The notes: generated from the letters alone by a model not told the origin. A stretch of 64,000 nt of DNA from Minisyncoccota bacterium (GCA_028695415.1 JAQVIY010000003.1:47132-111131); one strand, 5' to 3'. Positions 1 through 64,000 are shown, numbered from the stretch's first letter. Translations and numbers: made by a program.

Positions 1-538
1 CCTTGCTGAAGAACGACCGACTAATGGCAATGTGTTTTTCGAGTCGGTCGATGTGAACGATCTCCCTTTGTCCGCGCTCCATCACTACCGCCGTAAGATC
101 GGCATGGTGTTCCAGGACTTCCGCCTTATCCCCAACAAGACCGCGTACGAGAATATCGCCTTCGCGATGGAGGCGGCCGGCCGTACCGACGAGGAGATAG
201 CCTCGGATGTTCCCTATATTCTCGAGCTCGTGAATCTTGCCGATAAAGCCTCGCATTTCCCCGATCAGCTCTCGGGCGGTGAGAAACAGCGCATCGCCAT
301 CGGGCGCGCCATCATCAACCAGCCGGAGCTTATCGTCGCCGATGAGCCGACGGGTAATCTCGACCCTATCAACGCCTACGAGATAGTCGAGATTTTGAAG
401 AAAATCAACGAGCTCGGCACGACTATCATCATCACCACGCACAATAAGGGCGTGGTCGACGCTATCGGCAGGCGTGTGGTTACGATGGATCGCGGCCGCC
501 TCGTCCGCGATGACAAGGAGGGGAAATACGTTTTATAG
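1..538 (+). CDS. ftsE: cell division ATP-binding protein FtsE (ABC ATPase); 5' end truncated by window edge
   Basis: Translation has ABC signature [14 protein letters not shown] and Walker [14 protein letters not shown]. An FtsX-like permease gene follows 22 nt downstream. Confidence 0.85.
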
Positions 539-560
539 CGACGCCTGATACAATACCTTT

Positions 561-1487
561 ATGGACTGGATGATTTTCAAGCGAGTGCTCACGAGCGGAT
601 GGAAAGGGTTCATTCGCGGCGGAGCGGTCTCGGCGGCGACGGTGCTTATCATGACCGTCACGCTCGCGATCATCGGCTCGCTCATCTTCCTCTCGGCACT
701 CCTCTCTTATACGCTCGTCTCGGTCACCGAGAAGGTCGATGTATCGGTCTATTTCGTCACGACGGCGAGCGAGGCAGACATATTCGCAGTGAAGGATCAG
801 CTTGAGAAGTTGCCTCAGGTCGCGAGTGTCTCATATACCTCGGCTGATGACGCGCTCGCCGCCTTTCGCGCGCGCCACGCGAGCGATCAGCTCACGCTTC
901 AGGCCTTGAATGAGCTCGGCGGTAATCCGCTCGACGCCTCGCTTGAGGTGCGCGCGAAGGACCCTTCGCAGTATGAAAGTGTGGTGAGCTTCCTCGAAGC
1001 ATCGCCCGCCCTCTCCTCGGGCGGCACCTCTATCGTCGACCGTATCAACTACGCGCAGAATAAAGAGGTCATCGACCGCCTCACGCTCGCGATACGGGCG
1101 ACGCGCGAGATAGGCTTCGCCGTGGTTATTCTCTTCGCTATCGCCTCGATCCTTATCGCGTTTGCGACTATCCGGCTCGCTATCTATACCTCTAAAGATG
1201 AGATAGGGGTGATGCGGCTCGTGGGAGCAAGTAATGCATATATCCAGGGACCCTTTATCGTTACCGGAATCATCACCGGCATTTCCGCCGCGGCGTGCGT
1301 CCTTTTCCTCCTCTGGCCGGCGACCTGGTATGCCGGAACCAAGACCGAGGGCTGGTTCGGCGGGTTCAATCTGGCGAACTATTACGCCGAACACTTCGCT
1401 CTCGTCTTTTTCGTACTGCTTCTCTCCGGTATCGTGCTTGGCGCTATCGCGTCGGTGTTTGCTATCCGTAAGTATCTAAAGGTCTGA
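561..1487 (+). CDS. ftsX: cell division permease FtsX-like
   Basis: 308 aa. N-terminal TM segment, a large periplasmic loop, then three C-terminal TM segments. Directly downstream of ftsE. Confidence 0.8.
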   Translation: MDWMIFKRVLTSGWKGFIRGGAVSAATVLIMTVTLAIIGSLIFLSALLSYTLVSVTEKVDVSVYFVTTASEADIFAVKDQLEKLPQVASVSYTSADDALAAFRARHASDQLTLQALNELGGNPLDASLEVRAKDPSQYESVVSFLEASPALSSGGTSIVDRINYAQNKEVIDRLTLAIRATREIGFAVVILFAIASILIAFATIRLAIYTSKDEIGVMRLVGASNAYIQGPFIVTGIITGISAAACVLFLLWPATWYAGTKTEGWFGGFNLANYYAEHFALVFFVLLLSGIVLGAIASVFAIRKYLKV

Positions 1488-1551
1488 TATGCCCCGTACC
1501 ACAATGTCATCGTTCAGTCCGATTATCAATAAACGCAGCGTGCGTTAAGTT

Positions 1552-3216
1552 GTGGTACGGGGTATGGCACGCGAAGGTCACAAATACATATTCGTCTTAG
1601 GCGGCGTGATGAGCGGCGTAGGGAAGGGCGTCGTCGCCTCGTCGATCGGGCTCCTTCTTGAGCAGAAAGGATTTCCGGTGAATCTGGTGAAAGTCGATCC
1701 GTATCTCAATGTCGATGCGGGGACGATGAATCCGACCGAGCACGGCGAGACATTCGTGCTCAAGTCCGGACTCGAGACCGACCAGGATATGGGTAACTAC
1801 GAGCGATTCCTCGGGCGCGATCTCACCGATGATGACTACATGACAAGCGGTATGGTGTATCAGACGGTCATCGCTCGCGAACGAGGGCTCGGCTACGGCG
1901 GCAAGTGCGTCGAGGCGATTCCGCACGTGCGGGACGAGATCCTCTCCCGTATCGAGAAGGCGGCTGCCTACAACGGCAGCCGCGTCTCCGTTATCGAGAT
2001 AGGCGGCACCATTGGTGATTTCCAAAACGCGCTCTTTATCGACGCGGCGCGCGTGCTCAAGATGCGCTACCCAGACGATGTTCTCTTTGTTATGGTGTCG
2101 TATCTCCCGACACCCGGCACCTTGGGCGAGATGAAGACGAAGCCGACCCAGACCGCCGTGCGCGACCTCAACTCATACGGCGTGCAGCCGGACTTCCTCG
2201 TCGCGCGGTCGAAAGAATCGATTGACGAGAAGCGCAAGGAAAAACTCTCGATAGCCTGCAATGTGAGGAGAGATCACATCATCGCGGCGCCCGATATAAA
2301 TAGCATCTACGAAGCACCGCTCAACTTTGAGAAGGACAAGTTCGGTGAGGCGCTTGCTGATGTGCTCAAGCTCTCGGGGAAGAAGAAAGCTTCGCTCGCC
2401 GCCTGGAGTCGATTCGTCAAGGCGGCAACGAACAAGAAGTCTCCCGAAGTGCACATCGCCGTCATTGGAAAATATTTCGATACGGGCAATTTCGTCCTCT
2501 CAGACGCGTATCTCTCGGTCATCGAGGCACTAAAGTTCTCTGCGGCGAAGCTCGGCAGGCGGCCGGTGCTCACCTGGATCAATTCAAAAGGGTTCGAGAA
2601 GGGCGAGCCGATAGCGAAGCTGAAGAAGTTCGACGGCATCGTCGTGCCGGGCGGATTCGGCGAGAGCGGCATCGAGGGCATCATCAAGGCGATCAAGTTT
2701 GCGCGCGAGAACAAGATACCGTATCTCGGGCTCTGCTACGGGATGCAGCTTATGGTGATCGAGTATGCGCGAAATGTTGTGGGACTGAAGAACGCGCACA
2801 CGACCGAGATACAGAAGAACAGCGAGGACCCGGTGGTGGATGTGATGCTCGAGCAGAAGAAGCACCTCGCCGACAATAAGTATGGTGGTACGATGCGTCT
2901 CGGCTCATACCCTGCGTACTTGAAGAAGGGCACGGTCGCGCGCGCCGCCTACAAGAAAGAGCTCATCGACGAGCGTCATCGCCATCGCTACGAGATAAAC
3001 CCGAGCTATGTGAAGAAACTCGAAGAGGCGGGACTTGTGTTCTCAGGCACCTCTCCCGACGGCGTTCTTATGGAGATAGCGGAGCTTCCGAAGAAGACGC
3101 ATCCCTTTATGCTCGCGACACAATTCCACCCTGAGCTTCAGGCGCGCCCCCTCACTCCGCATCCTCTCTTTACCGAATTTCTCCGCGCCGCTCTCGCGTG
3201 CAAGAAAAAGAAATGA
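1552..3216 (+). CDS. pyrG: CTP synthase (the ATG at 1564, MAREGHKYIF, may be the true start)
   Basis: N-terminal GGVMSGVGKG synthetase motif. C-terminal glutamine amidotransferase domain with the LGLCYGMQ catalytic Cys motif. 554 aa. Confidence 0.95.
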   Translation: MVRGMAREGHKYIFVLGGVMSGVGKGVVASSIGLLLEQKGFPVNLVKVDPYLNVDAGTMNPTEHGETFVLKSGLETDQDMGNYERFLGRDLTDDDYMTSGMVYQTVIARERGLGYGGKCVEAIPHVRDEILSRIEKAAAYNGSRVSVIEIGGTIGDFQNALFIDAARVLKMRYPDDVLFVMVSYLPTPGTLGEMKTKPTQTAVRDLNSYGVQPDFLVARSKESIDEKRKEKLSIACNVRRDHIIAAPDINSIYEAPLNFEKDKFGEALADVLKLSGKKKASLAAWSRFVKAATNKKSPEVHIAVIGKYFDTGNFVLSDAYLSVIEALKFSAAKLGRRPVLTWINSKGFEKGEPIAKLKKFDGIVVPGGFGESGIEGIIKAIKFARENKIPYLGLCYGMQLMVIEYARNVVGLKNAHTTEIQKNSEDPVVDVMLEQKKHLADNKYGGTMRLGSYPAYLKKGTVARAAYKKELIDERHRHRYEINPSYVKKLEEAGLVFSGTSPDGVLMEIAELPKKTHPFMLATQFHPELQARPLTPHPLFTEFLRAALACKKKK

Positions 3217-3250
3217 AAAAAGAGCCCGGCGTGCCGGGCTCTCTCGTTAT
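3213..3250. terminator. bidirectional rho-independent terminator between convergent pyrG and the ABC ATPase gene
   Basis: AGAGCCCGGC-GTG-GCCGGGCTCT hairpin with an A-run upstream and a T-rich tail downstream. Confidence 0.5.
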
Positions 3251-3996
3251 TCGAGTGTGCGACGGATGTCCTCAGTGAGGATGTCCACCTGTTTGAAAAA
3301 GGTCGCGGCACGCGTGTCGCGCGGGCGCGTGAGGTCGACCGAAAGCACCTTCTCTATTCTTCCCGGGTGCGCGCCCATCACGAGTATCTGATCAGAGAGC
3401 TCGATAGCGTCGGGAATAAGGTGATTCACCATAAGTATCGTCATGCCGTACGAGCGCCATATCTTCAGAAGGTCGCTCTTCAACGCTTCGGAGGTGATGG
3501 TATCGAGATTTGAAAACGGCTCGTCCATGATAAGGAGATCGGGAGAAATGGCGAGCGCGCGCGCGAGCCCGACTCTCTGGCGTTGACCGCCCGAGAGCGC
3601 GGCGGGGAAGCGGTTCTCAAGATGCGCGAGCCCGACCTCGCGGAGCTTCTCTCGCGCGACGCGCTCGCGCTCGTGTCGCCCCGCGCCGTCCATCCGCAGG
3701 CCGAACGCGACATTGTCGAGTGCTGAGAGCCACGGGAAGAGGGCATAATTTTGAAACACCATCGCGGGGCGTTTGAAATTTCGTATAATCTCGCCGCTTG
3801 AGGGCTGCATCAGCCCAAGGATGATACGCATCAGGGTAGATTTTCCGGCACCTGAAGGGCCGATGATAGACACGAACGACCCTTTCGGCAGAGAAAATGA
3901 GATATCTTTCAGGGTCGGTATGCTGTTCTTCTTCTCGTCAGCGAATCGCGCGGTGACGCGTGAGAGGACGAGAGTCATATCGTGGTCGTGTGTCAT
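3247..3996 (-). CDS. ABC transporter ATP-binding protein (nitrate/sulfonate/taurine NitT/TauT-like family)
   Basis: Walker A GPSGAGKST, signature LSGGQRQRVGLARAL, Walker B LLIMDEPFSNLD. 249 aa. Confidence 0.85.
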   Translation of the reverse strand: MTHDHDMTLVLSRVTARFADEKKNSIPTLKDISFSLPKGSFVSIIGPSGAGKSTLMRIILGLMQPSSGEIIRNFKRPAMVFQNYALFPWLSALDNVAFGLRMDGAGRHERERVAREKLREVGLAHLENRFPAALSGGQRQRVGLARALAISPDLLIMDEPFSNLDTITSEALKSDLLKIWRSYGMTILMVNHLIPDAIELSDQILVMGAHPGRIEKVLSVDLTRPRDTRAATFFKQVDILTEDIRRTLE

Positions 3997-3999
3997 AGG

Positions 4000-4749
4000 C
4001 TATTCGGCGTACCTTTTCGCGCTCTCGGCGAGGAGCGGCGCCCACACGAGACGATTCACGACGAATACGATGACGAGTATCGCGATCATCCCCGCTATCG
4101 CGCCCTGACTTATGCCCGTCACATCGGCACCCTTGATAAACGCACCGAAGCCGGCGATGTCGGTGATAATCTCGGCGCCGATGACTGACTCCCAGCCGAT
4201 AGCGATACCGACAATAGAGCCGGTGAGGATAGCGGGATAAGAGAGCGGGGTGAGATAGAAGGGGATGCGTTTCCATCCGCGCGCGCCAAATATCGTCGCG
4301 GCGTCATTCAAGTCGTTATGGGCGCTCTTGATAGCGGTGAGGACGGCGAAGAGGATAGGCCAGACGATAGAACTCACTGCGAAGAAGATGATCATCTGGT
4401 TCGTATAGCCGAGGAAATAGATGAAGAGCGGGATGAGCGCGAACGAAGGGAGATTCTGTAAGACGTCGAACACAGGGAAGAAATAATCCCCGAGAGGGCT
4501 CCAGCCGACGAGGAGCGCGATGGTGACGCCGAGCGCAAGCGCGATGAAGTAGGCGAGCACGAGGCGATAAGTGGTGTGGAAGATAGCACTGCCAAGCACG
4601 CCCCAGGTCACCATGCCGAAGAACCCGAGCGCGATGAGTATCGCGGCGATAACAACGACACCCGTCATGATGAGCCAGGCGCGCTTATGACGGACGGCGT
4701 GTATGCGATGCCACGCAGGAGTCGGGGCGTGCGCGAGACTATGAACCAT
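4000..4749 (-). CDS. ABC transporter permease (binding-protein-dependent inner membrane component)
   Basis: 249 aa polytopic membrane protein immediately upstream of the ATPase. EAA-like loop region. No substrate-binding protein gene sits in the operon. Confidence 0.75.
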   Translation of the reverse strand: MVHSLAHAPTPAWHRIHAVRHKRAWLIMTGVVVIAAILIALGFFGMVTWGVLGSAIFHTTYRLVLAYFIALALGVTIALLVGWSPLGDYFFPVFDVLQNLPSFALIPLFIYFLGYTNQMIIFFAVSSIVWPILFAVLTAIKSAHNDLNDAATIFGARGWKRIPFYLTPLSYPAILTGSIVGIAIGWESVIGAEIITDIAGFGAFIKGADVTGISQGAIAGMIAILVIVFVVNRLVWAPLLAESAKRYAE

Positions 4750-4792
4750 GCTTGTATTCTAGCGCGCTTTTAGGGCGTGATACGATGAAGGT

Positions 4793-5332
4793 ATGAACAT
4801 ACACCCATTTTTTGTGCATTTCCCGATAGCACTGCTTGCGGTGTATTCGCTTCTTGAGATTGGCACCTATGTTTCCCCGGCGCTTCGCCGTCAGCCATGG
4901 ATGTTCCCCGTAAAGGCGTTTCTGCTTTTCGTCGGCGCCTTCGCTGCGTTCGCCGCCTTAGTGACTGGCGGTATAGCGGGAGATCTCATAGAGGGGACAA
5001 GCGCCCGTGCGTACATACTAGAGGTGCACGCATCGTTTGCGGGAGTAACGACGCTCCTCTACATTGTCCTCGCGGCGGCGTATCTCACATGCATAGGCGA
5101 CACGCTGGGGTGGGGGAACCGCATCGCCGGATTGAACAATCCCTTCATGCGCATCTGGAGCGTCAAGAAGTTTCTCGCGCATCTCGTGCTCGACACCTGG
5201 GTCTTGCCTGTACTTGCGTTCCTCGCCCTCGTCGGCATGATTATCACTGGTGTCTTGGGTGCGGCGATAGTCTACGGTCCAGGCATCGACCCGTTCGTTT
5301 CATTCACCTACCACCTCTTCTGGGCGCAGTAA
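4793..5332 (+). CDS. hypothetical polytopic membrane protein (DUF2231-like N-terminal HFPIAL motif)
   Basis: 179 aa with 4-5 predicted TM helices. Starts MNIHPFFVHFPIALL. Confidence 0.4.
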   Translation: MNIHPFFVHFPIALLAVYSLLEIGTYVSPALRRQPWMFPVKAFLLFVGAFAAFAALVTGGIAGDLIEGTSARAYILEVHASFAGVTTLLYIVLAAAYLTCIGDTLGWGNRIAGLNNPFMRIWSVKKFLAHLVLDTWVLPVLAFLALVGMIITGVLGAAIVYGPGIDPFVSFTYHLFWAQ

Positions 5333-5388
5333 GTAGTTGAATAAAAGCCGGTTTTCAGCTACTCTCCCTGTATCGCGTGTTCGCAATT

Positions 5389-5459
5389 TGCGGGATCGTC
5401 TAATGGTAGGACGCGACCCTCTGGAGGTCGTTATCTTGGTTCGAATCCAGGTCCCGCAG
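5389..5459 (+). tRNA. tRNA-Gln (anticodon CUG)
   Basis: Cloverleaf read by hand. Acceptor TGCGGGA/TCCCGCA with the U1-A72 pair typical of bacterial tRNA-Gln. Anticodon loop CTCTGGA, T-arm CTTGG-TTCGAAT-CCAGG, no encoded CCA. Confidence 0.8.
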
Positions 5460-5704
5460 CAACATTGAATTCGAGGCATTTTTAGGGGTGTTTGCGAGTA
5501 TGTGATACGGACTTTTGTATTGTATCTTCGCCATTTCTCCGTTCTTGATAGGAGTCTGAGTTCGTCAAGAGAAAAGGTGCCCGACACTGTTTCTCCAGCT
5601 TGATTTGCCTAAATCAACTTATCAACACTTTTGTAAAAATATTGCATTTTCCAATAGTATAGTATACAATACTAACGCATTCGTAATGAGTAATAGTAAA
5701 AGAT

Positions 5705-6970
5705 ATGCATATTTCACTTGTTGAATTTTCCGTTGAAAACTACAAGGTTTTCAAAGAACGGGCTGTTTTTTCTATGCTCGCTCGGAAAAACGATAAACAT
5801 ACGTTTGAGAGTAACGGCGAAAACCTGCTTAAAACATCCCTAATTTATGGGCCAAATGCGTCTGGAAAGACGTCTCTTTTGGATGCATTCAGCCTTATAA
5901 AGGCAGGTATTATTGTATCGGCAAATCTATCCACTAACCCCAAAGATCGTTTAGGAATTCCCTATTTTCCGTTTTTAGGGTTAAAAAACACCCAAACAGA
6001 ACCATCTAGTTTTGAAGTTGTATTTTCGACAAAAGGATCTTATAGCGGAGTTTACCGCTATGGTTTCTCGATTCTGCCTGATCGAATTACTAAGGAACAA
6101 ATGAGTGTTGTGCTTGCAAATGGGAAAGAGGAGATCCTTTTCTCCCGCACAGAACAAAAGATAGCGGTCTCTGGAAATGTGTTTGCTAGTGTTAAAGATC
6201 TTACGGAAACTACACGCAAAGAAGCACTCTTCCTCTCCACGGCAGCGCAAATTAACAACAAGTTTGCCCTAGGAATTGTTGGTGCATTTCGCGATATCAA
6301 TATAATCTCTGGAGTTCGTGGTCAGTATGAAGAGTTCACGATTAGGAAATTTAAAGAAGATCCTGAATACAAGACGCGAATCCTAGAGTATCTAAAAACT
6401 GCCGATTTTTGCATCTTTGATGGTCTAACGGAAGAAATTGATGTGCCGGCACTAGATGAAATAAAAGACGATGCTGATAGTTTCTCTGCAAGAAAACGAA
6501 TGGAGAAAGGAAACGTATTAATCTTCAAGCATCCTGTATACGGCGAAGATAAGAAAAAGATTGATGACTTTAAACTTCTCTTAGAGGACGAGTCGACAGG
6601 TACTCAAAAGTTTCTTTCTGTCCTTGGTCCAATTATTGACACCCTTATTGAAGGGAAAGTTTTGTTCATTGATGAATTCGATAATAGTCTTCATCCATTT
6701 CTGACAAAACTTACTATTGATCTCTTTGAGTCTAGTGAAATTAATAAGAAAGATGCTCAACTCATTGTAACAACGCATGATGTGAGTCTCTTGTCTTACA
6801 AAGATGACTTCATAAAAGATCAATTTTGGTTTACCGAAAAAGATGAACTTGGTGCAGCCAAACTTTTCTCTCTTGCGGAATTCAAACTAAGAAATGACAC
6901 GGAATTTTCGAAAAAGTACCTAGAGGGTCGCTTTGGGGCTCTGCCGTTTGTTATTCCGTTGGAAAAATAG
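5705..6970 (+). CDS. AAA/ABC-type ATPase of the AAA_21/AAA_15 class (AbiLi/RloA-like abortive-infection ATPase)
   Basis: 421 aa. Walker A GPNASGKTS near the N-terminus. C-terminal LFIDEFDNSLHP Walker B plus TTHD motif. AT-rich gene within about 250 nt of a tRNA 3' end. The next gene is RloB-like. Confidence 0.75.
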   Translation: MHISLVEFSVENYKVFKERAVFSMLARKNDKHTFESNGENLLKTSLIYGPNASGKTSLLDAFSLIKAGIIVSANLSTNPKDRLGIPYFPFLGLKNTQTEPSSFEVVFSTKGSYSGVYRYGFSILPDRITKEQMSVVLANGKEEILFSRTEQKIAVSGNVFASVKDLTETTRKEALFLSTAAQINNKFALGIVGAFRDINIISGVRGQYEEFTIRKFKEDPEYKTRILEYLKTADFCIFDGLTEEIDVPALDEIKDDADSFSARKRMEKGNVLIFKHPVYGEDKKKIDDFKLLLEDESTGTQKFLSVLGPIIDTLIEGKVLFIDEFDNSLHPFLTKLTIDLFESSEINKKDAQLIVTTHDVSLLSYKDDFIKDQFWFTEKDELGAAKLFSLAEFKLRNDTEFSKKYLEGRFGALPFVIPLEK

Positions 6971-6975
6971 CACAC

Positions 6976-7599
6976 ATGTCTTCAAGATTCACCAGGAAAC
7001 AAGATAACCGAAAACCACGCAAAGTCATCTTTATCTATTCTGAAGGTACGAAGACAGAACCAAACTACTTCAATGCCATCAAAACAGAACTTCGTCTACA
7101 AGAAGTAGACATAAAAGTTCACGGATGTGCTGATCATACCCTGCCTCTTGTAAGGTGGGTTATAGACAGAAAAACAGAAGCAGGAAATTCAGATGAGGGA
7201 ACCGAGTGGTGGGTGGTATTTGATAAAGATGCCCACGATGGTTTTGACGACGCAATAAAGCTTGCAAGGGAGAATGGCATCGATACGGCCTATTCTAACG
7301 AATGTTTTGAATTATGGTTCATACTGCATTTTGATTTCCTAAATACTGCTATTGGTCGTGAGAACTACTATTCAAAACTTACTAAGTTACTCGGGACAAA
7401 ATACGAAAAGTGCACTTCAAATATCTATGAACTTATAAAAGATAATGAGGCCACAGCTATACGTAATGCCAAAAAATTAGAAGAACAACATGATACCAGT
7501 GGTACGAAGTCCTCTCAAAAGAGAGATCCTTCGACAACCGTGTATATGTTGGTAGAAAAACTGAGGGAACTTAAAATATCGCGAGATATTGATAATTAG
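6976..7599 (+). CDS. RloB-like protein (AbiLii / TOPRIM-related partner of the upstream ATPase)
   Basis: 207 aa. The N-terminal KVIFIYSEGTKTEPNYF motif is characteristic of RloB-family proteins. Separated from the ATPase stop by a 5-nt spacer. Confidence 0.7.
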   Translation: MSSRFTRKQDNRKPRKVIFIYSEGTKTEPNYFNAIKTELRLQEVDIKVHGCADHTLPLVRWVIDRKTEAGNSDEGTEWWVVFDKDAHDGFDDAIKLARENGIDTAYSNECFELWFILHFDFLNTAIGRENYYSKLTKLLGTKYEKCTSNIYELIKDNEATAIRNAKKLEEQHDTSGTKSSQKRDPSTTVYMLVEKLRELKISRDIDN

Positions 7600-7620
7600 T
7601 AAGTAGAGGCTTAAGGGGGT

Positions 7621-7646
7621 TCCACGTCGAACCAGACCCGCAGCCG
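7621..7646. repeat. degenerate copy of the tRNA-Gln 3' end (possible attR remnant of the islet)
   Basis: TCGAACCAGACCCGCAGCC versus tRNA 3' TCGAATCCAGGTCCCGCAGCA, about 17/21 identical with two small gaps. Confidence 0.3.
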
Positions 7647-7739
7647 ACGAACGAAGATGAGGAGGTGCTGAGGCAGTTGAGGAATGGCGATGACGAAATA
7701 CTGAACTCAGCGGAGCGAAGTGCGTTAGAATTGCACAGT

Positions 7740-7982
7740 ATGTATTTTGTATACATTCTCGAATGCAAGGATGGGTCGTTATATACGGGCATAACGACAA
7801 ATGTTGAACGACGCTTTGCAGAGCATAAAAATAGAATTGGCGGACACTATACCCGCTCAAAGCAAGCCGTGCGTGTCGTATACACCGAGCAATACCCCAA
7901 CAGGTCGTTAGCATCAAAAAGGGAAAGCGAGATAAAAAGTTGGCGGCGAGACAAAAAGATGAATCTGATAGAATCTAAATAA
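7740..7982 (+). CDS. GIY-YIG nuclease family protein (small UPF0213/YhbQ-like)
   Basis: MYFVYILECKDGSLYTGITTNVERRFAEH matches the GIY-YIG core. About 80 aa. The listed ORF start at 7665 is probably an upstream extension. Confidence 0.7.
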   Translation: MYFVYILECKDGSLYTGITTNVERRFAEHKNRIGGHYTRSKQAVRVVYTEQYPNRSLASKRESEIKSWRRDKKMNLIESK

Positions 7983-8151
7983 TGAAACTTCTGAAAGAAG
8001 TTAGACTAATCGAGGTCAAGCGGACATTCGTGATATCCGATCAGATTGCCCATGTGCACAATGGCAAAAACTCGGGAATAATCGTAAGTTTATAAAAGAT
8101 CTTTCTGAAAAAGAATTTGATAAAAAGCTGTCAGATACGAAGAAAAGAATC

Positions 8152-8610
8152 TTGAAACTCAAAGAAAAAGAGTTAGACAAATTAGTTTCTCCCGAGTGGC
8201 CGAAAAGGCTCAGAGTGTACACGGGGAGCAAGTGGTTTTTAGCGCACGTTAGTCCTAAAGAAGTCGGTGTGTGGACGAGAGCGGGAGGCTTACCATTGCG
8301 GTGGACAAATAAGAGTCTTGCTGAAACTGCAGGTAAAGTAGCACGAGGGCTTGAAAGGAATTCAACGTCGATTAAACGGAGACCGAAACATGCAATACCG
8401 AATATTTTGAAAATAAAAGATCATTTGGAACAAAAAGAAAGGTACTTGTATCCTATCGTTTTTAAGACTGATACGGGGACAATGGGCAGAAAGAGATTGA
8501 AGAGAAAAATGGCTGGAGATATCGATGACGGCAATATGAGGTCTATTGCACTGGCAATGAACGGAAGAAACCCGATTACTGTGTATTTCGGTATTCCGTT
8601 TGAATCTTAG
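8152..8610 (+). CDS. hypothetical basic protein (TTG start; possibly non-coding)
   Basis: K/R-rich 152-aa ORF in an AT-rich stretch. No recognisable motifs. Confidence 0.2.
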   Translation: MKLKEKELDKLVSPEWPKRLRVYTGSKWFLAHVSPKEVGVWTRAGGLPLRWTNKSLAETAGKVARGLERNSTSIKRRPKHAIPNILKIKDHLEQKERYLYPIVFKTDTGTMGRKRLKRKMAGDIDDGNMRSIALAMNGRNPITVYFGIPFES

Positions 8611-8647
8611 GTTCTGCGAAGGTGAATGTGGGTGGTATAGTTTCTTT

Positions 8648-9211
8648 ATGAAAACATCATTATTGGTTGTCATCGTTCTCGTCGTGCTTGGTGCGGGATA
8701 TTACCTTTCTACATCGGGCGGAGCGAAGCCTGCGGCGACAGAGTATAAGAACGCGACCTATGTCATTGAGGGCGAGCCAGTGACGCTTATAAACGGCAGG
8801 GCGGAGACGCCCGCGGCACCCGGTTCAGCATCGAAAGTGGTGACGCAATATTTCGGTAATGAATTGAAAACCGATCTCAATGGCGATGGACGGGAAGATG
8901 TCGCGTTTATCCTCACGCAGGATCGCGGTGGCTCCGGCACGTTCTACTACGCCGTCGCGGCGTTGAACACGACGAAGGGATGGATTGGTTCCGACGGATA
9001 TTTGCTTGGTGACCGCGTCGCGCCGCAGGCGACGACCATCAGCCCGAACCCTAAGCAGAAACAGGTCGTCGTGTTCAACTACGCAGATCGCGCACCCAAT
9101 GAACCGATGACCGCTCAACCTTCTGTCGGCAAGAGTGCGTACCTCAAACTCAATCCGGAGGCGATGCAGTGGGGAATCGTGATACCTAATTTTGAGGGCG
9201 AATCGCGCTAA
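8648..9211 (+). CDS. hypothetical secreted/membrane-anchored protein
   Basis: Starts MKTSLLVVIVLVVLGAGYY (signal anchor). GC-rich coding. First of three consecutive exported proteins. Confidence 0.5.
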   Translation: MKTSLLVVIVLVVLGAGYYLSTSGGAKPAATEYKNATYVIEGEPVTLINGRAETPAAPGSASKVVTQYFGNELKTDLNGDGREDVAFILTQDRGGSGTFYYAVAALNTTKGWIGSDGYLLGDRVAPQATTISPNPKQKQVVVFNYADRAPNEPMTAQPSVGKSAYLKLNPEAMQWGIVIPNFEGESR

Positions 9212-9214
9212 AAC

Positions 9215-9883
9215 ATGAAAACTTCAGCTGCGATCTGGTCGGCAATCGCCGTCGTTCTCGTTGCTGGTGGAGCGTGGTATGTGTTCAACCATCCTGTATC
9301 GGTGCAGACATCAGGCGGGCTAAACATCGCGTGGAATCAGTCAGGCACCTCTACGTCTGCACCTGCCTCTTCATCGGCGCAAGCGAGCCTCACGCGGCCA
9401 TACTCCAACACCCCGATGAAAGTCTTGCTGCAACTGCCGGATGATTACACGATTGATGAATCATATCGCTATCAAGAGCTCGGTCCCGGGAAGGATATTT
9501 TAGGTGCCAATTTCATCATTCCCGCGGCTGTAGCAGACGGCACTAATCTCGGCACTGATTCGAGCCTGAGTATCGAACAACTTCCGAAGCTCAAGGAGTG
9601 TACGGCGGCGCCCTTTTTGTGGCAGGACGGAGTAGCGGTACGCACGATTGTCGAAGGCAGCACGACCTATTCGGTCGCGGCGGCGACGGGCGCCGCCGCG
9701 GGCAGCCGGTATGAAGAGACCGTGTATGCGCTCCCCGGTACGAACCCGTGTATCGCGGTGCGCTATTTCATCCACTACGGTGTCATCGAGAATTATCCGG
9801 CAGGCGCCGTGCGTGAATTCGATCGGGCAGCGCTCCTCGCTACCTTCGACGCGATACGGCACTCACTGAAGGTGGTGCAATAA
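9215..9883 (+). CDS. hypothetical secreted/membrane-anchored protein
   Basis: N-terminal MKTSAAIWSAIAVVLVAGGAWYV hydrophobic anchor. 222 aa. Confidence 0.5.
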   Translation: MKTSAAIWSAIAVVLVAGGAWYVFNHPVSVQTSGGLNIAWNQSGTSTSAPASSSAQASLTRPYSNTPMKVLLQLPDDYTIDESYRYQELGPGKDILGANFIIPAAVADGTNLGTDSSLSIEQLPKLKECTAAPFLWQDGVAVRTIVEGSTTYSVAAATGAAAGSRYEETVYALPGTNPCIAVRYFIHYGVIENYPAGAVREFDRAALLATFDAIRHSLKVVQ

Positions 9884-9937
9884 AGTCCAGCATACTGCAG
9901 GTGTGTACAGCGTCCGCGCACCGTATGTCGGAGTGAT

Positions 9938-12900
9938 ATGGTGATGATAATGCGCGTACGACTCGCTGCGTTCTTTATTTTTATCGCTCCATTTGTGTTT
10001 GGCGCGCCGGCGTATGCGGCAATGATTGATTCACAGCCAGACGACAGCGCACAAGCCACGAGACCTCCAATCGTATATGTTTCTTATGGAGGACCATTCG
10101 TACCGGAGTATAATTATCACGCAGTGGGGTATATCCCGCACACTAATTTTAATCTCGCGGGGGTGCGCTTTCGCGTGAATGCGAGCGGTGGAGGAGATCA
10201 TCTGTGTCCTGTTGGTGATGTCTATAGGTATTCCGGGACTTCGACCCCAATATCTTGGAATTACGGCCCATCTTGGGGGTTCCTCATTGGCAGTATTGTC
10301 ATCGCCACCACCACTCCCGACATACACGGGAATTGCGACTATACGACTCGTGATAATTATGGGCGATCACTGCCGCTCCCTCTGTCCACCGGGAATTATT
10401 ACGTTTTCCTCATGTCTACGGGCGGGAATTTAGCAAACTGGGTCTCTATGAGCGGGAAGCCCCTCTCTTCTTCTACACCGCAAAATTTCTTTGGATATCG
10501 GCCCGCGACCTCCAATCCCTATGTATGGGGAACGCTCGGTCTCGAGGCTGCCTACTTTGAGTTTTTCGATACCGCTCCGCCCCTGACGTACTCCTCACCG
10601 ACTATCACGCTCTTAGGCTCTGCGACGACGACCGTCGAGTTCGGTTCGACATTCACCGACCCCGGGGCTACGGCACAGGACGCTACGGATGGAGATATCA
10701 CGAGCGCGATACAAACTACCGGTTCGGTAAACACAGGTATTATGGGTACCACCACGCTTACATACGCGGTTACCAATTCAGGGGGGCTCTCCGCGACGAC
10801 GACGCGAGCGGTCATCGTCGCCTGTACGCACGATTGCTACTCTAATGTGCTTTTCCTCCCCGGCATCGAGGGGAGCCGGCTCTATCGGCCAGATTATTCC
10901 GGCGGTACTGACAAGTTGTGGGAGCCAAACATAGACAGCGATGTAAAAGACTTGTATCTGAATCCGGATGGCACGAGTACGCGGCTTGATATCTATACGA
11001 AAGAAAGGGATGTTCTGGACGAGTTGCCGGACGGGGAGAACATCTACAAATCGTTCATCGGAGAAATGGATAGTTTGAAGACGAGTGGTGCGATCGCCGA
11101 CTGGGAACCTATTGCCTATGATTGGCGACTTTCGCTCGACGACATCCTCTCCTATGGTAATGAGGTGCAAGGCAGGATTTATTATTCGGGAGATCTCCGA
11201 GCTACATCGACACCCTACATCACGCAAGAACTCAGACATCTTGCCGCTACATCGAAGACGGGAAAGGTGAGTATCGTCGCGCATTCTAACGGGGGCCTTC
11301 TCGCGAAGCGTCTGACAGAAGTTCTCGGCCCCGCAGAGGCAGCGAGACTTATCGATAAGATTATTTTCGTCGCCGTACCGCAGGCAGGGACTCCTGCCGC
11401 GATCGCGGCAGGCCTCCATGGCTATGACCAGGAGAATGTGTTCGGGCTTATTACCTCGAAGTCAACCGCGCGTACCCTAGCGAATGCCGCGCCGATGGAA
11501 TATCAGCTCTTACCCTCGGCGAGCTACTTCACCTATGTTGATGATCCGGTAGTCACATTCGACGAGTCTCTCACGGATTGGATAGCGCAGTACGGCAGCA
11601 CTGTCCATTCACAGGATCGTTTGCATCAATTCCTTACCGACACCCTTGGAAGAGTAGATCCCGAGACAGGCGATATACAGCAGCCGATACAATTTAGCGA
11701 CACACTCCTCTCTAATGCCGAAGCGCTTCACACCAGTCTCGACGCCTGGGCACCCCCGACCGGCGTGCCGCTTATACAAATTGCCGGATGGGGAGTGCCG
11801 AAAACGGTTGAGGGGATAACGTATAAGAAAAAAGACGCAGGTGTGACGCCGGAAATGAACTTCACCACTGATGGTGACGGCACCGTCGTCACCCCAAGCG
11901 CATTATGGACAAGCACTACTGGCGCGTCGAATTATTGGGTAGACTTGAAACGATACAGTAATGATCATTGGCTAACAACTCTTGGTGGCCTCCATTCGTT
12001 CGATCATGGGAAAATACTAGAAACCGATCCTGTCTTGGATTTTCTTTCCGACCAAATCACTCATACCGCCAAGTCAATTTCTGATTACGGCTATCTCTCT
12101 ACTGAGGCCCCAGCAGACTCGAATAAGCGTCTTCGCTTCGCGCTCCACTCGCCGCTCACTCTGAATCTCTATGATTCAGAGGGTCGCCATACCGGCATCT
12201 CGACCAGCACAGGGCAGGTCGAGACCCAAATTCCCGGCACCTACTACACAGAGTTTGGCGATGTGAAATACTTGTTCTCAGACGCATCTTCAGGCGCGAG
12301 CGTCATCATGAACGGCTATGATACAGGGATGTTCACGCTTGATGTCGATGAATATAGCGGTGACACCCTCACGACGAGTACGACATTTAAAGATGTCCCG
12401 ACTACAGCAAACACGGTTGCATCTCTTAGCGTACAATCTGACAGTTCAACTCTCTCGTCGATGGTGGTAGATGAGAATGGCGACGGGAGGAATGTCTCCA
12501 CGATCGTCCCGAAAATAGGGGAGACCGTTACCTATACTGCGCCGCGTCGCGGCCACACGACGCTTGTTAGAGCGGCTAACACAGATGTCGCTTCAGAAGA
12601 AGCTCCAGTCGCCGCCGTAGCGCAGGTGGCTCCTCTTGTGCCAAGTCCCAGTACAGAATCCGCAGTGGAAAATAGAGAAGTGGCGACTACCACTCTCGTG
12701 TTCGCACCGCCTCCCCGGGAGGTAACGGCTCCTGCAGTAATCGCAGAGACTAAGAAAAAGTCTGTTGCCGCGCCTCGAACGGCGACAGCTCCCAAGCAGG
12801 AGGTACATCTTGGCGTGTCGCAAACCGCGTCGGTGTATGAAGCTTCTCAACAGTCGGTACTGAAAAAGTTGAGCGAAGCGATCTATAATAAGCTTTATGG

Positions 12901-12940
12901 CTTCTGGTTCACTCTTAAATCAATCATTGGTCTTTTATGA
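9938..12940 (+). CDS. large secreted multidomain protein with alpha/beta-hydrolase (lipase/esterase-like) domain and Ig-like domain
   Basis: 1000 aa. Signal peptide ending in the AYA cleavage motif. Nucleophile elbow VAHSNGG (GHSxG type). A TDGDITSAIQTTGS bacterial Ig-like segment. C-terminal Pro/Ala/Thr-rich linker followed by a hydrophobic tail. Confidence 0.6.
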   Translation: MVMIMRVRLAAFFIFIAPFVFGAPAYAAMIDSQPDDSAQATRPPIVYVSYGGPFVPEYNYHAVGYIPHTNFNLAGVRFRVNASGGGDHLCPVGDVYRYSGTSTPISWNYGPSWGFLIGSIVIATTTPDIHGNCDYTTRDNYGRSLPLPLSTGNYYVFLMSTGGNLANWVSMSGKPLSSSTPQNFFGYRPATSNPYVWGTLGLEAAYFEFFDTAPPLTYSSPTITLLGSATTTVEFGSTFTDPGATAQDATDGDITSAIQTTGSVNTGIMGTTTLTYAVTNSGGLSATTTRAVIVACTHDCYSNVLFLPGIEGSRLYRPDYSGGTDKLWEPNIDSDVKDLYLNPDGTSTRLDIYTKERDVLDELPDGENIYKSFIGEMDSLKTSGAIADWEPIAYDWRLSLDDILSYGNEVQGRIYYSGDLRATSTPYITQELRHLAATSKTGKVSIVAHSNGGLLAKRLTEVLGPAEAARLIDKIIFVAVPQAGTPAAIAAGLHGYDQENVFGLITSKSTARTLANAAPMEYQLLPSASYFTYVDDPVVTFDESLTDWIAQYGSTVHSQDRLHQFLTDTLGRVDPETGDIQQPIQFSDTLLSNAEALHTSLDAWAPPTGVPLIQIAGWGVPKTVEGITYKKKDAGVTPEMNFTTDGDGTVVTPSALWTSTTGASNYWVDLKRYSNDHWLTTLGGLHSFDHGKILETDPVLDFLSDQITHTAKSISDYGYLSTEAPADSNKRLRFALHSPLTLNLYDSEGRHTGISTSTGQVETQIPGTYYTEFGDVKYLFSDASSGASVIMNGYDTGMFTLDVDEYSGDTLTTSTTFKDVPTTANTVASLSVQSDSSTLSSMVVDENGDGRNVSTIVPKIGETVTYTAPRRGHTTLVRAANTDVASEEAPVAAVAQVAPLVPSPSTESAVENREVATTTLVFAPPPREVTAPAVIAETKKKSVAAPRTATAPKQEVHLGVSQTASVYEASQQSVLKKLSEAIYNKLYGFWFTLKSIIGLL

Positions 12941-13371
12941 TTACTAGAAAAACATTACTAATCGTTTCGGGTTTATTAAGTATTTTGCTTCTAGTCTGGG
13001 ATTATATTGGTAATTACCACATATGTGATTTTTTCATAAACGGAGGAGCAATTAGTAATTGTCCTTTTGTACTTACTGATATTGGGATAAATCTCTTTCC
13101 CATAATCCCCCTATTTCTTCTCTCTCTTATCACCTACGGCATGCGTGAGGACGTGTATCGAACCTGGGCTCGCTTCGCGATAGGGTGGATACCGGTCTCA
13201 ATGGTTCTTATATTCCTCTCTCCCGAATACGCGACTAGCTTCGGCATCGCTCTGTATCCCATTACTAAAGGCACGGTCGCATTTGCCTCCTCGCTCTTCT
13301 TCGTCATAATTTCCCTCATCCTCATCTTTTGGAGATATTCCATCTCTCGTCGCAAGATTCGCCAAGGGTAG
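12937..13371 (+). CDS. hypothetical small membrane protein (ATGA overlap with upstream gene)
   Basis: 144 aa. Four hydrophobic helices. AT-rich codon usage. Confidence 0.4.
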   Translation: MITRKTLLIVSGLLSILLLVWDYIGNYHICDFFINGGAISNCPFVLTDIGINLFPIIPLFLLSLITYGMREDVYRTWARFAIGWIPVSMVLIFLSPEYATSFGIALYPITKGTVAFASSLFFVIISLILIFWRYSISRRKIRQG

Positions 13372-13397
13372 TCCTTGGCAGAAAGGTGTGAAATGAA

Positions 13398-13428
13398 GGG
13401 CTGCGATTCATGAAGCGAATCGCAGCCC
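13398..13428. terminator. bidirectional rho-independent terminator
   Basis: Perfect 12-bp stem GGGCTGCGATTC/GAATCGCAGCCC with a 7-nt loop. Lies between convergent genes. Confidence 0.6.
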
Positions 13429-13447
13429 GTTTGCATATCGTCAGTAT

Positions 13448-13861
13448 TCACACCTTCGCCCCTCTGCTGAAGCAGGGCAGCCCCTCCTTATAGTCCTCCA
13501 GATTCATCTTGAGAAATACACGGTCTCCCCACATATCTCTCGATATGAAAACCGTGGGAACTTCCACCTTATCGTCTATTGAGACGTCGATAAGCTCGAC
13601 CCGGGTGAAGATGAAAAGGGGTGCGGTAGGCAGGCCAGTCGGCGGCCCCTTCGCGTAACTGAACGCGACAATTTTCTCTCTCGCGGTTTCCATCTTGGCG
13701 AAGTATTCGCCACACATCTCCCATTCCTGCTTCCGAAGCGTCTTCCACAGGTCGGCGGCGATGGCGATGATCGGGTGTTCGAAGTCTTCGGTACTTCCTG
13801 CAATGCCCGATGTGATACAGAAGAGCAACACACCGATACCGGCTATCTTCCAGAACTTCAT
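13448..13861 (-). CDS. hypothetical secreted protein
   Basis: Signal peptide MKFWKIAGIGVLLFCITSGIAGS followed by a soluble domain. 137 aa. Confidence 0.45.
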   Translation of the reverse strand: MKFWKIAGIGVLLFCITSGIAGSTEDFEHPIIAIAADLWKTLRKQEWEMCGEYFAKMETAREKIVAFSYAKGPPTGLPTAPLFIFTRVELIDVSIDDKVEVPTVFISRDMWGDRVFLKMNLEDYKEGLPCFSRGAKV

Positions 13862-13991
13862 AATCCTTCTCCCTAAGATTGGTTTATCAAGGATATCCTC
13901 GCGTACTGTATTCCTCGCTAGTTCTTTGTCAAACGACCTATGTATCGGTGCCTAATCAGTATCGACGAGCCTTCCGTGGTACACTTAAATC

Positions 13992-14879
13992 ATGAATCGG
14001 GTCATTTTTGGGGATAATTTGGAGGTTTTAAAGACGATCCCGACAGGGTCAGTAAGCCTTATCTACATTGATCCGCCTTTCAATACCGGTAAAGTGCAAT
14101 CGAGAAAACAGCTCAAGACCGCAAAGGATATCAATGGCGACAGAATTGGTTTCAAGGGTCAGACCTACCGAACCACCGTGCTTGGAGAGAAATCATATGT
14201 CGATAGCTTTAATGATTATCTTGGCTTCCTTGAACCGCGTTTGCGGGAGGCGCATCGAATACTTACCAATGACGGTAGTATCTATTTTCATATTGATTAT
14301 CGGGAAGTGCATTACTGCAAGGTCTTGCTCGATACTATCTTTGGGCGAGAGAATTTCTTGAATGAAATAATTTGGGCATACGACTATGGGGCACGAAGCA
14401 AAAATAAATGGCCGGCGAAACACGACACCATTCTCTGGTACGCGAAAGATTATAGGAATTACATCTTCAACTACGAAGATATGGATCGCATTCCATACAT
14501 GGCGCCTGGACTCGTTGGACCAGAGAAGGCCGCTCGCGGAAAGACGCCGACAGATACTTGGTGGCACACGATAGTGAGTCCAAATGGTAAAGAAAAGACC
14601 GGTTATCCGACGCAGAAACCGCTTGGCATCATCCGGCGCATCATCCGAGCATCTTCTCGAGAGGGAGATTTAATTATGGATTTTTTCGCCGGAAGCGGAA
14701 CAGCAGGCGAAGCAGCTCTCGAACTGGAGAGGAAATTTATTCTTGTCGATAATAATCCGCAAGCACTGGAGGTCATGAAGAGGCGCTTTGCGGGAAATTC
14801 AAGAGTTAAATTTGTAATATCGACAAATATTGGGAATGAATTAAAGAAAATAGCCGTGAAGACTCCAGTTCTTTTCTGA
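13992..14879 (+). CDS. DNA methyltransferase, beta-class amino-MTase (N6-adenine or N4-cytosine)
   Basis: Motif IV IYIDPPFNTG near the N-terminus. Motif I DFFAGSGTAG near the C-terminus. 295 aa. Confidence 0.85.
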   Translation: MNRVIFGDNLEVLKTIPTGSVSLIYIDPPFNTGKVQSRKQLKTAKDINGDRIGFKGQTYRTTVLGEKSYVDSFNDYLGFLEPRLREAHRILTNDGSIYFHIDYREVHYCKVLLDTIFGRENFLNEIIWAYDYGARSKNKWPAKHDTILWYAKDYRNYIFNYEDMDRIPYMAPGLVGPEKAARGKTPTDTWWHTIVSPNGKEKTGYPTQKPLGIIRRIIRASSREGDLIMDFFAGSGTAGEAALELERKFILVDNNPQALEVMKRRFAGNSRVKFVISTNIGNELKKIAVKTPVLF

Positions 14880-14885
14880 CATTTG

Positions 14886-15413
14886 TTATAAATGCCGCCT
14901 CTTTGGCGCGAGGGTTTTCTTATGAAGTTTCTCCACGCGCACTTTCGTTTCTTGATTTATTTTTTGCAGTTGTGATAAAAGATTACGCATTTCCTGTGCG
15001 ATATCAGCATTTCGATCGCCCTCCTTAATTGCGGCTTGCACCCTAGCATTAAGTTCGGAATCACTGCATTCGAATTCTTTGGGAATAGAATTTCTAGACA
15101 AATTAGCACTTTCGAATGGGATTTCAGTATGCTGACCCCTGCTTTTCTTAGTGACGAGCCGAACTATCTCGTGGGGCGGCAAAACTATCCAAGTTTGGCC
15201 ATTATATATAACGAGGGGTATGAATTTGATCGCACGAATTTGGTTTATGGTATTAGAATGGCATTCCTTAATTTCCACATATCGCAATTCTCCTTTCACG
15301 GGGACTCTCGCGTCGCCAAGTTTCGCGTTATCCGATTTCTTTGATCCTTTGACGAATAAACGAAAACGCTCTTCGGCGTTGTCTCCCTCGTGTCTTATCG
15401 CCTGCCGTGCCAT
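14886..15413 (-). CDS. candidate type II restriction endonuclease (convergent partner of the MTase)
   Basis: 175 aa. Possible PD-(D/E)xK arrangement GDARVPVKGELRYVEIK. Stop is 7 nt from the MTase stop. No other support. Confidence 0.35.
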   Translation of the reverse strand: MARQAIRHEGDNAEERFRLFVKGSKKSDNAKLGDARVPVKGELRYVEIKECHSNTINQIRAIKFIPLVIYNGQTWIVLPPHEIVRLVTKKSRGQHTEIPFESANLSRNSIPKEFECSDSELNARVQAAIKEGDRNADIAQEMRNLLSQLQKINQETKVRVEKLHKKTLAPKRRHL

Positions 15414-15471
15414 ATAGTCTGGAGCTTAGTCTCTTTCGGGTGTATTGCAAGGCCGGGTGTATACTATCCCT

Positions 15472-15774
15472 ATGAAAGGATTTATTGGGTTTATACGGGA
15501 ACAGGGAGTGGTTGGTCTCGCCGTCGGCTTCATCCTCGGTGGGGCGGTATCGAAGCTCGTTTCCGCGCTTGTCACTGACCTCATCAATCCGCTCCTCGGC
15601 GTTGCGCTCGGCGCGGTCGGCGGTCTAAAAGGCGCATCACTTACGGTCGGCACGGTAGTGTTCCTCTACGGCGACCTCATCAGCACTCTGATGGATTTTG
15701 TCGTCATCGCGCTTGTCGTGTACTTCGGCGTGAAGTTGTTTCGTCTCGACAAGCTTGAGAAGACAAAGGGATAA
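15472..15774 (+). CDS. mscL: large-conductance mechanosensitive channel MscL
   Basis: About 100 aa. MKGFIGFIREQGVVGLAVGFILGGAVSKLVSALVTDLINPLLG matches the MscL TM1 consensus. Confidence 0.85.
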   Translation: MKGFIGFIREQGVVGLAVGFILGGAVSKLVSALVTDLINPLLGVALGAVGGLKGASLTVGTVVFLYGDLISTLMDFVVIALVVYFGVKLFRLDKLEKTKG

Positions 15775-15848
15775 AAGACGATTCGCCCACTAGACTACTG
15801 GCTGTGCCGTGGCTCGCGTGCTTCGCGATTCTGCTGTACTGTTCCACT

Positions 15849-16442
15849 GTGGCAGGTATCACTAGCATCAATTCGGCAGTTTTCAAGAAAGGGATTATCG
15901 GGACTGACCCGATACTCACTGATGGTGTGCCTCAAATCGTCTTTGTCGGGCGTTCGAATGTGGGGAAGTCGAGCGTTGTGAACTCACTCACCAATCGTAA
16001 AGACTTGGTCAAAGTCAGTAATAAGCCGGGGAAGACGACCGAGCTGAACTTCTTCTCCATCAATAACGGCAAAGCATACTTCGTCGACTTGCCGGGCTAC
16101 GGCTACGCCGAAGCGTCGCCGAAACAGAAAGAGAAGCTAGAAAAGCTCATCCTCTGGTATTTGATGTATTCGGGTGCACGCCCGCGCATGGTTGTGCTCA
16201 TCCTCGACATGAAGGCGGGACTTACGGCGTTTGATGAAGAGATGATACGCGTTTTGCGTGAACACGAACACCCGTATCTCGTCGTTGCGAACAAGGCGGA
16301 TAAGCTCAATCAGAAAGAATCATCGGCACAACTGCGCGCGATACAGGCGGCGGCACACGAAGCTACGGTCGCCACGTACTCGGCGACTACCGCGACGCCC
16401 AAGGAGCGCGCCACACTCCTGCAGAAGATTCTCGAAGACTGA
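15849..16442 (+). CDS. engB: ribosome biogenesis GTPase EngB/YihA (probable GTG start at 15849)
   Basis: G1 motif GRSNVGKSS, G3 DLPGYG, G4 NKADK. About 198 aa from the in-frame GTG. The ORF extension to 15804 is hydrophobic and likely spurious. Confidence 0.8.
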   Translation: MAGITSINSAVFKKGIIGTDPILTDGVPQIVFVGRSNVGKSSVVNSLTNRKDLVKVSNKPGKTTELNFFSINNGKAYFVDLPGYGYAEASPKQKEKLEKLILWYLMYSGARPRMVVLILDMKAGLTAFDEEMIRVLREHEHPYLVVANKADKLNQKESSAQLRAIQAAAHEATVATYSATTATPKERATLLQKILED

Positions 16443-16443
16443 T

Positions 16444-17184
16444 ATGTACCTCACCGACGACGCGGCGAAGCAGAAAGTGCTTCAGGAGAAATACGGCGGA
16501 ATAGAGAACGAAGCGTATCGCGCCGATTGCGCGCGCATCGACGCGCATGAGCCGTGGGAGTACATCCTCGGCTACGCCGACTTTCTCGGATGCAAAATCG
16601 ATCTCTCCTCCAAGCCGATGGTCCCGCGCGACGAGACCGCGCATTGGGTCGCGCGCGTGATAGAGGAATGGAGAGATAAAGGCTCTGTGACGGCGCTCGA
16701 TCTTTATGCAGGGTCGGGTAATATCGGCATCGCCCTCCTCAAGCACCTGCCGGAGATGTCGGTCACCTTCAACGAGCTCGACGCGAATCTTTTGCCGCAG
16801 ATTGCGAAGTCACTCGAGATAAACGACATTGATCCGTTGCGCGCGACGCTTATCGCGGGCGATAGTCTCGAAAAAGTGAGAGAGAAATTCGACGTTATTT
16901 GCGCGAACCCGCCCTACGTCGACCCGAGAGGCGAGGCGGACATGGACCCGGAGATGCGATATGAGCCGCACATCGCCTTCTTCGGCTCTTCTGACGGCTA
17001 TGGTCACCACAAAGAGCTTATCGCGCGCGGGCGCGAGTTCCTCACGCCGCACGGCGTGCTTTACGGCGAGTTCGACATGACGCAGGCCGACGAGATCAAA
17101 CGTCTCCTCGCCGCGAGCGACTGGGACTACGAGATACGCAACGACCCCTACGGCCACCCCGGCCTCATGGTCTTGCGGGCGTAG
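16444..17184 (+). CDS. prmC: release-factor glutamine N5-methyltransferase PrmC/HemK family
   Basis: NPPY motif in ICANPPYV. SAM-binding DLYAGSGNIG. Start codon abuts the engB stop (TGATATG). Confidence 0.8.
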   Translation: MYLTDDAAKQKVLQEKYGGIENEAYRADCARIDAHEPWEYILGYADFLGCKIDLSSKPMVPRDETAHWVARVIEEWRDKGSVTALDLYAGSGNIGIALLKHLPEMSVTFNELDANLLPQIAKSLEINDIDPLRATLIAGDSLEKVREKFDVICANPPYVDPRGEADMDPEMRYEPHIAFFGSSDGYGHHKELIARGREFLTPHGVLYGEFDMTQADEIKRLLAASDWDYEIRNDPYGHPGLMVLRA

Positions 17185-17323
17185 GGTATCCAAGATTTGT
17201 ACCTATAGAGACAAGTTGTGGATAGTTCCTATACGGCTGATGGATACAGTCCCGAGTGCAGTGAATTGCTTCTACGTTCTAGGTGTGGCAGTATCACTGC
17301 AGAGCAATCCTGCCTGCAACCAA

Positions 17324-17893
17324 ATGGAGGTTTCCATGCAATTGATCCTTCCCAAGACGGTGCCGTCCTTCTCTTTCGTCAACGAGGCCTTGCCGCTCTT
17401 CTTTCTCGCGGGTCCTATCGGCGGGGGAGATGACTGGCACTTCAGGATGACCGAACTCCTTATGTCGCATTCTGCAGATTGCGTGATCGTGAACCCGACA
17501 CGCTACAAGCCGAACCATCCGCATTATCAGTATCGGGTGAGCGGTGATGATGACGTCTATACTCGGCAAACCGATTGGGAGCGCCGGTATATGTGTGACG
17601 CTGCCAAGGCGTCACTTCACGGCTGTCTCATCTTCTGGTTGCCGAAGGAGAGCGTAACGAATCCTCGCAGCGACGGGGAACCGTATGCGAGGGATACGCG
17701 CGGTGAGATCGCCGAATGGCGCACCCACCTCATGTATGACCGAAGCTTGCGTGTCGTGGTCGGGGCCGAAGAGGAGTTCCCTGGCTTGAGCGTTATCAGG
17801 AGGAATTTCGAGTTGACTATGTGCCCGGCGTTCCCTATCTATCGAACGATGGAAGAGGTGGCGGGCGCGGCAGTGAAGTTCGCCATGCGGTAA
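17324..17893 (+). CDS. nucleoside 2-deoxyribosyltransferase-like (NDT/SLOG-superfamily) protein
   Basis: LFFLAGPIGGGDDW Rossmann start and a DTRGEIAEW motif resembling the NDT catalytic Glu region. Assignment is tentative. Confidence 0.35.
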   Translation: MEVSMQLILPKTVPSFSFVNEALPLFFLAGPIGGGDDWHFRMTELLMSHSADCVIVNPTRYKPNHPHYQYRVSGDDDVYTRQTDWERRYMCDAAKASLHGCLIFWLPKESVTNPRSDGEPYARDTRGEIAEWRTHLMYDRSLRVVVGAEEEFPGLSVIRRNFELTMCPAFPIYRTMEEVAGAAVKFAMR

Positions 17894-18012
17894 GTTCGAC
17901 GTGAAGATCATTCGAGGCCCAACACGGGAACGTGTTGGGCCTCTACTTTATCCCCTGACTCTTGAGAAAGGTGGCGAATTTTTCGCCCCTTCGCATGCGG
18001 CAGAATGATTCG

Positions 18013-18534
18013 ATGCAAAAGAAGGGCAATAACTACGCTTTCATCGACAGTCAGAACGTGAACCTGGCCATTCGCGCACAGGGATGGAAGCTCGACTGGG
18101 AGCGCTTTCGCATATATCTCCGGGAGAAATACGGCGTGACAAAAGCATTCCTCTTCATCGGGTATGTCGAGGGTAATAATGAGTTGTATATCGCGCTGCA
18201 ATCGGCCGGCTTCATCTGCATCTTCAAGCCGACGCTCGAATATAAGGACGGAACGACCAAGGGGAACTGCGACGCCGAACTCGTTCTTCACGCGATGATC
18301 GAATATCCGAACTACGAGAAGGCGATCATCGTGACGGGCGACGGCGATTTCTATTGTCTGGTGCAACATCTGCTTGAGAAGGCGAAACTTCTTGCCGTCC
18401 TTATCCCCAACAGACTCACTTTCTCGGCGCTGCTCAAGTTTAAGGAATTTCGTCCGTACCTGCGGCACATGAACGATCTAGAGAATCTACTTGCATATAA
18501 AAAGAGAAGACCCTACGAGGACAGAACCTCGTAG
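18013..18534 (+). CDS. NYN-domain (LabA-like) protein
   Basis: AFIDSQNV...AFLFIGYV...KGNCDAELVLHAM...AIIVTGDGDF fits the NYN nuclease fold acidic motifs. Confidence 0.7.
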   Translation: MQKKGNNYAFIDSQNVNLAIRAQGWKLDWERFRIYLREKYGVTKAFLFIGYVEGNNELYIALQSAGFICIFKPTLEYKDGTTKGNCDAELVLHAMIEYPNYEKAIIVTGDGDFYCLVQHLLEKAKLLAVLIPNRLTFSALLKFKEFRPYLRHMNDLENLLAYKKRRPYEDRTS

Positions 18535-18593
18535 GGTTATTTTCTCCGTTGGTGATATTGATAGTATACGCCGACCAAGAAGCGTGTCAACAG

Positions 18594-19322
18594 CTATCTG
18601 ATTCCGAGCGAGGTGAGGAAGGTCGCGAGCTCGGCACCCTCGATGGGGCGCGTCGCATTCGGCGGCAGATCCTCGAGGCGGATGTTCATAATGCGCACGC
18701 GCTCGAGCTCGACGACCTGGTTATAAAGCGCCGCGACCATACGACGGATCTGGTGCTTCTTGCCCTCAGTGAGCGTGATGATAAAACTCTTTGACCCCGT
18801 CTTGCGCACTTTGCACGGCGCGGTTAGGTAGCCTTCGATATTGACCCCGCTCTCCATTGCCTTCTTGAAGCTGTCGCGCAAGGGTTCGAGCGTACGCACG
18901 CGGTACTCTTTATCATGATCATAATCAGGGTTGAGGAGCCGGTCGGTCACGCGACCGTCGTCGGTGAGGATGATGAGTCCGCTTGAGTCTTTATCGAGGC
19001 GACCGACAGGGAACACGCCCTTCATATGCACACTCTGCTTGATATCTTTCTCACCTCGCTGCGGCGAATGGGTGATGACACCGACCGGCTTATTATAGGC
19101 GAAGTAGCGATACTTTTTCGGGTTCGCTGTACCCGCGAGCTCGACGCGATCGCTCTCGCGCACCCGGTCGCCGAGCTCAGCGACAACGCCGTTTATGCGC
19201 ACCTTGCCGCGCGCGACAAGCTCGTCGGCGCCCCGGCGCGTCGCAAGTCCCTGGTGGGCGAGGTATTTGTTGATGCGCATCGGCCACTCGTTCGCGGGCT
19301 TGGTGACTGGAGTTTTTAGCAT
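18594..19322 (-). CDS. rsuA: 16S rRNA pseudouridine synthase RsuA/RluB family (S4 domain + catalytic domain); the true start may be the internal Met MRINKYLA
   Basis: S4-like MRINKYLAHQGLATRRGADELVARGKVRING. Catalytic FPVGRLDKDSSGLIILTDDG with the conserved Asp. Confidence 0.8.
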   Translation of the reverse strand: MLKTPVTKPANEWPMRINKYLAHQGLATRRGADELVARGKVRINGVVAELGDRVRESDRVELAGTANPKKYRYFAYNKPVGVITHSPQRGEKDIKQSVHMKGVFPVGRLDKDSSGLIILTDDGRVTDRLLNPDYDHDKEYRVRTLEPLRDSFKKAMESGVNIEGYLTAPCKVRKTGSKSFIITLTEGKKHQIRRMVAALYNQVVELERVRIMNIRLEDLPPNATRPIEGAELATFLTSLGIR

Positions 19323-19363
19323 ATGTGTTCACTATACATATTAAATGATATTCTGTCTATGAA

Positions 19364-19381
19364 TAGGAATTGACATTCCTA
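19364..19381. promoter_or_regulatory. palindromic operator-like site overlapping a TTGACA -35 hexamer in the rsuA/DGR-target divergent promoter region
   Basis: TAGGAAT-TGAC-ATTCCTA perfect inverted repeat. TTGACA at 19370-19375 with a TATCCT-like -10 element 17 nt downstream. Confidence 0.3.
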
Positions 19382-19440
19382 TAAAGGTATGCTATCCTAG
19401 AGTGCAGGTGGCAGATCCTTATAACACAGTTTCAGTCCCA

Positions 19441-19521
19441 ATGAGACGAGCTTTTTACGGCTTACACCAGCAAGTAATTGCCGGTCATTTTTACAATTAG
19501 GCCGTAAAACGCTCGTCTCAT
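19441..19521 (+). promoter_or_regulatory. long hairpin (21-bp stem, 39-nt loop) in the 5' leader of the DGR target gene
   Basis: ATGAGACGAGCTTTTTACGGC ... GCCGTAAAACGCTCGTCTCAT with one mismatch. Ends 33 nt before the AAGGAG RBS and the ATG at 19562. Confidence 0.4.
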
Positions 19522-19561
19522 TCGAGACAAGTCGCTAGTCCCGACGGTTCGGGCAAGGAGA

Positions 19562-20359
19562 ATGATGATGACCGCGAGGATCACATCAGAGCAAGAGAAG
19601 CAATTCAATCGTTTCGTCGAGGACGCCATCAGCAAGGCGCGCAAAGAAGTCGATCCCGACAAGGATGGCCTCCAGCGGCTCATCGAGCGTGGGGGCGAGT
19701 TCCAGGCTTACGTCGTGGCTGGCATTGCACGTTTCGCTGCAAAAGCACCGGACTACGACCTGGCTCGAACCATTCTCGGCAAGGATTTCATTTCTCCCGA
19801 GGATATCATGAAGTCGCGCAGGGGGTTCATCTACACGGACGATCAGCTCGCGCAGTACGGCGACACTGTGCCTTCGCAAGAAGTGCTTGAGTGGTGTCGC
19901 GACAACGACTACATGCTCGTCGCTGGCCCCAACCGCCCTATGTCGCTCCTCGATGTCCGCGATCTCAAGCGCGACCACTTCTACTCGAAGGAAGGCGGCT
20001 GGTACGCGGAGCAGAAGTTCGCGGAGAACGACAAGGTTGATACTCGATGGGTCATGCTTCGCAAAGGGCCGGTTCTCAATTCGACCTCGAAGAACTGGAA
20101 TGAGCAGCAGACTCTCCTGTCCGAGACCGAGGTGACGCCCAACGTCGCCGGAGTCGCCTGGTGCGTTACCACGTACAAGGCGGTCAGGAACGTCTACTTG
20201 CTTCCGGGTGTCTACGTCCGCACTTCTTCGCTGGACTCGGACGGCGTTCGTGTGAGCGTCGGCAGCTTCGATGCCAGGGGTCTCCGCGTCAGCGGCGGCT
20301 GGGGCGGCCGCCGCGGCGATGGCCTCGGTCTCGCGTCTTCCCGGAAGACTGAAACTTGA
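19562..20359 (+). CDS. DGR variable (target) protein; C-terminal 38 codons form the variable repeat
   Basis: 265 aa with an AAGGAG RBS. 3' end carries the VR. Coding frame places TR adenines in AAC codons (NVNNNWDDNRS in TR versus RVSGGWGGRRG in VR). C-terminal DGLGLASSR tail could be the end of a C-type-lectin-fold ligand-binding domain. Confidence 0.75.
   Translation: MMMTARITSEQEKQFNRFVEDAISKARKEVDPDKDGLQRLIERGGEFQAYVVAGIARFAAKAPDYDLARTILGKDFISPEDIMKSRRGFIYTDDQLAQYGDTVPSQEVLEWCRDNDYMLVAGPNRPMSLLDVRDLKRDHFYSKEGGWYAEQKFAENDKVDTRWVMLRKGPVLNSTSKNWNEQQTLLSETEVTPNVAGVAWCVTTYKAVRNVYLLPGVYVRTSSLDSDGVRVSVGSFDARGLRVSGGWGGRRGDGLGLASSRKTET
20231..20344 (+). repeat. DGR variable repeat (VR), 114 bp
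   Basis: Differs from the TR at 16 positions. Every one of them is an adenine in the TR. The 3'-terminal 27 bp GATGGCCTCGGTCTCGCGTCTTCCCGG are identical to the TR (IMH-like). Confidence 0.85.
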
Positions 20360-20389
20360 TCTCTTGAGGACTTGTTCCTCTTGAATCCT

Positions 20390-20417
20390 CGACCACTTGC
20401 GCTTGCGCAAGTGGTCG
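20390..20417 (+). terminator. GC-rich hairpin 46 bp downstream of VR (terminator and/or DGR cis element)
   Basis: CGACCACTTGC-GCTTGC-GCAAGTGGTCG followed by a TTTTCTTT run. Confidence 0.55.
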
Positions 20418-20712
20418 TTTTCTTTGATATACTATTACGTATCACGCTAATGAAGGTCGGGTTACGGTTCGACCTCGCGGGATGTCTCACTTGAGATTCG
20501 CCAGAGTATCGTCGATCCACGGGTCACGATAGTGTGCGAAACAGGATAGAGATTCTAACTTCTTGCCCATTTTTTGAGAAGGTGTCCCTCGGGGCTGCTT
20601 CCGCAATACATTCAAGATTGAGAGGATATAGGCATGTGGCATAAGGCTCTGCGGTAACCCTCAAAGTCTGGTGCCGCGCACAAGCGGGTTATAGATGGAA
20701 ATGGGTAAACAA

Positions 20713-20826
20713 CTGGACTCGGACGGCAATCGTGTGAACGTCGGCAGCTTCGATGCCAAGGGTCTCAACGTCAACAACAACTGGGACGACAACCGCAGCG
20801 ATGGCCTCGGTCTCGCGTCTTCCCGG
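20713..20826 (+). repeat. DGR template repeat (TR), 114 bp, non-coding
   Basis: 24 adenines, 16 of them substituted in the VR. No non-adenine differences. The overlapping +strand ORF 20695-21024 is judged an artefact. Confidence 0.85.
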
Positions 20827-20846
20827 CAGTCGTTTCTCTATCTCGA

Positions 20847-20870
20847 AGAGACTCGCTCATGCGAGTCTCT
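20847..20870 (+). other. perfect 10-bp-stem hairpin 20 nt downstream of TR (overlaps the avd stop on the opposite strand)
   Basis: AGAGACTCGC-TCAT-GCGAGTCTCT followed by ATCGTTCTTT. Confidence 0.5.
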
Positions 20871-21222
20871 ATCGTTCTTTAGTAGAGCGAATCCAACCGC
20901 CGAGCATACGGCCAATCTCGTCAATATGAGTCTCAAGAACAAGATACTTCTTGTTGTCAATAGTCCTCATATCTTTCGTGAGGCGTATGAGAACGCGGAG
21001 CACATTCAACTGCACGCTTGCTGATTCAAGTACTGGCAATTTCTCCACTTTCCCCGATTGACTTGCAAGAAGTATCGCTTCAAGCACATCAAGAATACAA
21101 TTCTCACAACGTTGCCAGATTGTATATCGATCTTGCTTCGAAACATCACCGCGGTATCCGTAGAACGTCTTATACAGGTCGTAACACTTCTTAAAAATCG
21201 GTATATCTAGATTGTTAATCAT
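20869..21222 (-). CDS. avd: Avd-like accessory variability determinant (four-helix-bundle / 23S-rRNA-intervening-sequence protein family)
   Basis: 117 aa, helical and basic. The ...KQDRYTIWQRCEN... and C-terminal ...IDEIGRMLGGWIRS motifs match the Avd/four-helix-bundle family pattern. Sits between TR and RT. Start codon is back-to-back with the RT start (CATATG). Confidence 0.6.
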   Translation of the reverse strand: MINNLDIPIFKKCYDLYKTFYGYRGDVSKQDRYTIWQRCENCILDVLEAILLASQSGKVEKLPVLESASVQLNVLRVLIRLTKDMRTIDNKKYLVLETHIDEIGRMLGGWIRSTKER

Positions 21223-22299
21223 ATGAAGGTGTATAGGAACTTATTTGAATCAATAATCTCGACAGAGAATCTGTTCGAGGCGTGGGACGTGTTCAAACGC
21301 GACAAGAGGAATAGACCAGATGTCGAAAGATTCGAGAAGAATATCGAGCAAGAAGTATTCAATCTTTCGCATGAGCTTCGTACAAAAACGTATTGGCATG
21401 GGTCGTACTATGCTTTTCTGATTCGCGATCCAAAATTACGGAATATCAATAAGGCAACGGTGCGCGACCGAGTTCTGCATCATGCGATATTTAAGATTTT
21501 GAATCCTATTTTTGAACCAACCTTTATACTGACCTCCTTTTCTTGTCGTATCGGAAAAGGGACGCATAAGGGAGTGGAGTATTTGGCGAATTCGTTGCGG
21601 GCGGTGAGTCAGAATAATATCCATTCTTGTTTCGCATTGAAGTGCGATGTACGTAAGTTCTTCGACAGTATTGATCACGAAACCCTTCTCGGGGTTCTTA
21701 GGAGAAGGATTCTTGATGAAGACACGCTCTGGTTGCTCGATAATGTTATTAATAGTTACGAGACGGGCTTTACGAGAGAGAGAGAGAGAGAGAGAGAGAG
21801 TAAAAATGCGCCGAAAAAAGGCGTACCCATCGGCAATCTCACGAGCCAGCTTTTTGCCAATATCTATATGAATGAGTTGGATCAATTTGTGAAGCATGAA
21901 TTGCGAGTGAAATATTATGCGCGGTATACGGATGACTTTGTAATCCTATCAGATGACCGGGCATATCTAGAGAGTCTTATTCCGCAAATAGCAGGATTCT
22001 TGAAAACGCGATTGTCACTGTCGCTCCACCCAGACAAAGTCTTCATTCGGAAATACAATCAGGGTATAGACTTCCTCGGCTACGTCATTTTGCCGAAACA
22101 TGTAAGAGTGCGGACTCAGACGCGAAGACGGATTTTCAAAAAGATGCGTAAACAGGTTGTTTTGTTCAAGAACGGAATCATCGGTAAACCGACGTTGCTT
22201 GGTTCCTTAAACTCATATCTCGGCGTGTTATCTCATGCAGATGCCTACGAGCTGTCCGAAGATCTCAAAAATCAATTCTGGTTCTGGATGAACGATTAA
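21223..22299 (+). CDS. DGR reverse transcriptase
   Basis: 358 aa. RT motif C YTDDFVIL. The DGR-diagnostic IGNLTSQLFANIYMNELDQFVK motif (IGxxxSQ replaces the group-II QGxxxSP). N-terminal ENLFEAWDVFKRDKRN region matches the DGR RT pattern. Adjacent to TR and avd. Confidence 0.9.
   Translation: MKVYRNLFESIISTENLFEAWDVFKRDKRNRPDVERFEKNIEQEVFNLSHELRTKTYWHGSYYAFLIRDPKLRNINKATVRDRVLHHAIFKILNPIFEPTFILTSFSCRIGKGTHKGVEYLANSLRAVSQNNIHSCFALKCDVRKFFDSIDHETLLGVLRRRILDEDTLWLLDNVINSYETGFTRERERERESKNAPKKGVPIGNLTSQLFANIYMNELDQFVKHELRVKYYARYTDDFVILSDDRAYLESLIPQIAGFLKTRLSLSLHPDKVFIRKYNQGIDFLGYVILPKHVRVRTQTRRRIFKKMRKQVVLFKNGIIGKPTLLGSLNSYLGVLSHADAYELSEDLKNQFWFWMND
21774..21800 (+). repeat. (GA)13 dinucleotide microsatellite inside the RT ORF (encodes RERERERES)
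   Basis: 27 nt of uninterrupted GA repeats read directly from the sequence. In frame as written. Confidence 0.95.
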
Positions 22300-22335
22300 A
22301 TTCCTATTTATCCAAAAATACGCTAGGGTGGTCTG

Positions 22336-23853
22336 ATGGCACGAGAAGAAAGCGTCATCAGTTTTGAGGAGGTCTCCTTTGAATACGGGCACAATAAACC
22401 CATCTTAGATGAGGTCTCTTTCACGCTGCGCCGCGGGATGAAGATGGCAGTGATGGGGCAGAACGGCGCGGGGAAGTCGACCCTCTTCTCCTTGATGACG
22501 GGCGAGAAGAAGCCCGAGAACGGTGAGATACATATGAGTCACGGAATGAAAGTGGCGCTGGCATCGCAAGTGATTCCGCGCGAGAAGATGGGGCTCTCGG
22601 TGCGCGATTTCTTCGCTTCGTATTTTGATAAAAAAGTGTATAACATCGACCCGAAGATCGATGCGGTGCTTGAGGTAGTAAATCTCGAACATTACCACAA
22701 GGGCACTTCTATTTCTCTAAGCCCGAGTACAGGCGAGAGAAATAAGTCGCACCAAAAATTGCACGATAGGGAGGTGAAGACCTTCTCTGGCGGTCAGCAA
22801 GCGCGTCTCCTCTTAGCCTCGGCGCTCATACAGGAGCCTGATCTCTTGCTTCTTGACGAGCCGACGAACAATTTGGATAAGGCCGGTATCGAACACCTCA
22901 CCAAATTCCTCGTGGGTTATACGGGGACGGTCGTCGTGATCTCGCATGACGCGGAGTTCTTGAACGCCTTCACTACCGGCGTACTCTACCTCGACATCTT
23001 CACGCGGAAGATTGAGCAATACCCGGGCAACTATCACGATGTGCAGCGCGATATTCTCATTCGTATTGAGAAAGAAAACAGAAAGAACGCCCAGCTCGAG
23101 AAGAAAATTCAAGAGAATAAAGACAAGGCGAACTTCTTTGCTCAGAAGGGAGGCAAGATGCGTCTCGTCGCGAAGAAGATGCGTACCGAGGTCGAAGAGA
23201 TGGAAGGAGAAATCGTGGATGTGCGCAAGGAGGACAAGACCATTCGACCGTTTGCGATACCCGCACAAGAAGAGTTGAGCGGGGTCGTCTTCGCGCTCGA
23301 GTCGTATACGCTCCCGCATGGCAAGAAGCCCCTGAAGAAGAAGGCACATGTCTCGCTTCGTAAGAATGAACACCTCCTTCTCAAAGGTCCGAACGGCATC
23401 GGCAAATCGACTCTGCTTGAAGCGGTAGCGAAAGGCGTTGCCGAGGGTGCAACGATATCTGAGGACGTAAAGGTCGGCTACTACCGACAGGATTTCTCTA
23501 CGCTCGATTTCAATAAGACCGTGTATGACACGCTTATGGAAAACATGGGACAGCCGGACGAAAAGCGCATGCGCACCGTCGCCGCCGGATTCCTGATCAC
23601 GGGAGATACTATATATACGAAGATCGGCAGTCTCTCGGAGGGACAGAAAGGGTTAGTCGCCTTCGCCTCGCTTGTCTTGGAACGCCCCGGACTCCTCATT
23701 CTCGATGAACCGACCAACCATATCAACTTCCGCCATCTGCCGCTTATCGCGAAAGCGCTCGATCAGTATGCAGGTGCGATGATACTCGTCTCGCACGTCC
23801 CTGAATTCGTTTCTCAGATACGCATCGACGATGTGCTCGATCTAGAGAAATAG
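22336..23853 (+). CDS. ABC-F family ATPase (two tandem ABC domains, no TM domain; EttA/Uup-like)
   Basis: Two Walker A motifs (GQNGAGKST, GPNGIGKST) and two ABC signature regions (FSGGQQARLLLAS and a degenerate second signature LSEGQKGLVAFAS). Inter-domain linker present. 505 aa. Confidence 0.85.
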   Translation: MAREESVISFEEVSFEYGHNKPILDEVSFTLRRGMKMAVMGQNGAGKSTLFSLMTGEKKPENGEIHMSHGMKVALASQVIPREKMGLSVRDFFASYFDKKVYNIDPKIDAVLEVVNLEHYHKGTSISLSPSTGERNKSHQKLHDREVKTFSGGQQARLLLASALIQEPDLLLLDEPTNNLDKAGIEHLTKFLVGYTGTVVVISHDAEFLNAFTTGVLYLDIFTRKIEQYPGNYHDVQRDILIRIEKENRKNAQLEKKIQENKDKANFFAQKGGKMRLVAKKMRTEVEEMEGEIVDVRKEDKTIRPFAIPAQEELSGVVFALESYTLPHGKKPLKKKAHVSLRKNEHLLLKGPNGIGKSTLLEAVAKGVAEGATISEDVKVGYYRQDFSTLDFNKTVYDTLMENMGQPDEKRMRTVAAGFLITGDTIYTKIGSLSEGQKGLVAFASLVLERPGLLILDEPTNHINFRHLPLIAKALDQYAGAMILVSHVPEFVSQIRIDDVLDLEK

Positions 23854-23868
23854 AACGGGTCGTCTGGC

Positions 23869-25056
23869 TTAGGCGGTGATGCTCGCAGCCGATTCTTTTA
23901 GCACGGCGGCAGGCCGGTAGTAGCGGAACATGAACCATCCGGCGCCAAGTGCGCCGAAGGCGCACATGATGAGCGTGACACGCGGCGATATCCCAAGAGC
24001 GATGATGCCCGCTGCAATCAGAAGTCCGGCAACTGCTCCGATATCCCAACTCGTCTCGTGGTGCCACGCCGCTTTGAGCGGATATCCGCTTTCTCGGATG
24101 CATCCGTATGACATCTGCGAGTGCGCCATGTAGTAGGCGACCGAAGCGATGCTGGCGAGCACATTGAAGCCGATGATAGCCTCGGGTGTAACGCCAAAGA
24201 TCGCTCTGCCGGTAAGATCGACGAACATAAGCAGTGCACCGGTAGCCGCGAGCCAGTGTTTCGGGATGGCGTCAAAATGTTTCCCAAGCAGATAGTCCCC
24301 GAGCGCATACAAAAGAGCAGCGATAGCTAAGAGCACGCCGAAGCCTAGGAAATCCGAATCCGCTGCAGTGAACAGCACGATCGGCCACATAATACCCATG
24401 CCTGCCGAGAAGAAGCCTTCTGCGATCAGGATGCCTCGCAAACGCGCGATGGATTCCGCACGAGGTTCCGGTCGTTCGTCCTTGTGCGCTGGTGGTTGTT
24501 TCGGAAGGGCGAAGAGGGGGATGCAGGAGAATAGTGCGAAGAGAGCACCCGCGCCAAACGAGAGCAGCGCGCCATGCGTGGCAAGCAGATACCCGCTTAC
24601 GACACTGCCGAGCACTTGTACTACCTGAGCGAGCGCTTCTCTCGTGCCGAAGTTTGCTGCCCCGCCTGTTCTGCCCATAACGCTGACCCAATAAGCGTGG
24701 TAGTAGGTGAAATATATCGATTCGGCAAGCGCGAAGGAGAAGATGAAGACGAACAGCCAGGCTCCGAAAGTGTGCACGGGAAATGCGGCGAGATAGCGGA
24801 AAGGGAACAGAAGCGTACCGATGATGAGGCCGTTCCTGAGGTCAGTACGCTCCATGAGCGGGAGTAAGAGCTTGCGCAAGGTGAAGCGCAGCGCAAAAAC
24901 GCCTGCCATGGTAAGCGCAAGATCTAGGAACGTGAAGCCTTGCTTATAGAAATAGGCCAGGAAGAATGATCCGGCACATACTTCACCGAGCGTTTTCAGG
25001 GAATTGTGGAGATAAAAGAATTCGAGCGAGCGGTTGTCTTGCATGGCCCGTATCAT
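23869..25056 (-). CDS. MFS-type transporter (12 predicted TM helices)
   Basis: 395 aa polytopic membrane protein with a two-fold repeat architecture. Confidence 0.6.
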   Translation of the reverse strand: MIRAMQDNRSLEFFYLHNSLKTLGEVCAGSFFLAYFYKQGFTFLDLALTMAGVFALRFTLRKLLLPLMERTDLRNGLIIGTLLFPFRYLAAFPVHTFGAWLFVFIFSFALAESIYFTYYHAYWVSVMGRTGGAANFGTREALAQVVQVLGSVVSGYLLATHGALLSFGAGALFALFSCIPLFALPKQPPAHKDERPEPRAESIARLRGILIAEGFFSAGMGIMWPIVLFTAADSDFLGFGVLLAIAALLYALGDYLLGKHFDAIPKHWLAATGALLMFVDLTGRAIFGVTPEAIIGFNVLASIASVAYYMAHSQMSYGCIRESGYPLKAAWHHETSWDIGAVAGLLIAAGIIALGISPRVTLIMCAFGALGAGWFMFRYYRPAAVLKESAASITA

Positions 25057-25144
25057 ACCTCAGAGCAGAAGTCTCTCATATGCGGCCTGCGACGGACGGC
25101 GGATAACACCTCCTCTGTGTGTGCGGTGCGGTATAGTGGGAGTA

Positions 25145-26527
25145 ATGACAGAGTCGCACGGATTTGAAAAAGGATTCGAGAAAGCATTCGAGGTGCCGGC
25201 TGAGGCGCTCGAAAGGGGTATCGAATTCGCAGAGAAGGAGGAGAAAACGCTCATCAGTAAGAAGCCCTTCAGGCTCGCGGAGGAATACTGGGATACGCTC
25301 GGTCCGGGGCTCACCACCGGCGCAGCTGATGACGACCCCTCGGGTATCGCAACGTACTCGCAGGCGGGCGCGAGATATGGGCTTCAGCTCATCTGGTTCT
25401 CGCTCTTTACGTACCCCTTCATGGCGACCGTGCAGGAGATGTGTGCGCGTATCGGTATCGTGAGCGGACAGGGGCTCGCCGCCAACATTCGCCGCCATTA
25501 CGCCGCACGTACGCTCTATGTTGTTACCCTGCTTCTCTTCTTCGCGAATGCGCTCAACATCGCCGCCGACCTCGGTGCGATGTCGGCGGCAACGCGCCTC
25601 CTGCTCCCGGATATGGGGTTCGAATTGCTCGTTATCGTCTTCGCACTTCTCTCGCTCGGGCTCCAGATATTTACTACCTATGCGCGATATGCGAAGTACC
25701 TGAAGTATCTGACGCTTGCGCTCCTCTCGTATGTCGCAGTGGCATTTTCAGTCGGGCTCGATTGGGGTGATGTGCTCCGGCACACGCTTGTCCCCTCGAT
25801 GACATTCTCGAAAGAGCAGATATTCCTCATCTGCGGCATCCTCGGTACGACTATCTCGCCGTACCTCTTCTTCTGGCAGACCTCCCAAGAGGTCGAAGAG
25901 CGGATACTGAAGGGCGAAAGTACCGTTGAGGAGCGCCGCGCTCAAGTGAGTTCACAAACGATACGTCGGATGCGCACGGATGTATGGAGCGGGATGCTCT
26001 TCTCAAATCTCATCACCTTCTTTATCTTCGCCGCGACGGCCGGCACGCTCTACGCACACGGGATTACTAACATCGCCACCGCCGATCAGGCCGCGCTCGC
26101 GCTGAAGCCCTTCGGTGAATTCGCCTTCCTCCTCTTCGCCGCCGGCATTGTGGGCACCGGTCTTCTCGCGGTACCGGTACTCGCCGGCTCGACAGCGTAC
26201 GCTCTCTCTGAGAGTTTTGGTTGGAAGAATGGCCTCTACCACAAACTCAATCAGGCCTATGCCTTCTACGGCGTCATTATCATCTCGATGCTTATCGGTA
26301 TCGCCGCAAACTTTGCGCACTTTGACCCGATACAGATGCTGGTGTATGCCGCCGTCGCGAATGGCGTGATAGCGCCGGTGATTCTCTTCTTCGTCGTGCG
26401 CCTCTCAAGCAACGCACATATCATGGGCGAATATGTGAACCGCCCGTTCGTTTCGAAGCTCGGCTGGATGACTATCGGCTTCATGGCGCTCTCCGGCATC
26501 GCTGCCGTCGCGACGATGTTCATGTAA
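25145..26527 (+). CDS. mntH: NRAMP-family divalent metal (Mn2+/Fe2+) transporter
   Basis: GPGLTTGAADDDPSGIATYSQAG matches the NRAMP DPGN/consensus transport motif. About 460 aa polytopic. Start taken at the MTESHG ATG 25145. Confidence 0.8.
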   Translation: MTESHGFEKGFEKAFEVPAEALERGIEFAEKEEKTLISKKPFRLAEEYWDTLGPGLTTGAADDDPSGIATYSQAGARYGLQLIWFSLFTYPFMATVQEMCARIGIVSGQGLAANIRRHYAARTLYVVTLLLFFANALNIAADLGAMSAATRLLLPDMGFELLVIVFALLSLGLQIFTTYARYAKYLKYLTLALLSYVAVAFSVGLDWGDVLRHTLVPSMTFSKEQIFLICGILGTTISPYLFFWQTSQEVEERILKGESTVEERRAQVSSQTIRRMRTDVWSGMLFSNLITFFIFAATAGTLYAHGITNIATADQAALALKPFGEFAFLLFAAGIVGTGLLAVPVLAGSTAYALSESFGWKNGLYHKLNQAYAFYGVIIISMLIGIAANFAHFDPIQMLVYAAVANGVIAPVILFFVVRLSSNAHIMGEYVNRPFVSKLGWMTIGFMALSGIAAVATMFM

Positions 26528-26537
26528 CCCTCTACCT

Positions 26538-27299
26538 ATGGAACAAAAATCAATCACGGAAGCGCTTGATCTCTCGGGAAAGGTCGCCATTGTCACGGGC
26601 GGTGCGGCGGGCATCGGCTACGCGATAGCAGAAAGACTCGCCGAGGCTGGAGCGAAAGTACTCATCGCTGATAAGAATGAGGAAGTGGCGCACGCCGCCG
26701 CCGCGAAACTCCCCGGTACCGGTATCGCCTCCGTCTGCGATGTCTCCGACGAGACGCAAGTGGAGGCGATGGTCGCGCATGCCGTTCGCGAGTTCGGTGG
26801 TATCGATATTCTCGTCAATAACGCGGGTATCTATCCTTTCAAATCAGTCATGGAAGCGACCAAAGAAGACTTTGAAAAGGTCATCCACACCAATCTCAAA
26901 GGCGCATTCTTCGCGGCGCGTGCGGCGGCGAAAGAGATGATAGCGCAAGGGAAGGGAGGCACGATCATAAACATCACTTCCGTCGACGCTCTCCATCCGT
27001 CATCGGTCGGGCTCGCGTTCTATGACGCGAGCAAGCACGGGCTCTGGGGCTTCACCAAGAATCTCGCGCTTGAGCTCGCGCCGCACCACATCCGCGTAAA
27101 TGCCATCGCTCCCGGCGTCGTCGCGACGCCGGGAACCGAGATGGGGAAGGCGGCAGATGCGCTTATCGGGAAGATACCGATGCACCGACTCGCCGATGCC
27201 GATGAGATAGGGAAGGCGGCGCTCTTCCTCGCCTCTGATCTTTCCTCCTATATGACCGGTTCGCAGGTCGTCGTCGACGGCGGCATCCTGCTTGCGTAA
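26538..27299 (+). CDS. SDR-family oxidoreductase (FabG-like)
   Basis: TGGAAGIG cofactor motif. Catalytic YDASK (YxxxK). NNAG motif. 253 aa. Confidence 0.85.
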   Translation: MEQKSITEALDLSGKVAIVTGGAAGIGYAIAERLAEAGAKVLIADKNEEVAHAAAAKLPGTGIASVCDVSDETQVEAMVAHAVREFGGIDILVNNAGIYPFKSVMEATKEDFEKVIHTNLKGAFFAARAAAKEMIAQGKGGTIINITSVDALHPSSVGLAFYDASKHGLWGFTKNLALELAPHHIRVNAIAPGVVATPGTEMGKAADALIGKIPMHRLADADEIGKAALFLASDLSSYMTGSQVVVDGGILLA

Positions 27300-27421
27300 T
27301 ACGCCCCGTATTGTATTATTGAGCCATCGCCCACGGGCCCGTACACTAAGTCCCGCACTACGCGGAGCGTGTGGTTGAGGACCGATACGAAACTTAGTGT
27401 CCGGGCGGGCATTTTTTATTT

Positions 27422-29218
27422 ATGGAAATCAGAAATATCGCCATTATCGCCCACGTTGACCACGGCAAGACCGCGCTCACTGACGCTATCCTGAAGCAGA
27501 CGGGTGCAGTCGCTGAGGGCACCTCGATGGACTCCAACGCGCTCGAGCGCGAGCGCGGCATCACTATTTACGCCAAGAACGCAGCGGTAGAGTACAAGGG
27601 CACCAAGATAAATATCGTGGACACGCCCGGGCACGCCGACTTCGGCTCTGAAGTTGAGCGCGTACTGCGCTCCATCGACTCGGTCTTGCTCGTCGTGGAC
27701 GCACAAGAAGGACCGATGCCGCAGACGCGCTTCGTCTTGAAGAAATCGCTCGATTTGGGGCTCAAGCCGATTGTTGTCCTCAATAAGATAGACAAGCCGG
27801 CCGCTGACCCGGCGCGCGCGCACGATCAGGTACTCGAGCTCTTCATGGAGCTCGGGGCATCAGACGAGCAATGCGATTTCCCCGTGGTATATGCGATTGG
27901 CCGCGATGGCCGCGCGTCTCTTAGTCCTGACGACCTCTTGATGGGCGCCGAGAAAGACCTCTCACCAGTTCTCGACCTTATCCTCGAGAAAGTTGCACCG
28001 GCAAATGCGAATGCGTCTGCGGATGCCCCGCTTATGCTCCAACCGTTCAATCTCGCCTATGACAACTTCATGGGCCGACTCGCGGTCGGTCGCATCTACC
28101 AGGGTACGGTGAAGCCTAATCAGACGGTATTCATCAAGAAGCCGGATGGCGAGATACGCACCGGACGCACGACCAAGGTATTCACCTTCAAGGGGTTGGA
28201 TCGTGTTGAAGCAATCGAGGCGTCAGCCGGAGATATCGCGCTTATCGCCGGCCTGCCTGACATCTATATCGGAGAGACGGTAACGACCAATGAAGCTGCA
28301 GGGCCGCTGCCGGCTATCGCGGTCGACGAGCCGACCATCTCGCTCAACTTCCTCGTCAATAATTCGCCCTTCGCCGGTAAGGAGGGGAAATTCGTCACGA
28401 GCCGCCAGATACGCGATCGGCTCGAGAAAGAGCTCGAGGTGAACGTCGGACTCAAGGTAGATTTCAGCAGTTCTGAATCTTTCAAAGTGTCGGGTCGCGG
28501 CGAGCTCCACATCGCGGTTCTGCTTGAGAATATGCGCCGCGAAGGGTACGAGATGCAAGTCTCTCAGCCGCAGGTCATCACGCGCGAGGAGAACGGCGTG
28601 AAGCTCGAACCGTTCGAAGAGGTTATTATCGATACGCCATCTGAGTTCCAGGGCGCTATCATCGAGAAATTGGGGACACGCGCATTTGTGCTTCAGAACC
28701 TCGTACAGCAGGAGAATACGGTACGCCTCACCCTGCTTGGTCCTACGCGCGGGCTTCTCGGCTACAAGAATATTTTTGTCGTGGATACGAAGGGCGAGGG
28801 TATTCTTTCCTCGCGCTTCGTCGGCTTCAAGCCGTATGCGGGCGAGATACGCCGCCGAATCGTAGGCTCGATGATTTCGATGGCGACCGGCAAGGCGCTC
28901 GGCTACTCGCTCTGGTACCTCCAGGACCGCGGTCAGCTCTACATCAAGCCGGCGACGGAAGTGTATGAGGGTATGGTGATCGGCAATACCTCTAAGGGCG
29001 AAGAGATGATGGCAAATCCGACCAAGGGCAAGGCTCAGTCGAACGTCCGCTCTTCTGGTATGGATGAGGCGCTTACGCTCGTGCCGATATTTGACCTCTC
29101 CATCGAGCGCGGCATGGAAATAATGACCGATGACGAGTATTTGGAGATTACGCCGAAGTCAGTTCGATTGAGGAAACAGTATCTGACTGAAAATGACCGG
29201 GCAAAGGCTCGGCGGTAA
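27422..29218 (+). CDS. typA: translational GTPase TypA/BipA
   Basis: [31 protein letters not shown]-motifs. 598 aa with the BipA-specific C-terminal domain length. Confidence 0.95.
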
Positions 29219-29232
29219 AGCCGGAGCGCAAG

Positions 29233-29261
29233 CCCCGTTAGAAATCTGATTTCTAACGGGG
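29233..29261 (+). terminator. 13-bp-stem hairpin immediately after the typA stop
   Basis: CCCCGTTAGAAAT-CTG-ATTTCTAACGGGG. Confidence 0.5.
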
Positions 29262-29265
29262 CAAA

Positions 29266-29307
29266 CAATATCTCACTGAAAACGACCGCGCCAAAGCCCG
29301 AAGATAA
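29266..29307 (+). other. out-of-frame duplicate of the last 13 codons + stop of typA with only synonymous changes
   Basis: CAATATCTCACTGAAAACGACCGCGCCAAAGCCCGAAGATAA encodes [13 protein letters not shown], identical to the typA C-terminus encoded at 29177-29218. 9 codons differ, all synonymous. Frame offset +2 relative to typA. Confidence 0.8.
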
Positions 29308-29324
29308 GAGAACGTCCGCCTCTG

Positions 29325-29350
29325 GCGGATTTTCTTTTTTGGGGTACAGT
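29325..29350 (+). terminator. rho-independent terminator
   Basis: TCCGCC-TCT-GGCGGA followed by TTTTCTTTTTT. Confidence 0.65.
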
Positions 29351-29358
29351 GCGGGCAT

Positions 29359-30474
29359 ATGGCATCTGCACACGAGCTCGTCGTCGACCTCCTCAAGAAA
29401 GCCGACATAACCGTCGGCGGGGATAGGCCGCAGGATATCACGGTCTATGACGAGCGACTCTACAATCGCGTTATCCGCTACGGCACAGTCGGCCTCGGCG
29501 AGGCGTATATGGACGGCTGGTGGGATGCAAATTCTCTCGACACTTTTATCGCTACGGTACTTCAGGCGCATTTGGAGAAGGTGATTGAGATAAATCTCGC
29601 ATCGGTCATCGCCATCGCCAAATCTTTTATATTCAACCAGCAGTCAGGCAAGAATGCGTTTACCGTAGGCGAGGTGCACTACGACCTCGGCAACGACCTG
29701 TACGAAGCGATGCTCGATACGCGCATGGTGTACACCTGCGGGTACTGGGCGAAGGCGAAGACGCTCGATAAGGCACAGGAGGCGAAGCTCGATCTTGTAT
29801 GCCGGAAGATAGGACTCAAAAAAGGCGATAGGATTCTCGATATCGGGTGCGGATGGGGAAGTTTCGCAAAATTTGCAGCAGAGAAATATGGCGCAGAAGT
29901 TGTGGGCATCACCGTGTCGAAAGAGCAGGCGACGCTTGCTCGCGAGCGATGCAAAGGGCTCTCGGTCGAGATACGCGTACAAGACTATCGCGAGATGCAC
30001 GAGGAGTTTGATCACATCGTCTCTTTGGGAATGTTCGAGCATGTCGGCCCGAAGAATTATCGTGATTACTTCGAGGTCGCGCGTCGTTGTCTCAAGGATG
30101 ACGGGCTCTTCCTCCTCCACACCATTGGCGACAATGTCTCACGCACTACGAGCGACCCGTGGATAACCAAATACATTTTCCCCGGCGGGGTTATTCCCTC
30201 AGCGGCGCAGATAGGGAAGACGAGCGAAGGGCTCTTCGTGATAGAAGATTGGCACAACTTCGGCCCCGATTACGATAAAACGCTCATGGCGTGGGCGGCA
30301 AACTTTGATGCCGCCTGGCCGAAGTTGCGTGAGAAGTACGGCGATAGGTTTTATAGAATGTGGAAATATTATCTACTCGCTTGCGCAGGAGCTTTTCGTG
30401 CTCGACAGACCCATCTATGGCAGATAGTGCTTTCCAAAAACGGCGTGCCAGGCGGCTATACCAGTGTACGTTAG
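29359..30474 (+). CDS. cfa: cyclopropane-fatty-acyl-phospholipid synthase family SAM-dependent methyltransferase
   Basis: 371 aa. LDIGCGWGS SAM motif. Overall layout typical of Cfa/mycolic acid methyltransferase-like proteins. Confidence 0.8.
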   Translation: MASAHELVVDLLKKADITVGGDRPQDITVYDERLYNRVIRYGTVGLGEAYMDGWWDANSLDTFIATVLQAHLEKVIEINLASVIAIAKSFIFNQQSGKNAFTVGEVHYDLGNDLYEAMLDTRMVYTCGYWAKAKTLDKAQEAKLDLVCRKIGLKKGDRILDIGCGWGSFAKFAAEKYGAEVVGITVSKEQATLARERCKGLSVEIRVQDYREMHEEFDHIVSLGMFEHVGPKNYRDYFEVARRCLKDDGLFLLHTIGDNVSRTTSDPWITKYIFPGGVIPSAAQIGKTSEGLFVIEDWHNFGPDYDKTLMAWAANFDAAWPKLREKYGDRFYRMWKYYLLACAGAFRARQTHLWQIVLSKNGVPGGYTSVR

Positions 30475-30557
30475 CAACACACACTGATGTTCAGTGTTGT
30501 GCATCGCCTTTGAATCGCGAGCGGGGAAGTGGACGCACGAGGGTAGCGTAGTACACT

Positions 30558-31007
30558 TTGGGTATGATTCTCGTCGAATATAAGAAGGCCCTCCTGAAAT
30601 TCGCGCTCGTCGAGACGTTTTCGGCCGGGCTTGAGCTCTTGGGAAGCGAAGTAAAAGCACTCCGGAATAAACTAGGGAGCCTTGATGGCGCGCGCGTCGT
30701 GGTGCGCGGCGGCGAGGCGTTTGTCGTGGGTATGACGATACCGCCGTATCAAGTGGCGAATACGTCGAAGACCTACGACCCTGAGCGCGCACGCCGTCTC
30801 CTGCTTACGAAAAAAGAACTCACAACACTTCTCACTGAGGAAGCGAAGAAAGGGTTGACAATAATACCGCTTGAGGTGTATTCTACAGGCAGGCTCGTGA
30901 AAGCGCGCATCGCTATCGTCCGCGGCAAAGGCAAAGCCGACCGCCGCGAAGATTTGAAGAAGCGCGATGCCTCGCGCGAAACAGCGCGAGTTCTAAAGAA
31001 TCGGTAG
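30558..31007 (+). CDS. smpB: SsrA-binding protein SmpB
   Basis: 149 aa. Conserved GSEVKALR and C-terminal basic tail. tmRNA gene immediately downstream. Confidence 0.9.
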   Translation: MGMILVEYKKALLKFALVETFSAGLELLGSEVKALRNKLGSLDGARVVVRGGEAFVVGMTIPPYQVANTSKTYDPERARRLLLTKKELTTLLTEEAKKGLTIIPLEVYSTGRLVKARIAIVRGKGKADRREDLKKRDASRETARVLKNR

Positions 31008-31042
31008 TCCCGAAAAGTTCAGAATGCAGTTCTTGATTTCTC

Positions 31043-31450
31043 GGGGGTGACCGGCTTTGACGGTCTGTACTTTGAAAGACGTGCGACGCAGTGCACTCTC
31101 GCCTACCACTCTAATCTAGCGAGAAAACATACTTGCAAAGAACACTCTAGCAAGCGTGAAGTCCCCGTACTTCGGTATGAAGGACTTTGCGTTCGCCTAC
31201 GCGGCAGCCTAACGGCTCCTCGCCTATGCGACGTCTGACCTTTCCGGTTCTCCAGGGGAAGTCTCGGGCGGAATCATCTGGAGCATCGATACCCGGTCTC
31301 CCGCCCGGTGCATCTAAATAAGGGATCGGGCAGGAATGGTTTTGTCGACGTTCCTCGCATCCTGCCGTAGACTCTAACGTCGACTATGCGTCGTAGACTC
31401 GCTTTCATAGCCAGGCTCGGACTCGGGTTCGATTCCCGACATCTCCACCA
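31043..31450 (+). ncRNA. ssrA: tmRNA (ssrA)
   Basis: 5' GGGGGTGACCGGCTTTGACGG resembles the tmRNA 5' end. 3' tRNA-like domain GGGTTCGATTCCC...CATCTCCACCA with encoded CCA. Acceptor pairing GGGGGTG/CATCTCC. Internal tag-like reading frame ends ...DFAFAYAAA-TAA at 31210-31212. Downstream of smpB. Confidence 0.75.
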
Positions 31451-31508
31451 TTTTGCAAAAAGCTTCCTCGCGGGAGCTTTTTGCGTCAGAGTGAGATATA
31501 GTACTTCG

Positions 31509-33440
31509 ATGGCAGCTGCATCTCCTAAGAAGCCGAAAGGGAAGAAGCACGTAGCGCCGAAGGCGCGGGGCTGGCGTGCGCTCCTTGGCGGCCCTTCCTT
31601 CTTCAGTAATCTCATCAGCACGATACTCATATTCCTGATTCTCATGAGCCTATACTCGCTCGTCGAGAGTATGGTGAAGCCGGCAAACGACGTTCCGCTC
31701 TCGGCTGTCGCGTCTGATGTCGCTCTTGGGAAAATAAGCTCGATCTCGGTCAACGGCGATTCGCTCGATCTCACCTATGCCGATGGAACTGCGAAGGTCT
31801 CGCGTAAGGATCCTTCGGCCGGACTCCCCGAGACCTTGGCGACCTATGGCGTTACGCCTGTCGAGCTCAGTAAGGTTGCGATAACGATACAGGGGCAATC
31901 AGGATTCCAGTTCTGGTTTATGACACTCGCGCCGATACTTCTCCCGTTCCTCTTCCTCGTGCTCCTCTTCTGGTTCCTCTCACGACAAGTGAAGGGTGCG
32001 GGGATGCAGGCGTTTAGCTTCGGCCAATCAAAGGCGCGCGTGATTGATCCAGCTGATTCTTCGCAGCGCGTTACCTTCGCCGATATCGCCGGCGCCCGCG
32101 AAGCGAAGGAGGAGCTTATGGAAATAGTCGACTTCCTCAAAAGTCCGAAGAAGTTCCTCGATATCGGTGCGCGTATACCGAAGGGCATCATCCTGATGGG
32201 CGCGCCCGGTACCGGTAAGACCTTGCTCGCTCGCGCGGTCGCGGGCGAGGCGGGCGTACCTTTCTTCTCTATCTCGGGCAGCGAGTTCGTCGAGATGTTC
32301 GTCGGCGTCGGCGCAAGCCGCGTCCGCGACCTCTTCCAACTCGCGAAGAAGGCTGCGCCCGCGATCATCTTCGTCGACGAGATAGATGCGGTAGGGCGGG
32401 TGCGCGGCACTGGCGTGGGCGGCGGGAACGACGAGCGCGAGCAGACGCTCAATCAGATACTCGTCGAGATGGACGGCTTCGAACCGACCGAGAAAGTGAT
32501 TGTGATGGCGGCGACCAATCGTCCCGACGTGCTCGACCCCGCCTTACTACGCCCCGGGCGCTTTGATCGGCGCGTCACCATCGACCTGCCTGATAGGCGC
32601 GACCGCGAAGAGATATTGAAGATTCACGCGCGCCAGAAGCCGCTCGGTCCCGACGTCGTCCTCTCGGTCATCGCCGAGCGTACGCCGGGCTTCTCGGGCG
32701 CCGAACTCTACTCGCTTATGAACGAGGGCGCGATACTCGCCGCGCGCGAGAACAGGAAAGAAGTCACCCAATACGATTTGATACGCTCCATAGAAAAAGT
32801 GATGCTCGGCCCTGAACGGAAGAGCCACCTGCTCGGAAAGCGCGAGAAGGAACTTACGGCATATCACGAAGCCGGACACGCGCTCGTCTCGTCGATATTG
32901 GAGTACGCCGACCCGGTGCACAAGATATCGGTCATCAGCCGCGGACACGCAGCGGGCTACACGCTCAAGCTTCCGTTCGACGATAAGAAGATGCAGTCAA
33001 AGAAACAGTTTCTCGACGATATCGCAGCGACCTTGGGCGGCTATGTCGCCGAGGAACTCATTCTTGACGATGTGACGACGGGGCCCTCGAACGATCTGAT
33101 GGTCATCACCGCGCTCGCGCGCGATATGGTCTCGCGCTACGGCATGAGCGATAAGCTCGGACCGATTGCGTTTGGCGAACGACAGCTCGGGAACGAACCG
33201 TACTCTGAACATGTCGCGATGCAGATAGATGCCGAAGTCTCGCGCATCATCGAGGAGGCGAAGGTGCGTGCGAAGAAGGTCATTACCGAGCATCGCGCCG
33301 CTCTCGATGCTATCGCGAGGGAGCTTATAGAAAAGGAGACCGTGGAGCGCGAAGACTTCGAGAAGATTTTGATACTGAACGGCATCACGCCGAAGAAGAA
33401 AGAGGAGGAAGGGCACACGATCGCGCCCGTGGCACTCTAA
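31509..33440 (+). CDS. ftsH: ATP-dependent zinc metalloprotease FtsH (start taken at MAAASPKK; the upstream ORF extension overlaps the tmRNA)
   Basis: Walker A GAPGTGKT, Walker [32 protein letters not shown], zinc motif HEAGHA. Confidence 0.95.
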
Positions 33441-33449
33441 GCGGAAATC

Positions 33450-33480
33450 AAAACCCCCGGCGCAGAGACCGGGGGTTTCA
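33450..33480. terminator. bidirectional terminator hairpin after ftsH
   Basis: AAACCCCCGG-cgcagaga-CCGGGGGTTT. Confidence 0.6.
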
Positions 33481-33497
33481 TCAGTTGGCGGAGACGT

Positions 33498-33821
33498 TTA
33501 GGCCTTGTCAACCATGGCGAGATGCGGTGGTGCCTTCGGGTCGAAGCACACGTCGTACTGGGGGCCCGGGTTGAAGACATCGAGGTCGTATCTGATCTTC
33601 CGGCACGATTTCAGCCGGACGGGTGTTCTTAATGCAGGAACGGGTTTGCCGTCGTTATCGACGATGATCGCGCCGCGTTGCATGGCATGTCCGACTTCGG
33701 CCAGGGACGTCTTGGTAATCGTCCCGATTTTCTTCCCCTTGACCGGCACCCGCATCAGGACGAGCTGACCTCCTTCAACGGTAAAACTTTTGGCGAATAC
33801 TATCCCAATTCTTGCTGGCAT
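33498..33821 (-). CDS. hypothetical small protein
   Basis: About 107 aa from MPARIGIVFAK. No confident family assignment. Confidence 0.3.
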   Translation of the reverse strand: MPARIGIVFAKSFTVEGGQLVLMRVPVKGKKIGTITKTSLAEVGHAMQRGAIIVDNDGKPVPALRTPVRLKSCRKIRYDLDVFNPGPQYDVCFDPKAPPHLAMVDKA

Positions 33822-33917
33822 CTCGCGTCTCCTTTTCTGTGGTTGGGCAACGAACAAAAGCAGACTGCATTCTACCATTATGCGTCTATGGATTCAATGG
33901 TGTAATATGACCAGTAT

Positions 33918-33993
33918 CCGCCCTTAGCTCAGTTGGTAGAGCACTCCGCTTATACCGGATCGGTCCTTGGTTCGAGTCCAAGAGGGCGGACCA
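33918..33993 (+). tRNA. tRNA-Ile (anticodon UAU)
   Basis: Acceptor CCGCCCT/AGGGCGG, D-arm GCTC-AGTTGGTA-GAGC, anticodon loop CTTATAC, T-arm CTTGG-TTCGAGT-CCAAG, encoded CCA. One C-U mismatch at the base of the anticodon stem. Confidence 0.7.
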
Positions 33994-33994
33994 G

Positions 33995-36181
33995 TCATTC
34001 CAGATGCATCTTCTTGTCGGCAGCGTGGGCGCGCGCGACGAGTGCAGGGTGACTTCGCAAATCAAGATCGCTTGCGACGAGCGAGGCGGCTTCGGTGCGT
34101 GCGGCCTCAACGAGTTTTATATTCTTCAGCGCTTCCATCGCGACGTCGGAGACGCCCCACTGACGACCACCCGCGAGCTCGCCTGCGCCGCGGAGCGTGA
34201 GGTCGTATTCAGCGAGCTCGAAACCGTTTCTCGCGGTGGTAAATGCTTTCATACGCTCTCGTGTCGCTTCACCAAAGGTTTCCGGTAGCGCAAAACAATA
34301 TGATTGGTGGGTAGAGCGTATGACGCGACCGCGCAGCTGGTGAAGCTGGGCGAGACCGAAGCGCTCGGCGCCCTCGATAAGTATGATGGTCGCATTCTGT
34401 ACATTCACCCCCACCTCCACTACTGAGGTAGCGACGAGGATATCTATCTCATCATTTTCAAATCGCTTCATCACCTCCTCTTTTTCTGCCGGGCGCATCT
34501 TGCTGTGGAGGATGCCGATCGTCGCGCGCGGGAACACATCCTTCTGGAGCCGCACTGCTTCGGCTTTGACCGACTTGGCCTGGAGGGCGAGCTCCTTCTG
34601 CGGATCGGGCTCGTCGATGCGCGGACAGATAATGTACGCCTGGCGGCCCTTTGCGAGCTCTTCGTGCACTTGCGCGTACGCCTCGTCGCGTTTCTCGGGG
34701 CCGAGCACTTGCGTGATGACCGGCTTCCGGCCGACAGGCATCTGATCAAGTACGGTGAGGTCGAGGTCGCCGTAGAGGGTGAGGGCGAGCGTACGCGGGA
34801 TAGGAGTCGCTGTCATCGAGAGGAGGTGGGGTTTTGTCGTGCCCTTGGTCGCGAGCTTCTGTCGGTGCATCGTGCCGAAGCGGTGCTGTTCGTCGATGAT
34901 GGCATAGGCGAGATGCTTGAACACGAGCGACTTCTCGATAAGTGCGTGCGTGCCGATGACGATCGGGATGAGACCATCGGCAACACGCTTCCGGAAGGTT
35001 GCCTTCGAGAGCTTCGCAGATTCCTCATAGCGCACGCGGGAGGGGAAGACACGGCACTCGCTTCCCGTGATGAGGCCGATAGGTATAGGGTGGTCGCGGA
35101 AGTAAGACACGAAGGTTGAGAAATGCTGCTTCGCGAGGATTTCGGTCGGGCAGAGATATGCGACTTGGAGCGCGCCAGCAATCCTTCCTTTTGGTATCGA
35201 GGTTGCGACGAGGTATGCGGTCGCCGCGGCGACCGCGGTCTTGCCGCTCCCCACATCGCCTTCAAGAAGTCGGAGCATCGGGTGCGGTTTCTCAAAATCT
35301 GCGGTGATAGCCTCGATAGCCTGCATCTGTGCTTTTGTTGCGGGGAAGGGGAATGATGCTATGAAATCTTTGAGCGCTTTTCTGTCTACTGCGACAGGAA
35401 GCGCTTCTTCTCGCAAGAGCGCTCGACGGCGCTTTTGCATCACGAGCTGAAGCGCGAACACCTCTTCAAAGGCGAAACGCTTCTTTGCGGCGTCTGCGTC
35501 TGACTTTCTCTGTGGCATATGGATACATACGAGTGCCGCAGAGAGCGAGGGGAGCTTGTAGCGCGCCAGGATATCCTTGGGGATAGGATCCTCGAGCATT
35601 TCGTGCACGCGCGCCTCAAACGCTTTCCGCACCGCGTGCATAAGCCACAAGGACGATACGCCCTGACTCTCCGGATATATCGGATAGAGAGCAGCTTCCT
35701 CCGTCGACGTGCCGTGCGCGAAAAGCGAGTCGTGAATTCCCTCCGGGTCAACAGGTGACTTGTCTATGGAGGGGTTGGCGAGATACACCTTCCCCGAAGG
35801 GGCCCCATTGGGGCGCGCGCTTCCGGCGACTTTCCCGCTTACTTTCACCACCATGCCGTCGTGGAGCGACTTGGCGATGTACGGCTGAGAGAACCACATC
35901 AGCTTTATCTTTCCCGAGTTATCTTCGAGCCACGCCTCGGCGATAGGGCGGCGACTCTTCCACGTCTTCCTGATATCGGGTTTACGCACCGTGCCGTAGA
36001 GCGTCACCTCCGCTCCTGCGGTGATGCCGGCAATCGTCCCCACCGATCCGCTCGATTCATAGCGAGCGGGGAAGTGATAGAGCGCATCATGGATAGTACG
36101 TATGCCGAGTTTATGAAGCGCGCGTTTCTGATCGCTCTTCAGGCGAGGGAAATGTTTGTCGACAGGATCTTCGGGGCGCAT
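33995..36181 (-). CDS. recG: ATP-dependent DNA helicase RecG (start taken at MRPEDPVDKHF; the longer ORF extension would overlap the divergent amidase gene)
   Basis: Wedge/OB N-terminal region. Helicase motifs LEGDVGSGKT, DEQHRFG, SMTATPIPRT, ILIEGAERFGLAQLHQLRGRVIRS. Confidence 0.9.
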   Translation of the reverse strand: MRPEDPVDKHFPRLKSDQKRALHKLGIRTIHDALYHFPARYESSGSVGTIAGITAGAEVTLYGTVRKPDIRKTWKSRRPIAEAWLEDNSGKIKLMWFSQPYIAKSLHDGMVVKVSGKVAGSARPNGAPSGKVYLANPSIDKSPVDPEGIHDSLFAHGTSTEEAALYPIYPESQGVSSLWLMHAVRKAFEARVHEMLEDPIPKDILARYKLPSLSAALVCIHMPQRKSDADAAKKRFAFEEVFALQLVMQKRRRALLREEALPVAVDRKALKDFIASFPFPATKAQMQAIEAITADFEKPHPMLRLLEGDVGSGKTAVAAATAYLVATSIPKGRIAGALQVAYLCPTEILAKQHFSTFVSYFRDHPIPIGLITGSECRVFPSRVRYEESAKLSKATFRKRVADGLIPIVIGTHALIEKSLVFKHLAYAIIDEQHRFGTMHRQKLATKGTTKPHLLSMTATPIPRTLALTLYGDLDLTVLDQMPVGRKPVITQVLGPEKRDEAYAQVHEELAKGRQAYIICPRIDEPDPQKELALQAKSVKAEAVRLQKDVFPRATIGILHSKMRPAEKEEVMKRFENDEIDILVATSVVEVGVNVQNATIILIEGAERFGLAQLHQLRGRVIRSTHQSYCFALPETFGEATRERMKAFTTARNGFELAEYDLTLRGAGELAGGRQWGVSDVAMEALKNIKLVEAARTEAASLVASDLDLRSHPALVARAHAADKKMHLE

Positions 36182-36238
36182 ACGCACAGTATATACGGCT
36201 GCTCTCTCTCGGTGGCTCACCTTTGCTATAGTTCCGGT

Positions 36239-37519
36239 ATGAAAGATGAACTCCTCCGACTCGCGGCATATGCGGGGTGCGTAGCGTCGGCATTCGTGCT
36301 TTTCATCGCGGGCGGAGCTACGCCAGTCTTCGATGCGGTAGTGCGTACCCAGGCTGCCGCGGTGTTCTTCGTGACGAGCATCACGTCTGCGCAGATTCAG
36401 GAAACTTATCGCGCGTCCGGGAGCCAGACCTCCGCGTCTGAGGCTCTGCCAGCGAAGAAAGTCAAGATTCTTATCGTACCAGGACACGAGCCGGACACCG
36501 GTGGGACGGAATATCAGGGAGTGGTCGAGCGTGATGTTGTTGTCGATATCGCCGATGCGCTCGCGACCCTGCTCGCACAGAATCCGCACTACGAGGTGAT
36601 GGTCGCGCGGACGAAGATTGCGTGGAATCCTCTCCTACAGAATTATTTTGATACGCACATGCTCGAGATAGAGACATTCGAGCAATCTCAGAAGGCGCAG
36701 ATGACGGGATATCTGGCTGACGGAAGCATTCTCTCCGATTCTGACCAGGTGTATCACAACGCAATATCGACACCTGGAGCGTTGAAGCTCTACGGTATCA
36801 ACAAGTGGGCGAGCGACGCCGCGTATGACATCACCCTCCATCTCCATATCAACGATTATGCTGGCCGACGCTTGAGCGTGCTGAAGGCGTACAATGGCTT
36901 CGCGATGTATGTCCCCGACCACCAATACTCGAACGCCGAAGCGTCGAGAACGATAGGTGAGGCTCTTGCCGGTCGCCTGAGCGCGTATCACGCCACGAGC
37001 ACTTTACCGAAAGAAGATGCGGGTATCGTCGAAGATCAGCAACTCATCGCCATCGGCAGCAACAACAGCGCGAACGATGCGAGCCTGCTTATCGAGTACG
37101 GGTATATCCAGGAGCCGCAATTCCAGATAGCATCGGTACGCCCGCTCGCTATTGCTGATTACGCCTATCAAACCTATCTCGGCCTGCAGGATTTCTTCAA
37201 GGACCCAATCAAAGGAACACGCGGATCGGTCTCGTTTCCCTATGACTGGACGAAGCTCACGGGCGCACAAAATGAAAAAGGCCCCGGCATATATGCGCTC
37301 CAGGCGGCACTTCATCATCTCGGTTTCTATCCGCCACGAGAGAAGAATTTCAATGACTGTCCGATATCGGGCAGGGCAGGTTCCTGTACGCGCTCCGCGA
37401 TTATGCAGTATCAGCGTTCGCAGAGTCTCGAGGCGACCGGCCAGCTCGGCCCCCAGACGCGCTCAGCGCTCACGCGCGACCTCGAGGAGCTGTCCACAGA
37501 ATCGGTACGACTGAAATAG
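36239..37519 (+). CDS. N-acetylmuramoyl-L-alanine amidase (Amidase_3) with C-terminal peptidoglycan-binding domain
   Basis: N-terminal TM/signal anchor. KILIVPGHEPDTGG Amidase_3 start motif. C-terminal LQAALHHLGFYP...SAIMQYQRSQSLEATGQLG PG-binding repeat. Confidence 0.75.
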   Translation: MKDELLRLAAYAGCVASAFVLFIAGGATPVFDAVVRTQAAAVFFVTSITSAQIQETYRASGSQTSASEALPAKKVKILIVPGHEPDTGGTEYQGVVERDVVVDIADALATLLAQNPHYEVMVARTKIAWNPLLQNYFDTHMLEIETFEQSQKAQMTGYLADGSILSDSDQVYHNAISTPGALKLYGINKWASDAAYDITLHLHINDYAGRRLSVLKAYNGFAMYVPDHQYSNAEASRTIGEALAGRLSAYHATSTLPKEDAGIVEDQQLIAIGSNNSANDASLLIEYGYIQEPQFQIASVRPLAIADYAYQTYLGLQDFFKDPIKGTRGSVSFPYDWTKLTGAQNEKGPGIYALQAALHHLGFYPPREKNFNDCPISGRAGSCTRSAIMQYQRSQSLEATGQLGPQTRSALTRDLEELSTESVRLK

Positions 37520-37535
37520 GGTACACTAGCGGTCT

Positions 37536-38666
37536 ATGGATACTAAGAAAATATTGGCGGCATATAAGAAGCAGGGGGCGCGGGTAGAGACGAAAGCGCG
37601 GGTGAAGCTCACCGAGAAGAAGGACTTTTCGCTCTGGTACACGCCAGGCGTTGGTGTCGCTTCGCTCCACTTAGCGAAACATCCGAAGGACGCGCGACTG
37701 ATGTCAGTGAAGAAGAACAGCGTCGCTATCGTTTCTGACGGCTCTGCGGTACTCGGGCTCGGCAACATCGGCCCGTATGGCGCACTGCCGGTTATGGAGG
37801 GCAAGGCGCTCATATTTAAGGAGAAGGGAGGAGTGGACGCGTGGCCTTTGGTGCTCGATACTCATGACCCCGATGAAATAGTGCGCATTGTGAAGGCAAT
37901 CTCGCCGAACTTCGGCGGTATCAACCTTGAGGACATCAAAGCGCCCGAATGTTTTGACATCGAGAAGCGACTCACCGAAGAGCTTGATATCCCTGTGATG
38001 CACGATGATCAGCACGGTACGGCGATAGTGGTGCTCGCAGGGCTTATAAACGCTGCGAAGGTGGTGAAGAAGCCCTTCGGCAAGCTCAGAATAGTGATAA
38101 GCGGCGCGGGTGCCGCCGGCACCGCCGTCGCGAAGCTTCTCCTCGCCGCGGGAGCACGAGACATCATCCTCCTCGATCGTGCCGGCGCGATCTTTAGGGG
38201 TCGCGCGGGGCTCACGTCGCACAAAGCTGAGCTCGCCGAACTCACCAATCCGCGCAGGGAGGCCGGCGGCCTCGCCGAAGCGATGCGCGGGGCCGATGTG
38301 TTCATTGGCGTATCGGGCAAAGGGCTCTTGAAGGCCGAGCAGGTGGCGAGTATGGCGCCGGGCGCTATTGTCTTCGCTCTTGCGAACCCCGACCCGGAGA
38401 TACTGCCCGACGAAGCCTGGCGCGCGGGTGCTGAAGTCGTCGGCACAGGACGAAGCGACTTTCCGAATCAGATCAACAACGCGCTCGTCTTCCCGGGTAT
38501 CTTCCGCGGTGCGCTTGATACGGGGGTGAAGAAGATAACCACTGCGACCAAGCTTCGCGCCGCTAAGGCGCTCGCGGCGCTCATTACGAAGCCCTCTCCC
38601 GAGAAAGTAATCCCCGACCTCCTTGACCCGCGCGTGGTCAAGGCTGTCGCCGGCGCGGTACGTTAG
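37536..38666 (+). CDS. NAD(P)-dependent malic enzyme (short MaeB-type)
   Basis: GVGVASLHLAKHPKDAR, VVSDGSAVLGLGNIGP, ISGAGAAGTAVAKLL NAD-binding motif. 376 aa. Confidence 0.85.
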   Translation: MDTKKILAAYKKQGARVETKARVKLTEKKDFSLWYTPGVGVASLHLAKHPKDARLMSVKKNSVAIVSDGSAVLGLGNIGPYGALPVMEGKALIFKEKGGVDAWPLVLDTHDPDEIVRIVKAISPNFGGINLEDIKAPECFDIEKRLTEELDIPVMHDDQHGTAIVVLAGLINAAKVVKKPFGKLRIVISGAGAAGTAVAKLLLAAGARDIILLDRAGAIFRGRAGLTSHKAELAELTNPRREAGGLAEAMRGADVFIGVSGKGLLKAEQVASMAPGAIVFALANPDPEILPDEAWRAGAEVVGTGRSDFPNQINNALVFPGIFRGALDTGVKKITTATKLRAAKALAALITKPSPEKVIPDLLDPRVVKAVAGAVR

Positions 38667-38733
38667 CGGCTGATGACAGAATCATAAGCACTGTATAGTA
38701 TATGGTATAGGAATACGTACCTTGAGCCGGTGT

Positions 38734-38788
38734 GTTCGCCACAGCAGAAAGGGGTTTAGCCGCTAGGCTCTTTTCTGCTGTGGCGAAC
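38734..38788 (+). promoter_or_regulatory. 17-bp perfect inverted repeat (21-nt loop) in the 5' leader of the downstream gene
   Basis: GTTCGCCACAGCAGAAA ... TTTCTGCTGTGGCGAAC. Ends 52 nt before the ATG at 38840. Preceded by an AT-rich TATAGT/TATGGT region. Confidence 0.4.
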
Positions 38789-38839
38789 CGGATTGCCGGA
38801 GAGCTGAACAGCACGAAACTGTTACGACGGAGGTTTGCT

Positions 38840-39331
38840 ATGAGTGAGTCTGTCACCGATATCGTCCATGTCGACCGTTCGGTTCCTCCGGTGTATCCGG
38901 GCTTGGTCAGGGACGTGCTCCATCCTGAGCTCGAACTGACCGGCCCTGCCGACTATCTGCTCAACAACCTGACACGGTACCGCTATGGTGCCCAAAAGAC
39001 CTACGGACAGGAGTTAGGCACAACGATCTACAAGCACCTCAAGGAAACCAACCGGCTTCCTAGTTGTCTCGGTCTCGCCGACCTTCAAACGATCCAGAAG
39101 TTTGACCTCGACGTGTTTCGGCGGTACTTCGCCGGTGAGGAGGTGCCCGGATGGAAGTCAGCCGTTCGAGACCTCAACGGTAACCGTGTCGTTCCGTACC
39201 TTATCGAGCGTCATGTCGGGGTGGTGCTGGAGTGGGGTTGGTTCGGCGGCAGATGGGGCAGTAACGGCCCCGCGTTCCGCTTCGCTTTGTACGTTAGAGC
39301 TTCATCCTCGAAGACTTTGCTCGCGCTCTGA
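38840..39331 (+). CDS. hypothetical protein
   Basis: GGAGG RBS 8 nt upstream. 163 aa, no recognised motifs. The longer ORF from 38732 overlaps the leader hairpin. Confidence 0.45.
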   Translation: MSESVTDIVHVDRSVPPVYPGLVRDVLHPELELTGPADYLLNNLTRYRYGAQKTYGQELGTTIYKHLKETNRLPSCLGLADLQTIQKFDLDVFRRYFAGEEVPGWKSAVRDLNGNRVVPYLIERHVGVVLEWGWFGGRWGSNGPAFRFALYVRASSSKTLLAL

Positions 39332-39470
39332 ATTTCTTATCTTCCCGCCCTGCATGGCAACATGCGGGGCGTTTTCATGTACCGCTACCGAGATGGTAGC
39401 AGGCGAGTACGAGGGAGATTGCCGCTCTTGCTCTTTTTTGCAAAATCGGGTGCGGTGATATACTCAAGGC

Positions 39471-40031
39471 ATGTCTACTACAACCATTGTTCTTGTCGTC
39501 TTAGCCGTAATCGTGCTCTGGGCTGTTTTTGCCTTCAACCGCCTTGTTTCCTTGGTAAATCAGGCGAAAGAGGCATGGGCGGATATCGCCGTACAATTGA
39601 AACGCCGGTATGACCTTATCCCGAATCTCGTCGAGACGGTGAAGGGGTACGCGACGCATGAATCGAGTGCGTTTGAAAATGTGACTCGTGCGCGTGCTGC
39701 GGCGATGGGTGCGACCGGCACGGCCGATAAAGCGCAGGCTGAGAACCAGCTCTCGGGTGCTCTGAAGTCGCTCTTCGCCGTTTCTGAAGCGTATCCGGAC
39801 TTGAAAGCGAATCAGAACTTCCTCCAGCTCCAGAGAGAGCTCGGCGACACCGAAGATAAGATTCAGGCCGCGCGCCGCTTCTACAATACGACCGTGATGA
39901 CCCTCAATACGGCAGAGCAGTCGTTCCCAGGCAATCTGATCGCCTCCTCCTTCGGATTCAAGCCGATGGATCTCTTCGAGCTCACTGCCGCCGATGCCGC
40001 CGCTGCTGAGCCGGTGCAGGTGCGATTCTAA
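39471..40031 (+). CDS. lemA: LemA family protein
   Basis: N-terminal TM anchor plus a conserved LemA core (NRLV...AWADIAVQLKRRYDLIPNLVETVKGYA...RFYNTTV). Confidence 0.85.
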   Translation: MSTTTIVLVVLAVIVLWAVFAFNRLVSLVNQAKEAWADIAVQLKRRYDLIPNLVETVKGYATHESSAFENVTRARAAAMGATGTADKAQAENQLSGALKSLFAVSEAYPDLKANQNFLQLQRELGDTEDKIQAARRFYNTTVMTLNTAEQSFPGNLIASSFGFKPMDLFELTAADAAAAEPVQVRF

Positions 40032-40041
40032 CTCGTACGTT

Positions 40042-40698
40042 ATGGTATCGTATGAAAGAACCAGAAAGGAGACTCCTGAGTCAGGCGAAGGACACGAGGT
40101 CTTAGAAGAAAAGATACGAGCGCTCGAGACCGAGAACGCGCTTCTGGAGTGGCATATTGAATACCTTGAAGAACAGCGAGGCATCGATACTCTGACGGGC
40201 GCAAAGAATCTCGGATTTTTCAAAAACGAACTCGAACAGGTTCTCAAGTTTGTCAGCGGAGAGGTAAAAGAAAAACGAATCGGAGCCGAATCGCTCGAAA
40301 AGGTCGTTCTTGTATATGTTGACCTCGATCACTTCAAAAATATCAATGACACCCTTGGTCACCCGACAGGAGATATGGTTCTCCAGAAGGTCTCCGCGGC
40401 TCTCATAGATTCTGTCCGCAGGTCTGATGTCGTGGCGCGCATTGGGGGAGAGGAGTTCGCGATACTGATGCGGAACACAGAGATAGAAGAAGCTCGAGAA
40501 CATATGGAGAAGCTCCGAGCGGAGATAGAACAGATGACCTTTGATGAATACCCCGACCTGAAGGTTACCGCGAGCTTCGGGATTACCTCCTCTGACACGA
40601 CAGACAACGCAGAAACTCTGCGGGCTGTTGCCGACAAAGCGCTTTATGCGGCAAAGCACGGCGGGCGGAATCAGGTTGTCGTACAGGAAGGGGAGTGA
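40042..40698 (+). CDS. GGDEF-domain diguanylate cyclase with N-terminal coiled coil
   Basis: RIGGEEF active-site motif. DLDHFKNINDTLGH. About 218 aa. Confidence 0.85.
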   Translation: MVSYERTRKETPESGEGHEVLEEKIRALETENALLEWHIEYLEEQRGIDTLTGAKNLGFFKNELEQVLKFVSGEVKEKRIGAESLEKVVLVYVDLDHFKNINDTLGHPTGDMVLQKVSAALIDSVRRSDVVARIGGEEFAILMRNTEIEEAREHMEKLRAEIEQMTFDEYPDLKVTASFGITSSDTTDNAETLRAVADKALYAAKHGGRNQVVVQEGE

Positions 40699-40712
40699 TA
40701 TCTCATCACGTA

Positions 40713-41615
40713 ATGAATCTCTACGAACAACGTTCAAGCAACATTCGCCGCACTTGGGCGCTCGTGCTCGGATTTCTCATCCTCGTTATTGCGATCGGCT
40801 ATGCTATCGCGTGGTATTACGGAAATCCGTTCATCCTGTATGTCGCGGTGTTCATCGCCTTTGCGACCAACTTCTACGCATACTGGGAGAGTGATAAGCT
40901 CGTACTTTCGCTGAGTCACGCGCGGCCGGCGACTCGTGAGGAGTTCTTCGATCTCTATACCGTTACCGAGAATCTCGCGATAACGGCGGGACTGCCGAAG
41001 CCGAAGCTCTTCGTGATAGACGACCCGGCACCAAACGCCTTCGCCACCGGCCGCGACGAGAATCACGCGGTCGTCTGCGCGACGACGGGACTCCTCGCGA
41101 TGCTCTCTCGCGCGGAGCTCGAGGGCGTAATTGCGCACGAGCTCTCACATATCAAGAATCGCGACATCCTGCTTATGACTATCGCCGTGGTGCTCGCGGG
41201 ATTCGTCGCTATCGTCGCGGACATCTTCCTCCGCATGTCGCTTTTTGGCGGAGGGCGAGACAACGATAAGCAGGGGAACGCGCTTATCATGATTCTCGCG
41301 GTGGTCGGCATCGTGCTTGCGCCTATCGCGGCGAAGCTCCTTCAGATGGCGGTCTCGCGCCGACGCGAATTCCTCGCTGATGCCTCGGGGGTGCTCCTCA
41401 CGCGCTACCCAGAGGGACTCGCCTCCGCGCTCACGAAGATAAGCGGAGCGAATATCCCGATGCGCCACGCCTCGCACGCGACCGCGCATCTCTTTATCGA
41501 TGAGCCGTTTGGCAAAGCCGAGGGGAGCAAGCTCGCGTGGGTTGAGGGCCTGTTCGCGACCCATCCCCCGATACACGAACGAATCCAAGCGCTTCTCTCT
41601 AAACAGCAGGCATAA
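40713..41615 (+). CDS. htpX: zinc metalloprotease HtpX
   Basis: HELSHIKNRD HExxH motif. Four TM segments. LFATHPPIHERI C-terminal motif. Confidence 0.9.
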   Translation: MNLYEQRSSNIRRTWALVLGFLILVIAIGYAIAWYYGNPFILYVAVFIAFATNFYAYWESDKLVLSLSHARPATREEFFDLYTVTENLAITAGLPKPKLFVIDDPAPNAFATGRDENHAVVCATTGLLAMLSRAELEGVIAHELSHIKNRDILLMTIAVVLAGFVAIVADIFLRMSLFGGGRDNDKQGNALIMILAVVGIVLAPIAAKLLQMAVSRRREFLADASGVLLTRYPEGLASALTKISGANIPMRHASHATAHLFIDEPFGKAEGSKLAWVEGLFATHPPIHERIQALLSKQQA

Positions 41616-41651
41616 AATATATTTTTCTGCTATAACACTTCCATACGCTAT

Positions 41652-41738
41652 GGAGGCGTCGGATAGTGGTTTATTCCACCACCTTGGAAAGGTGGCATGG
41701 TCGAAAGGCCATCGAGAGTTCGAATCTCTCCGCCTCCG
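41652..41738 (+). tRNA. tRNA-Ser (anticodon GGA), class II with long variable arm
   Basis: Acceptor GGAGGCG/CGCCTCC, anticodon stem-loop CCACC-TTGGAAA-GGTGG, variable arm ATGGTC-GAAA-GGCCAT, T-arm GAGAG-TTCGAAT-CTCTC, discriminator G. Confidence 0.8.
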
Positions 41739-41771
41739 CAAATGAATCCGTCGCAAGGCGGATTTTCATTT

Positions 41772-41950
41772 GCGGAGGCGAGCAATGTGCCTGCGCGCAT
41801 TGCGGGAGAGATTCGAAGACCTTGAGCCTGTCGTAGCGAGCCGGAGGCGAAGCGAGATGCGAAAGGTGTACTGAAACTGTAAGTTTCGAAAAGCGTAATC
41901 GCGGTCTCTCCGCCTGAAGTTTTTAGTATCGGACTGACCCGAGAGCATTA
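41772..41950 (+). repeat. copy A of an intergenic structured repeat with tRNA-Ser-like termini
   Basis: Shares blocks GCGGAGGCGAGCA, GGGAGATTCGAAGACCTTG, AAGGTGTAC and CTGTAAGTTTCGAAAAGCGTAATCGCGGTCTCTCCGCCT with copy B at 45997-46281. Copy-specific segments form different hairpins. Confidence 0.45.
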
Positions 41951-42059
41951 TTGTAAGCCGTTATTTGGAACGGTTCGAATCTCTTCGCGGTGCGATGGCG
42001 AAGGGATTCGAACTCCCACTCCACGAACCGCTTCGTAGGATACAATATAAAGAAGTACC

Positions 42060-43124
42060 ATGAAGAATCTTTTCATTCGTTCAAGACTCAATCCCATCAT
42101 TCGGCCGCAAGGCAGCGAATGGTGGAAAATCTACAATCCAGCGGCCGCTCTAGATGCTCAAGGTCGAGTACATCTTTTCCCTCGTGTAATGAAGCAGGAA
42201 GAGGATTGGCATTCGCGCATTGCACACGCGGTATCAAACGATGGTGAACGTTTTGAATGGGACAAAGAACCCATCTTGGTGCGACAAGAAAAAGATGAAA
42301 TGAGGGGGCTTGAAGACCCTCGCATAACACTCATTGACGGCACTTACTACATGACCTTTGCTGCTTACGATGGTAAGAAGGTCATGCTACATAGCGCAAC
42401 TGCCGAAGACCTTAATGGCCCTTGGCACCGGCGTGGCCCAATGGTGCCCGACTTCGACTTCTTCAAAAGTGGCGGCCGAATGGTGCGATGGGAGAAGGGC
42501 AAGCCAATCGAAAAGATGATCTCGAAGAGAGGTTCACATTGGTCAAAATCGGGTGCTCTCTTTCCTCAACGTATCGACGGCAAGCTCACGTTGCTCTTTG
42601 GAGAATTTTACATGTGGCTCGCTACGTCAGTGGATGGCGTGAAGTATGATGTCGAGACCGAACCGTTTCTGAAGCCGCGTAAAGGAACCTCCTATTTCGA
42701 CAACACCTTTATCGAGACAGGGCCACCACCCATTCTCACTGGAAAAGGGTGGCTGCTTCTCTATCACGGCATTGATGAAGCATTTCGGTATCAACTCGGG
42801 TTTGCGTTGCTGGATAAAGACAACCCGCGCGACATCCTCTACAGAAGCAGTGAGCCCATTTTCGGTCTGCACGAAGAGTACGAGGTCGGAGATGCCCTCA
42901 TCGACGTCATCAGTGGCGGTGTATCGGCCATGAGTAAGCTGAATGATGAAGAGTTGAAAACCTTCTACAAGAAAGCTCGAGAAGGAAATGTGATGCCGCA
43001 AGTAACTTTCTGTCCTGGCACAGTGCAAAAAGACGGGAATCTATGGCTCTATTATGGCGCGGGCGATACCTCAATTTGTACGGCTTGGGCGCCTCTGGAA
43101 GAAATTCTCAAGATTGCTTCCTAA
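42060..43124 (+). CDS. glycoside hydrolase family 130-like (beta-mannoside phosphorylase / DUF377 beta-propeller) protein
   Basis: 354 aa. N-terminal NPAAALDAQGRVHLFPRV, EDPRITLIDGTYYMTF, LLLYHGID, LWLYYGAGDT repeat blades typical of the GH130 fold. Confidence 0.65.
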   Translation: MKNLFIRSRLNPIIRPQGSEWWKIYNPAAALDAQGRVHLFPRVMKQEEDWHSRIAHAVSNDGERFEWDKEPILVRQEKDEMRGLEDPRITLIDGTYYMTFAAYDGKKVMLHSATAEDLNGPWHRRGPMVPDFDFFKSGGRMVRWEKGKPIEKMISKRGSHWSKSGALFPQRIDGKLTLLFGEFYMWLATSVDGVKYDVETEPFLKPRKGTSYFDNTFIETGPPPILTGKGWLLLYHGIDEAFRYQLGFALLDKDNPRDILYRSSEPIFGLHEEYEVGDALIDVISGGVSAMSKLNDEELKTFYKKAREGNVMPQVTFCPGTVQKDGNLWLYYGAGDTSICTAWAPLEEILKIAS

Positions 43125-43227
43125 AGATAGAACCCCGCCGAGATTCGAACTGAGCTGAGAAATAAAATCGCCATATTTTAAGCCATAGGCGAAGGTACGA
43201 CCCGAGAGCTTTCGTATCCCTTCGCCG

Positions 43228-43264
43228 CCGCCCGAAGTATTTAGTATCGGGGTGACCCGAGAGC
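43228..43264 (+). repeat. second copy of a 36-bp repeat CGCCYGAAGTWTTTAGTATCGGNNTGACCCGAGAGC (first copy 41915-41950)
   Basis: Near-identical to 41915-41950. The core TGACCCGAGAGC also occurs at 43199-43210 and 44642-44653. Confidence 0.5.
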
Positions 43265-43338
43265 CTTGTTTGGGACGCTGTCCGAAATCCGTCAAGCGGT
43301 GCCTTTTACGTTGAGCTATTTCAAGCTAAACTTTACGT

Positions 43339-43797
43339 ATGGATACTCGCATACAGGACTTGATTGATAACGCCACGAAGGAATCGAAGGGCATCTCTAT
43401 TTTAAATACTGCGGACCAGCTGGAGTCGTTCTATCTCTCAAACGTCGATAAGTATAAAGACTGGCGTGCCATCGCGAGTATCGAGGATTGGCTCCCGGTC
43501 AACCCAGAATTCCTTCAAGAATTCCGCAAGAAGTTGAGCGATAACGGAGTCGAGACTCGAGTTATCTTCAAAGAGAGCGGCCTCAAATATGAAGTTGCCG
43601 TTTTGCCACGTCGCCACGTAAAGGTCGTGCCCGATTCCTACAACTTCAAGAGCAGTATCGATATTCTCGACGACAAGATACTTATTATGAATCCCCACCA
43701 GACCGTCCTTGGTCTGGTTCTTGAGAGCAAAGTTCTTGTTGATGTATTCATCGACATGTTCGATATGCTCTGGAGCCAGCTCCCTGAAAATGCATAA
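43339..43797 (+). CDS. hypothetical protein
   Basis: 152 aa, AT-rich. Stop overlaps the start of the next gene (ATGCATAA). Confidence 0.4.
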   Translation: MDTRIQDLIDNATKESKGISILNTADQLESFYLSNVDKYKDWRAIASIEDWLPVNPEFLQEFRKKLSDNGVETRVIFKESGLKYEVAVLPRRHVKVVPDSYNFKSSIDILDDKILIMNPHQTVLGLVLESKVLVDVFIDMFDMLWSQLPENA

Positions 43798-44593
43798 CCC
43801 CATGCACGAATACGGAAAGGCAAATTGGGAGAAGCTGTGGGAACAGCTTGAGCAACAAGGAAATGTTGGGATCGATTACGTCATCAACCCATATCTATAT
43901 CCCCGCCTAGTTTCGCTTCTCGCAGATCGCCCGAAATCTCTTGCTGCTGACTTCGGATGCGGTACGAATCTTATGGGCATACAGCTCCTCTTTGGTTATG
44001 CGCCTTCCATCCCTGCCTTTGAAGGATTACAGAATGTAGATCAAGCTCGTTTCAACACGCTTCTATATGTCGGTATCGAGGGCTCACAGACTCTTGTCGA
44101 CCAAGCGAATCGCTATCTTTCCGACGTCGGGAATCCCCGCAACATCGGCACGGTACAGATGCATATAGGGAAGGACCTCGAAAAGCTTTTCGATGACAAT
44201 ACGCTCGATGTATGCACCTCTAGAAACTTTCTAATGCACCTATCGCTTGAAGATCTCAAGGTGCATATGCAATACGTGGCGGACGCACTTAAGCCTGGTG
44301 GTTCATATGTCTTTGCTACCTTGAATCCGGAATACGAACTCCTAAAAGCCGGAAGGCCTCTCGCCGAAGGCGAGCGCTACGAATTCTCGCATGGCGCTCA
44401 TGGTGAATACGGAACCTTTTACCACTACTACAAATCCCGCGAGTTTTACGAAAGCACAATCCAGAAAAGGTTCACCATCGAAGAGACCGTCTCTTGCGTA
44501 CCCAAAACGGATCGTTTTCAGAATAGCCATGAGCGCTACTACGATTCGAATATTCCCATGGCTTACGTTTACAGCCTTAAAGTCAAGAAGTAA
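43790..44593 (+). CDS. class I SAM-dependent methyltransferase
   Basis: Motif I AADFGCGTN and a post-I acidic residue. About 267 aa. Confidence 0.6.
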   Translation: MHNPMHEYGKANWEKLWEQLEQQGNVGIDYVINPYLYPRLVSLLADRPKSLAADFGCGTNLMGIQLLFGYAPSIPAFEGLQNVDQARFNTLLYVGIEGSQTLVDQANRYLSDVGNPRNIGTVQMHIGKDLEKLFDDNTLDVCTSRNFLMHLSLEDLKVHMQYVADALKPGGSYVFATLNPEYELLKAGRPLAEGERYEFSHGAHGEYGTFYHYYKSREFYESTIQKRFTIEETVSCVPKTDRFQNSHERYYDSNIPMAYVYSLKVKK

Positions 44594-44805
44594 TTCTTCT
44601 AACCAGGTCCGATTATGTATCTATCGCGTCTACCGATCCGTGACCCGAGAGCCTCGGATAGGTCGGTCAAGACGCGCTAGAATACCCTTATGAACCTTCA
44701 CCGCCGGGGTACTTAACCCGAGTAGCCCGCCAGTAGTTTTGTGGCTTAGATAAAGGTGTTTTAAAATACAGAGGCAGAGGGATTCGAACTTCGCCGTATT
44801 GCGCT

Positions 44806-45804
44806 ATGAAAATCCTAGAGAAATTTAATGAAACAAAAGGGCCGGGATATGCCGTTACGGTAGTACAAGAAGGCAAAGAAATTTCTCATCCAATCCATGG
44901 ATATGCTGATCTTGAGAATTCAGTTTTAATTTCTGAAGCTACCAACTTTCGTCTTGCTTCAGTCTCGAAGCAATTTATTGCGGTCGCTGTCCTCGTTTTG
45001 GTTCAGAACAAGAAGCTAGCTCTTGAGGATGGCTTGCGCACCTTCTTTCGAGATTTTCCTGACTATGGTAAAGATATAACCCTTTACCAGCTACTCACCC
45101 ACACTTCTGGATTACGAGATTACGAGTCTTTATCATCTGGAAACACTTCTTCCCAAGTCCATGACGAGGATGTGTTTGTTTTATTGAAAAATGAGAAGGG
45201 TGGATTATTTGAGCCGGGTGCAAAGTACAGCTATAGCAACGGGGGATATTGCCTTCTGCGTCTGATTATAGAAAAAGTCTCAGGCCAAGATATCGGAAGC
45301 TTCATGCGCGAGCGTATATTCCAACCTCTTGGAATGAATTCTACCGCGGTGAACTTTGAGGGTGAAAGTATTATTCCAGATCGAGCGTATGGGTATTCTC
45401 TACAGGAGAATGATCAATGGATTCGAACCGATCAAGACAAAACGAGCGCAACTATTGGGGATGGCGGTATTTATTCTTCCATTGTCGATATGCGGAAATG
45501 GGATCAGGTTTTATACACTGACATCATAATGGTACATAAGCACGTTCTCACTGATGAGGGAGAGGGAGTATATTATGGTTTCGGTCTTTGTCTAAAAGAG
45601 CATAACAACAGAAGGGTCGCATACCACGGCGGAAGCTCGATCGGATTTCAAACAGGAGTTTACTACCTATTGGATGAAAGGATGAGTGTCGTATTTCTTT
45701 CGAACAGGACTGGCGAAGAAGGGTCATCAATAGTTGAACAGCTTGCCGATGATTTTCTAGCGACTAATGTGTATAGAGATATACACGAAAGTAAACGATT
45801 ATAA
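44806..45804 (+). CDS. serine hydrolase of the beta-lactamase/penicillin-binding-protein fold
   Basis: SxxK active-site motif ASVSKQF. HTSGL motif. 332 aa. Confidence 0.75.
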   Translation: MKILEKFNETKGPGYAVTVVQEGKEISHPIHGYADLENSVLISEATNFRLASVSKQFIAVAVLVLVQNKKLALEDGLRTFFRDFPDYGKDITLYQLLTHTSGLRDYESLSSGNTSSQVHDEDVFVLLKNEKGGLFEPGAKYSYSNGGYCLLRLIIEKVSGQDIGSFMRERIFQPLGMNSTAVNFEGESIIPDRAYGYSLQENDQWIRTDQDKTSATIGDGGIYSSIVDMRKWDQVLYTDIIMVHKHVLTDEGEGVYYGFGLCLKEHNNRRVAYHGGSSIGFQTGVYYLLDERMSVVFLSNRTGEEGSSIVEQLADDFLATNVYRDIHESKRL

Positions 45805-45963
45805 ACGCAAATTCTCAGTAGACCCTTTGAGCAAAAGCTGGAATCTCGAATAAATCAGGCTTTTCTTGGTGAATTTGTATTAGTTTTCGTATAATCCTAT
45901 CAACATTGCTGTAGTTAAGCCGTTTCTTAGGTTCAAAGTTGTGCCAATCATCACCGCCGATAC

Positions 45964-45994
45964 AAAAAAGAGCGCCGTTGAGGCGCTTTTTTTG
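45964..45994 (+). terminator. rho-independent terminator
   Basis: AGCGCC-GTTGA-GGCGCT followed by TTTTTTT. Confidence 0.6.
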
Positions 45995-45996
45995 TC

Positions 45997-46281
45997 GGCG
46001 GAGGCGAGCACGCCTGGGAGGCGTGCGTGGGGGATTCGAAGACCTTGCGGATAATTCGCTTCTTTCTAGAAGCGAATTATCCGCAAGGTGTACGCCGAGA
46101 TTTTAAAGGAGCGGAGCGACTATAAAAATCCAAGTGCAGTTTCGAAGAAAGCTGCCTGAAGCTGTATGAGTACATACAGCTTCTTCGTTCGGCGCAAAAG
46201 AATGATCACCCCATCATTCTTTTGACCTCACTCATCGCTGTAAGTTTCGAAAAGCGTAATCGCGGTCTCTTCGCCTCCGCC
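45997..46281 (+). repeat. copy B of the structured repeat (carries an insertion of about 150 nt relative to copy A)
   Basis: Termini GGCGGAGGCGAG ... CTCTTCGCCTCCGCC are mutually complementary and resemble the tRNA-Ser acceptor/3' end. Internal blocks shared with copy A. Confidence 0.45.
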
Positions 46282-46391
46282 GGAGGTATTGACAGAGAGT
46301 TTTTATATATGTTAGTATAAGACGAGATTTATTTTTGGGCTATCGTGGCTCAACAACGGCACATTCCAAACTCAAAAACAGGAGACTAGAC

Positions 46392-46970
46392 ATGGTAGAA
46401 GGAAACTTGAAGGCGGCACTCGAAGCCGTCACTGCTAAGGATGCTCCGTGGGGAGCCTGTGTGCGTTTCCTTGACAGCATCGCCTCGCTCGAAGAGCTTG
46501 AGCAGCTCAAGAGTTTTGGCGGAGGTAAATGCTTCATAGATCTCGTTGGGTACTACGAGGAGAACCTTCGGCGATGGAACAATCCGCAGTTGCCCGAAGA
46601 CTTCGAGGAGCGGTATCCGTTGGTCGCTAAACGTCTGGACACATCCGAGAAGATTCGTATCTTCTTGCGTGGAGCAGCCTTCCGCGCCGTCGATCCTATG
46701 ACGATGGGCGATGTCTTCGAAGACATCCTTCGTCGGCACAAGAATGGCGAGAACAGAATCGTCTACCGAAGGTATCTCGGCGACCAGTGGTGTGACGCGC
46801 TGCGCATCGTTTATCACACCCAACTGCAAGCCTGGACGCTCACCGAGCTCCTCTTGCCCGAGGCGAAAAGCATGGGCATTTCCTCCAACGAAGGACTCTT
46901 CATCGACTGGCGGACGAAGGAGGAGAGAAAAGCGGTTGGCGGGCGCTGGCCGTTCTCAACCTCGACGTGA
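46392..46970 (+). CDS. hypothetical protein
   Basis: AGGAGA RBS then ATG. 192 aa, no recognised motifs. Confidence 0.4.
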   Translation: MVEGNLKAALEAVTAKDAPWGACVRFLDSIASLEELEQLKSFGGGKCFIDLVGYYEENLRRWNNPQLPEDFEERYPLVAKRLDTSEKIRIFLRGAAFRAVDPMTMGDVFEDILRRHKNGENRIVYRRYLGDQWCDALRIVYHTQLQAWTLTELLLPEAKSMGISSNEGLFIDWRTKEERKAVGGRWPFSTST

Positions 46971-46991
46971 ACCGAGGAGAATGTTCACACC

Positions 46992-47035
46992 AAGGCACTC
47001 ATGGATTTTGTCTATCTGAGTGCCTTTTCTTTTTG
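46992..47035 (+). terminator. rho-independent terminator
   Basis: AAGGCACTCA ... TGAGTGCCTT followed by TTCTTTTT. Confidence 0.6.
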
Positions 47036-47049
47036 CATTTCAAGGGAGC

Positions 47050-47093
47050 AACCCCGTCGTTTTATAATATTTCCTCAAAACGGCGGGGTTTTG
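47050..47093 (+). terminator. second tandem terminator hairpin
   Basis: AACCCCGTCGTTTT ... AAAACGGCGGGGTT followed by TTG. Confidence 0.5.
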
Positions 47094-47191
47094 TACCACG
47101 ACCGAAGGGAACGGACGAGGCGCGATTCATTCCTTTCGTTCAAAATGAGTTCGCGCAAAGGTTAATACATCACCGCAAAACACGCTAAAAT

Positions 47192-47668
47192 GTGCGCATG
47201 TCCCGCAACGCACTCCTCGTACCTCTCGCTCTCTTTTTCGTAGCCGGACTCTTCCTTTTTCTCTATAAGACACCGACACCGCCGACAGCGCCAGCGTATA
47301 CTGCGGAGTTTGGCGGCGTGTCCTTGACGCTTGAATATGCGACAACGCCAGCCGAGCGTGAGCGCGGGCTTGGCGGCCGCGCAGATGTCAAAGGTGGCTA
47401 CGGTATGCTCTTCGTCTTCCCTCGGGACGACCGGTATGGCTTCTGGATGAAGGATACGCTTGTGCCGCTCGACATCTTCTGGCTCGATGATAAAGGACAG
47501 GTGGTCTCTATTGCACAAGATGTGGCGATTTCCTCGTATCCTGATGTCTTTTATCCTACTGCGCCCGCGAAGTATGTCTTAGAGACGGCGGCAGGATTCG
47601 CCCTCCGCCACGCCGTCGCGACCGGTACCCCGCTTCTGTTGAAAAGTTTTCCAAGCGTTACAAAATAA
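47192..47668 (+). CDS. DUF192 domain protein
   Basis: N-terminal signal anchor. Core GYGMLFVF...FWMKDTLVPLDIFWLD matches the DUF192 pattern. Confidence 0.6.
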   Translation: MRMSRNALLVPLALFFVAGLFLFLYKTPTPPTAPAYTAEFGGVSLTLEYATTPAERERGLGGRADVKGGYGMLFVFPRDDRYGFWMKDTLVPLDIFWLDDKGQVVSIAQDVAISSYPDVFYPTAPAKYVLETAAGFALRHAVATGTPLLLKSFPSVTK

Positions 47669-47757
47669 CGCTGTCCACACTCGCATTTGCCACAGGGAGG
47701 AGTAAACTTTGAGTATCAAAGGAGAGTTTTATTTACCAACAAATCGCCCTTCACTCT

Positions 47758-50145
47758 ATGTCAAAAGCCGTCAAAGTTTCTGTTCGCGCGAAAGCGATTG
47801 TGCCGGCTGAAGCGCCGAAGTCGGTGATGCAGATTTCAAAAGAAACGAAACGGTATCGCGAAATGATCCCGCAAATAGAGAAGCGTGATGGACGATTAGT
47901 GCAATTTGATTTTGATAAGATATCTTCGGCTATCTGGAAAGCGATGACCGCTTCAGAAGAGGGCGGACAAGACGATGCAGTGCTCGTCGCACACCAAGTC
48001 GCCGGTGAACTGGGGCGATTTGCGAAGAAATATAAGAGTTTCCTTCCGACCGTTGAGGGAATTCAAGACTCGGTAGAGAAATATCTCATCCTCAACGACT
48101 ATGTGAAGACCGCGAAGAACTATATTCTGTATCGTGACAAGCGCGCGCAGCTACGCGCGGTGCATATCGAGGTGCCGGAGCACGTGAAGAAGCTCGTAGA
48201 GGAGAGTAAGAAATATTTTGAGGGCAATGCGCTCGGTGAATTCGTTTACTTACGCACCTACGCGAAGTGGATACCCGAAGAAGGTCGTCGCGAAACCTGG
48301 ATAGAGACCGTCGATCGCTATATGAGCTTCATGCGCGAGAACCTCGGCAACAAACTTACCGAAAAAGAGTATGCCGAAGTGCGCACCGGCATCTTGAAGC
48401 AGGAAGTGATGCCCTCGATGCGTCTTATGCAATTCTCAGGCGAGGCGGCACGCCGCTGTAACACCTGCGCATATAACTGCACTTTCACCGCGCCGACGAA
48501 ACTCGAAGATTTCGCCGAAATCATGTATCTCTCGATGCAGGGATGCGGCGTTGGTTTCGCCGTAGAGAGCCAGAACGTCGAACAGCTCCCGCAGATAATG
48601 AAGCAGGCTGGCAAGAAGGTCGAGACGCATGTCATCGCCGACTCGAAGGAGGGATGGTGCGATGCGCTCACGCTCGGTCTCAAGACCTGGTATGCGGGCA
48701 AGGATATAGCCTTTGACTTCTCGCAGATACGACCGGCAGGCGCACGACTGAAGACCATGGGCGGTAAGGCCTCGGGCCCGGAGCCGCTGCGTTCACTTCT
48801 CGCCTTCGCGCGCGAGAAGATACTCGCACGCGCCGGTCGCCGCCTCCGTACCATCGATGTGCATGACATTATCTGTAAGATCGGCGAGTGCGTCGTCGCC
48901 GGCGGCGTGCGCCGTACCGCGATGATTTCGCTCTCCGACCTCGATGATGTCGAGATGCGCGACGCCAAGAAAGGCCAGTTCTATATGACCGACCCGCACC
49001 GCTCGGTGGCGAACAACTCTGCCGTATACGAGACTCAGCCGACCAACACTGAGCTTATGGACGAATGGGTCGCGCTTATGAAGAGCGGGAGCGGCGAGCG
49101 CGGTATTTTCAATCGCGGCGGTATCGCCGCAACACTCCCGAAGCGCCGTGCTGACTATTTCAAGATGACCGGCTTCATCGGCGAGGATGGCGTGGTGCGC
49201 GGCTCTATTGGTACAAACCCGTGCGCCGAGATCATCCTGCAATCAAAGCAGTTCTGTAATCTCTCCGAGGTCATCGCGCGCGCTCACGACACCGAGACCT
49301 CGCTCCTGCGCAAGGCGCGCCTTGCCGCGATTCTCGGCACTTACCAATCAACCCTCACGAAGTTCGGCTACATCTCGAAAGACTGGACCGACCACTGCGC
49401 CGATGAACGCCTGCTCGGCGTCTCGATAACAGGGCAGTGGGATAGCCCGGTCGCTCGACAGCCGGAAGTGATGCGCAAGGTGCGTGACATGGCGATAAAG
49501 ACGAACACGACCTACGCGAAGCGTTTCGGCGTCGCGCGCTCAATGTCGGTCACGGCGGTGAAGCCCTCGGGCACCGTCTCGCAGACCTTCAACTGCGCCT
49601 CGGGCATCCATCCGCGCCACGCGCCGTACTATATCCGCCGCGTGCGCATCAGCGCGACCGATTCGCTCTTCAAGCTTATGCGCGATCAGGGGGTGCCGTT
49701 CTACCCGGAGGTTGGTCAGTCTATGGAAGAGGCAAACACTTTTGTGCTCGAATTCCCGGTGAAGGCGCCCGATCACTCTAAAGAAGCACGATTCAAAGAC
49801 GATCTCTCAGCGCTCGAACAGCTCGAATACTGGAAGCGCGTGAAGCTCAATTTCACCGAACATAATCCCTCAGCGACCATTTCGGTCTCCGAGAACGAGT
49901 GGATTGCCGTCGTGGATTGGGTGCAGAAGAACTGGAACATCATCGGCGGGCTTTCGTTCCTCCCTCGAAGCAATCACATCTATCGTCTCGCGCCCTACGA
50001 AACGATAACGAAGGACGAATACGAGGCGCGTATGTCTCGCTTCCCGAAGGTGGATTACTCAAAGCTTGTCGCGTATGAACTCCACGACGAGACGGAGATG
50101 AAGAAGGAGCTGGCGTGCGCCGGCGGCACCTGCGAGATTGTCTGA
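47758..50145 (+). CDS. nrdJ: class II (adenosylcobalamin-dependent) ribonucleotide reductase with N-terminal ATP-cone
   Basis: ATP-cone KRDGRLVQFDFDKISSAI. Active-site NPCAEI (thiyl Cys) and FCNLSEV regions. C-terminal CAGGTCEIV Cys pair. 795 aa. Confidence 0.9.
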   Translation: MSKAVKVSVRAKAIVPAEAPKSVMQISKETKRYREMIPQIEKRDGRLVQFDFDKISSAIWKAMTASEEGGQDDAVLVAHQVAGELGRFAKKYKSFLPTVEGIQDSVEKYLILNDYVKTAKNYILYRDKRAQLRAVHIEVPEHVKKLVEESKKYFEGNALGEFVYLRTYAKWIPEEGRRETWIETVDRYMSFMRENLGNKLTEKEYAEVRTGILKQEVMPSMRLMQFSGEAARRCNTCAYNCTFTAPTKLEDFAEIMYLSMQGCGVGFAVESQNVEQLPQIMKQAGKKVETHVIADSKEGWCDALTLGLKTWYAGKDIAFDFSQIRPAGARLKTMGGKASGPEPLRSLLAFAREKILARAGRRLRTIDVHDIICKIGECVVAGGVRRTAMISLSDLDDVEMRDAKKGQFYMTDPHRSVANNSAVYETQPTNTELMDEWVALMKSGSGERGIFNRGGIAATLPKRRADYFKMTGFIGEDGVVRGSIGTNPCAEIILQSKQFCNLSEVIARAHDTETSLLRKARLAAILGTYQSTLTKFGYISKDWTDHCADERLLGVSITGQWDSPVARQPEVMRKVRDMAIKTNTTYAKRFGVARSMSVTAVKPSGTVSQTFNCASGIHPRHAPYYIRRVRISATDSLFKLMRDQGVPFYPEVGQSMEEANTFVLEFPVKAPDHSKEARFKDDLSALEQLEYWKRVKLNFTEHNPSATISVSENEWIAVVDWVQKNWNIIGGLSFLPRSNHIYRLAPYETITKDEYEARMSRFPKVDYSKLVAYELHDETEMKKELACAGGTCEIV

Positions 50146-50369
50146 GACGCCAGAACACCCGGCTACTGCGTTGCTCGCTCCGCTCCTCCCTCGCTGTATG
50201 TCTTGATACGGCTCGGTACGGTGCTCGCTCGCGTCTTGTATCCGGGCGTTCTGACCGTCTCATACGCTAGGTAAGATACGGCGCAGGTTATTTCTTGCTC
50301 GCACCTCGCACCTGGGGCCTTTGAGCGCGCTTTAGCCCACGCGATTCTCATTCTGTTGGGGGAATTCAG

Positions 50370-50927
50370 CTAGCGCCTATCGAGAATGCATAACACTTCG
50401 TCAAAACCGCCCCTGGGCGATCTATCCAAGTGGACAATTTTCCAACCGCCCTGCTCGACCTCTTGCTCAAATGAATCAGAATCGAAATAGCTTCTCCAGT
50501 GTATGTCAGACTTCTGTCTCAATTTAAAATTCACCCAAATATCAAGACGCATCAACCGGAGTTTGCCGAACCAGCCATGGTACAGTTCTTCAACCAAAAT
50601 AATTCGACGAGAAGAGACTCTTTTCATTTCCTTCAATAATTTGTCTCTTTCCTTTACATGATGTAAGACGTACATAGCTATCGATGCTTCAAATGAAGCA
50701 TCTTTAAAAGGTATTTCTTTCCCATCGTACAAGACGAAGTTCCGTAGACTAATTGCTTCTGGATGTTTTATTACGTCCAAGGATGTGACTTGTATTCCGG
50801 CACTCTCCATGAGTTTCGAAAAGTGTCCTAGGCCGCTACCCACTTCTAAGTTTGTTGAGAGAAGATAAGGTCTAATCCTCTCGAACCATTCATTTTGATT
50901 TTCCTCGAGAAAGCCCAGCATGTCCAT
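50370..50927 (-). CDS. class I SAM-dependent methyltransferase
   Basis: Motif I LEVGSGLGHFS. 185 aa, AT-rich. Confidence 0.55.
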   Translation of the reverse strand: MDMLGFLEENQNEWFERIRPYLLSTNLEVGSGLGHFSKLMESAGIQVTSLDVIKHPEAISLRNFVLYDGKEIPFKDASFEASIAMYVLHHVKERDKLLKEMKRVSSRRIILVEELYHGWFGKLRLMRLDIWVNFKLRQKSDIHWRSYFDSDSFEQEVEQGGWKIVHLDRSPRGGFDEVLCILDRR

Positions 50928-51032
50928 CTCAACAGTATAACTCCTTAATATCTCGAGCTACGGGCCTTGTTCGACATGGGAATCTTAATCATGCAGGGGA
51001 AAAGGGGAACAGACACCATTTTTTCTATGAAT

Positions 51033-51064
51033 GAGAAAATCCACGCAGGAGCGTGGATTTTCTC
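51033..51064. terminator. 14-bp perfect hairpin flanking the rnpB 3' end
   Basis: GAGAAAATCCACGC-AGGA-GCGTGGATTTTCTC. Confidence 0.5.
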
Positions 51065-51065
51065 A

Positions 51066-51502
51066 TTTGTGCAGACCGGATCGGTAAGCCGAATTCTGTC
51101 GTGGACGATCATTTATCTGGGACGCTCGTTACCGAGCGCCTCGAGCGGCACTCCCTTCGATTTCTCTCAGGGCACGGCCTTGCATGCGGGTAAGGATTTG
51201 GTCGTTGCACCCTCGTCTTTCGACGAGATTCCCCAGCTCCAGTTTCGAAAAACTGGGGCAGGGGCCGCGGGCTTTCGCCGTTGGCGTCACTGTGGGCACC
51301 TCTATCCTTGCGGACGACGGGCGTTACCCGCTACCTGATTCCCAGCTCCAGTTTCGTGACGCGATTTTGAAATCTACCCATCCGCTTGTGCTGCTGTAGC
51401 ACAGTAAAAGTAGGGCTCTCGTTACGAAACTGGGGCTGGGGCATGTTCGGACTTTCCTCTCCTCACCGAGGTGAAGAGCGATCGCCTAATCCGGTCTAGG
51501 TG
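51066..51502 (-). ncRNA. rnpB: RNase P RNA (bacterial type), with extended helices
   Basis: On the minus strand GAGGAAAGTCCGAAC (P4 5' strand) lies near 51455 and GTCCACGACAGAATTCGGCTTACCGATCCGGTCTGCA (P4 3' strand plus the ACAGAAxxCGGCUUA motif) near 51110-51070. The P4 strands co-vary (CCGAA/TTCGG). P1 pairing TAGACCGG/CCGGTCTG. Also GCAAGGCC and GGGTAACGCCCG blocks. No protein gene in this 680-bp gap. Confidence 0.55.
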
Positions 51503-51605
51503 CATTATACCACACAATATATCTGTGGAGGAAGATGCCTCGACAAGAGAACGAGCACGGTATACTAGACACATTATTACTGGATAAAGACAGCAGAACT
51601 TAATC

Positions 51606-53972
51606 ATGCCTCCACAACAATCAATCAAGCCGCGCCGCTCAATAGAGACTATAAGCGTGTGGGTGCTCATCGCTTCGCTCGTTGTCGCTGTATTCGCGTT
51701 TATTCCGTCGGCATCGGTGTCGTTTATGACGACCAAATCTTTCGTGCTTGCTGCGGGTGCGCTCCTCGCTTTTGCAGCCTACGTGCTCGCACGGCTCTCG
51801 CGTGGCAATGTCATTCTCCCGCCGTTCTTGCTCGTCGGTGCACTCTGGTTTCCCGTAATCGCGTACGTATTGTCAGCAGCCTTCTCAGGCGTACCGTTTA
51901 TGAACGCGCTCTGGGGCTCGTCGCTTGAAACAGATACGCTCGGCTTCATGCTCGCTGTGGCGATCTTTGGTACTCTGACCGCTCTCGTACTGCGTCGCTC
52001 CGAGCACTACCGCACCTTCCTCCGCACGAGTGTTTTCGCATTCGCCGCCCTGGTTGTTGTCCAAGCGCTCATCCTTATTGTCGGACAATTTGCTCCGAGC
52101 ACCGTGTCGCCCTCATTTTCTCCTGTCGGTTCGGTGAATGATCTCGCGTCCATTCTCGGTCTCGGCGTCATCGGTATCCTCATCGCGCTTCGGGAACTCG
52201 ATGTTGATCTGCGTGCGCGCCGTATCCTGCTCGCATGCGTCGTCCTCGCGCTCGCGCTTCTCGCCGTCGCCAACGTCGCGCTCGTGTGGACTCTCCTCGC
52301 ACTCGTTTCGCTCGGTTTCTTCGTCGAATCGGTCATGCGCCGCGGAGATAAGGGAGGAGACACCGATCTCGCCGATGTTTCGTTCATTGAAGAAGAGCCG
52401 CTCAGCACGAACGGAAACAACCGTCCGCTCGTTATGCCGCTTGTCGTACTCGCGGTCTCGCTCTTCTTCCTCATTGGTGGCACGCTCGGCAACGCTCTTG
52501 CGAGCGCACTCAACGCAGGTCAGGTACAGGTGCGTCCCTCATGGCAGTCAACCCTTTCGGTCGGACAGAAAGTATTTTCTTCGACCCCCGTCTTAGGTTC
52601 TGGTCCTGGAACATTCGGCGTAGAATGGCTCAAATACCGCGACGCGTCCCTCAACGCAACGATATTCTGGAACGTTGATTTCTCTTCGGGCATCGGCTTC
52701 ATCCCGACCTCGTTCGTGACGACCGGTCTTGTGGGAGGTATCGCGTGGATAGCGCTCCTCACGCTCTTCATCGTGTTCGGTCTGCGCATGCTTATTCGCC
52801 GCGCACCGGAGGACGCCTTCATCCGCTTCGTCGCGTTCTTCTCGTTCCTCGCGTCGGTGTATCTTTTCACCATTACTCTCTTTGATCTCCCCGGCGCGGT
52901 CGTACTCGCGCTCGCATTCGTCTTTGCGGGGCTCTTCGCTTCGACCATGCGATTCAGCTCTCGCGGGGGGCAGTGGGGCGTCATATTCGCGCGGAGTCCG
53001 CGACTCGGCTTCATCATCGTCTTTGTTCTCACTGTATTCCTTCTTGGATCGGTCGCTCTGGCATACACGCTTGTCGGGCGCGCGGTTGCTTCCTATCAGC
53101 TTGGCGTAGCTTCGAACGCGTTTGCGGCGGGGAACCTCGATGCGGCCGATACGGCGGCACGAAGCTCTGCTTCTTTCGCTTCCACGGCGAGAACGTACCA
53201 GCTTCAAGCAGGTATTGCGCGCGCTCGGCTTGGCCAAATAGCATCATCAACGACGATGCCAGCCGCCGCAGCGCAGAAGGCATTCCAAGATGCGCTCTCA
53301 TCCGGTATCACCGCGGCCTTGGCCTCTACGAACCTTTCTCCATCCGACTATCAAGGTTGGCTCATGCTCGGCGACCTCTATGCGCAGGCGGTGCCGCTTA
53401 GCGTAACGGGAGCGTATGACGGAGCTAAGGCGGCGTATGAGAAAGCGCAGGCGCTCAACCCGACCAATCCACAGATACCGTACATCATTGCAGAGCTCAA
53501 TATCGCAAACAAGGACTACAAGGCGGCTCAAGAGAACCTCAAGGCAGCCATCGCTCTCAAGCAGGACTACACGACCGCGATTCTGCTTCTCTCACAGCTT
53601 GAGGTGCAGGACGGCAACGTGAAGGAAGCGCTCAACTCTGCTCTTGCTGCGGCATACTTCACGCCGAATGATCCGAGCATCCTCTTCCAAATCGGTATTC
53701 TCTATGCCGTGCAGAGCGATCTCACGAACGCCGGAGCGGCGCTCGAAGCGGCGGTATCGGCGAATCCTCAGTTTGCGAACGCGCGCTACTTCCTCGCGGC
53801 GGTGTATGCAAAGCGAGGAGACCTGAAGAGTGCGCAGGCACAGGTGCAGGCGATAGCGGACATGTCGGCCGACAACGCAAAGGCAGTCGCCTCGCAGCTC
53901 GCCGCACTCGCTACCGGCACCAATCCGTTCCCTGCGAACCTCCTCTCGGTATCCTCGACCCCGGTGAAATAA
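51606..53972 (+). CDS. O-antigen-ligase-like (Wzy_C) polytopic membrane protein with C-terminal TPR repeats
   Basis: 788 aa. About 12 TM helices in the N-terminal 500 aa. C-terminal 250 aa is Ala-rich TPR-like (AKAAYEKAQALNPTNPQ... repeats). Confidence 0.6.
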   Translation: MPPQQSIKPRRSIETISVWVLIASLVVAVFAFIPSASVSFMTTKSFVLAAGALLAFAAYVLARLSRGNVILPPFLLVGALWFPVIAYVLSAAFSGVPFMNALWGSSLETDTLGFMLAVAIFGTLTALVLRRSEHYRTFLRTSVFAFAALVVVQALILIVGQFAPSTVSPSFSPVGSVNDLASILGLGVIGILIALRELDVDLRARRILLACVVLALALLAVANVALVWTLLALVSLGFFVESVMRRGDKGGDTDLADVSFIEEEPLSTNGNNRPLVMPLVVLAVSLFFLIGGTLGNALASALNAGQVQVRPSWQSTLSVGQKVFSSTPVLGSGPGTFGVEWLKYRDASLNATIFWNVDFSSGIGFIPTSFVTTGLVGGIAWIALLTLFIVFGLRMLIRRAPEDAFIRFVAFFSFLASVYLFTITLFDLPGAVVLALAFVFAGLFASTMRFSSRGGQWGVIFARSPRLGFIIVFVLTVFLLGSVALAYTLVGRAVASYQLGVASNAFAAGNLDAADTAARSSASFASTARTYQLQAGIARARLGQIASSTTMPAAAAQKAFQDALSSGITAALASTNLSPSDYQGWLMLGDLYAQAVPLSVTGAYDGAKAAYEKAQALNPTNPQIPYIIAELNIANKDYKAAQENLKAAIALKQDYTTAILLLSQLEVQDGNVKEALNSALAAAYFTPNDPSILFQIGILYAVQSDLTNAGAALEAAVSANPQFANARYFLAAVYAKRGDLKSAQAQVQAIADMSADNAKAVASQLAALATGTNPFPANLLSVSSTPVK

Positions 53973-54056
53973 GCCGGAGTACCGGCTGAAAAGTAGAATC
54001 AGAGTCTCACTTTGTCCTCACTCGCTTGGCAGTACATTGTAGAGTAAAATAGGGCA

Positions 54057-55739
54057 ATGGTTCGGAGATTTCTCGAACGTATCGCGGCACCTGTACGCGG
54101 CCTGCATCAGGCCGCGTACTTGCTCGCGGCACTCACGCTCGCGTCGCAGGCTCTCGCGCTTCTGCGCGACCGAACTTTCGCGCACGCCTTTGGTGCAGGG
54201 CAGGTGCTTGATCTCTACTATGCCGCTTTTCGCGTGCCAGACCTCGTCTTCGCACTGGTATCGTCGCTCGTCTCCGCCTATGTGCTCATACCGCGTATCA
54301 CGGGCATGGATAGGGAATCGACACGCCGCCTCCTTTCCGAGTCGGCGACATTCCTCTTCGGTGTCGGCGGGCTTATCTGTGTCGTGTTGGCCGTCTTCAT
54401 GCCGCAGTTCCTTGCCGCACTCTACCCAAGCCTCATGGCGTCTCCGTATCAAGCAGAATTCGTACTGCTCGCACGTATTTTGCTCGTCCAACCAATCTTG
54501 CTCGGCCTCTCCGGCATTCTCGGGAGCGTGACGCAAGTGCACCGACGCTTCGTACTCTTCGCGCTTTCGCCGGTGCTCTACAACGCGGGCATCATCTTCG
54601 GCGCAGCGTTCCTCTATCCGCTCTGGGGTCTTTCCGGCATCGGCATCGGTGTCGTCATCGGCGCGCTCGCATACCTGTTCGTCAATCTACCAGTCGTTAT
54701 CGGGGCCGGCGTCATGCCGAATTTCAAGATGCCAAGATTCGCACTCATGATGCCGGTGATGCGCGACTCGATACCGCGCTCGCTTGCGCTCGGCATGGGT
54801 TCCATCACGGCGCTCGTTCTGACCGCGCTCGCCTCAAGAGTCGGCACAGGCTCGGTTTCGGTCTTCACCTTCGCGAGCAATCTCGAGGCCGTTCCGCTCT
54901 CGCTTATTGGCGCGTCCTATGCGGTAGCGGCGTTCCCGGCGCTTTCTGAGGCGTCAGGGAGTGAACGCCGGGAAGAATTTACGAGCATCCTTTCCTCGAG
55001 CGCGCGGCATATCATCCTCTGGTCGCTCGTGTCACTGGGTCTCATTGTCATTTTACGCGCTCACCTTGTGCGCGTTATCCTCGGCACGGGGGCATTCGAT
55101 TGGAATGCGACGCGCCTCACTGCCGCCCTGCTCGCGGTTCTCACAGTCGGCCTCGTCGCGCAAGGGTTGGTGCTCCTCTTCTCGCGTGCTCTCTATGCCG
55201 TACGGCAGTCCTGGCGGCCGCTTGCGTACCAGATTGCCGGAGGCGTGCTCACGGTTATACTCGCTCTATCATTCCTCGCGATGCCGAATGACGGGCTCCC
55301 GGTTTCACTTGCCGCTTTTCTCAAGGTCGCTGATGTAAGCGGTACCGCCGTCCTTCTGGTGGCGCTTGCCGCGACGCTCGGTCAGATATTCCTCGCGATA
55401 CTCTCGCTCGTCGCGCTTCGCGACGTCTCCCCCGGCCTCGCGCGTTCGTTTATACGACCGCTCATAGACGGCTCGCTCGCTGCGATCGCCGGCGGCGCGG
55501 CGGCGTACGCCACCCTTGCGCTCGAGGGAGGCATCGCTCCGCTCACCACTCTCGCAGCGGTGTTCACCCAGGGCCTCGCGGCGGGCGTCGTGGGCCTCAT
55601 CTTCTCTGCGCTCGCGCTGTATGTTGTTGAGAATGAAGAGTTTCGCATCGTCACGGGCGCACTTGCGCGCCTCATCCGCGTGCCCGCTACGCGCTCAGAA
55701 GCGCTGCTCCCTTCGGCAGAAGAGCCTACCCAGCCATGA
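54057..55739 (+). CDS. murJ: lipid II flippase MurJ/MviN
   Basis: 560 aa with 14 TM helices. N-terminal ALLRDRTFAHAFGAGQVLDLYYAAFRVPDLVF matches the MurJ start consensus. Confidence 0.8.
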   Translation: MVRRFLERIAAPVRGLHQAAYLLAALTLASQALALLRDRTFAHAFGAGQVLDLYYAAFRVPDLVFALVSSLVSAYVLIPRITGMDRESTRRLLSESATFLFGVGGLICVVLAVFMPQFLAALYPSLMASPYQAEFVLLARILLVQPILLGLSGILGSVTQVHRRFVLFALSPVLYNAGIIFGAAFLYPLWGLSGIGIGVVIGALAYLFVNLPVVIGAGVMPNFKMPRFALMMPVMRDSIPRSLALGMGSITALVLTALASRVGTGSVSVFTFASNLEAVPLSLIGASYAVAAFPALSEASGSERREEFTSILSSSARHIILWSLVSLGLIVILRAHLVRVILGTGAFDWNATRLTAALLAVLTVGLVAQGLVLLFSRALYAVRQSWRPLAYQIAGGVLTVILALSFLAMPNDGLPVSLAAFLKVADVSGTAVLLVALAATLGQIFLAILSLVALRDVSPGLARSFIRPLIDGSLAAIAGGAAAYATLALEGGIAPLTTLAAVFTQGLAAGVVGLIFSALALYVVENEEFRIVTGALARLIRVPATRSEALLPSAEEPTQP

Positions 55740-57541
55740 ACCCGGAACATATTCGCAATTTCTCTATCGTCGCCCACGTAGATCACGGGAAGTCTACTCT
55801 GGCTGATCGTTTGCTCGAGCGCACGGGGACCATTCCCGAGCGTATGATGCGCGACCAAGTGCTCGACCGCATGGACCTTGAGCGCGAGCGGGGCATAACA
55901 ATCAAAATGCAGCCCGTACGCATGAACTACACGCTGGGCAGCGTGAACTATGTGTTGAACCTGATAGATACCCCCGGGCATATAGATTTCTCGTACGAAG
56001 TTTCGCGCGCGCTTCATGCGGTCGAGGGCGTATTGCTTCTCGTCGATTCGACACAGGGTATACAGGCACAGACACTGACCACTCTCGCGATGGCCGAGGC
56101 GCAAGGCTGTACTATTATCCCCGTCTTGTCAAAAATAGATTCGCCCGCGGCGCGTGTCGAAGAGGTGAAGGATGAACTTGCAGAGCTCCTGCATGTCTCA
56201 CCTGAAGAAGTGCTCGCGGTGTCGGGGAAGAGCGGGGCAGGAGTTGCAGAGCTTCTCGAGGCGATAGTGAAGAACGTTCCGCCTCCCAAAAGCGCTTCGA
56301 CAACCTCAGAACCGCGAGGTCTTATCTTCGATTTCTCTTACTCAAAACACCGCGGTGTTGTCGTGTATCTGCGCGTCTTTGACGGCACCTTCAAGAAAGG
56401 GCAGTCGCTCGGCTTTGCCGCTGCCGGCAAGGAGTTCATAGCGCTTGAGGTGGGCGTTTTTGCCCCTGAGGAGCGTCCCGCAGACTCTCTGTCTGCCGGA
56501 GAGATAGGCTATATCGTTACGGGTATCAAAGAGGCAGGCGTGGTGGCGGTAGGCGACACTATCGGCATGGCGCACGGCTCGCTGCCCGCGCTCGCGGGCT
56601 ATGAGCGAGTACGGCCGGTCGTGTGGGCATCGGTGTATCCAGAGAGTCAGGATGATCTGCCAATACTGCGCCAATCGCTTGAGCGTCTGCGGCTCTCTGA
56701 CTCCTCGCTTTCGTTTGAAGAGGAGTCCTCCGGCGTGCTCGGTCGAGGGTTCCGCTGCGGCTTCCTTGGGCTTCTCCATCTCGAGATCATCACCGAGCGG
56801 CTGAAGCGCGAGTTCGGGCTCTCGCTTATCGTCACCATTCCCACTATCTCCTATGTGGTGACGAAGACGAACGGTATACGCGAGACTATTTACACACCCG
56901 CGAAGTTTCCCGAGCACGGTGACATTGTGAAGATAGAAGAACCGTGGGCGAAGGTCATCATTATTACACCGCCCGACTCGGTGAGCGTACTGATACAGAT
57001 GCTGTATGATCATGAGGCGAACACGCTTGGTACCGAGACGTATCACGACGGGCGCATCGAGATGACGGTCGAGATGCCGCTTCGCGAGCTCATGCGCGGT
57101 TTCTTCGATAAGCTAAAGAGTGTCTCGTCGGGCTATGCGTCGCTCTCGTATGAGATATTGCCCGAGCGTGAAGCGGACGTGGTACGGCTTGATGTGCTTG
57201 TCGCCGAGGAGTCAGTGCCGGCGTTCGCGCGCGTGGTCGCTAGGCGGAGGGTGCAGGAAGAGGCAGAGAAAATGGTAGAGAAGCTTCACAGTCTCCTTCC
57301 GAAGCAGCTCTTCGTCACCAAGATACAGGCGAAGTCGGGCGGGCGCATTATCGCTTCGAAATCGCTCTCGGCGATGCGCAAGGATGTCACTGGGTATCTG
57401 TACGGCGGCGACGTTTCGCGCAAGATGAAATTGCTTCAGAAACAGAAACGAGGGAAGAAGAAGATGCTCGAACGCGGTACGGGCAAGGTAAATATCCCCG
57501 AAGAGGTCTTCATGAAAATGGTGCAGTCTTCGGCAGAATAG
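55736..57541 (+). CDS. lepA: elongation factor 4 (LepA)
   Basis: IRNFSIVAHVDHGKSTL, DTPGHIDF, SKID G-motifs. 601 aa. The LepA-specific C-terminal domain is present. Start overlaps the murJ stop (ATGA). Confidence 0.95.
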   Translation: MNPEHIRNFSIVAHVDHGKSTLADRLLERTGTIPERMMRDQVLDRMDLERERGITIKMQPVRMNYTLGSVNYVLNLIDTPGHIDFSYEVSRALHAVEGVLLLVDSTQGIQAQTLTTLAMAEAQGCTIIPVLSKIDSPAARVEEVKDELAELLHVSPEEVLAVSGKSGAGVAELLEAIVKNVPPPKSASTTSEPRGLIFDFSYSKHRGVVVYLRVFDGTFKKGQSLGFAAAGKEFIALEVGVFAPEERPADSLSAGEIGYIVTGIKEAGVVAVGDTIGMAHGSLPALAGYERVRPVVWASVYPESQDDLPILRQSLERLRLSDSSLSFEEESSGVLGRGFRCGFLGLLHLEIITERLKREFGLSLIVTIPTISYVVTKTNGIRETIYTPAKFPEHGDIVKIEEPWAKVIIITPPDSVSVLIQMLYDHEANTLGTETYHDGRIEMTVEMPLRELMRGFFDKLKSVSSGYASLSYEILPEREADVVRLDVLVAEESVPAFARVVARRRVQEEAEKMVEKLHSLLPKQLFVTKIQAKSGGRIIASKSLSAMRKDVTGYLYGGDVSRKMKLLQKQKRGKKKMLERGTGKVNIPEEVFMKMVQSSAE

Positions 57542-57551
57542 TAAATCAAGG

Positions 57552-57920
57552 TTGAATCCTGGTGTACGGTATACTTTGGGTATGCGCGCGAAACAGTGGC
57601 GAGAAGGTTTTCTTATCGGCATCTTGGTGCTTGTCGCCGCATGGTTTATTTCTCTCATTTGGGGGCTCGCAGGGAAGGCACAGATAGCGGTGACGCAAGC
57701 GAACGATGCGAAGAGACAGTATCAGGCGCTCGAGGAGCGTAAGGCGACGCTTCAAGCGAATGTCGCCGCACTCGATACCAGTCGTGGGCGAGATGCCGCT
57801 ATTCGCACCGCATTCGGAGTTGCACGTCCTGGAGAAGAGGTTATTGTAGTGGTGCCGCCTATCCCGGCGACCTCGACGCCGCCGCTCTCGTGGTGGCAAG
57901 TGATTCTGAGCTGGTTCTGA
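57552..57920 (+). CDS. septum formation initiator-like (FtsB/DivIC family) small bitopic protein
   Basis: A single TM segment, then a coiled coil, then ...GEEVIVV. Confidence 0.45.
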   Translation: MNPGVRYTLGMRAKQWREGFLIGILVLVAAWFISLIWGLAGKAQIAVTQANDAKRQYQALEERKATLQANVAALDTSRGRDAAIRTAFGVARPGEEVIVVVPPIPATSTPPLSWWQVILSWF

Positions 57921-57926
57921 ACGTAT

Positions 57927-57997
57927 GCGGGTATGGTTTAGTGGCAGAACATTTGCTTCCCAAGCAAAGGACCCGGGTTCGATTCCCGGTACCCGCA
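57927..57997 (+). tRNA. tRNA-Gly (anticodon CCC)
   Basis: Acceptor GCGGGTA/TACCCGC, anticodon stem-loop TTTGC-TTCCCAA-GCAAA, T-arm CCGGG-TTCGATT-CCCGG. Confidence 0.8.
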
Positions 57998-58022
57998 CTG
58001 ATTCGTTCGTATAAAAAGAATC

Positions 58023-58045
58023 GAGCCCGACGTAGTGTCGGGCTC
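58023..58045. terminator. hairpin between tRNA-Gly and a convergent minus-strand ORF
   Basis: GAGCCCGAC-gtagt-GTCGGGCTC. Confidence 0.5.
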
Positions 58046-58051
58046 GGGAAG

Positions 58052-58360
58052 TCATGACCGCAATGCTGGCAGTCCTGATTGCATTCGCACTTCGTTGACA
58101 AGACGCATCAAGAAGCGATGAGCTCCCTGTCGCCGTCTTGTCGGCTCGAGTGCGCGTTTGAGGTCGTGTTTTGAGATCTGGCGAGCCGGTTCGCTAGGGG
58201 GAGTTGCGAGCCACAGCACGCCGTGAGTCTTCCGTTTTGCGTACTCATGGAAGCTCTGCGGGGCAGGGCGTACGCCGCAGATATAGTCGACGGCAGCCCC
58301 GATCATCTCTTCAGCTCGCATCCTTCTTTCGAGCCAGGACAAGGCAGTGGTGTCCAACAT
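58052..58360 (-). CDS. hypothetical protein
   Basis: GGAGATA RBS then ATG (MLDTTALSWLERR). About 102 aa. Confidence 0.3.
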   Translation of the reverse strand: MLDTTALSWLERRMRAEEMIGAAVDYICGVRPAPQSFHEYAKRKTHGVLWLATPPSEPARQISKHDLKRALEPTRRRQGAHRFLMRLVNEVRMQSGLPALRS

Positions 58361-58537
58361 CGGTATCTCCTTATGGTTTCGTGTGGGTGGAGTCGCGCGT
58401 CTGCATCCGTGAAGCAAAGAGCTAAGCGCTAGGAGCATGGTAACACATTATCGTAATATACGCAAGTAGCCCAGGGAGCGCGAGAAGTGGTGTGGATAAC
58501 TGGGGATGATATACTAGTCCTATAACCCTCACAAAAC

Positions 58538-58774
58538 ATGGATAAAACAGTCACCATTTACAGCACGCCGACGTGTCATTTCTGCCAAATGACAAAGGAG
58601 TTCTTGAAAGAAAAGAATATCGCGTATACCGAGCACAATGTCGCTACCGACCTCGAGAAGCGCCAGGAGATGATACAGAGGTCGGGTCAGATGGGCGTAC
58701 CGGTCATTTTTGTCGGCGACGAGATGATTATCGGTTTCGATCAGGAGAGGCTCGCCTCGATTCTTGGCGTCTGA
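58538..58774 (+). CDS. glutaredoxin/NrdH-like thioredoxin-fold protein
   Basis: 78 aa. CHFC redox motif near the N-terminus. GVPVIFVGDEMIIGFD matches the glutaredoxin fold. Confidence 0.7.
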   Translation: MDKTVTIYSTPTCHFCQMTKEFLKEKNIAYTEHNVATDLEKRQEMIQRSGQMGVPVIFVGDEMIIGFDQERLASILGV

Positions 58775-58784
58775 TAGCGTACAA

Positions 58785-58820
58785 AACGCGCGCCGCTCTG
58801 CGGCGCGCGTTTTGTGTTAT
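58785..58820 (+). terminator. rho-independent terminator
   Basis: AAAACGCGCGCCGC-TCT-GCGGCGCGCGTTTT perfect palindrome followed by GTGTT. Confidence 0.65.
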
Positions 58821-58832
58821 CGTTCCCCTAAC

Positions 58833-58904
58833 GCCCTCTTAGTTCAATGGATAGAACGGCTCACTCCTAACGAGCTGATCCAAGTTCGATTCTTGGAGAG
58901 GGCA
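58833..58904 (+). tRNA. tRNA-Arg (anticodon CCU)
   Basis: Acceptor GCCCTCT/AGAGGGC, D-arm GTTC-AATGGATA-GAAC, anticodon loop CTCCTAA, T-arm CCAAG-TTCGATT-CTTGG. A-C mismatch at the anticodon stem base. Confidence 0.7.
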
Positions 58905-58926
58905 CCTGATGCTAGAATAGGGACAT

Positions 58927-59205
58927 ATGGATCCAGAAATAAAACGCCAACTGGAAGAGATACACGCGCTCGTGAAAGATAATCATGATATGCTTCGCGC
59001 GCTTCGGCGTCACCAGTGGTGGAGCTTTATCATGACCGTCATGTTCTGGATCATCGTTACGGTCGCTCCGTTCTACCTCTATCAGCAATACGTCCAGCCG
59101 CTTGTCGAGAAATTGTCCGCTCCCGAAGCCGCCACAAACGGTTTCCAGCTCCCGACTTCCGTTGATGTGCAAAAGCTGATAAACTCGCTCAAGGGAGGGC
59201 AGTAA
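58927..59205 (+). CDS. hypothetical small membrane protein
   Basis: 92 aa. One central TM helix WWSFIMTVMFWIIVTVAPFYLY. Confidence 0.35.
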   Translation: MDPEIKRQLEEIHALVKDNHDMLRALRRHQWWSFIMTVMFWIIVTVAPFYLYQQYVQPLVEKLSAPEAATNGFQLPTSVDVQKLINSLKGGQ

Positions 59206-59217
59206 GCCCCGTAGAAC

Positions 59218-59290
59218 GCTTGGATAGCTCAGTTGGTAGAGCACTTCCCTGAAGAGGAAGGGGTCCCCGGTTCGAGCCCGGGTCCAAGCA
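59218..59290 (+). tRNA. tRNA-Phe (anticodon GAA)
   Basis: Acceptor GCTTGGA/TCCAAGC, D-arm GCTC-AGTTGGTA-GAGC, anticodon stem-loop CTTCC-CTGAAGA-GGAAG, T-arm CCCGG-TTCGAGC-CCGGG. Confidence 0.85.
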
Positions 59291-59418
59291 CTACTTCGCT
59301 CCATTAGGAAATGGAGCTACGAAGTGCACAGCACATGCATAACTATGTTAACCGCTCGATATAAACAGTCGGCGAAGGAGCCCTTCGTAGCTTTAGCGAA
59401 GTAGGGCATAATTTTCGT

Positions 59419-59655
59419 ATGTATTATGTATATCTGTTGCAAGATGCCGTCGGCAAATCGTATGTCGGTTATTCGCACGACTTGAAACGGCGATTAAACG
59501 AACACGAGCGAGGGATGGTTGATACTACAAGTGTATATAAGAAATCTAAATTGATTTGGTACTGTGCATTTGCAAGCAAAAAGAAAGCTTTAGATTTTGA
59601 GAAGTATCTAAAGGCAGGTTCAGGATGCGCCTTCGCGAAGAGACATTTTGTCTGA
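59419..59655 (+). CDS. GIY-YIG nuclease family protein (small UPF0213/YhbQ-like); second copy in window
   Basis: MYYVYLLQDAVGKSYVGYSHDLKRRLNEHE GIY-YIG core. 78 aa. Confidence 0.65.
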   Translation: MYYVYLLQDAVGKSYVGYSHDLKRRLNEHERGMVDTTSVYKKSKLIWYCAFASKKKALDFEKYLKAGSGCAFAKRHFV

Positions 59656-59674
59656 TCAGATATACTGTACATAC

Positions 59675-60760
59675 ATGAAGCGAATGATGTTTGCATGGGC
59701 GCAGAAATATGAACGGCACCTTTCGGCGCTCGCGATGGTTGCCGGATTTGTCGCTGACAATCTTCTTTTCTCGCGCGTTGACCTGGCACAGACACAGCTT
59801 GTGTTTGCCGCCTATGCAATCGCCTGTTTCGTCTCCATTCCGCTTCTAGAGTGGCTTGAGTCCCGTGCAGGGCGCGGTAAATCGCTTCCGCGCTGGCGTT
59901 TCCTGCTTCCTCTCATCACGCAGTTCGCCCTCGGCGGGTTCTGGAGCGGCTTTGTTATCTTCTACGGCCGATCGGCTGATCTCGGCGCGTCGTGGCCCTT
60001 CCTTCTGGTGCTTCTCCTCGTATTTTTCGGGAGCGAATACTTCCATCGATACCATGAGCGACTCGTTTTCACGAGCATCCTGTTCTTCTTCGCGCTCTAT
60101 TCATATGCGATATTCGCCGTGCCTATCTACACGGGCACCATCGGGGCGTTTACCTTTCTCGAGAGCGGGGCAGTCGCGGTCATAGTGTTCGCTTTTTTCA
60201 CCGCCTTGCTTCGCGTGCTCGCGCGCGAACGATTCCTCACTGAGGTGTGGCGCATCCGGGCAGGTGCGTTCGCGGTGCTTGTTCTTATGAACGTATCGTA
60301 TTTCACCAATATCTTGCCGCCCTTGCCGCTCTCGGCAGAGTCGGCAGGCATGTATCACTCGATTTCGCACGTCTCGGGAGAATATCGAGCAACGAGCGAG
60401 TCGAAGTCGTGGCAGGTGCGCTATCTCGGGCTTGCCCCGACCCTGCATATCGTTCTTGGCGATACGCTCTTTGCCTATAGTTCGGTATTCGCTCCAACGA
60501 CGCTTGCAACAACCATCATTCATCGTTGGCAGTGGTATGACGATATGCAAAAACAATGGGTGACGAAATCGTCCATCGCCTATTCGATAACCGGCGGGCG
60601 CGATGGCGGATACCGCGGCTATTCTTCGCTCCCGATATTGAATGCGGGGCAGTGGCGGGTGAGTGTAGAGACGCTCGACGGGCGCCATATCGCAGTATTG
60701 CCGTTCACGGTTGTTGAGGTGCCGACAGAGCCGGCTTTGACGGAAGAAACGCTCAATTAG
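59675..60760 (+). CDS. hypothetical polytopic membrane protein with C-terminal soluble domain
   Basis: About 360 aa. 6-8 TM helices followed by a beta-rich C-terminal domain. Confidence 0.45.
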   Translation: MKRMMFAWAQKYERHLSALAMVAGFVADNLLFSRVDLAQTQLVFAAYAIACFVSIPLLEWLESRAGRGKSLPRWRFLLPLITQFALGGFWSGFVIFYGRSADLGASWPFLLVLLLVFFGSEYFHRYHERLVFTSILFFFALYSYAIFAVPIYTGTIGAFTFLESGAVAVIVFAFFTALLRVLARERFLTEVWRIRAGAFAVLVLMNVSYFTNILPPLPLSAESAGMYHSISHVSGEYRATSESKSWQVRYLGLAPTLHIVLGDTLFAYSSVFAPTTLATTIIHRWQWYDDMQKQWVTKSSIAYSITGGRDGGYRGYSSLPILNAGQWRVSVETLDGRHIAVLPFTVVEVPTEPALTEETLN

Positions 60761-61272
60761 CCCACCTTCACTTTCAGCTTCGTCTGTTTCGCCTTGTCGA
60801 GCTTCGGGAGGATTATGGTCAGAAGACCGTCTTTGGCGCTTGCGGAGGAGGATTCAACATCAACTTCTTCAGGCAACATAATGACGCGTGAGAACGAACC
60901 CCAGAAGAGTTCGCGAGTGAAATAGTCAGTGCCAGAGGATTGCTCACGCTCCATACGGGAACCCTCTATCTCGACGCGGTCACGACTTATGGAAATATTG
61001 AGTTCATCGGGGCGTACGCCGGCGACGAACGTACGAATGATGATGTCGTTTGCCGTCTGGCGCACATCAACGGGGAGTTGGCCTTCGTCTCCGGAGGAGA
61101 AATCATCATCGAGCGGCATCGGGTGGGTGCTGGCTGAGCCTCCGTGCTTTGGGGACTCTTTGTGAAGCGCGGTCGGGGCGACCGCTATCTCGTCATCAAA
61201 CGAATCGAAATCGGCATCAATTGCCGCGGAACTGCCGGAGAGACGATCAAAGAACGAGCGCTTCATAGTCAT
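60757..61272 (-). CDS. Hsp20/alpha-crystallin family small heat-shock protein
   Basis: Alpha-crystallin domain with the GLLTIILPK C-terminal motif. 171 aa. Confidence 0.85.
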   Translation of the reverse strand: MTMKRSFFDRLSGSSAAIDADFDSFDDEIAVAPTALHKESPKHGGSASTHPMPLDDDFSSGDEGQLPVDVRQTANDIIIRTFVAGVRPDELNISISRDRVEIEGSRMEREQSSGTDYFTRELFWGSFSRVIMLPEEVDVESSSASAKDGLLTIILPKLDKAKQTKLKVKVG

Positions 61273-61982
61273 GGATTAGTAATTTTGTTAGGGAGAGTGC
61301 GGTACTGGAAATATTTTAGCACCTCGAATGCTGCGAAGAAGATAACGGCGGCCATCCATATGAGGAAGAACGCAGCGAGAGTCGTCGACGTGCCTGCATT
61401 GATAATAAGTGTGTTGAACGCAGTATGCAATGCTACCGCGAGGATAAGTCCGAGTGCAGCGGCGGACATGCGCCCGATTGGGTGGAGACGGACAGAGAAA
61501 GCGAGTGAGAACCCAATGGCGGCAGAGGCGACAACGTGGAGCAGGGTGGAACCGAGGAAGCGCAGATCGCTCGTAAAGAGCGAGCTCGCTATCTGCCCGT
61601 CGACGAGCGGTGCAAAGAGGAACAGCATATTCTCGGCGGCGGCGAAGCCGAGCGCGACCGTGAACAGGTAAATAACGTAGTCGGGCGCTTCGTCAACGGC
61701 ATTCCTCCAGAGAATGAGCGATGCCGCCGCGGTATATTTCAAGACCTCCTCGATAAGCGCCCACGACAGCAATATAGACATGCTGCTGCCCTCGAAGCGT
61801 GCTCGGGTGAATTGCTCGAACGGAAGCGCGATAGGTACGGCGAGCATGCCAACGATGAAGGCGAAGGTGATGAGACTTTTTGGTTCTGGGTGCTTCGCAT
61901 CTTCTTTGAGAAGGAAATACAGCCAGATAAGGGAGGGGAGGAGCCCGCCGAGGAATGCGAAGCCGAGTGTGGTGAGAGTCAC
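61269..61982 (-). CDS. prsW: PrsW-family intramembrane glutamic protease
   Basis: EExxK motif ALIEEVLKY, FxxxE motif FAAAENMLF, HxxxN motif ALHTAFN. 237 aa with 6-7 TM helices. Confidence 0.75.
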   Translation of the reverse strand: MTLTTLGFAFLGGLLPSLIWLYFLLKEDAKHPEPKSLITFAFIVGMLAVPIALPFEQFTRARFEGSSMSILLSWALIEEVLKYTAAASLILWRNAVDEAPDYVIYLFTVALGFAAAENMLFLFAPLVDGQIASSLFTSDLRFLGSTLLHVVASAAIGFSLAFSVRLHPIGRMSAAALGLILAVALHTAFNTLIINAGTSTTLAAFFLIWMAAVIFFAAFEVLKYFQYRTLPNKITNP

Positions 61983-62077
61983 TTTCGTAAGTATACCAGC
62001 CTTTGCTACAACTTCAGGACGGAAAAACGAAAAAAGAGAGCGCTCGGGCCGCTAAGCGTTACTTGCACGCTTTCATC

Positions 62078-62105
62078 TATGTCGCTCGGAAACACTGAAT
62101 TAATT
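62078..62105. terminator. perfect 14-bp palindrome hairpin downstream of valS
   Basis: GGAAACACTGAATT/AATTCAGTGTTTCC. Confidence 0.55.
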
Positions 62106-62166
62106 CAGTGTTTCCTCGCTTCTTGCTGTAGACAATTCAACTCTCTTTTTTCATTTTTTCCGCCCC

Positions 62167-64000
62167 TCAGCTGGGCCATTTCGCGACCATCAAGAACTTC
62201 GCGTCTTTCGTCGGCATAGACTGATAAATTTCTTCGGTAACGAATGGCATAAAAGGGTGGAGGAGGCGAAGCGTGCGATCGAGAAGCGTGAGAAGAAGCG
62301 TCCTGCGGGAATCTTTTGCGGCTTCGTCGCTTCCGGCGAGAATGGGCTTCGATTCTTCAAGTATCTTGTCTGCGAGCTCGTGCCACGCGTAGTGATATAT
62401 CTTTTCGGCTGCCATATAGACGCGGAACTCTTCGATATCGACCGTCACCTCTTTTGTAAGGAGATCAATTTGTTCGAGAATTTCGCGTTCCCGAGAAGAA
62501 AAATGGTCGCGCTCCGGGCCGCTAGGCCAAGTCTTACTACCATTTTTCTTCTCGGGAACGCTCTTTGCGTTCGTGTTTGCTTCAAGTATGAATCGCGCGA
62601 TGTTCCAGAGCTTGTTCGCAAAGTGCTTGTAGCCTTTTATCTTATCTTCGCTGATGCGCATATCGGTGCCCGGGGTATTGCCGACGATAAGCGCCATCCG
62701 CGCTGCGTCTGCGCCAAACTTCGCCGCGACATCAAGCGGGTCCATATTATTGCCGAGCGACTTGCTCATCTTACGACCCTGAGCATCGCGCACGAGTCCG
62801 TGGAGATAGACCGCTCTGAAGGGGATTGTGCCGAGCGTAAATTCGGTCATCAGTATCATCCGTGCGATCCAGAAGAAGAGGATGTCATAGCCGGTCTCGA
62901 GCAAGTCGGTTGGGTGATAGATTTTGAAATCATTCGTCTCCTCGGGCCAGCCGAGCGTTGAGAATGTCCAGAGACCGGAGGAGAACCACGTATCGAGCGT
63001 GTCCTCGTCTTGTACCCACCCGTCGCGCGCCCAGTCTCCCTCGGGTGCTTCGCCAACGACCGCTTCTTCGCCTCTGTACCAGACCGGAATACGATGTCCG
63101 TACCAGATCTGTCGGCTGATGCACCAATCGCGCAGATTCTCTATCCAGTGGACATAGGTTTTTTCGAAATGTTCGGGGAGTATAGTGATCTCGCCCGAGC
63201 GCACTGCTTCGAGCATAAGCTCCTTGAGCGTTTTACCGCGCCCGGGAACCTCTTTGTCTACCTCGACCCACCACTGAAGCTTCGGCAATGGCTCGACGAT
63301 GCCGCCCGTGCGCTCTGCGGTGGCGATATTCTGGGTGATGTCCTCTTCTTTTTCGAGCAGATTCTCGCTCTTCAGCCATTCGACGACTGTCTCGCGTGCC
63401 TCGGTGGTCTTCATGTCCCTCAGGCGGCCGTCTACCGTCATCTTCGCGTATTCGTTGATGATGATGGTCTCGTGCGAGAGCTCGTGCCGGTCGGCTATCT
63501 CCCAGTCGACCTTGCTATGCGCGGGCGTGAGCCCGACTGCGCCGGTACCAAACTCAGGGTCAACCTCCTTATCGGCAACAATCTTGATATGAATCGGGAC
63601 ATCGCAGAAGACAACGTCGTATTCCTTGCCGACGAATTCTTTATAGCGCACGTCGTCGGGGTGTACCGCGACGCCGACATCACCCACTTTGGTCTCAGGG
63701 CGCGTCGTCGCGATGGGGATAGGGAAGTCCTTTGCATAACGGAAGGTGTAGAGCTTAGCGGGGCGCTCCTCGTATACTATTTCGTCGTCTGAGATAGTGG
63801 TCTGACCCTTCGGGTCCCAATTCACGATGCGCAGTCCGCGGTAGATAAGACCAGCATCGCTCATTCGCTTGAACACTGTGCGCACGGCGCGGCTACGCGT
63901 CTCATCAAGTGTGAATGCCTCGCGCGACCAATCGAGCGATGCGCCCATCGTCTTCAACTGGCTGATGATGGTGTCGTGGCTCGCGACAGCGAACGCCTCG
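62167..64000 (-). CDS. valS: valyl-tRNA synthetase, C-terminal ~610 aa (5' part of gene lies beyond the window edge)
   Basis: KMSKS motif. Editing/anticodon-binding domain layout. The reading frame is open through the window end (…AFAVASHDTIISQLKTMGASLDWSRE). Confidence 0.9.
   Translation of the reverse strand, partial: EAFAVASHDTIISQLKTMGASLDWSREAFTLDETRSRAVRTVFKRMSDAGLIYRGLRIVNWDPKGQTTISDDEIVYEERPAKLYTFRYAKDFPIPIATTRPETKVGDVGVAVHPDDVRYKEFVGKEYDVVFCDVPIHIKIVADKEVDPEFGTGAVGLTPAHSKVDWEIADRHELSHETIIINEYAKMTVDGRLRDMKTTEARETVVEWLKSENLLEKEEDITQNIATAERTGGIVEPLPKLQWWVEVDKEVPGRGKTLKELMLEAVRSGEITILPEHFEKTYVHWIENLRDWCISRQIWYGHRIPVWYRGEEAVVGEAPEGDWARDGWVQDEDTLDTWFSSGLWTFSTLGWPEETNDFKIYHPTDLLETGYDILFFWIARMILMTEFTLGTIPFRAVYLHGLVRDAQGRKMSKSLGNNMDPLDVAAKFGADAARMALIVGNTPGTDMRISEDKIKGYKHFANKLWNIARFILEANTNAKSVPEKKNGSKTWPSGPERDHFSSREREILEQIDLLTKEVTVDIEEFRVYMAAEKIYHYAWHELADKILEESKPILAGSDEAAKDSRRTLLLTLLDRTLRLLHPFMPFVTEEIYQSMPTKDAKFLMVAKWPS

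Follow-up and report, generated by a model that had tools for sequence, protein, structure and literature searches.

A structured repeat with ends resembling those of tRNA-Ser occurs twice, as copies A and B, in the 64,000-nucleotide stretch of Minisyncoccota DNA analysed here (the window), which raises the question of whether the repeat is a functional RNA, a tRNA-derived mobile element or a series of insertion scars. Both copies are genuine. Every block listed in the initial annotation is present: the 33-mer CTGTAAGTTTCGAAAAGCGTAATCGCGGTCTCT has two exact occurrences in the window (41877 and 46238; none expected from shuffles), GATTCGAAGACCTTG occurs twice (0.17 expected) and GCGGAGGCGAGCA and AAGGTGTAC are each found in both copies. 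A covariance-model search of the whole 64 kb matched copies A and B only. Copy B folds far more stably than shuffled sequence (−145.5 kcal/mol, z = −11), which copy A alone does not (z = −1.8). Several details required revision. Copy A does lie directly behind tRNA-Ser(GGA), but it stops at 41915 and not at 41950, the bases beyond (to 41952) being another repeat, M2. Its supposedly perfect hairpin (GCAATGTGC/GCGCATTGC) contains one G–U pair. The hairpin after the second block of copy B is indeed perfect, with a length of 22 bp (46042–46063/46068–46089) rather than 15 bp, and the termini of copy B do pair, over 11 bp (GGCGGAGGCGA/TCGCCTCCGCC) instead of about 12. The features of the region are as follows.

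41652–41739, + strand: tRNA-Ser(GGA) (ARAGORN; Rfam tRNA model, 53 bits).
41725–41739, + strand: X1, the last 15 nt of tRNA-Ser(GGA) (T60–C74), which the units repeat at their 3′ ends (repeat boundaries).
41731–41780, + strand: hairpin H0 (inverted-repeat and palindrome measurements), with perfect 16 nt arms (41731–41746/41765–41780) in which the tRNA acceptor 3′ strand and A-rich trailer pair with a U-rich leader and the 5′ arm of unit A; the arms enclose a terminator-like hairpin.
41772–41915, + strand: unit A (sequence; covariance-model match 41768–41924, 132 bits), with inverted acceptor strand (41772–41780), P2 (41782–41803), P4 5′ strand (41806–41811), TTCGAAGA (41812–41819), P3 (41819–41867), P5 (41873–41887), P6 (41893–41902), P4 3′ strand (41905–41910) and an acceptor 3′ strand of which only 5 nt are left (41911–41915).
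41910–41952, + strand: module M2 (CCGCCYGAAGNNTTTAGTATCGG..GACCCGAGAGC), abutting the truncated end of unit A; a second copy lies at 43228–43270 (direct repeat, 86% identity) and another in locus L025.
41973–42013, no strand assigned: relic tRNA-end palindrome (GTTCGAATCTCTTCGC/GCGAAGGGATTCGAAC) without a unit (inverted and direct repeats).
42060–45804, + strand: low-GC cargo (GC 0.42–0.50), with intergenic tRNA-end relics (43136–43155, 43192–43237 and 44771–44792) and further GACCCGAGAGC motifs between its genes.
42060–43124, + strand: cargo gene, GH130.
43339–43797, + strand: cargo ORF, 152 aa.
43709–44593, + strand: cargo gene, methyltransferase.
44806–45804, + strand: cargo gene, beta-lactamase-fold protein.
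45813–45960, − strand: conserved small ORF at the island's right end; its homologue lies at L032 6021–6173.
45930–45996, + strand: displaced, decayed tRNA 3′ fragment (GGTTCAAAG...CACCGCCGA, 45930–45960), then a bidirectional terminator hairpin (45964–45996); such a fragment and terminator also precede copy b of L020 and the unit of L025.
45997–46281, + strand: unit B, with P1 5′ strand (45997–46007), P2 (46008–46026), P4 5′ strand (46029–46034), TTCGAAGA (46035–46042), P3 (46042–46089, 22 bp, perfect), an extra domain of 144 nt (46094–46237) containing module M1 and hairpins common to L007 and L018, conserved block (46238–46265), P4 3′ strand (46266–46271; P4 has three G–U pairs) and P1 3′ strand (46271–46281).
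46289–46318, + strand: sigma-70-like promoter (TTGACA-18-TAGTAT) directly after unit B, for the downstream core-side gene.

Outward promoters similar to the last of these also follow the units in L002, L009 and L024.

The search for copies beyond these two yielded a family of about two dozen units, roughly 145–290 nt each, in Patescibacteria MAGs and metagenomes, with compensatory changes on alignment. Exact-word scans gave six genuine loci among 185,579 species genomes (GTDB) and 19 in metagenomes, of which several are duplicate contigs from one place, and the covariance model gave 22 full-length matches of 101–147 bits. Every unit lies directly 3′ of a tRNA-Ser (GGA, GCU, UGA or ACU), tRNA-Tyr (GUA) or tRNA-Asn (GUU) gene or of a decayed tRNA 3′ fragment, and all upstream tRNAs were called intact. 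The tRNA or fragment is followed by an A/U-rich hairpin, an inverted copy of tRNA positions 54–74 split by hairpin P2, a core of hairpins P3, P5 and P6 with a near-invariant block of ∼45 nt, the closing helix P4 and, at the 3′ end, a direct copy of tRNA positions 60–74; unit B, L007 and L018 have optional extra domains. The suggestion of an undescribed family agrees with its absence from Rfam: copies A and B match no family of Rfam 15, be it tRNA, tmRNA, YrlA, ROOL, GOLLD, a riboswitch or any other, at the gathering score (at E ≤ 10 only spurious miRNA and sRNA hits far below threshold), and the L005 unit has none in Rfam. Phage collections, plasmid collections and the literature gave no match to the module, and no protein family recurs next to the units.

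The pattern of conserved blocks separated by compensatory helices, first proposed from the two copies, holds for the family as a whole. In the helices that are independent of the tRNA, 93.7% is paired, against a shuffled value of 73.7%. Changes on both sides are seen in 21 of 25 of their pairs (36 of 43 pairs overall); the observed covariation scores were reached in none of 500 shuffles. P5 is fully compensated in the minus-strand copy of L031. There is no support for reading the hairpin difference between A and B as slow covariation; A and B are separate lineages joined by insertion, and P2 of copy B is identical to P2 of the tRNA-Tyr-linked unit in L022. The region does hold several decayed tRNA-end fragments, as expected if the repeats were only remnants of attachment sites and terminators, with hairpins arisen by chance. 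This explanation is refuted, and hardly credible, given covariation above that of all 500 shuffles and a ∼45 nt block that does not vary, whether in MAGs labelled as Paceibacterota or Saccharibacteria or in many metagenomes.

The supposition that the ends are tRNA-derived and stand in an att-type relation to the tRNA is borne out, the ends copying the tRNA 3′ end with a direct repeat of 15–16 nt (positions 60–74). This repeat runs from T60 in each of the 16 loci examined to C74 where intact, and its boundaries are the same for Ser, Tyr and Asn tRNAs. Six of the 16 have a decayed distal acceptor copy and an intact core. Complementarity of the 5′ arm to the tRNA end extends 3–17 bp into the trailer in 14 of the 16 loci (not at all in L009 and L022; mean 7), compared with an extension of 0–5 bp against the distal copy. 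In L009 the two unit arms match each other and differ from the adjoining tRNA at two positions, as would be expected had the unit inserted at a tRNA-Ser other than its cognate. In seven units the discriminator is followed by an encoded NCCA, which most of the tRNA genes there lack. Some native tRNA-Ser genes of relatives encode CCA.

A tRNA-primed or tRNA-derived (SINE-like) retroelement moving through an RNA intermediate could account for a 5′ arm that complements the tRNA 3′ end in the manner of a primer-binding site and for CCA after the 3′ copy in these seven units. However, the arm complements the genomic trailer (CAA, CAG, CTT), not CCA, which relatives' own genes sometimes encode; only tRNA positions 54–74 are copied, inverted and direct, following the gene and its trailer and not the mature tRNA; each unit invariably adjoins its matching tRNA gene and shares its orientation; and no reverse transcriptase gene lies nearby. 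A SINE origin is thus largely refuted, and we consider it very improbable.

Eight relatives were obtained via the flanking M48 gene, and none of the eight has a full unit at this locus, although it may occur elsewhere in their genomes. L039 and L037 are empty sites; five of the eight have other islands, with unrelated ones in L032, L033, L034 and L038; in L035, which has no unit, a large serine recombinase gene abuts the tRNA; and L032 retains a 3′ stump of a unit, and nothing more of it, at the right end of its island. Filled sites are those of the window, L020, L003 and L008. A and B bracket 4.1 kb in which GC falls to 0.42–0.50, and in L020 two near-identical units bracket a different 2.4 kb island. 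The flank past the L018 unit resembles that past the tRNA in L034. The window cargo has no homologues in the islands of the relatives, and no recombinase gene is found in the window island, in the L020 island or adjoining any unit. The locus is an insertion hot spot at which the module is present or absent among relatives. The core is 100% conserved where the flanking M48 gene falls to ∼75% nucleotide identity (window versus L020 and L003). Together with decay of the distal copy, this implies selection on some feature while the module is resident, and a pure attachment site offers no obvious reason for it.

These features invite comparison with islands at tRNA 3′ ends, namely Islander tyrosine-integrase islands, tandem accretion, integrase-less CIME-type derivatives and Prochlorococcus tycheposons. 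Shared traits are insertion at a tRNA gene that is left intact, a direct repeat of its 3′ end that bounds the insert distally, cargo that varies and is low in GC, filled as well as empty sites among relatives, decay of older displaced fragments and arrays that grow at one tRNA. In contrast to these islands, the module has no integrase or recombinase gene in cis, a cargo-free form of ∼180 bp and a tRNA-end copy in inverted orientation; its core of three hairpins is conserved and covarying, and the same core occurs behind three tRNA identities. MITEs and REPINs are likewise small, non-coding and strongly folded, and their inverted ends, target duplication and dependence on an enzyme in trans may also have counterparts in the module. 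They differ in occurring in dozens of copies, the module having one or two per locus (two in 64 kb of genome, both at one tRNA) and being strictly tRNA-linked; moreover, its `terminal repeats', both the inverted arms and the 15 nt flanking repeat, are copies of the target tRNA and not element-specific ends.

As to the strand and nature of the fold, curated P2, P3 and P4 contain 15 G–U against four A–C pairs, which suggests that the fold resides on the tRNA-sense strand; the curated count alone is clear, the difference in the covariance-model alignment being weak (33 G–U against 24 A–C). Curated P2 and P3 comprise 386 Watson–Crick pairs, eight G–U and one A–C. Free sequence combined with retained pairing in these hairpins is more in keeping with RNA than with duplex DNA bound by protein. 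No evident promoter accompanies the units, and strong terminator hairpins lie upstream of A and B, which together disfavour an abundant RNA, at least for B.

The covariation and apparently strand-specific wobble, including the three G–U pairs in P4 of unit B, would suit a tRNA-like non-coding RNA with its own gene, in the island or the host, that acts in trans and whose link to islands is incidental to the hot-spot neighbourhood. Such an RNA would share a transcript with the tRNA, from which RNase P and RNase Z would excise it on account of the resemblance of P1 and P4 to the acceptor/T-stem stack; P2 would replace the D arm and the conserved core would sit in the T-loop. The topology agrees, with a continuous 3′ strand, P2 exactly at the acceptor/T-stem junction and UUCGA after P4, as do the encoded NCCA, a core kept through vertical descent and optional extra domains of the kind found in large structured RNAs. 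Read-through from the tRNA promoter is plausible in L002, L008 and L010, where no U tract follows the spacer hairpin. The tRNA-like domain of tmRNA, bacterial YrlA, viral 3′ tRNA-like structures and mascRNA resemble the module in the coaxial acceptor/T-stem mimic, the retained discriminator base, NCCA in some copies and a hairpin that replaces the D and anticodon arms. Unlike them, the module has no closed T arm, a domain of 85–230 nt at the T-loop position and an acceptor sequence that follows the neighbouring gene, and no Rfam tRNA-like family matches it. An RNA gene is also difficult to reconcile with an acceptor 3′ strand that is dispensable in six of 16 units, the rarity in species genomes, absence from all eight relatives at the same locus and the position of B behind a strong terminator with neither upstream tRNA nor promoter; it also offers no account of ends copied from the adjacent tRNA and trailer. 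We therefore regard it as possible but doubtful.

Alternatively, the unit could be a folded single-stranded DNA attachment site, like integron attC or CTX-phage attP(+), at which a host tyrosine recombinase inserts integrase-less cassettes; on the tRNA-sense strand the inverted arm and direct copy would rebuild the 3′-end duplex of the tRNA gene, with P2 as an extrahelical marker. The P1/P4 duplex is an exact reproduction of the target duplex, the helices are nearly all Watson–Crick, each long unit has three TTCGAA motifs as candidate protein-binding sites, and tRNA-end relics lie between the genes of cassette-like arrays that have no recombinase genes. Sites of attC, CALIN arrays and CTX-phage attP are likewise structured, single-strand-specific imperfect palindromes (∼60–140 nt) at cassette ends, with stems free in sequence and arrays that may have no integrase. 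The module differs from attC in its anchoring to tRNAs, its long invariant block and the lack of R′′/L′′/L′/R′ boxes: inspection by eye for the core sites R′′ (RYYYAAC)...R′ (GTTRRRY) found no GTTRRRY at the unit boundary (the ends are GC-GGAGGCG... and ...CGCCTCC-GC(A/C)), and the annotated neighbouring genes include no integrase or intI-like gene. In addition, the three mismatches, G–T in DNA, would be unstable in the 6 bp P4 of unit B, and the purine-rich asymmetric loops of P3 are more RNA-like. A DNA site of this kind seems to us quite unlikely.

The reading that we favour, to which we give about an even chance, is that A and B represent a conserved non-coding cis module at the end of small non-autonomous DNA elements that integrate at tRNA 3′ ends in Patescibacteria. 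A recombinase supplied in trans would recombine a circular element, through its tRNA-end copy, with either the tRNA gene itself or the corresponding copy in a resident module, such that DNA between two tRNA-end copies would act as a cassette and cassettes would pile up behind the tRNA. We infer this recombination step, since none of the units has a linked recombinase and neither an excised circle nor a junction was observed; a double-stranded circle of 165–180 bp is a poor recombination substrate, which counts against this reading, as do the selection implied for the resident module and the RNA-like variation of P2 and P3. The window would then read, from tRNA-Ser, as A (the newest insertion, a ∼180 bp cassette without cargo), cargo cassettes split by tRNA-end relics, an old displaced tRNA fragment, B (an older resident) and core genes. 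On the tRNA-sense strand the inverted arm would pair with the tRNA-end copy and close the core into a mimic of the acceptor/T-stem stack. This folded single strand may be the part under selection. It is most likely RNA made by read-through or co-transcription, possibly DNA, and presumably serves the element in recognition or processing and not the host as a housekeeping RNA. More tentatively, and with little confidence, we propose that the fold (RNA or DNA) rebuilds the 3′-end duplex of the chosen tRNA (P1/P4) beside the conserved core and so steers a recombinase encoded elsewhere to insert integrase-less cassettes behind that tRNA. If so, Patescibacteria would possess an integron-like cassette system anchored on tRNA genes and retargetable to Ser, Tyr or Asn tRNAs via its two arms.

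Patescibacteria (CPR) have tiny genomes with few recognisable mobile elements, and little regulatory RNA is known from them. The module is sharply conserved, clearly folded and in no library, and is tied to a site at which CPR genomes gain accessory genes, among them restriction-modification systems, glycosidases and methyltransferases, with no recombinase adjoining. Its covariance model is a ready marker with which to locate hot spots of integration and the limits of cassettes in CPR MAGs, and its arms, which track the neighbouring tRNA, offer a testable case of tRNA mimicry. If the fold is an integration substrate or guide, it would represent a new route of gene capture; if the module is an RNA, it would define a new tRNA-like class.

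The region contains two copies of a non-coding folded module, unit A (41772–41915) and unit B (45997–46281), and on inspection both the sequence and its shared blocks read as described in the initial annotation. The near-identical block common to both copies corresponds to the 33-mer CTGTAAGTTTCGAAAAGCGTAATCGCGGTCTCT at 41877 and 46238, which occurs exactly twice in the 64 kb (shuffled sequences give an expectation of 0), and the blocks GATTCGAAGACCTTG, AAGGTGTAC and GCGGAGGCGAGCA are found in A and B alike in unchanged order. Copy A is a real unit but had been drawn too long: it ends at 41915 and the next 40 nt belong to a separate repeat, M2, which recurs at 43228. Copy B has a calculated folding energy of −145.5 kcal/mol (z = −11), whereas copy A on its own folds unremarkably (z = −1.8). 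No third copy was found in the window with a covariance-model search. The units bracket a low-GC island (GC 0.42–0.50 compared with ∼0.52–0.61 in the adjoining core regions), and the whole locus reads from left to right as follows.

41652–41739, tRNA-Ser(GGA), ahead of copy A
hairpin H0
41772–41915, unit A
41910–41952, first M2
GH130
tRNA-end relics, with the second M2 at 43228–43270
152-aa ORF
methyltransferase
44584–44731, conserved intergenic module, with a further relic
beta-lactamase-fold gene
∼45813–45960, minus strand, small ORF
decayed, displaced tRNA fragment
terminator
45997–46281, unit B
promoter
core genes (DUF192, RNR)

No recombinase or reverse transcriptase was found in this island. 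Eight of the ten occurrences of GATTCGAA in the window fall between the units, and the motif GACCCGAGAGC occurs four times (41937, 43200, 43255 and 44643), only in intergenic regions of the island and usually in a hairpin loop. The two M2 modules (43 nt) are 86% identical, and M2 is also present in L025, one of the other contigs fetched in this work (handles L001–L039). The intergenic module of ∼150 nt is conserved in L025 (880–1016) and L038 (16204–16347, just ahead of DUF192) and may be a promoter/leader or a small RNA. The small ORF (∼50 aa, without a Pfam family) is likewise conserved in L032 (6021–6173, minus strand), at the right end of islands just ahead of the resident unit. An ARAGORN call of a 92-nt tRNA-Pro(ggg) at 45984–46075 is false, as it runs from the terminator into the first part of copy B and has no match to the Rfam tRNA model. 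Elsewhere in the window, a second low-GC island (5389–9200; GC 0.39–0.46) directly follows tRNA-Gln and carries a defence-type set of genes (an AAA_21 ATPase, an RloB-like protein and a GIY-YIG nuclease); no integrase, unit or tRNA-Gln end repeat was found in it.

The shared block had been proposed as a query for a genome-wide search; words taken from it recovered copies in other genomes and in metagenomes, and the units form a family. A 21-mer from the block gave six genuine loci in GTDB species genomes, in MAGs that the deposited records label Paceibacterota and Saccharibacteria, and a 19-mer scan gave 19 further loci in metagenomes, several of which are duplicate contigs of one place. The resulting set comprises 22 distinct full-length units together with B and a further two that are interrupted by the end of a contig; seeding by exact 19–21-mers means that this set overstates the invariance of the block and misses more divergent members. 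Word-scan matches in L011, L014, L015, L023 and L029 were discarded as chance or false matches, as was L006, which is Cytophagales sequence and lacks every other block of the unit. The P2 and P3 type of unit A recurs in L020, and unit B shares an identical P2 with the Tyr-linked unit of L022. The module M1 (GATTTTWAAGGAGC.CAGCGACTATAAAAATCCAAGTGCA) lies inside the extra domain of copy B (46098–46138) and outside the unit in L025 (293–338), which indicates that B is a mosaic and that short modules move independently.

All units share one architecture, which runs 5′ to 3′ as 5′ arm, P2, a 6-nt strand, UUCGAA(G/A)A, P3, UGUACU, P5, GAAAA, P6, GG, the P4 3′ strand and 3′ arm. P1 and P4 form the arms and closing helix, P2 is a hairpin in the 5′ arm (loop mostly UGGGA or CUGC), and P3, P5 (GAAAC-UGUAA-GUUUC) and P6 (GCG-UAMU-CGC) make up the core. 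P3 is a variable hairpin in which an internal GAGC...GCGAA motif recurs, and an additional domain of 65–144 nt is present in B, L007 and L018, between UGUAC and the P5 loop. The geometry of P5 (UGAAA-CUGUAAG-UUUCG, e.g. 41872–41888 in the window) resembles an anticodon arm with U33, GUA and A37; the loop of the compensated P5 variant in L031 is AUAUAGU, and the likeness may be a coincidence.

The covariance model and covariation check suggested in the initial annotation bear out a conserved structure, with 88.9% of cells paired over all 43 pairs compared with 70% in shuffles and with 36 pairs varying on both sides. In the helices that are independent of the tRNA (P2, P3, P5 and P6), 93.7% of cells are paired compared with 73.7% in shuffles, 21 of 25 pairs vary on both sides, and neither shuffles nor slid registers come near the observed score. 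In the minus-strand copy of L031, P5 is replaced by GCCGA-UAUAG-UCGGC with complete compensation. G–U pairs and A–C combinations number 33 and 24 in the model-fitted alignment, too small a difference to decide on a strand, and 15 and 4 in hairpins curated per sequence, including three G–U pairs in P4 of B. The curated wobble counts suggest that the fold belongs to the tRNA-sense strand. A long-range UUCGAA:UUCGAA pairing was rejected, as one partner is changed without compensation in the L031 minus-strand copy and in L017.

Each unit sits immediately 3′ of a tRNA-Ser (GGA, GCU, UGA or ACU), tRNA-Tyr(GUA) or tRNA-Asn(GUU) or, in the case of B, L020 copy b, L025 and L001, of a decayed fragment of a tRNA 3′ end, and shares the orientation of this neighbour. 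The 3′ end of the unit is a direct copy of T60–C74 of the neighbouring tRNA, with an identical left boundary in all 16 loci examined, and tRNA positions 54–74 recur in reverse complement as the 5′ arm, which P2 interrupts exactly where acceptor and T stem meet. Complementarity of the 5′ arm extends 3–17 bp (mean 7) into the genomic trailer of the tRNA in 14 of the 16 loci (the exceptions are L009 and L022), across an A/U-rich hairpin that often resembles a bidirectional terminator, compared with an extension of merely 0–5 bp against the distal, 3′ copy. The acceptor part of this distal copy has decayed in six of the 16 loci (window A, L003, L012, L019, L020a and L028); five of these retain the six P4 nucleotides, and in L019 four of six pairs are still Watson–Crick. 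The arms of L009 fit each other, differ at two positions from the adjacent tRNA-Ser(ACU) and match the tRNA-Ser(GGA) type of L012. ARAGORN places tRNA-Ser with this anticodon (unusual A34) next to tRNA-Ser(GCU) on three Patescibacteria contigs:

L004, 1751–1836, minus strand, tRNA-Ser(ACU)
L009, 783–870, minus strand, tRNA-Ser(ACU), followed by a unit
L031, 1313–1398, minus strand, tRNA-Ser(ACU), followed by a unit

The M48 protease beside the locus, of which an identical copy occurs in an NCBI MAG, identifies the source as a Kaiserbacteria-like member of Paceibacterota. The order M48, tRNA-Ser(GGA), unit is found in four genomes (the window, L020, L003 and L008). Occurrence of the unit is sporadic, and the site is an insertion hot spot. 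Of eight relatives fetched through the M48 gene alone, whether or not they carried the unit, not one has it in full at this one locus. L039 and L037 show an empty arrangement, with tRNA-Ser followed directly by (NUDIX-)DUF192-RNR; L032, L033, L034 and L038 carry unrelated islands at the identical spot (one with a restriction-modification system, one with tail-fibre-like proteins and one with HTH genes); and L036 has no tRNA there. In L035, which has no unit, a large serine recombinase gene (8539–10123, minus strand) abuts the tRNA and shares 15 nt with the 3′ end of tRNA-Ser(GGA), which makes its product a candidate enzyme of the type that would act at the hot spot. The right end of the L032 island retains the last ∼30 nt of a unit (GAAAAGCGTACTCGCGG and TCTCTCCGTCT), preceded by the same small minus-strand ORF that lies just ahead of B, and L020 has two near-identical units around a different low-GC island of 2.4 kb (an HTH gene and a 487-aa ORF). 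The sequence after the unit in L018 resembles that after the tRNA in L034, which suggests that the tRNA-end copy of the unit is used like the tRNA end itself. L034 also has a LAGLIDADG-like ORF (7942–8631) between the M48 gene and tRNA-Ser. Beside the units no protein family recurs; when the neighbouring ORFs were compared all against all by BLAST and searched with Pfam and PADLOC, host synteny was all that emerged.

The simplest history of the window island would be one of successive insertions at the tRNA end, with older material shifted rightward each time and B left in the oldest layer. A and B, initially read as a covarying pair, would on this history be neither such a pair nor a recent duplication; they represent separate lineages of a single module.

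Several other readings were rejected. The features that define a tRNA-derived SINE, one identity first considered, are absent. A tmRNA-like origin, suggested by the occurrence of GGAUUCGA close to the 5′ end, is contradicted by the different 5′ end of the tmRNA in the window and by the lack of a closed T arm in the unit; that tmRNA (31043–31450; 90 bits) is a standard one with a long tag peptide (AKNTLASVKSPYFGMKDFAFAYAAA) and is unrelated to the unit. A small peptide is incompatible with stops in two frames of the conserved block and disruption of the third by P3 length changes, conservation being at the nucleotide level, and the downstream genes are too unrelated for a riboswitch or leader. 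Rfam scans of the window and of a clean unit, at gathering or E-value thresholds, gave no family matching the unit, pattern scans of IMG/VR gave no match, and when copy B was compared by BLAST with the phages of INPHARED and the plasmids of PLSDB, only a 28-nt chance match emerged; full-text literature searches found no description of the unit. tRNA-like RNAs share some traits with the unit, which lacks the defining features of any Rfam family; the same holds for attC sites, whose defining features are absent as judged by eye, and some traits are also shared with MITEs/REPINs. The closest known kind is that of tRNA-targeting integrative islands and their integrase-less derivatives, and we consider it improbable that the unit is a genuinely new recombination device.

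The unit combines a precise 15–16-nt repeat set by tRNA landmarks, an inverted arm and a conserved covarying core with presence/absence polymorphism and the accretion of cassettes that lack a recombinase in cis. A recombinase supplied in trans would act on the tRNA-end copies, and the fold would have a selected role. It could act as RNA, providing a processing or recognition signal in tRNA read-through, as suggested by the G–U pairs and optional domains, by where P2 is placed, by a UUCGA resembling a T-loop and by loops rich in purines; an abundant RNA, however, is difficult to reconcile with terminators upstream of the units, the lack of an evident promoter and loss of the acceptor 3′ strand across a whole vertical lineage. 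Action as single-stranded DNA is the alternative. Since the core stayed invariant while that strand was lost, selection appears to keep the core and not the acceptor mimic. Our preferred reading, at about even odds, is that these units belong to non-autonomous elements that integrate at tRNA 3′ ends, and that their conserved module, folded in the sense strand, mimics the top half of a tRNA.
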